NCBI GenBank assembly: GCA_002633005.1
Contig: NMRA01000798.1
Span: forward strand, 1-64,000
From: Phoronis australis
Taxonomy: Eukaryota; Animalia; Phoronida
Direction: 5' to 3'
Length of the DNA: 64,000 nt
In this document: positions 1 to 64,000 of the stretch, in pieces
Position numbering within the stretch: position 1 is the first letter of the stretch
How the letters are laid out: each line of letters opens with the position of its first letter
Program-made: the position numbers and the translations under genes
Notes under the pieces: model-generated
What the model saw: only the letters and a program-made list of their open reading frames with translations
What the model was told of the DNA's origin: nothing
Databases searched by the model: none

Positions 1-135
1 AGTGGATTTGACTACTCTATGCATTATACACTAGGATTGGCAATGGTCAGTTCACTTTTCTTATTGCTAAAGCATTTCATATTGACAAAGATGGATTTTT
101 ACTTTTATTTGTCCCTGGTTTCAGAGAATCTTTGG

Positions 136-873
136 AGGGCTGTTCCAGTAAAATCTGTATGGGAGGGGGGGAAGGCACCTTTTTTTCGCACCCACCACCC
201 ACATTTTCCATTTATTTCTTCAGCCTACCACCCGTAATTTTTTATAAGTTTGAAATGCAACCACCCGTAATTTTTTTTGTTCTTGTGGTTGACTGCACAG
301 GCGCTTGTGTTTATCTGTTCCTCCATCACCACTAACGTCATTCATTACTAAGAAAAGATATGTTTCTTTTATATGGTTATTAGCTGTCGAAAAATTCGAG
401 CACCTGTGGTTAAATGGTGTTATGGGCATGCCGATGAGGAGATCGGAGGGAGTGAAAAAGTCGGAGCTTTTTGCAAGTTGCATTTTTGTTTCAGTTTTTG
501 ATTCTGTGCGGATTGTTTATCAGGGCTTGGAATTTTCCGCGGAAACGCGGATTTCCGCTTTTTAGAGCACCTGTGGTTAAATGGTGTTATGGGCATGCCG
601 ATGAGGAGATCGGAGGGAGTGAAAAAGTCAGAGCTTTTTGAAAGTTGCATTTTTGTTTCAGTTTTTGATTCTTTGCGGATTGTTTATAAAATTTAGTAAA
701 AGTACCCACCATCAAACATTTATGACCCAATGAAACAACAACGACCTGTAAATTTTTATTTTTTTGAAGTACGACCACCAGCCATTTTGAATTTAAATCA
801 AACGCAACCACCCATAAATTTTTATTTCAGTTGCCTTCCCCCCCTCCCACACAGATTTTGCTGGAACAGCCCT
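136..873. mobile_element. Non-autonomous DNA transposon (PIF/Harbinger-like MITE)
   Basis: About 42-bp terminal inverted repeats (AGGGCTGTTCCAGTAAAATCTGT.. / ..ACAGATTTTGCTGGAACAGCCCT); 3-bp TGG duplication on both sides; internal 123-bp direct duplication. Confidence 0.75.
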
Positions 874-1219
874 TGGTTGTTTCTTTGTCCTTTCTGAACT
901 TCTCTGGGAAGTTTTATTAAAATCTCTTTAAGCTTCTGAAAACTTTGAAAATTGATAGCTGATTGACCAGCTTGTCTATGTATGTACTACTTCATGTACA
1001 AATCTATTGTGTCTTGTCATAAAGCCATCTAGTTCTCAATGAATTCGGTTTATCAATGGGCCTAGTAATGAATGATGATGATAATGATAATGGGAATTAT
1101 CTCATCTAGTACCATGGATTTGTGCCAAACCTGCTACAGAAATTCCAGTGAACAGAACTGTTACCTGTAATTTGGCTTTTTAACTGAACGTCTTGATGAG
1201 CATCTTGTTACACTTTTAG

Positions 1220-4200
1220 TTTCTGAGGGCATTGATTGCAACAGTCCTGTCAAGTTCGATGGTTCTACATGGTTGGAATACAGTAACCTAGGCATACAGA
1301 GGTGAGGTCTTATGTCAGCTATACAACTATGAGTATGTTAAAGGAGAATGCCACCCGTTTTAATTAGTCTGTTTTGCCGTCTTAATCGGTCTATATCCAC
1401 ATCGCCTTGCATACGGTCAACCTTACCTTGCCAAGAGGTGTCGCATTAACTTGTGAAGAAGGTGAGAAACGACGCTAGCGACGTCAGTGGTTCATATGCA
1501 GAGTGAATGCCGCTATGTTGCAGTGCATCGTTCCCGCTTGTCTGAACTAAGCAGCTGCGAGGAAAGCGGGTATATGTTTTTATTTTACTTCCTCGAGAGT
1601 CCGAAATGCTTAGGGAGTGGCTCATGGTAGTGAAGAATGAAATGTACGCTGTAAATAGCAAGTATGAGGCCTTGAAACACCTCCGTGTCTGTGGCCTGCA
1701 CTCCTGCAGACGTCGACAGTGCCTGACGAATCCCGGCTTACCAAATAACTCCATATGTTCCGTTGTCTGAGCTTGTTCATGGCACCTCTCTAGTATTTCT
1801 TCATCACTGTATTCCTGTTCGAATTGATAGCCTGTAAAACTTAACGATCCACCTGCGAAGTTGGGACTGATGAGCTCTAGTAGCTCGTCCTAAGTCGGGA
1901 TTGCGAGTTGCCATGTTGGCGTTTATTACTGAGTGTTCTGTTTCAAAATGAATTATTTTCACCCTAACCAATACTTATATAAAACCAAAACCAAGTCTGT
2001 CTCATTAGATGCAAATTGTAATGTCTTTGGAGTGTTCATGAGTGCAAATGATTTGAGAAGCCAGCAATGAATAAATCACTGCGTTACTGGCTTTAAGTGC
2101 AATAAAACTCAATTGACGGGACACCGAGGCCGTGTGAGCTCATGCTAATTTAGTGTTTGCTGGCAGAAACTGTTGTGAAACAACTCGATTTCCATCCCAC
2201 GGCCAGGTTTAGGGGAATCTTTATTTACCTTTACATTACTCAAATAATGATTTTCAATGTACAACTTCTGCCCTGACGGTGCTGTGGCCAAAGCGGAACC
2301 TGAATTCGTGGCCCCCGACGAGTAAGTAGATTTGCAGTTTCGTGGCTAATTCACTAATAATCACGTGCACATTACTTTGGCTCACTAGTATAGTATTTTC
2401 TTGACTGGAAGTTTAGTTTCCACTGAACTTTATGTTCGTGATGTCTTGTCAGTTTCCGAGCTAGTGGCCGGGATAACGAGTAAATCCAGTCGGCCGCGAC
2501 GGGCGTGATCGAGGTCCTCGAGGCACTGGCCAGGATAATAAGCGTTTTGTGTTTAGAACTCAACAAATCACAAGTCTAAACAATGCAGATCTAGGTTCTC
2601 CTGTCTGTATCTCACGGAAAATACTTGAAATACTCAAAATTATCTCCGAACAGACCCCAAACTCCTGCTACGGACCTTATTGGCCTGCCGAATTTTGTAG
2701 GCTAAGGTGTGTCCAAATACTAATAAATCCGTAAGAGCAAAATAAAACAACGCGTTTTTATAAGAACTCGGTGTATTTTTAAGGGTTTTACATCGAAGTT
2801 TGATGATTATTGGTGTTAAACGATGACTTCAAGCGATAAGCTGACACCAGTAACCCGTGTTGTGAACTGCTGAACAGACTGCGTGTGAAACCGATGACGT
2901 CATTGGATAATTTTAACACCTTCGTCTGCCTTCAGGTGTTAGGTAACGCAACTGTACGTGTCGTTATGGAGTACTACTACTCGATCTAAATTGATACAAA
3001 TTAGGTTGTTTTTTGGGTGGCATGCTCCTTTAAGTTTGATGGTTCTACATGGTTGGAATACAGTAACCTAGGCATACAGAGGTGAGCTCGTGTGTCAACT
3101 ATATGACTGAGTATGTCATGTTCGATGGTTCTACGTGGTTGTAATACAGTAACCTTGGCTTTCAGAGGTGAGCTCTTATTTAAGTTATATAACTATGAGT
3201 ATGTTAAGTTTGATGGTTCTACATGGTTGGAATATTGTAACCTAGGCATACAGAGGTGAACTTTTATGTTACTTACATAATTGTGAAGCTATAAGTGTTG
3301 TTATTTATGAAGAAAGTCATATACACACTTATTACATCTAAAAGTATTGATTTTACTGAAACAAAAATGTTCAGATGAGTTTGATCAAACGTGCTATTTC
3401 ACTTTACAGCCACTAAATTATTAGACTTCATCAGGGCTGCCTTATGGCTAGCTAAACAGGAACGTAACCAAAATGCAGGCGTGAGAGAAATCAGTCACGG
3501 GTCTTCTCAAGCCTACTCTCCGGATAGGGTAGCGCTCATGCTTACCTCCGGTTTGGTTAACGCCTCCCTCACGCTTTCGTTGCGCCACCCTCACGCTTTC
3601 GTTGTGCATCTCTCACGCTTATATCACACTTTCTCCACGCCTTCGCTGTGGTAACATATGAGGTGGTGCGCTGGGCTAATAAAAATAACATCTAAATCTG
3701 TGTGTGCACGTGGGGGCGTTGGTGTACCTGTCGAGTAATCTGTTGTTATGGCATCTTATACCAATGAGTTCTGACTTATTGCATAATTACATGTACTTGT
3801 CATACAAACAAACTCCTTTAGTTCATCTGGCATTACATTTATGTTGTCCATATTATGACTCCAAAGCCTGTCCCATCAATGACTTCTTGACCATGGTTTG
3901 TAAATACAAATAAACGCGACCCTCTATACATGTTCACAGTCATGTTTACATGGCTGTGGACTCCGTGAAATTCATCACTGCTGGATATACTTAATTTGCC
4001 CTAAAAAAGCCCACGCATCTTGATACATATGCATGCACATATGTATTGTCACTCCGTGGATTCTTACACAGCACTCGTGGAACAGAAAATTTCAATGAGC
4101 TCCCTTCTGGAGGTGACTGCATCTGAAATCCCCATCCCCTACTGCGTGTGTATGTTAGGCCCCCAACGTCTAGTGCAGGTTTATTTGTAGCTCCATCCCC

Positions 4201-7200
4201 TTATTATTTCAGGCCCACGTAGTCTCTGGAGAATTCTTCAGTAAAATAATTATAGCCGTCACCTGTCTGACTCGTCAAATGGCCGTGATCAGTTTTTGCA
4301 CATGATGCCTGAATTTGGGATAAGTACAGGCACATAATTCACGCGCTATGCTCTTGCAAATCACGAAGACAATTGAAATATTTTGTAATGTACAGGTGTG
4401 TCAACATTGTTTATATGTTTATTTCAAAAACAAATATACACATTTACAAGTGAGAAGTTAGGTCCTGGGGTCTGTTTCATGAAGTGACTTGATTTGACTA
4501 GAAAGGAATTTGGCCTTTAGCTCCTCATAACAATTTCTAAGAAATAGTTGAACCTCACCTGATCAAAATTCTATGAGAATATACACATCACTGTTAGTTA
4601 GAGATAATTTTTGTCAATTGTTTTTCGACTGTTATGAACTTATAATTAGTTAACTAAAACTTTATACAGCAATTCGTGAAATGGAACCGTAAGACCAAAT
4701 TTCTGTCTTTTAGTCACTTTTATGAAACAGACCCCAGAATCTGCATGTGTCAACAGAAAGAATTTGTAGGAGGGGACTATGATGGAATGCAACACAACTG
4801 GTTTCATTTCACTTACTTTCCCCTGTGTATACAGATATTGAGAAGTAATTACTTCAAGATATTATGTTGCTGCCTAAGTCACAAGTGGCTGTACAATGTT
4901 ATACTGGAAACTTGGTCGAGCTGGCCAATCACAGGTTTAATTTTTAATTTATGCTTAATGTTATGTTACTGCACATTACCTGATTGGAAAGTGAAATCGT
5001 CACTGTCATTGTCTGAAGTTTCCAATGTACTAAGTTTTCATTATTCTATTCTGCAGACAAATTACTGTTGGGGAATCCCGGGGGTGAATTATAGTTGATA
5101 AATATGCAGTTGAAAAGCTGCTCAAAAGAAAAGTTTGCATAAGGCGATTTTTTTTTCAAATGAGATTTAGTCTCAAAGTGTGCGGAACGGTTCCGCACTT
5201 TTTTATATCCACTTAGGGCCATAAAATTGGTATGAAACAAATCTATACCTTACCCTAAACATGTTTACAATATGTTACATTTTTATTTCCTCCATTAGCA
5301 TTTTCTTAATAAGAAGTTCAGTTTTTGCAATGCGGAATATTCCACACTGACTAGGGAATATTCCGCACTGACTGCGGAATATTCCGCAAAATTTGTACAG
5401 TGTATATCTAATATAATAAGAATTAATGTCAAATAATAAATCCACCAAAATGTACAATATTTTATGCAACTCATCACATATTCATGACATTCATCACATA
5501 TTCATGATATGTTTTTGCGAAGTATGTTGATTTGATAGCATTAAAGATAGTATTACTCACTTGCTGATTCTTGATGTTTTGGCTTTCAGTTGAGTAACTG
5601 GCCCATGCGGTACATCCACACATGTTTTAATGAGCTACATAGCAAACTAGATTGCGTATTGGCCACAAAGAATAGTTGCCTCGAGATCGCTGACCAGTAC
5701 CATATATATTGCAAACACAGTAGAAAATTTCTTTCCGGTGTTGTCAAAGTTCTTAGAGTTGTTTACTAGATGATTCTGGTGCTGAGAAATGTCACTTGAA
5801 ATAGGATACAGTACTTTGTTCTAGCCACGCTAAAGGAGTGAGGATAACAATAAAGATTGTCGTGACTAGTGAAGGCACTGGGAAACTCACGCCTGGCTCA
5901 AGTCTGGCTCACGGTGCGCCTGCACTTCCTTCACGCCTAACTCACGATAAGTCACGCTTACTTTCATGTCTGTTGTCACAGTCAATTAATGCCTCACTCT
6001 CCAGTTCTGGTCACGCCTAACCAGAGCAGAGGCAGCTCAGATGAAGTCTCATAATTCAGTGACTGTATTGTCTGTACCCTATCATTTCTCTTTCAGAAAG
6101 AAAAGTGAAACAAGGAATGATATAAGCCTGCGCTTCAAGACATCATCCCAGAATGGCCTACTGTTAATAATACACAAGTCCAACTCCGTCTCGGGTGACT
6201 ACTTGACTTTGGCTGTTGTAGGTGGTCGACTGGAGTTGTCCTACAATTTGGGAATGCAGTCAGCCGCCAATCTACATATACTGCGTTCTGGTGTACGTGT
6301 CAATGATGGCAAGTGGCATAAAGTGCACATCACTAGGTGAGCAAGCTTTACTTATTGATGTGGCCTTTTGCTAACCGTTTCACAAGCAACTGACTTTTCA
6401 GAACTTTCATGAAAAATGCTCGATTTCTTAAAGTTTGTAGCTTTGTCTGGATATTAAAGGCAAAGGCAACCTTTCTTCATGTCATTTTTAGTAGAAATAA
6501 GGTTCGTTGGTTATCCCAGACATATTTTTCAGTTAATTACAGCTTCTCATAATTTAATTAATTACTCATCCCCTACACTGGAAGTGAAGTTTAGGGAGTC
6601 AAGAATTACGTGCCAATTTGGTTCTGCGTTCGAGTTTACTGTGAGGATCAATACTACTGTTTCCTTTCATGCTTTTTTTTCTAAAACTGTCGTCACCACT
6701 TCTTTCGACGAGTATTCTACGACAAGCTGGGTTATTAGAGAACTCAATTACATTGGATTTAGGGATTGTTTAATTTGTAGTAACCTGAAATTGACTAGAG
6801 TCGGCGACCCATGTCACAGTGACTGTATTGACGTGAGTGACGCAGACATTGTTCATATACTATAAGGGGCTGAGGGCTATAGCCCCCACTTTTTTCAGTT
6901 CTGCGCTGCCCTTGGTATATGGGCGGTGCACTACAGGGGGGCTGGGGGTGCGTTAACCCCCCACATTTGTCAGTGCTGCATCTAATCAGCTATATACAAG
7001 TATGGAGATGACACAATTATACTCGCAAGCCAGACAGCGTGTGACATGTGGTCTGCCGTATTGATTATGAATGAAATGTAAGCTGGGGAACTCTCAGAAT
7101 AAAATTGAAATTTTAAATACTAACGAGGTTTTAAAATATTGGTAACTTAAAGCAATGTAAACTTGTGACCCACGCATTGCTTAAACGGTCATATAAGCCA

Positions 7201-10200
7201 TTGTAAAGACAAAATTCCTAATGCTTTGGCTGAAATTCTCATGGAGAGCTGCTAGGGCCTGGCAGGTTTTGCCAGCTCAGTCGAAGAGACAATCACTGAA
7301 AAAATTTGGAAAATATTTCCGTTATACTACGTCGTGGTATTAAACAGTGATTAATCTTTGCAAGTTTTTTCAAAAATAAAACGCATGTAAGGGGTGCTGA
7401 GGTGTCTCAAGAAATATTACTACGCTATGTTTCTTTAATTATCTGGTATTACTTGTCGTAGTACCTAATTCATCTGAGCATGGTGAACTAGTGGTTTGTA
7501 CAGTTTGAACGACATTCTCTCAAAATTCACAAAGTTGTGTCATAGACTCTGTTGTAAAACATCACGACAACTGCAATACATGTATATATACTAGTAGGCA
7601 GAGTGCACGTGAGACGATAATGAGTATATTCTGGTATGCAGCAACTGCAAGGCATGTTGACTGACTCGTAAACAAAAGCAAACGACTACTGAACTTATCA
7701 CAACAGAGGTAGAACAATGACTGACTTGATACCAAACACAATCAGACTACCGGGTATATGAAAACAAATGGTGTGAAATTCTTAACTCCCTAAATGTCAC
7801 TTTCAGAGTAGGGGACAAGTAATTAATTAAATTACGAAAAACTAATTAACTGAAAAATACGTCTGGGATGATCAACAAACTTTATTTTTTTTACTAAAAA
7901 TGACATGGAAAAGGGTTGCCTTCACCTGTAAGGAAGTGTTCAAACTACATTAGCCAATATTTCCCCAAGATTTAGCACCGCACTTGGACACCATGTAAGG
8001 CAGAGAATTAACTTGATGCACTGGAGGGGAGGCAACCCCTCATGCCTTATTGTTTGCATTCAGAGGGCAATTGGACAAGAGGCTTTAGTGTTGACTGGAA
8101 GTCAATTTGTTACACAGTGGCCAGGTGGTCACATTGTATTGCCCTTTCAGCTGTTTTAAAAACTAGACAGACCTTTGTGTAATGCCTTGCCGACAGATGT
8201 CCCTTTGGCGGTCGGTCTTATCTGTATAACTTACTGAATTTACTGGACAACTTGAATCATACTGTCTGAGAGGTTGGTTGATATAAATTTTCTGAAATTC
8301 TGCTGTTGCCACTTGTCATATATGGTGAGTGGCAACTCAGTTAATCTGTTACTCAGTTAACCTCAATCATTAGCTGGCCAATTTGCTCGACTCTAAGACT
8401 GTGACTGTGAAACTGTCAGGGCAAATATAATGAGACTACATTTGCATTTGGGCTATACCGATCAATATGCTGCCTTCTCGATTTGATCGCTGGCATTTGT
8501 TGTTAGATACATATCATGCTGTCAGGTTACAAGGTACCTAAACTACACGGTCAACAGACTCTTAAACACGGGCACGGATGCATGAACACGACCCACGGAC
8601 CTGCAAACACCATCCACTGACTCACAAACACGGGAACGGACTCACAAAACACGATCCACGCACCCAAATACATGGGACACGGACTCATATTCACAAAGAA
8701 ACACAGTTAACGGACAGCCAAACACGGGTCATGGACTCATCGGCTTCCTGGGTCAGCTGACATCTTCATTTTGTCTGTAAACCGTGTTTGGCTGTCCGTT
8801 AACCGTGAATATGAGTCCATGTCCCGTGTATTTGGGTGCGTGGATTGTGTTTTGTGAGTCAGTGGACAATGTTTGCAGGTCCGTGAGTCGTGTTCATGCG
8901 TCCGTGCCAGTGTTTATGAGTCCGTTGACTGTGTAGTTTAGCTATCCTTGGGTCAGGGCCACTGTGTGTCCAGCTCCAGACAGAATAAATGTATGCAATT
9001 TTAGGAACTAAGGTAATATTGTTTCTAAGTCATAAGATTCGGACACGAGTTGGCTAAAGCATCGAATCTGGTTTATATTTGCAAAAAATACATTACTCGC
9101 TTTTATCTTAATTCATTGAAAGGTTAACATTGAAGATCAAATCCAATTGATACCAACATTTAGGGTTATGGCGGTAATGTTTTATGCTCGACATATGTCC
9201 CGAAAATGGTAGGTGTGTCACAAACTCCGTTTCCAGAGATTAAAAGGAGACTGTATATAGGCGAAATACAGGTCACTTATTATGACACCATAACGGTACA
9301 GAAATATGAATGTAAAATAATAAATACACGGAAAATAATCGCTGGAAAGATGGGTAATAAAAAGCACAGCACTCAGGTGCGAGGAACTACCTGACCAATA
9401 AGGTGGTAGTGGGTGGGAAAAAATGGAGAGAGATTGAACTCGAACGTAAGTACAGCTGAAGCAAAGGTTTGACAGGAAACACATGATTAGTGAGAACAAA
9501 GGTAAACCCTAAGGACACGTGATAAAATATGAATAGCTTCAAACTAGTCTAACACATTGAACAATTGGAGTTGGTCAAAATTAGTCTGATGAACCCGCAA
9601 ACTATTAGTTTCCACTGAGCAGAAGGACTCTTGGTCATAGTTTTACTAGGTGTACATTTGCATCAAGTTTAAATAATGTCAATTTTATTTCTGTAGAAAT
9701 CACCGCAAGGGCCATTTGTTTGTGGACAATCAATACCATGTCACTGGTGTGTCCAAGGTTGGTGCAACTATGCTGGACACAGATGGTAAACTCTTCATGG
9801 GTGAGTCATGATCAGTTGGGGTCATATGAAAAGTTTTGGTGAAATTTTGTCTTGGCAATTCATTGAAATTAAGTCAGTTGTAGTACACAGTTAAAGGTGA
9901 GGTTGTGATTACCAACACACACACAAGATTGTGGTGATCATGGAACTGGCTATGTGAGATGAAAATATTGTGTTCTATTCTGTTTTGTTTATTTCCTCTA
10001 TTGGTTTACCTATAGTCATTTATAAAGTCTGTCAGTCATCTGTCCTTGTGCGCCAATGAAAGCTCAGTAATCTAGGATTGCCTCCTTTATAGTACCACGT
10101 TATATTTAACAATTTGTATTTTGATGAGGAAAAGACAAGCTGAAAAGTTTCTGAAAGCGTTAAGTGATTCTTCACTTATGTCGCATACAAGCAATTACCA

Positions 10201-10752
10201 AATTTTTCTTTTCTTTTTATTTTTCAGTGGATGATTAATTTGCTAGGTCCTGTAAACTTTACCAAATATTGTTTTATGACATTTACACAATACAAACTGT
10301 ACTGGGAGTAGACTTAAATTTTTTTATTCTTTGTTTCTGAAGATATTTGACAAAATAAAATTTCCCTTGCCAACCATATTGTGTGGTAAATAACTGAAGA
10401 GTCACTGTATTGCAGAAGCGATCATGCTGTCCACATTTTAATTAAAATTTGTCTTGTGGCCCATTATGGTTCAGTATGAAAAATAAAGGGATTGGATATA
10501 TTATCACTTCATCATCAAATAACTCCTCTATTAGCTTATTGTTCATTTTTTGAACTATTTATTTCCCAAACACTAACAATAAATACTGTAATATGTCTAG
10601 GGGGCAAGAAGAATTTACCTACTGGACTCCCTGCTGGCTACTACCAGGGCTTCAGAGGTTGTATTACTGACGTGAAGATTAACTCCTACGACTTACACAT
10701 GGCCCGTGATCAGGATAGTATCATGATAAAGCCACTTAACTTCTGTGAATGA
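1220..10752 (+). CDS. AGRN: Agrin, C-terminal exons encoding the last laminin-G (LG3) domain; 5' part lies outside the window. join(1220-1301,6097-6336,9697-9800,10601-10752)
   Basis: All junctions are GT-AG with consistent phases. Translation SEGIDCNSPVKFDGSTWLEYSNLGIQR/KKSETRNDISLRFKT..GDYLTLAVVGGRLELSYNLG..VNDGKWHKVHITR/NHRKGHLFVDN..GATMLDTDGKLFMG/GKKNLPTGLPAGYYQGFRGCITDVKIN..NFCE* matches agrin LG3 (vertebrate FDGRT.EY.N, GATQLDTDGALWLGG, GFVGC). Confidence 0.88.
1252..3280 (+). repeat. 86-88-bp minisatellite (4 units) made of the agrin exon 3' half plus the 5' splice site, interrupted by a Kolobok-like insertion
   Basis: Units start at 1252, 3032, 3118 and 3206, each resembling AAGTTyGATGGTTCTACATGGTTGGAATACAGTAACCTAGGCATACAGAG|GTGAG. 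Confidence 0.9.
1342..3029. mobile_element. Kolobok-like non-autonomous DNA transposon, copy 1
   Basis: TIR AGGAGAATGCCACCC / GGGTGGCATGCTCCT, TTAA duplicated at 1338-1341 and 3030-3033, RR..YY termini; colinear with 57956-59638. Confidence 0.85.
4467..4735. mobile_element. Harbinger-like MITE
   Basis: TIR GGGGTCTGTTTCATGAAGTGACT / AGTCACTTTTATGAAACAGACCCC, in a CTG/CAG context. Confidence 0.7.
5057..5083 (+). CDS. Candidate 27-nt alternative microexon of agrin at the z/B-equivalent site (adds 9 aa: QITVGESRG)
   Basis: Preceded by branch-like TACTAAG, a pyrimidine tract and TGCAG; followed by GG|GTGAAT. Phase 2-2, frame-preserving and stop-free between exons 1220-1301 and 6097-6336. No transcript evidence available. 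Confidence 0.45.
6458..7927. mobile_element. Kolobok-like element with long (~150 bp) imperfect TIRs
   Basis: 6458-6606 is the reverse complement of about 7777-7927; left flank TTAA, right flank GTAA (decayed TSD). Confidence 0.7.
8530..8950. mobile_element. Foldback/palindromic MITE with internal short subrepeats
   Basis: 8530-8727 is nearly the reverse complement of 8780-8950; repeated GACTCACAAACACGG-like modules; termini CAAGG / CCTTG. Confidence 0.75.
9180..9560 (+). repeat. Dispersed repeat family of unknown class (other copies at ~21998-22400, ~22560-22740 and, reversed, ~59780-60260)
   Basis: Shared blocks TATGTCCCGAAAA..CTCCGTTTCCAGAGA..TATAGGCGA..GGTACAGAAA..GGAAAGATGGG.AATAAAAAGC. 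Confidence 0.75.
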
Positions 10753-10993
10753 ACACTGCTGTGTAGACTATGAGGATGCAGCTGAGATTTTGTGGTCATA
10801 TTCATTGGATGAGGATCCATGGATCTATTTCAACTTTCTTTTTAGCTCAACTATTTATTGAGAATTGTTAGTTATAGGAATCAAGTGTGCCATTTGCATT
10901 TTAACAATATGTAAATCATTTTCACATTTGATTCATGGCATGAGTGGTCTCTATATGTGCTGTGTTGAGGTGTAATTATTAAAAAATGAAGAG

Positions 10994-10999
10994 AATAAA
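10994..10999 (+). promoter_or_regulatory. Possible polyadenylation signal of agrin
   Basis: AATAAA about 240 nt after the stop codon. Confidence 0.3.
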
Positions 11000-11371
11000 G
11001 TGTAAGAATATGTTGGTCAGGTATCTCATCATTTGCATTTCTGTGGCATTTTGGGACACTGTTGACACAAGGCCATATTATAACTGTTAAATATCTGTCT
11101 GTTGCTATCATTTTTATATTGTCTTGTATTGTATTGAATTTTTTCATGTTAATCATCATTTTATGTCAAGCATTGTTCATCACAGTCAAAGTCGCATAAA
11201 TCAGACATGCATAAGTCTGATTTTTGTTAATTTGGGTAGTTCACTTGTCATATACTCTTTGTGCACTGGAGCCTTCACATAAATCAGATTTTGCCATTCA
11301 CCGTTGAAATCTCTCGGTCTGGTTGGATATGACTTATGCGAGTTTTACCATTACCAAAGCTATTCAGAGAA

Positions 11372-11500
11372 AGTGACCCTAAATTCTCCATCAGAGTAGC
11401 AGTACCCCATGACCAGTGACCCTAAATTGTCCATCAGAGTAGCAGTACTCCATGACCAGTGACCCTAAATTCTCCATCAGAGTAGCAGTACCCCATGACC
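11372..11500 (+). repeat. 43-bp tandem repeat x3
   Basis: AGTGACCCTAAATTCTCCATCAGAGTAGCAGTACCCCATGACC starting at 11372, 11415 and 11458. Confidence 0.92.
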
Positions 11501-11714
11501 AAGTATGAAGGGGAATGAACATGAAAGTTAGAAAGGTGACTATGTCATTCTGTAAATAGCCAGGAAGGTGGCTAAATCTTTCTGTGTATAGCCTGAGAGG
11601 TGTCTAAGTCTATTTATAATTAGCCAGCATTTCTGAATATTTAGAGAACTGATTGACGGATTTAAGTAGGTATGTGATGACAAGTCGGTGGCAGTGCTTG
11701 GTGCAACATTCTTT

Positions 11715-11966
11715 TTAAACAATGCAATGCAGGGATTTTGCAGGTAACCTTTGTTTGTAAATATGATACTTGCCCAGGCAAAGAACCATACTTTGTAAAA
11801 TCACTTCCACCTGAACACCAATAGAACTGATTACAAAAGGACTATGTCCAACAGCATCTACCAGCCAATTATTAACATTAGTCCATAACTGTTGAGTAAT
11901 GTTACAAGACCAGTACACATGGACATTAGATTCACTTTCCCCTAAGCAAAATGGGCCCAAGATCAA
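11715..11966 (-). mobile_element. Decayed 3' fragment of a non-LTR retrotransposon ORF2 (C-terminal zinc knuckle, L1/Tx1-like)
   Basis: PFCLGESESNVHVYWSC..QQLW..V.NWL..GKYHIYK resembles the CxxC-x8-H-x4-C tail of LINE ORF2 proteins. Confidence 0.6.
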
Positions 11967-12154
11967 TTACGCCAAACATATGTCAATGTAAAAATTCATT
12001 ACAACCTGTAATTCTGCGAACCAGCCTAAATTGGAACCATCTCGGAGAAACATCTTTAGTGAATGAATAGATGTAGGAAAAAACATTTTACCACCATTCT
12101 GTAGTATCCTGGAGATTTAATTTTTCCCTCCACTTCATTTGACACGTTGCTCTT

Positions 12155-13949
12155 TTTACTGCTAACAGCGGTCATTATAGGCGAAACAAAATTCTGCTTG
12201 ATTACTCTGCGTGTGCAAGTGCAGAGTACTATATAGTTCCTGTGTTTTCTTCAATTTTATTCTTATTACTCTGCGCGTGCAAGTGCAGAGTACTGTAGTT
12301 CCTGTGTTTTCTTCAATTTTATTATTATTACTCTGTGCGTGTAAGCGCAGAGCACTGTTGTTCCTGTGTCTTCTTCAATTTTATTCTGATTCTTATTCTT
12401 CCGACCAACTTTGCCATCTGATAACTTTGAAATGACTGCAGGTAACTTCAAGTTTGAGGTAGGCTATTTAGCAGAATATAAATTTTGATTCATTATATAA
12501 TCATATTCGATAATGCACCGGAAGAGGTCATTTGGTGCAAAGGTCGTACAATTTTCAAAATGCTACCATTTCTACAATTTTAAAGGATTTTTTATTCAAA
12601 TTTTGTGCACAAGTGTATTGCAACAAGACAATTAACATATTAATTACTTTTCTAAGTAATCGGGTCATCCAAACAGGTCAAAGGTCATGGGGTGCAAGGT
12701 AAAATTTTGAGCTAAACACTTCAAATGACATAGCTGATTGGAACGTGTAATTGAGTTCCAAATCCAAAGATTCAGGTTATTTCGTACAACCATGGGGTCA
12801 TTAGGTGCATTTTTCTTCTGAAATTTTGACCTTTTTATTCAACACATATTCTTATATGACAGCAGTTAAAACAACTGTGATTCTCAGCAGTAAAGACAGT
12901 TTTCATGGTCTTTGCAATAGTTTTACTAAAAGGACTTGTAATGCACTGGATAAGGTCAATTAGTGCAAAGGACGTCTACTTTTCAAGAGGTTATTTCTCC
13001 TACATTTGTCAAGGAATTCTCTTCAATTTCAGCACACTGGTGTAAACGTACATGCCAATCAAAATACCCTTCTCTACTAAGCAATAGGGCCATTTAATCA
13101 GAAGCAACAGGTCAAAGGTAATATAGTGCAAACTAAGGTTTTCAGCTAGACACTTCTAATTTACATATCTGTTTAGTAAATGCGATTTTTTGGGTTGTTT
13201 GGTGCAACCATGGGGTCATTAGGTGCATTTTTCTTGTGAAATTTTGACCTTTTTATTCTACACCTATTCTGATATGACAGCAGTTAGACAACTGAGATTC
13301 TCAGCAGTAAAGACAATTTTCATGGCTTTGCAATAGTTTTACTAAAAGGGCTTGTAATGCACTGGATAGTCAATTAGTGCAAAGGTCATCTACTGTTCAA
13401 AAGGTCATTTCTGCTATATTTTTCAAGGAATTCTCTTCAATTTCAGCACATTTGTTTTAAACCTACATGTCTATGGAATACCCTACCTTACTAAGCAATA
13501 AGGACATCCAATCAGAAACAATAGGTCAAAGGCCATTGAGTGCAAGCTAAGATTTTGAGCTAGACACTTCAAATTTACATACCTGTTTAGTAAATGCGAT
13601 TGAGTTTGAATTCTAAAGTTTCAAGTCATTTGGTGCAATCATGGGGTCATTTGGTGCATTTTTCTTCTGAAAGTTTGACCAATTCATTCATCTTCTATTC
13701 TAAAGTGCTTTGAGGTAAGACATCTGTAATTCTCAGCACCAATCACACTTATCATCGAGTTTACATTTCTTCCCTCATCAGGGCTCATAATGCACCAGCA
13801 AGGGTCAATTAGTGGAAAGGTCATCAAGTTATCAACATGTAATTTCTCCAATGGTAAACGGGTTGTTGTCAATAACTTTCCATAACATTCCAATAAAATG
13901 CATGCGCAGAGTCCATTATTGTCACACTGTTACAATAATCTCTTTAGTT
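12155..13949 (+). mobile_element. Helentron/HINE-like non-autonomous element carrying internal tandem arrays (~63 bp x3 at 12202-12395; ~420-430 bp x~3 at 12500-13850)
   Basis: Large units recur at 12787, 13206 and 13636. A 3' subterminal hairpin ATTATTGT..ACAATAAT (13915-13939) is followed by TAGTT. The class assignment is inferred. Confidence 0.5.
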
Positions 13950-15243
13950 ACATCTGTCCTTGTATTGTATGTTATGTGACATCTATAAAGCATGATTGTA
14001 TATTTCTGTTTCTATCGATATGTAGTGTTGACGTAAGTTCATTTTTATCTGATAAGATAAGTACATTAATGCGCTTAGGTCTTTTCTTTTTATGAATCTT
14101 GAGAGTAAGTTGAAGCCACACATAGTATAATATTTGAAACCTATGACAGTAGTTTTAGAGTTTTTGAATAGAGTGCATGTTCCTTAGTATACACAGTGCC
14201 ACTATTATTACTTACTATAGTGACCTTAGTGATGATCTACCTGGAGTTCACTGCTTAATTGTGAGGCTAAATTCACTCACCTAATGTCGTTTGTTGGAAT
14301 GCAATTACTTTTGACATTGTATTAAATCACTGAATGAACCTATGAAAAATATTAACGCAATTTCACATGTAGTTAAGATTGTCGTGGAAATATTTTCTCC
14401 ACCTCCGCTATTTGGCCCGTGTAATGTGAAAAATTTTGGTAATGAGGGGTAAGTAAAGGGTGGCGAGAGGTACACCTTGTTCATGTTTTGCTACTTAATT
14501 TTATACATTTATTGGCAGTTGAAAACTGTTAGCATTATGCTTGTGTTACCAGGAAGGTTAATTAAATGGGTCAAGCACGTATTTGTTTAATTTTCTTACA
14601 AACATGGCATCAGGTGTGATATATACTAGGTGTAGTTTTGTCATATAAACAAAGTCAATTTTGAAACAGTTACTCTCTGAACTCGGTCGGTACGTACCTG
14701 GCCTGAGTTCAGTAACGCTAGGACCTCCGGCGCTAAAACTGAACCAAGACTTTGTGAGATTACGTGACATATTGACGTATTTTTAATGAGAATATGTGAT
14801 TTTAGCTAGATTTTAGTAAAGTCCTAGCGTTATTGAAATCTATCTTATTCCTACTGCGTTACATAAAACCGCGAACTCAACTCGACGGTAAATCACACGG
14901 TACTAGTCGCGTAAAACCTATACAGACCTGCGCAAATTAAGAGCGAAACTAGTACTTTTGCTGGGGGGTGTCAAGCGTATTTTTGCCCTACATTTTGGTA
15001 CGCCTGCCCTACAAATTCTCTGAAAGACTATATGGAGCAGTTAGCTGAATTAAAACAATAAATCAAGAAATAACAACGATGAAATATTTTACAGTAATGT
15101 ACTAGTTTACACCTACCTTCAGTGTGAGGTACTTCACGGAAAGCATCTGGTTACAATTTCCCTGATAAGCTCAGTCAAAAATCCCAATATCAAAACATTT
15201 AATGCAAGAAAACATACAGTCGAAGAGTCAAACAAAAGGGTTT

Positions 15244-15377
15244 CATGGGCGGATCCAGGATTTTGAGTTGGGGGGCAGGGCAGAGTATTAGCCAGGATTC
15301 TGCACAGTCAGACATTCGCACCCCCCAACTGCCAAATGTAATCTGGGGGGCATGCCCCCCCTCTAAATCTGCCACTG
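15244..15377. mobile_element. Short CA..TG MITE (reverse-orientation relative at 28602-28758)
   Basis: CATGGGCGGATCCAG..TAAATCTGCCACTG; near-identical 5-bp flanks GGTTT/AGTTT. Confidence 0.7.
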
Positions 15378-15714
15378 AGTTTACTAAACGTTACTATCTT
15401 CAGCTAGAGTTCGATATCGTTTTTTCAAAGACCTATAGACTTTTGAGAAGTTATTGAAACATTACAGACTCGCGATGTTTATCTTTCAGCTTCATGATCT
15501 TTTTTTTACTCCAGACGTCGATTATAGTCTCAACGCTCATGGCATCTGTCAAATCCCTTTCAGTTGCATGAATTTGCCCAGTCACAGTTGAACGGAGGAA
15601 ATTTTTGATGACGTTGATAAAGCCTTAGCAAATCTAACAGTAGTTACATGATTTTATACAACCTTAACCCAATGCACGCACAACCATATGGGATGTAATT
15701 TAACGTGCTAATTA

Positions 15715-16240
15715 CATGACAGCGTTTCTCCCGTTCAGTGACTACCAGACGAAGGGGTTTCTGAGCGTGTGATAACATGTAATTGCTTTGTTAACTGCCA
15801 AGCAGAGTCTTTTTGTCTGTTATGACAACAGGCACGCCAATTATCTACCAGGCTTATTATAGACCACGTATAAACACCGTCAAACCCAGAGTACATTCGG
15901 AAAGAATACATTATGGTAACTTCGGTTGCAGTTGGGCGATTTTGGCGATTCAAAAACTAAACATGGTCACCATTTGACGAGGATTTCAGAAATGCTATTG
16001 GTTTATGTTCAAATATGTTATAACTTAACTTTCATTTTTAACAGCACAGCCCAGTCAGGCTAGATGTGATCTTATTGAAGATTAGAGCAATTATCAAACA
16101 AAAGAGAGCTGGCCCTCCAAACATTAATGCCAGAATGGAGTTAATCAGTCCTGTAAGAAATTGACTACAGAGGTAAACTTCCCAAGTTGTTGTTGGGCTA
16201 TAGAATCGAACAAGTTGGGAGCAACGGGAAAACGCCGTAA
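15715..16240 (+). repeat. Diverged direct repeat of 19668-20020
   Basis: Shared TCTCCCGTTCAGTGAC..AACTGCCAAGCA..GGCGATTTTGGCGATTCA..ATGCCAGAATGGAGTTAATCAG..TAGAATCGAACAAGTTGGGA; this copy has an extra ~175 bp. Confidence 0.8.
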
Positions 16241-16478
16241 TGAAAAGCGTATGATATTCCTGATATTCACTTTTTTCCAAATCCTGTTGATGATGAAACA
16301 ATGCATTACCTCCATGTTAATTAACGTGTTGTCGGTGACACCTTCTTCGTGGACATTCAGTGGGTAACTGTGAACACAGGTTGATCAGAATCGTGTTGAG
16401 TCTTGTTTTGAAACGGAAGTCGCCTGCATGTTTGTGCACGGGACAGAAACCATAGATATCACCTATAGAATGATGTCT

Positions 16479-18775
16479 TAGTCAGGTTAACGGTTGTGTA
16501 ATTTTGTTGGAATTTTTTGGGGAAAGTGGAAACTATGCATTTTTGGAAACCTCATGGAATGGCAAATCAGAAAATAATTGATTCCATTTTTGGCGACCAT
16601 CTTAGTCAGTGGACATCTTGGATTTTCAAAAATGGCACCGGTAAAATGGATTTTGCCCAATATCTCCGCTTTTGAGTACTTAGATTGTTGGTTTTTACGG
16701 CTACACCTGCATTTCTTAGGTCAAGGAATTGGAAATTTTAATTTTTGGCGGCCATCTCGGATTTTTAAAAATGGCGCCCGTAAAATACATTTTCCTCAGT
16801 ATCTTTGCTCTTGGGTGACTTAGAATGTTAGTTTTAATGGCTGCACGCACATTTTTGTGGTCAAGAAATCTGAAAATGCAACTTATTAAATGTGAAACAT
16901 AATCAAAACTCCACTTATTAGCAGCCACGTTTTCTAAATGAATTCTTCATGTAATCCAACACATATGATCACTATCTTACTTTCTTGTATATTTTGTTCG
17001 GAGCTTGCTTCGTTCAAGACACTTACTAAACAAGTACCTAAACAACGTTTGCAGAACATGAAAGCATGCTTTTTGTATTGTCAAAAGTTTTTCAAAACTT
17101 TGAAATCAGTCTATAGATCATTACTACCGTCATCTCTGTCATCACTCATTGTCACCACGAATCACATCATCATTGCCATTCTGACATTCTGCACTACACT
17201 GACACAGATCTGTGGAAGGTAGGTTCTTCGATAGGGAAGAGCATCTTTGCACTGGCATCTAACCATCTCAGTGATAGCCTCTGGCCCCGGAAGCACCTCA
17301 GTTATGAGGGTTTCAGCTGGTTATCTTTGTCCTTGTAAATTCATTCTGCAATGGGTTAAGGAATTCCTGTCGAGCAATGACTGCCTGGCCCCACACTCTG
17401 GCTTGAATAAACACCCTCAGCACATGCTGTTTCAAAGCACCAATGGTTGGTGGACGTTTGTCGCTGTCAGCCATATGTTTACAGAAGAGGTACCATCTCA
17501 GCTATGGAATGCTATTTGTGTCTATATCCTATGGTGAATATGCACATGAAAAAAGGGGGCTAATATGAAAAGAGGTTCACATGTTACTTCATAAGCAGTA
17601 CAAAGAGTCTGCAATGCATTGATGTCATCAGTATGTGCCTTCGAATATTCAACCTACAGAATGTGTACCAGTGTTGTCTGTCCATGTAAAAGCATGGAAA
17701 GCCGGAAGAGCCTTGCCCGGGGAGCATCTGATGTTGTCCATATTGGATTATCGTCCACAATCCCAGATGCCATGGGGACTGAAGTATTTCTGAGAAGCTT
17801 GTCATAATAGGCAATGGCGAGTACTAGTACATCTAGGTCAGCCTGAGATAAAAAAAAACATCAGCTGAGAATCAGGGACATTTTGATGTGATGCCAAAAC
17901 TGCATGATATATTATCAATATGTCTGCTTTTTCTTGATTGTTTTCTTTTACGCGTAGATCGGTTGCTCTTTGTGTATCCCGAAGCTGAAGTAATGGCTAT
18001 CCTGGCAGAGTCTTTGCTATATTCACGTGTCTTTGCAGAGAGATGTTCATGGGAGAGGAAACGGTTTATTGGGATGTTCTGTTTGTAAGTCTCATCTCTG
18101 GTACTCAGTGTACTTGACCCTTTCTCTGCCTCCTTTTTTCTCTTGTGGCTTGTTTCAAAGAGTTGTCTTTATGGGTGTCAAAAACCAGAATGATATCGTC
18201 ATAATTTCTAGTTAAGTACATCACTTCCATACTACCCACACGTGCAGTTTTGTGGGTTGGGTGAACACACTCAGTGGCTGTTCTTTATATGTTTTCTGGA
18301 TCTAAAATCTCTTGCAACTTGAGGACTGTCCTGTTCTAAGACGTCTGCTTCGGAAAGTTTCTGCAGAATGTGGATCGATTCGACTTGCCTGTGCATGATA
18401 GCATTCAGCCATTATAACTAACATTTTAAGTGACCCAAGAGCAGAGATACTGAGCAAAATGTATTTTACGGGCGCCATTTTTGAAATTCCAAGATGGCCG
18501 CTAATAAAATTAAATTTCCAATTCACTGACCTGAGAACTGTAGGTGTAGCCATAACAACTAACATTCTCAGGGACCCAAGGGTGGATATATTGGGAAAAA
18601 TCTATTTTCCCGGCGCCATTTTTGAAAATCCAAGATGGCCGCCAAGATGGCCACCAAAAATGGAAATAATTATTTTCTGATTCGTCATTCCATGGGGTTT
18701 CCAAAAATGTATAGTTTCCACTTTCCCCCAAAAATTCCAACAAATATTAAAGTTTGGACTTAGTGAACATGACTA
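16479..18775 (-). mobile_element. Decayed AcademX-like DNA transposon with long TIRs and pseudogenised coding remnants
   Basis: Termini TAGTCAGGTT / AACATGACTA; ~350-bp inverted arms with CAAGATGGCCGCC modules. Minus-strand fragments DLDVLVLAIAYY, KALPAFHAFTWTDNTG, LRWYLFCKHMA.SDK.PPTIGALKQHVLR and EMVRCQCK..TDLCQCSAECQN resemble an XPG/FEN1-like nuclease plus Cys-rich CXC tail, with stops and frameshifts. Confidence 0.72.
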
Positions 18776-21700
18776 TGACAGGAACGCTCCCACGATCATG
18801 GCGGTAAGCCACGATGCCGTTTCTGTATGCCGTCCGTCTTCTCGAGTGCCAGAGGCGCGTCAAAAAATCAAATTAAACCTTGTTTTCCGTCGGCTTGAGG
18901 TTTCTTGCAAATAAAAAGGAACAGCGAAGCCCGATGATACAAATCATATTATAGTATGTCGAAAAAGCATACCGAGAATCAATGAAGATAGTCCGCATGA
19001 TACAACCTTTTGCATAATTTCTAGGCTCGAAAGCCTCAATGTTTGAATGTGACTGTTTGCCCAATTTATCTTCTGTCGTTGCCCTACTTTTTCTGCTGTT
19101 GACCCACTAAATCAAAAATTCTTGGTTGGGGGGGAGGGGGGGAGGTCACTAAACCCTGACACCCCCTGGACACACGGTTCTTGAGTTTACCACGCATTTG
19201 ATTGGGAGACTAGCTAGGCAGAATTTGCACACCTGCAGAGCCTTGTTTCGGTATTTCTGGTAACACGTTTCATTGGCAAAGTCAATATTGTCTCGCGGTG
19301 CGCAGTTTTCGATGATTGTGCGTGTGGCTGTATCTGCTGAAGCTCGCCCACCTGCACTTATAAGAGAAACTTAGACCTGTGTGCAAAACACTTAGTGAGT
19401 CAGCGAATTTCTTTTGAAAAAAAAAACATTATGCCCAGCAAAATCGCAAACTTCAAACTTTAGCGGCGGCGATTAACCGGACCCGCGCACTGAAGCAATC
19501 AGTGAACGTCATTCTCTCCATGCCTTCATGTGTACTTAAGACACTAAATTATCGTAAAACGAAACATCATGAACAAATACCAAAACTAAAGGATTCAACC
19601 AAAGCACGAGCCAAAACAATGAGGATTTCCAAAGGATGCTGTAATGTTTTAGCAGTACTAATAACCTGCATGACGGTGTTCTCCCGTTCAGTGACTTTAA
19701 CAGACGTAGAGGGTTGTGAGCGTGTGAAAACATCTAGCCCCTTTATTAACTGCCAAGCACAGTCTTTTGTCTGGTTTGACAACAGGCAGGCCATTGTCTA
19801 CCAGTCTTATTACATATCACGTGTTAACACAATCAAACCCAGAGCGAATTGGCACGTTCGGAAAGAATAGATTGTCGTACCTTCGGTTTTAGGTGGGCGA
19901 TTTTGGCGATTCAGATATGCCAGAATGGAGTTAATCAGTTGGATACAGGGGTCTTCTTCCCAACTTGTTGTTGGGTTATAGAATCGAACAAGTTGGGATC
20001 AAAGGGAAAACGCCGTAATGTGGTTTTGGATTCCGGTTTGCTTTACTTTGAATGACGTGTAGGCCTACAAGGTGTATAAAATGTCAATTTGTGCGTGAAC
20101 TCAATTGTTCTTAATGAACAGGGATTTCGAATTTAGTTAATACCCTAGATTTTGGTATATCGGAGTGATTAACTTCTGAGGATCGTTACAAAAGACCTTG
20201 CTTTTGTTTTGAACAAGGGTACTTGGCATGTACGGAAATTATGAGCCTACAGTACACGCCATTGTTGGTTTACGTAGTAAGTGATATATTGGAAACGCCT
20301 CTCAGTATGCCCAGAATTTTACGATGACACTTGTCTTTCCCCAATTCCCAACGAACTATGTCTAACGTCACAGTAGTCAGAATGGTAAGAGCGGAAGGGT
20401 TATAGAATATTTCTATGAGAAAACTTGACACCGTTCTGGAACAGCTGCCGTTTTTTTAATTTTTGAATTGTTCGAAATCAAATGAGGTTTGAGAGTGATC
20501 CTGTTCTGTCAGGTAGAATGCCAACGCCCTTAGTGTTAGTTTTGACTGCTATACTCTGCCAGATAACGTCAATTGAGAAAGATCATATGGTGCTAGAAAG
20601 TTACATAGCAAGACTGCATGCGTTTCTCTGCTTTAAAGCCGATTTTCCATTTTGCGCACACAATTTAGATGTGTAAAAGCTTGGTAATTGTAATTGCAGT
20701 GATATTTGAATGGAAGTTATGTTTCGGGACTGGGTAGAAGAGGGGCGCGTGTTTGTGTAAAAAGGGGTGTTCAGGTACTCCAGAAGTGGAAAGTCATTTA
20801 CTGCTGTAAAGAGAGCTGAGGCCTAGGATAGGCCTTCTCCTGCTTTCTTGATGATTCAACCAGTGGCCGACACGTGTAGGGAGAATACACCGTAAACATG
20901 GCAATAACACGACTGAATGGACAGGATTGAAGACGTGAGGAAATCAGACCTGAGTTGATCATGCGCGCACTCAGAGGGGGGGGGGGNCGAGCCCCCCCCA
21001 TTTGGCGAAGTGGTCAAAAAGATCCGACATGCTTTGAACGTCAACACAGCATTCATATATGAAACTTTTTACGGCGGCAATAAGTTTATACAGCACAGCA
21101 GTTTTTCGACAAGTCTGTTTAGTTAACCCATATCATATCCAGAATTAAAAGGTTCAGAAAAAGCACAATCGAGTCGCAAAACCAGCAAAAATGGCCACTA
21201 AGTGGCGTAAAGTACCTCCATTCCATCCGAAAACAGAAAAGCGTCATCTCACTAATAGATGCCTATATTCCAAATTTTATGAAAATCCATAAAGGACTTT
21301 GCTAAATTTAGCAAAGATCTTGCAAACGGTTTAGTAGGCCTAGAGACAGACATGGGCGCAAAAGAAAAACAAAACTGCCACTAGGAGGTACCACAGTAGT
21401 CGAAGTCATCGGAAAATCATCATGAGTTACCCTCTTCATAGTAAGAACTTACATGCCAATTTTCACATACCGTGGTCTTACTATCAACGTGCCTTTGTTT
21501 TTTTTTTTTGCAAAATATGTCATTTTTGAGGGATTGGGCCTTGAAACTATGTGTAAAATAGTGTACATAAATAAATACAGTTGTCTGGGTGACTGGCGTG
21601 TAGAGTTTTCACTTCGCTTTTGCAAGTCAAACCAGTGTTAGATGATATTTTGATTCCTCAAAACCGGTAACTGTCAAGTTGTTTACAGCTGAACGGCACC

Positions 21701-24700
21701 ATATCTTTGGCTCTGGTGTCATTCGTTTTAATGGTCGTGGATCACCTTTGGTACACTGCAACTGCTCGCGACGTCAGGTCCCGCATGTTAATGGTATACT
21801 AGTCAGCCAAAGTCCACTTTTTCGACGAATGGCAAGACGCTAAAAATTTACAATAAGGTTAAAATGAACCCAATCCTTTAGTAGCGATAAACCCTGTATG
21901 ACCTGAATTAAAAACAACAAGTGAGAAAGAGTGTCTACCGAGTTTATGAAATCATGGTATTCTTACTTTGGAAGGTTTGCAAGTTTAAAAATCCATATTT
22001 ATGTTCGGAATATGTCCCGAAAAAAATAGGTGCGTCGCAAGCTCCGTTTCCAGAGATACAAAGGAGACCATGTATAGGCGATATAAGGTCATTTATTATG
22101 ACTGATAAGGTACAGAAATATGGGTGTACAAATAACATAAAGATAAAATAATAATCTTTGGAAAGATGAGCAATAAAAAGCGCCAGCACTCAGGTAAGAG
22201 GAACTACCCAAAAGAGAGGGTGGTAGAGGGTGAGAAAAAATGAAGAGAGATTAGACTCGAACCTAAGTGCTGCTAAAGCGAAGTACTGATGGCAGGAAAT
22301 ATAGTGACTTTACTGAGAACAAAGGAGCCCTATGACACGTGACAATCATCAGCCTATGGGAGCCAGGAGCTGACCAAACTCGTGACACATGACACAAACG
22401 AACCAATAGTGAGGCTGGAAATGGAATGTCCTGGTGCCTCGAGTGCAGGAGGACCGGATGCGAATCTACACAAGCGGTTAATGGACCAGTGCGAAAGATG
22501 GGGGTATAAGTGGGATGAGTCCATATTCTCACATAAATATATTTAACGAGTGAAATATCATTTATGTTCGGAATGTGTCCCGAAAATAATACGTGCGTCG
22601 CAAGCTCCGTTTCCAGAGATGTGTGTATAGGCGGTATAAGGTCATTTATTATGACTGATAAGGTACAGAAACATGAATGTGCAAATAACATAAAGATAAA
22701 ATAATAATCTCTGGAAAGATGGGCAATAAAAAGCGCCACGAACATAAATTCAACCAAGTCAACGAAATGCAACTATGATAGCAAGTTGTTACACAATCCA
22801 AATCAATAAACCCGCGTTTTAGAGATACTGAATACAGAAAGAGTGTTCTCAATAGATAATCGTGCCACAAGTGGTCCTGCAGTGAAGAAACCTGAGAGAT
22901 TTTAGTGGAAATTGCATATGAACGGATACTTTCAAAACTAAACCTCATGAGGGCTACAACGAAGTTAGATAAAGGTCGTTCGTCAATCTTGATTCGTAAA
23001 TAGAGATTTCCCTGAGAGGTCGTGGTTCCTCAAAGGCTGGCGTTTTTGTTGCAAGTCTGTCAACTTTCAACGTCGTTTCTTTCGATTTAGTACAACTTGT
23101 ACTGGTTTCCACTACCAGCCCGTTTACTCCATGATTAACGCGAACCCCGCCGGCCGTATCATCAGAATATCCATAGGCGAAAGTGATATGTACAGTGTTG
23201 CTATAAATCTGTCTAAATATTAGAGTAAACCCGTATAATTGCATGTGCGAGTTTTCTATTTCCCTTGCTAAAACGAGCCCTAAAATTAAAAAAAAAAACA
23301 AAAAAAAAACAGACCCACCTGTACAACGTAGGAAGCTCATTTATATTGAGAAATAACTGTATTTGTGTCTTCACACACGCCACTATGATGGTCACATCAC
23401 GAGAGTACTTGTGCCACGCATGCAACTTGTTACTGTGACACAATTCACGTTTTCTATGTAATTTACAAAAAAATGATTATCAAGAAATTGTGTAAAATTT
23501 GGGTCTTTGTTGCAATACTGTATTTGTCTAAGGTTACAGTCAACGTGCAGGACTTTTGTCAGACTTGAATGTGACATTGCGCCTAGTCGCTAGTTATTTG
23601 TGAATGATGCACTTACGTAGTAAGATGCTGCGATTTGGAGCAACATCTGTGGAGTTTTTGCTGATATTTAGCTAGAATTGAAATGGATTATAGTCGAAAA
23701 GAAATGAGTATTCGTAGCAGTTTTGCGTCCCGAAACCCAAATTTTGTGGTTGTCCAGTTTTTTTTTTGGAAACTACATTATGCTAGTCTTTGCATCTTTG
23801 CACACTATGTTGTAATGTGATTTGCTGATATGCTTGAGAACATAAAAATAAACCTTTCCATACGGATATTGTTGTTATAGCAACGTTACATGCGTTTTAA
23901 TCAATATTTTAAAAAATTATCCACCATTTCGTTCTAATGTCCACAAGGTCCTCTTGCAAAAACATAAAAACATGATTTGTTTTGTGTGACTAGCTCTCCC
24001 AAAATGTGCTCATAACTCGAGGATTACATTGTTTTGTATGACATTGAAGTCACATAAAAGCCAAACATTTTATAAAACCCTGAAAACGTCCAATCAAATA
24101 TTGCTTAAAAGCACAACTTAAACTTGGAATTATTTTAAAAAAGACCGCTAATGTGTTCAGAGTAGTCTCAACAACAGAAACAATTGCTTTTACAATGCTC
24201 TGTAATTTGCCTCACAAAATACTTTTTTTTATGAAAAGGCAAAACAACTATTTGAAGGTTAAGAAGACAACGCCCTACTTAACCAGAGAACGCTTGCTTT
24301 CCAACAAGTCTTTTGTAAAGGGAAAATAGAATTATTCAAGTTTAAGTAGACGCGTGCCCTGCTTAAACATGGAATTGGGTAAAAAGTAAGCGCTAACGTA
24401 TTTAGTGGAGTCTCGTGATATGAAAAAAATGTTCTTTGTGTTTTTTATTCTGTCAAAAAGTTTACTTTGACACATATTTTTGTAAAGCGAAAAAAGTATT
24501 ATTCCAAATTTAAGCATGGGGCGTGGTCTGCTAAACTTGGTAATGGGTAGAAAACAATAACGGAATGTGATAAAAGATAGAATCAAGAATAAAAATAAAT
24601 CCTTATCAAATTTATTGTAACACTTTGTAGAATGTTCAGTTCATTGTTGAGGATTTGTTCCGACGCCGGGTGCCTTTATTTTTGACATGAGGCATGACGT

Positions 24701-25311
24701 CATATTCCCTGGTGCTTGCAGTGTAAAAATAGCCAGTTACCGATTTGGGAAACTGAATGAAGGATTGCTCGAATTCGCGAAAAAAGTTTGATTACGGAAG
24801 TATGTTCTCGAAAAGCTTCCTGCGTATAAAGGCTCTATAGGAGCTTAACCGCCTCAACTGTCAAGTAGAGTGGTTGCAAGTCTCGTACCTGTAGGTTTGA
24901 TAATATTTTTCTTACATTTTATTGATGGAATTAAATAAAAATCAACAGAAAAGTATTTAAATGTGTTCATTTTCACCGCAAGCAATAACTACTCATTACA
25001 TAATGCGGACTGATAGTCGATCAATAGATGTTGACCTTGGTTTAGATTTCTGTGATAAATTGCCCGAAACTGATTTAGGGAGTTTTCGAGTATGATATTG
25101 CGTGAGAGTCTTTCAGGTATGAATTTTGTTATGATATTTTACGTGTTTTCTTTATTTATTTTTAATCAAGAAATAAACGCAAATTTTAAAAAAATAAAAT
25201 TTTGTGATGTCACTATAGTGGTACTCCGGTCTCCGACACTGTATTGTTCTACATCAGTTGTGAGCCGAAAAGAATCGAATGTTGCTTGAGACTGAGCCTC
25301 AGACGAGTATT

Positions 25312-25525
25312 ATGAAAAGGTGAGTGTGCTGAGGATGCAGTGACAGTAATCGGACAGACAATATTTCAGTTGTTCTGTTCCCAAAAGATTCTAAGATCGC
25401 CCAGAAATGGCACAGGTTCGTGCGTCGGACACGGCCAGTCAGTATGGCAGTACACGGCGAAGCAAGGAATCTGTTCAAGGGCCATGCTGTGCTTAGCCCA
25501 TTTTGAAGAATCTTGCTTTGACCCG
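25312..25525 (+). pseudogene. Degenerate THAP zinc-finger coding remnant (transposase-derived)
   Basis: MKR*VC*GCSDSN..LFPKD..AQKWHRFVRRTR then, after a frameshift, AMLCLAHFEESCFD: the C2CH THAP pattern with in-frame stops. Confidence 0.7.
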
Positions 25526-27399
25526 TCGCAAAAAAGGAGATTTGACGGTTTCTCCAACCTGTGAGAGAATTTGATCCGTGTTGATGGACAAAAATGATGT
25601 AGTTTAATCTATTGCATTTTACCATGCCTGGAACGTGGTTGTCAAACACATATTGCAGTATTAGCCTCAACATCAAATTGTGACTGAGATAATGAATGTG
25701 ATTTTGAAATTTTCGTCAGTCTATTCTTGTTCGAGATTTTGTGGGAATACATGCTGTTTTTCTCTGCAACATAGCTTGTGGCGTTCCCCGGGCAAAATAG
25801 ATTACGATAAATTAAATTTAATTTGTTAAATGCATTTATCGTGATTATTTTGAAGAAGAGTTGGGTTGGCGAAAATGGTTACTTATTGGGATATAATAGA
25901 AAAATACAAATGAGAACTTAGCTCTCAAAAATGCTGAGCTTTTAGAAGCAATAAACAGCTGGCAATTTTTGTGCATGAAAAACTCACCTCCTGTGAAAGT
26001 TGAGCGATCTCCGTAAAATTACAATTTCCATACAAAACTCGACTCACAAAAATAAAACATCCAGGCATTATTTTTTTAGCAAACAGCACGTTTTTTCGTC
26101 AAGGACTTTAAAGATCTGAGGTTAAAATTTTATAGAAAATAGAAGAAATGCCATCATGAATTTCCTAATGCTACTGGGCTAGCGCCGACAAAATTTGCAG
26201 CTTCATGAGAAAACACCAAACAGTGTACTACTTGTAATCAACTTTATAACCCACAAGTAATTGCTTTCTGAGATTGTTTAATAGACTAGATACTATAATC
26301 ATAAAGACAGTCATTTGGGACTTTCTCTAACAAGAACATCGCCTCTCCGCCTAGCGCCTGCCGTGGCGTTTATTTTGTCCATAGGTGACCATAAGATAAT
26401 ATGAACCAAAGAACTAATTATTTACAATTTAATTCAGCAAATAGTAAGCATAAGCTGTTCTCATAGTTTTGTCCTAATTAGTAAACACCACAAACAAATG
26501 TTATTCTTTCTGAGACAAGCAAAATAAGCAATTGTGTTTGACCACTGTGTAGCAGAAATTACTCACCAATGTTCTCGGAACATCTCAGAAATTCTCACTA
26601 ATTTTATGACAAATGGAATAAGCAATAAACCAGCTAGTACGGAATACTGTCATTTCACCGGGACCAATCGTAAACTATTAGACCAAAACCACCCGATCTC
26701 TGATTATGACAGCAAGTTGTCATTGTAAAAATGTGCGACACGTTGGCCGAGCTATGCTGGACCTGACGTTTGGCGAAAAGAAAGTAAGAACAATGAAAAA
26801 TCAAATTTGTAAAATGTTTATTAAGACAAATATAACACTGTAGAGCAATAACAGCGCCTGAAAACATTATATCGTGACGTCAAAATTACACAAACATCAA
26901 TGTATAACTATATTTTTAATATTTAAGTATATAAATGCAACAACAAATTCGATGACACAAGATTACGTAAATAATTGTTGAAAATTCGTCACGGTCTCAA
27001 TTAAACAAAACTAGTCAAAATGGAATGATGACTCAGATTCAGGTGTATCTAGTTCACTAAAATGTAATCTTTTTTCCCTAAGATCAAAATGGATGCTTTA
27101 GATCAGTTGTAAGTTATGTCGTAAGTCTCTGGATAAGACTAGATACGAAAGAAACGTAAAGTGAGTTGATTAGTGAATTTGACTCAGTGGCCCAACACTA
27201 TGGCACCCCCAAAGCATGATGACACTAAATCAGATAGCTATTCCGGCGAGGAGGGTTCCTGAAAAGAAAAATCTTTGACGTCTCATGAATCTAAAACACG
27301 CTTACTTACCCGACCATTTTAGCACGAAAAATAGTCTAATCTCTGCAGTTTTGTGCCTCTTCAAGTTTATTGCGAAACCATTTACTTTTTGTATTCTTA

Positions 27400-27485
27400 T
27401 GCTACCGCTAGATGGCAGTCGCTTGCGGAAGAAGTCGGAAACTACCGATCACTTATGCAAGGTCACGGAAATCTAAAAAGGTGAA
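27400..27485 (+). promoter_or_regulatory. Putative SDHB core promoter with clustered CGGAA (ETS/GABP-like) motifs and a CTCF-like motif
   Basis: GCGGAAG, TCGGAAA and ACGGAAA lie within 60 nt of the ATG; CCGCTAGATGGCAG at 27405-27418; no TATA box. Confidence 0.4.
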
Positions 27486-37361
<9,876 letters not shown>

Positions 37362-38839
37362 GACAGTACTGAAATGTGGGCGCTCTCAGCCATCTTGGAC
37401 TGAGTAGCAGACTTGTGCTGTCCTCTCACTTTCCTATTTATTTACTTGAAGTATCCATGTATTGTGTTCAAATTGAGCATCTTCAAACAATTAACAAAAT
37501 GTTGTGGTAAATGTATCTTCATGTCTAATCGTACTCTGTGTGTGTCTATGAGTTCTGACATGGTAAAGCGCCTATAAATCCACATTTCATCAAGGAAACT
37601 TTTGATTTAGACCACTTACCACTTGAAAATTGGTCTCAATTTGTTCCTTACTTAGATTGTTTAGAGACCTACTATCAAATAAAATGGCACACCGTGACAA
37701 GTCAACTTAGAGAGCCTTTTTTCAAGCAATAACAAAATGTCAGTTCTTTGGAAGCCTGGAAATCTCTTGTATTTTGTTTTAGAAACAGTTTTAGAGCAAC
37801 TTCATCAGGGGCAACTGGTAGAAACCAAAAGTTGCTTTTTGTAAGTTTAATATCTTACAGTTATTATATCTTCATGTCTAATCATACTACTGTGAGTGCT
37901 GCTATTGTAAGGCAACTGTATGTTACAGTTATTACATTTTCTAATCTGATAGTACTGAGTGGCGTTATGAGTTCTGCACTCCAGACATGAGACAAGTTAC
38001 AACCATGTGAACTTTAATGCAGTGTTGTCAGGTTTTGACGTGTTGAATGGAGCATTATTAGCAAGTGAACCTTGTAACCTTGGCGCATTATGGCTTGGCG
38101 TTATTGTAATGATAATAGTAGTATAGTGTTGAAGCTGTTGCTATTATTATTAAAATACAAATAGACTAACACATGTACTGTGCCAATGTGCATATTTTGA
38201 ATTTAATAAAGTTAACTTGACAACAGTTCGGTTGTTATCGTTTTCTTCTTGTGCAGTAGTGGTCACCGGCAGTTCTTTCTAACCTTGTTTTCAAATGGGT
38301 GTTCTTGTGACATCAGTTTACAGCGTGCTATGGGTGCTTCTGGGTGAAAATTCTGGGCCGTTTTTATGTGCCTGAGCGATGAAACTGAGAAGACGTGCAT
38401 TGATAAATCAAGTTGTGCACCTAACTGAAGTCGATATTGGCAGGTGTGTCAAGGGCAGCTGGTGTGCAGTTTTGTAAGAAGTTTACCTGTCAACTTTGGG
38501 TGGATAATTTCAACTGTTCTGTTAAATAGGAAGCTAGTTGTTTGAAGCCAGGAACAATCCCATGACCTACACTTAGTGGGTTAGGTACACCATTACGTAT
38601 AGTCTGTGCTTTAGTGGTCGTAGTTTCTCCTTGGAGACTGCCACAAAATGTTAGGGTTGCTGCTAGGCAGTCAAATCCAAATGCGATACCTGGAAAAATA
38701 GTTATTCGAGACTATACCTAACGACGAAAAACTAATCAAGACCAATCAACTTTTGCCGACTCCCTAGCAGTGGCTCGAAGCTGGTATTATATATGGTCAT
38801 GTTGCTGTAAGTCACAACAAAGCGGCGCCCGAGTGTTGC

Positions 38840-39330
38840 CTGGTATTTATTGTAATATTTAAAATGAGGGTGGCCTCTTCAGTGATAGGCACTCCTTTCC
38901 AAGAGGGCCCTCAACTACAAAATATAAAACAGTACGTTAATGCAATAAAGAAGTAAAATAATAATTAAATATATGTAACAAATATACAATTAAAACAGGT
39001 TAGGAATTCAGATAATAAATAAATGACGATCATGATGAAAATTTGATTAAGAGAGATGAAATAGATAAAGAGGATACTAAATGGCGAGAGTATTTACAAT
39101 AATGAAAACGACATAATTAAGACAGGTACGGTGTAAGAATGGTTCAGTAAAGTACAGAGTCTTTTTAATATTAAGTTAGAAAGCATTAATTGAATTGGAC
39201 CACTTAACTTCTGGACTAAGAGAGTTCCATATTGCAGCAGCATCATAAATAAAAGATCTCTTGCCGGTCTCGGCTTTTTATTTTTTTTAAAAGAAACATT
39301 ACCAGCAACGGAAGAACGTTTAGATTATAT
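38840..39330 (-). mobile_element. 3' fragment of a CR1/L2-group LINE
   Basis: Minus strand encodes ETGKRSFIYDAAAIWNSLSPEVK..SINAF, a typical RT C-terminus, followed by an AT-rich 3' UTR and a terminal stem-loop (GAGGG..CCCTC, 38866-38912). Confidence 0.65.
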
Positions 39331-40177
39331 AGCTTGACTGATGCTTACAGTCCTGGAGTTCTGCCCCTTCTGCTGACACGGGGATGGTCTAGGGAGGGGA
39401 ATAATGCACCAGCATATCCCCAATGATCATGTCCGCGACAGGTATATTACAGGTATTACAGCCGTCGATAGAAAAAGAGGACCAAGGGCAAAACAACACT
39501 GCCCCCCTGACCCACCACCCCACAACAATCCCATACGTATGCATCTTCCGTATCCTCTCCAGAAAGGTTGTAAATGAAAAACATCATAAAATGCATGCGT
39601 TTTCATTCTCATACTCAACGGATACCTTTTCAAGCTTTATGCAACTCAGCCCTGATGTGTATCGCGTCGTTTCAATGCACTACGTTGTACTAAACATACA
39701 ACTTACAAGATCTACAATGCGTTTGAATTTCTTGACAATTTTGTACTGAAAACTGATTGCGTATCGCACTGTTTATTTCCTTAGGATCACTCCCGAAAAA
39801 GGTACCGAGTCGATGCCAATTTTTGCGAAATATCATTTAAAGGTTGTTTTAGAAATTCTGACCACCCCTTGCGTAATCTTGGCTACGGGTCTGGGCAGGC
39901 TACGGGTCTGGGCAGGCTACAGAAATTTTTTAGAGCCTCTCCATGCAAAGGTTCAGGAATGCTAGTATTTCAAATTTTACTGTCGTGTAATGTTGCTGAA
40001 GTGGTTGGTGCATCTCCCTCATTGGCTGCACGCATCACCTTCAAGTTTATGTACAAAATCCTGAGTCAAATCAACGCTGTATTTGCAGTAGAATAATTAA
40101 GCATACGCTGGAAATCTAGACATGGAAATCTCCACAACAGACCAAACATCGGACTCTCTTAACTGTATGGCTGATTA

Positions 40178-40327
40178 CATGGGCGGCGCATCATAGGGGA
40201 CTGGGGGGGGGGGGGGCTATAGCCCCCCACTTTTTTGAGTGCTACGTCGCACATGGTCTATAGGCGGTGAACCACGGGGGGCTGAGGGGCTTTAGCCCCC
40301 ACTTTTTTCAGTGCTGCGTCGCCCATG
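40178..40327. mobile_element. CATG-terminated MITE dimer (related fragment at 6865-6985)
   Basis: CATGGGCG..CGCCCATG with exact 5-bp TSD GATTA. Confidence 0.7.
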
Positions 40328-42304
40328 GATTAGTAACGTTTGGGTAAATTCGCTGCTACACTCAATCCGTAATAAGAAGACCTCTCAAGCACGACTATCG
40401 TGGCCATTCATAATTTCCCAGCGCTGTGGGCAGGAACTGATCACACTGTTTTGTTTCCTAACAGTTCCAAAATGTAATAGTCTGCAGACAATTTTCAGCA
40501 ATATGGACTCCACACAGGTGGGCTTCGATAAGTACATGTTGAAAATATGACTAAAAGACTTTTCTTCAATGTGTGAGCTCCTGTCACTGCGTTGTTGCCG
40601 TAACCCTAACCACGATAATCATCTTCATCTGGTACACCATGCTACTCCGGCCAACGTTCCAAGGATCATTGCTGCTATAGGTTTGGGACTTCGTATTTTT
40701 GCTTCACTGTCGAACATGGCGCAAGATGAACATAATTTGCGCGGTTCTACATGAGCAAAGTTAAGTGCTGCATCAGCAATTTTACTGTAATACTACTAGG
40801 CGTTGGCCCGTTATTCAAAGCTCCTCTTACCGCTAATTAGGCAGCATGCCATTGGGTTCAACTGTGGCTGTGGAGCTATATTGTCAGTTGTTTTTTTTGA
40901 GTGGGGATTGAAATTTTTAGCCGATTAATTTGGTGACATTTTACATTGTGTATCAGGGCATTAAAAGTTAAAGTGAACACATACTTGTGGCTTTATTGGT
41001 ACGGCGCTAGTTAAAATCCCCATCAATATATCTTCCTGGGAAATCGCACCCTTTGCCTTTCCCCACTGCTGCCCAGAGTTACGCGATCATGTGCAATTTT
41101 ATGTTAGAGAATGATTGCGATTTCCATAAAATTCGTCACCCTAAAAACGTGAGCATTTTTCAAAAAAAAAATCGTTTTAATCGAAAAGATTGATGCAGTT
41201 TGACCGAAAATTGCAGCATTAGAGACGAAGGAGTGGAAAGGGCGAAACATTTTTGTTGTTCATTTTTCGGTTTACTCAGCCACCTCATTACATATTATCG
41301 ACGCTCGTTGGTGTGCATACCCCATCCAAATTGGAACTAGATGTCCGTTATTGGGGAGAAGGGTGGTTGGCGTTTTTCAATGCAAATCTTCAAATGATGT
41401 CGAAAAACATTGTGAGGAGTCTGTACCGTTGCAGTTTTTTCAGATCCTGTACCGGTGTTCCAAATACAAACGCCCCGTTATATTACTTAGTTAGTAAGAA
41501 ATGACCACAAGGTGGCGAAGTTAGCGTTTTTGTCACCACAAAGTTCATATCGGAACTTGCTCAACTGTCAATGTTGGGAAAGTGTCCTCACATTTTATCA
41601 AGCAACTTATCACTGCTTAAGATAGCGCCGCAGGAAATAGTCAGCACTGGTGAAAGATCTGGAGAACTTGCCGGTGTGGCATTAAAATTTTTACCCCGTA
41701 AATGAATTACGCAAACGTACAATATGAACACGGTCATTTTTTACGTTGAAAAAGACACGAGCCGTTTTTAAGGAGGTCTACGTGAAAAAGTGACTTTAAG
41801 TAAAATTTTCAACAAACATTACGTGAGTGTTAAAAAATGCGTCCCGACCAATCCGGCAATGAGATCACGGGCTCTCAGCACAGATACTGGTACATATTGT
41901 TTATTGTCGGGACATTTAATTAAGTTATTGACAAGATTAGCAGCTAGTGCTATTTAAACTGAGAAAATTACGAATTTCAGATTGAAGATTATTTCAAGTA
42001 GTGCGTTTAAGTTACAATGCATCGATTTTTACAAGAATTCGTATTCACTTTTTATGGAAGTCATCGTGCAAGTTATTTTCTCAAAAATTCGTTCTTAAAT
42101 TTAAACAAATATTCTACTACGTTGATTTCTGTTTTTTACGACCAGACAAGCCTCGCTGAGCGTACACAATGGGTCAATTCAGCAGCAGGGAGTGTTGGCG
42201 CCTTGCGGCCTTTGATATTGCGGTGTACCATCGGTTTGTGGTTGTTCGGAAAAATTACACCGATTGAAGCTTTTACGAATGTGTGAAAAACGCAGAAAAG
42301 AAAT

Positions 42305-42875
42305 CTGAAACTAAATAAGGCGATCCAAATCCTCTCAAGGATGCCACTGTTTCACGAAATGTAGAATATATATAGGTAAATAAAACAACAAGAATGGATC
42401 AACTGAAAATTATTCTGATTGCATCACCAACAATATTATTTACCTTATAACATGTAAAAAATGTTCTATCCAATACGTAGGACAAACTCAACATAATCTA
42501 CAAACTCGGTTTCGTAATCATAGATTTAACATAATACATAGAAACATACCTGATACTATAGGTATCATTTCAATTCCAAAAACCATAATCTTCATTACAA
42601 ATAATAGAAAAACTCCAATACCCCAGTACCCCTCACAGACTCAAAAGAGAACAATTTTGGATAGATAAGCTTGAACCTAATGGATTAAACATAAACACTT
42701 CTTAAATTATATCCTTGAATTTTTTCTGCAACTATGTATCATATTCATTACGCCACATCTTAAATGTCAATTGTCATATAGTGTTTGATTTTACTTTATT
42801 TCTGTTTCTGTTGACGAAGGATGTTATTATATCCGAAAATTTCAGTTGATCCATTCTTGTTGTTTTATTTACCTA
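42305..42875 (+). mobile_element. Short Penelope-like element copy (GIY-YIG fragment plus 3' repeat, with an inverted terminal segment)
   Basis: 42410-42705 encodes ..TNNIIYLITCKKCSIQYVGQTQHNLQTRFRNHR.. and closely matches 53439-53760 reversed; 42372-42410 is inverted relative to 42838-42875. Confidence 0.85.
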
Positions 42876-43934
42876 AATAAAAAACGCACAACTGGAAGAT
42901 TTTTATCCAAAATGGAAAGTTTGACAATCAGGCAATTACATCATCCAATGCGAAGCTCGAGCTGCCGATGCGATCCGCAAGATGTACCATCTGATGACAG
43001 AAGGACAGGCTCACTAAATGAATGGGAAGAAATGCGTCGGGGGAATTGGGCAAAGCGCGAGTGTATGTGCACAGCCGGCCTGAAAGTTGCAGCCAGGCAT
43101 GTGGACCTTCTGTCCAGAAAATGTGTCGGTGGACTGAAAAAAAAACAAAAAAAAAAACGGGAACACGATTCCGCCGCCGTCTGAGGTTTGAGCCCGCCCC
43201 CCTCATACGCTCATACGCTACCGGTACTCGTTGCTGAGCTCAATACTCTTCACGCTTCACGCTGTTGCCGTTACGTTTTGCTGCGGCAGCCAAAGGGGGG
43301 GGGGCCTGGGCTCCCCTCCTAAATACACCTATGTGTTTTATTAATTAGCACACCGTTAAGCGTACTTTCAAAGTGGATATCCATTTGCGAAATCACGTCA
43401 ACTGTATCGAACTAGGGTCGAAGCAAACATTTTCAGTAACAGAATTTAATTTTTTTATGAAAGATTTTTTTCTAGTTTATGGCCGAAAGTTCACGCGACA
43501 CTACAATGACATTCAGGACAAAGGCAATCAGAGATCACAAATGGAAAAGAAGTCCGTCCTTCCCATTTCACCCAATCGTTTTTCGTCTCGTCCGATCCCT
43601 CATGTTTTGCTGTTTTGCCGGCGTGAAACTGCTCACAGGGGTCATCCAGAATTATAATACTTCAGGGTATGATGCCTTTGTAAAAAATGAGCTTCCTTGG
43701 CGAGGGGAGTTTTTCATATTTGACGTTCCCTTATCATTGTAACTCATCATCTTATATCATGCCGTATCTTAAATGACAGAGATGAATTTTCCAGCGGTGC
43801 ACAGCCTTCTGTCGAGCAGCTGGGCATAATTCCGCCGACGGACATACGGTGGTGTAGTTACGTGCTTCGTTTGCTGTGCTTGGCGATATCTCGCAGGGTT
43901 GTTGTTGGACGTTCAGCCGTTCACTGTGGGCAAT

Positions 43935-44040
43935 GAATTGAACTTGGGTCATTGCCTCGGGTCAACCGTAGTGCATATTAGTTCTTTTTACCTGTTCACT
44001 TATATAGGTCAAGTATTCTGAGGGTTTTGTAAACACAAAA
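43935..44040 (+). promoter_or_regulatory. Putative PAH promoter: TATA-like box, nuclear-receptor half sites, forkhead motif
   Basis: TATATAG at 44001; TGAACT/GGGTCA/AGGTCA half sites at 43939-44011; TGTAAACA at about 44028; about 135 nt upstream of the predicted ATG. Confidence 0.3.
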
Positions 44041-44137
44041 CGGCCGGGGTACTGCACAGTTTTCATTATTAGACTTGGCGAGAAGCCCATGCAGTGACGA
44101 CCTGAGACTCGAAGGCCTCTGTCATTGTTGTGCAAAA

Positions 44138-63004
<18,867 letters not shown>

Positions 63005-64000
63005 TAAGTGCAAGTTTATCACTGTGCGATTTAAAATGTGGTGAAGGTCGAGCCATGTTACTTTTTGATGATAATGACTACAAAAGAAGCTGGCTTAGTC
63101 TTGTACAAAGGTTGTTACTTCACACTTCCTTTTCTCAGAATGGCCGTTACTCTGAAGATTTTGTTCTCAGAGTTTTGATCCTTCAAATCAAAGATTTAAT
63201 ACACAGCAACGTTGCACGGGCGTTTACTTCAGTCTAAGGAGCGTGCCTCCGAAATATTATAGTTTTAAAACGCGCTGTCCTGCTCGTTTTCTATATTCCG
63301 AAGAGTCACTACCTATTCTCCAGAAAAGCTGCATAAATGCAGGCGAGAAAGGTTTGAAACTTTATGATTCCTAAACGATTAGTAAAAACAAAGTTTTTGA
63401 TTGTCTCAGGTGGATTTGCTTTCTTGAAAAAGTGAGCAACTTAAAATGCCCCACGAACACATCGCCATCTCCCAGTGCATGCACATGGGCGTGGTAAAGA
63501 CGCAACATGGGTTTCGTGCAGTCGTCTTGCACTGTTTCGTGCTGTAAGGGTGCCTGTCTGAAAATTTACCCTGAAATGTTGCAAAAACACACAAAGATAT
63601 TTGGGTTTTTATCACGTTTTTTTTCGTGGAGTGGTCCACCTAATATATTTTTAGAGTAGTTTTTGAACCATAATCCGGATGTTTAAAAGCGTCCGGAGTC
63701 ATGGTCCTTCGGAGTAACGGATGGATGTGCATCATATTTTACTTTCCATGGAAATATTTGTGCACTAGAATTGATTTTTGTCTTGTTACTTGTTTATCGA
63801 TCACTGTTGTTGAAATTTGTATTTTGATTTCTCACATGACCTGGAATGTGTTACGACACGACTGGTTAATAACACCGAGAACGTAATTTTTTGATATTAC
63901 AAGGGAAAATCACAAAGTAGTGCAAAGTAGAAATCTATACGCCTTACATTTTCATGCGCCCACATATTTATGTGGTCGCATATTGCCGTCATCTCTGTCT

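Follow-up and report, generated by a model that had tools for sequence, protein, structure and literature searches.

In the textbook example of a neuron-specific microexon, the z switch of agrin makes a synapse organiser out of a matrix protein. The vertebrate z loop is described as hyperflexible and as lying beside the Ca2+ site (PMC6966886), and the insert-free vertebrate form is reported to bind alpha-dystroglycan strongly (PMC1939731). The accessible text of Hossain et al. (2025; PMC12445529), in which nematode and sea urchin were the only outgroups checked and no z insert is reported for either, calls Z exons with the motif N-x-I/V/F a chordate-specific innovation, a statement repeated in the accessible part of PMC12724666. 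According to the same text, the cloned Z6/Z5 exons of Ciona are very divergent, depend on Nova and have a YCAY-rich downstream intron, the amphioxus and sea-urchin introns at the z site are in phase 2 (S2/S3 Figs), and a constitutive N-x-I/V precedes the z site in all agrins aligned. As Ciona and amphioxus Z exons have already been published (Hossain et al. 2025), the novelty that the original prediction attached to z exons outside vertebrates must be given up.

Further afield, the available portions of the literature describe no insert in Trichoplax, insects or the nematode (Banyai et al. 2010, PMC2874008; C. elegans paper), PCR having found no z insert in C. elegans agr-1, and place agrin expression in larval neural/epithelial cells of Platynereis (PMC5913682). 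Spiralians are absent from the accessible parts of the published agrin z-site alignments compared here, and spiralian z-site inserts appeared in no title or abstract opening in a literature search whose coverage stopped short of most subscription papers, bioRxiv supplements and microexon databases. Here we describe a candidate z-site microexon in a spiralian agrin gene, together with optional inserts that gene models of a brachiopod and two gastropods place there; these inserts, one of which carries N-x-I, are the stronger result.

A spiralian agrin and its z-site intron

The window (that is, the whole stretch of 64,000 nucleotides that was analysed) contains the final four coding exons of a LamG domain (Table 1). 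Of 150 HMMER hits, the one that matched the full domain best was Lingula anatina agrin (88 of 172 residues identical), and agrin chains made up all five PDB matches for each of the last two exons; a protein search by word matching, with a single exon as query, gave no match at E<=0.001. In an LG3 tree of 41 hand-picked rows, the window was placed inside the spiralian agrins (98/88) and, with weaker support, beside Lingula and Capitella (91/89). The gene is a spiralian agrin, and the predicted identity is upheld both by the PDB matches of the last two exons and by the tree. On the pikachurin side of that tree, one row (P0046) has a long additional segment at the counterpart of the z site, which suggests that the loop may take inserts in the sister family too.

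Table 1. Features of the agrin locus in the window.
Feature	Position	Strand	Details
Agrin constitutive exon upstream of z site	1220..1301	+	Encodes the linker and the first strands of LG3, ..FDGSTWLEYSNLGIQR; phase 2 at its 3' end; sense-strand read depth 16-32, joint to exon at 6097, translation
Non-autonomous DNA-transposon-like insertion	1342..3029	.	Terminal inverted repeats that begin with AGG; target site TTAA duplicated
Tandem array of three partial copies: ~50 nt from the 3' end of the upstream exon, donor and intron start	3032..3269	+	Self-BLAST 80-95%
Candidate 3' splice site	5028..5056	+	Branch-point-like TACTAAG 5028-5034, pyrimidine-rich tract 5035-5051, TGCAG 5052-5056
Candidate phase-2 cassette microexon, 27 nt	5057..5083	+	Adds QITVGESRG at agrin z site; in frame
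Candidate weak 5' splice site GTGAAT	5084..5089	+	Donor score 1.9, against 4.8-6.9 for three real donors
YCAY cluster, 6 in 45 nt	5471..5505	+	Downstream of candidate; a short tandem duplication accounts for part of it
Agrin LG3 exon downstream of z site	6097..6336	+	Pfam Laminin_G; reads and joints
Agrin LG3 exon (..GATMLDTDGKLF..)	9697..9800	+	PDB matches agrin chains only, best E 1.7e-5; joints
Final coding exon of agrin, including the stop codon	10601..10752	+	PDB matches agrin chains only, best E 0.0065; joint and 3' UTR reads

The intron between the first two of these exons (1302-6096) is in phase 2 and lies 13 residues after the FDG motif. Without an insert, 24 residues separate FDG from the next strand, both in the window and in Branchiostoma and each of the 15 named spiralian species of our survey. 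Position and phase agree with the amphioxus and sea-urchin z-site introns of the published figures, so that the assignment to the z site stands. Inside the intron, the predicted succession of TACTAAG, pyrimidine tract, TGCAG, 27 nt and GTGAAT is found complete and in place; the 27 nt contain no stop and keep the frame with their AG/GT sites, translation agrees with an insertion of QITVGESRG, and the peptide was rightly said to lack N-x-I, there being no N-x-I/V/F within it or, in the inclusion form, anywhere between FDG and the next strand. It is the sequence pattern that is confirmed, and the 27-mer stays a candidate exon.

Splice sites were scored with generic position-weight matrices made for this analysis. 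The candidate acceptor (5.6) falls inside the range of three real acceptors (7.5, 2.4 and -0.5) and the candidate donor below all three real donors. The z-site intron contains 155 AG..GT segments of 6-60 nt that are in frame and free of stops, and the 27-mer ranks first among them; a scan of this intron lists 19 candidates that carry N-x-I/V/F, none with a strong acceptor by inspection. The last real acceptor of the gene (10570-10600) combines ACTAAC at about -28 with a poor pyrimidine tract, and the branch-like motif of the candidate stands at a similar distance.

The main alternative is that the 27-mer is a chance pseudo-exon and that this agrin is always spliced 1301|6097, as C. elegans agr-1 appears to be in the available account of its PCR. 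The weak donor favours this, as do segments of equal summed score, which turned up in 5 of the 24 control tiles (4.8 kb each) and in 21 of 200 simulations with a fourth-order Markov model; however, these chance occurrences drop to 1 of 24 and 3 of 200 once a branch-point motif is also counted. Given that the scoring thresholds were fixed on the candidate itself, the chance rate is about 2-20% per intron.

The intron also carries repeats. The insertion of 1.7 kb at its upstream end, which we take to be Kolobok-like, has a second copy at 57952-59648 (self-BLAST, 88% over 1734 nt), gave no Pfam match in the open reading frames scanned from that second copy, and is heavily covered by RNA reads that come from other copies. 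Next to it, the partly decayed exon copies could possibly act as decoy 5' splice sites. They were rejected as alternative exons: copy 2 has an in-frame stop (TAA), and the nearest AG before copy 3 gives, by inspection, 47 nt.

Elsewhere in the window, a reverse transcriptase with a GIY-YIG endonuclease in split frames (53442-55331, minus strand), presumably a Penelope-like element, a second GIY-YIG fragment (42384-42665, plus strand) and an aromatic amino acid hydroxylase exon closest to phenylalanine hydroxylase (62768-63004, plus strand; E 5e-24) were observed. A weak Fz match at 40296-40547, considered as a MuSK/Ror neighbour, was discarded as it lies below the Pfam cutoff and has no PDB match. 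A metagenome scan returned three loci, two of them (L001 and L002) at 36% identity; the third, L003, proved to be a non-agrin, bacterial-type open reading frame.

Transcripts and possible splicing regulators

Reads over 1100-11300 came from four runs under one species label (one contig set and three raw RNA runs, tissue unstated, with about 18-19% of each read set used). The skip junction is supported by 32 reads in the three raw runs (13, 11 and 8) and by one contig; it was placed as 1295>6095 with four other letters, which we read as 1301|6097 with two synonymous differences. Intron 1302-6096 is therefore real and the skip form is expressed. Against these 32 skip reads, no joint to or from 5057-5083 occurs among the joints listed (15 of 55), which again favours a pseudo-exon; as 17 reads support the weakest of the listed joints that lack a contig, inclusion probably does not give the major form. 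In the 341-nt bin that holds the candidate, sense-strand depth was 1.46, 0.22 and 0.08, which sets a ceiling on inclusion of about 18, 2 and 1 reads if the aligner places 27-nt pieces, and the contig set has zero depth there; as this bin borders repeats, its depth is no evidence of inclusion. The weight of the skip reads against the exon is reduced by their shallow depth, their unstated tissue and their fixed exonic differences from the window at several sites in 1231-10776 (for example, 1231, 10629 and 10776), which mean that the source of the RNA may be a diverged population or a close species.

Two types of regulator are conceivable. The downstream intron has 29 YCAY motifs, against 19.5 +/- 3.4 in shuffles, an excess matched in 1 of 300 shuffles and in 3 of 126 tiles, and clusters of five or more number 8 in 128 kb. 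The cluster at 5471-5505 could possibly be a Nova/pasilla-type enhancer, and repeat remnants may be the source of the excess.

The second type is the eMIC code, which the accessible text of a bioRxiv report (10.1101/2021.02.24.432780) describes as a long AG exclusion zone, UGC near the acceptor, a CUAAY branch point and a long pyrimidine tract, adding that there are hotspots for new exons in orthologous genes. The candidate resembles the eMIC/Srrm234-dependent neural microexons so described in its length of 27 nt, its preserved frame, its nearby branch-like motif and the UGC at its acceptor, and resembles those of the fly in its weak donor. Unlike them, it has a short AG-free zone (21 nt), CTAAG in place of CUAAY and no UCUC tract, and its UGC is found only inside TGCAG. 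Given the weak donor, the 21-nt zone and the deviating branch point, the match to the code is partial.

Optional z-site inserts predicted in other spiralians

Our survey of the z site comprised 38 database gene models from 15 named spiralian species; P0224, P0230 and P0232 (fragmentary or divergent and unaligned at the site) and short Logan fragments were dropped. Models with and without an insert occur in three of the 15 species (Lingula, Littorina saxatilis and Pomacea canaliculata), and no insert was seen in the models of the other 12, several of them with one model each. In Lingula anatina, the RefSeq models X1-X4 and X7 have 12 additional residues that are missing from X5 and X6 (for example, XP_013410175.1 versus XP_023932252.1), and a second copy on another contig has the same 12-residue insert. 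In Littorina saxatilis (XP_070206822.1, XP_070206823.1 and XP_070206824.1 among the isoform models), X3 has no insert, X2 has seven residues and X1, X4 and X5 have a different ten, whereas in Pomacea canaliculata the RefSeq model has ten (XP_025080255.1) and the GenBank model none (PVD37045.1). All these inserts belong to automatic predicted models. The junction residue changes across them (K to N at the start, K to I or E at the end), a pattern that fits phase-2 cassette exons, as we infer them to be. Neither 15 arthropod models nor one Ptychodera model show an insert or an isoform difference at the z site.

In an AlphaFold model of the Lingula insert form, the insert lies in a loop of low confidence (667-678; pLDDT <50 at 667-669 and 671-678), which agrees with the hyperflexible z loop described in the accessible text of PMC6966886, and the LG domain of this model superposes on agrin LG3 of 3v64 (Z 28.7, rmsd 2.5, 185 aligned). 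The spiralian gene models make it likely that z-site splicing is not limited to chordates, contrary to the published view. They also bear on the pseudo-exon reading from both sides: most spiralian models have no insert, as that reading would have it, but the window candidate is the top-ranked one in the very intron where related animals have inserts of 7-12 residues. Taken with the splice-site scores and the RNA reads, this leaves a chance pseudo-exon as a serious contender that we place somewhat below even probability.

A further alternative is a real exon descended from an ancestral bilaterian z exon, in which neural inclusion would feed an LRP-family/MuSK-like pathway through a peptide that has since diverged. 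The intron and its phase are common to chordates and spiralians, and divergence need not speak against descent, the Nova-dependent Z exons of Ciona being described as very divergent as well. The constitutive motif is N-E-I or N-E-V, the triplet also found in vertebrate z8, in most molluscs; it is degenerate in four of the 15 named spiralians (Lingula, Littorina, Solemya and Liolophura) and reads N-L-G before the z site in the window (1280-1301). In Littorina saxatilis the constitutive position reads S-E-V, so that its N-x-V is lost, and the seven-residue insert of X2 (P0175, XP_070206823.1, near residue 1629) contains N-T-I, as common descent might predict. However, N-x-I is found in one of four spiralian model inserts, for which the chance of at least one is about 22%, and the window insert has no asparagine. 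The lack of an isoform difference in the arthropod and Ptychodera models, and of any insert reported for urchin or nematode in the published material available, likewise argues against descent, which we regard as unlikely. The inserts are also unlike one another and unlike QITVGESRG; their mutual dissimilarity fits repeated origin. Motif loss and insert presence showed no significant association (2 of 4 versus 1 of 11, p=0.15).

That the gene is instead pikachurin or another LamG protein, which would void the z-site comparison, is very improbable: the exon at 6097 alone scores alike against agrin and pikachurin PDB chains (37.6 versus 34.9 bits) and the constitutive N-x-I/V is absent from the window, but the last two exons match agrin only and the tree parts the 32 agrin-side rows from the pikachurin- and perlecan-like rows (98/93).

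Proposed reading and relation to known z exons

On balance, we lean towards reading the 27-mer as a genuine cassette exon, restricted in tissue and located at a hotspot of recurrent insertion. We would give about even chances to the fuller reading, in which this real exon is mostly skipped, its inclusion is restricted and probably neural, and its origin is independent of chordate Z exons. In such a scenario, a usually skipped cassette exon would lengthen the flexible LG3 loop by nine residues in a few cell types, probably neurons. It might be recognised by an eMIC/Srrm234-type mechanism through its branch point and UGC-containing acceptor, or by a Nova/pasilla-type protein bound to the downstream YCAY sites, and the hotspot intron would have gained it independently of the chordate Z exons. 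The longer loop, next to the Ca2+ site, may then alter the binding of glycans or other partners. As N-x-I/V/F is absent from the insert, a role as LRP4 peptide ligand would not be expected, and we suggest that the insert probably tunes LG3 ligand binding.

More tentatively, and with much more doubt than belief, we consider the possibility that alternative z-site microexon splicing is widespread in Spiralia, with an LRP-binding N-x-I in some lineages, and that the switch either predates chordates or has re-evolved. If so, Littorina, whose constitutive N-x-V has been lost, would gain N-T-I only via its seven-residue z exon, and the window exon would be a further, motif-free version of the z switch. 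Optional inserts in a brachiopod, in two gastropods and possibly in the window animal would make this intron a bilaterian-wide site of regulated microexons. The spiralian inserts make the origin of the z switch, whether ancestral or repeated, directly testable.

The window candidate can be compared with three described groups of z-site inserts, with the published ones taken as far as their accessible text describes them. Like vertebrate z8, z11 and z19, it lies in the agrin gene, in the LG3 loop, 13 residues after FDG (PMC6966886, PMC12445529), and its nine residues compare with 8-19 in vertebrate z exons. In contrast to vertebrate agrin, the window insert has no N-x-I/V motif and there is one candidate exon rather than two; neural inclusion and LRP4/MuSK activation are properties of the vertebrate z exons. 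Among the properties of a chordate-type Z exon, it has the position, phase 2 and the form of a frame-preserving microexon of about 5-11 codons, and lacks N-x-I/V/F. As in Ciona and amphioxus, a cryptic candidate microexon sits in the same intron, in phase 2 as in the amphioxus sequence, and a YCAY-rich intron follows it as in Ciona; unlike the Ciona and amphioxus Z exons, it does not encode N-x-F/V/I, and those of Ciona have been cloned and shown to depend on Nova. The window animal is a spiralian and thus outside the range given by Hossain et al. (2025). The third group is formed by the Lingula, Littorina and Pomacea models, whose insert sequences are unrelated to QITVGESRG but which place an optional insert of 7-12 residues at the identical agrin LG3 site.
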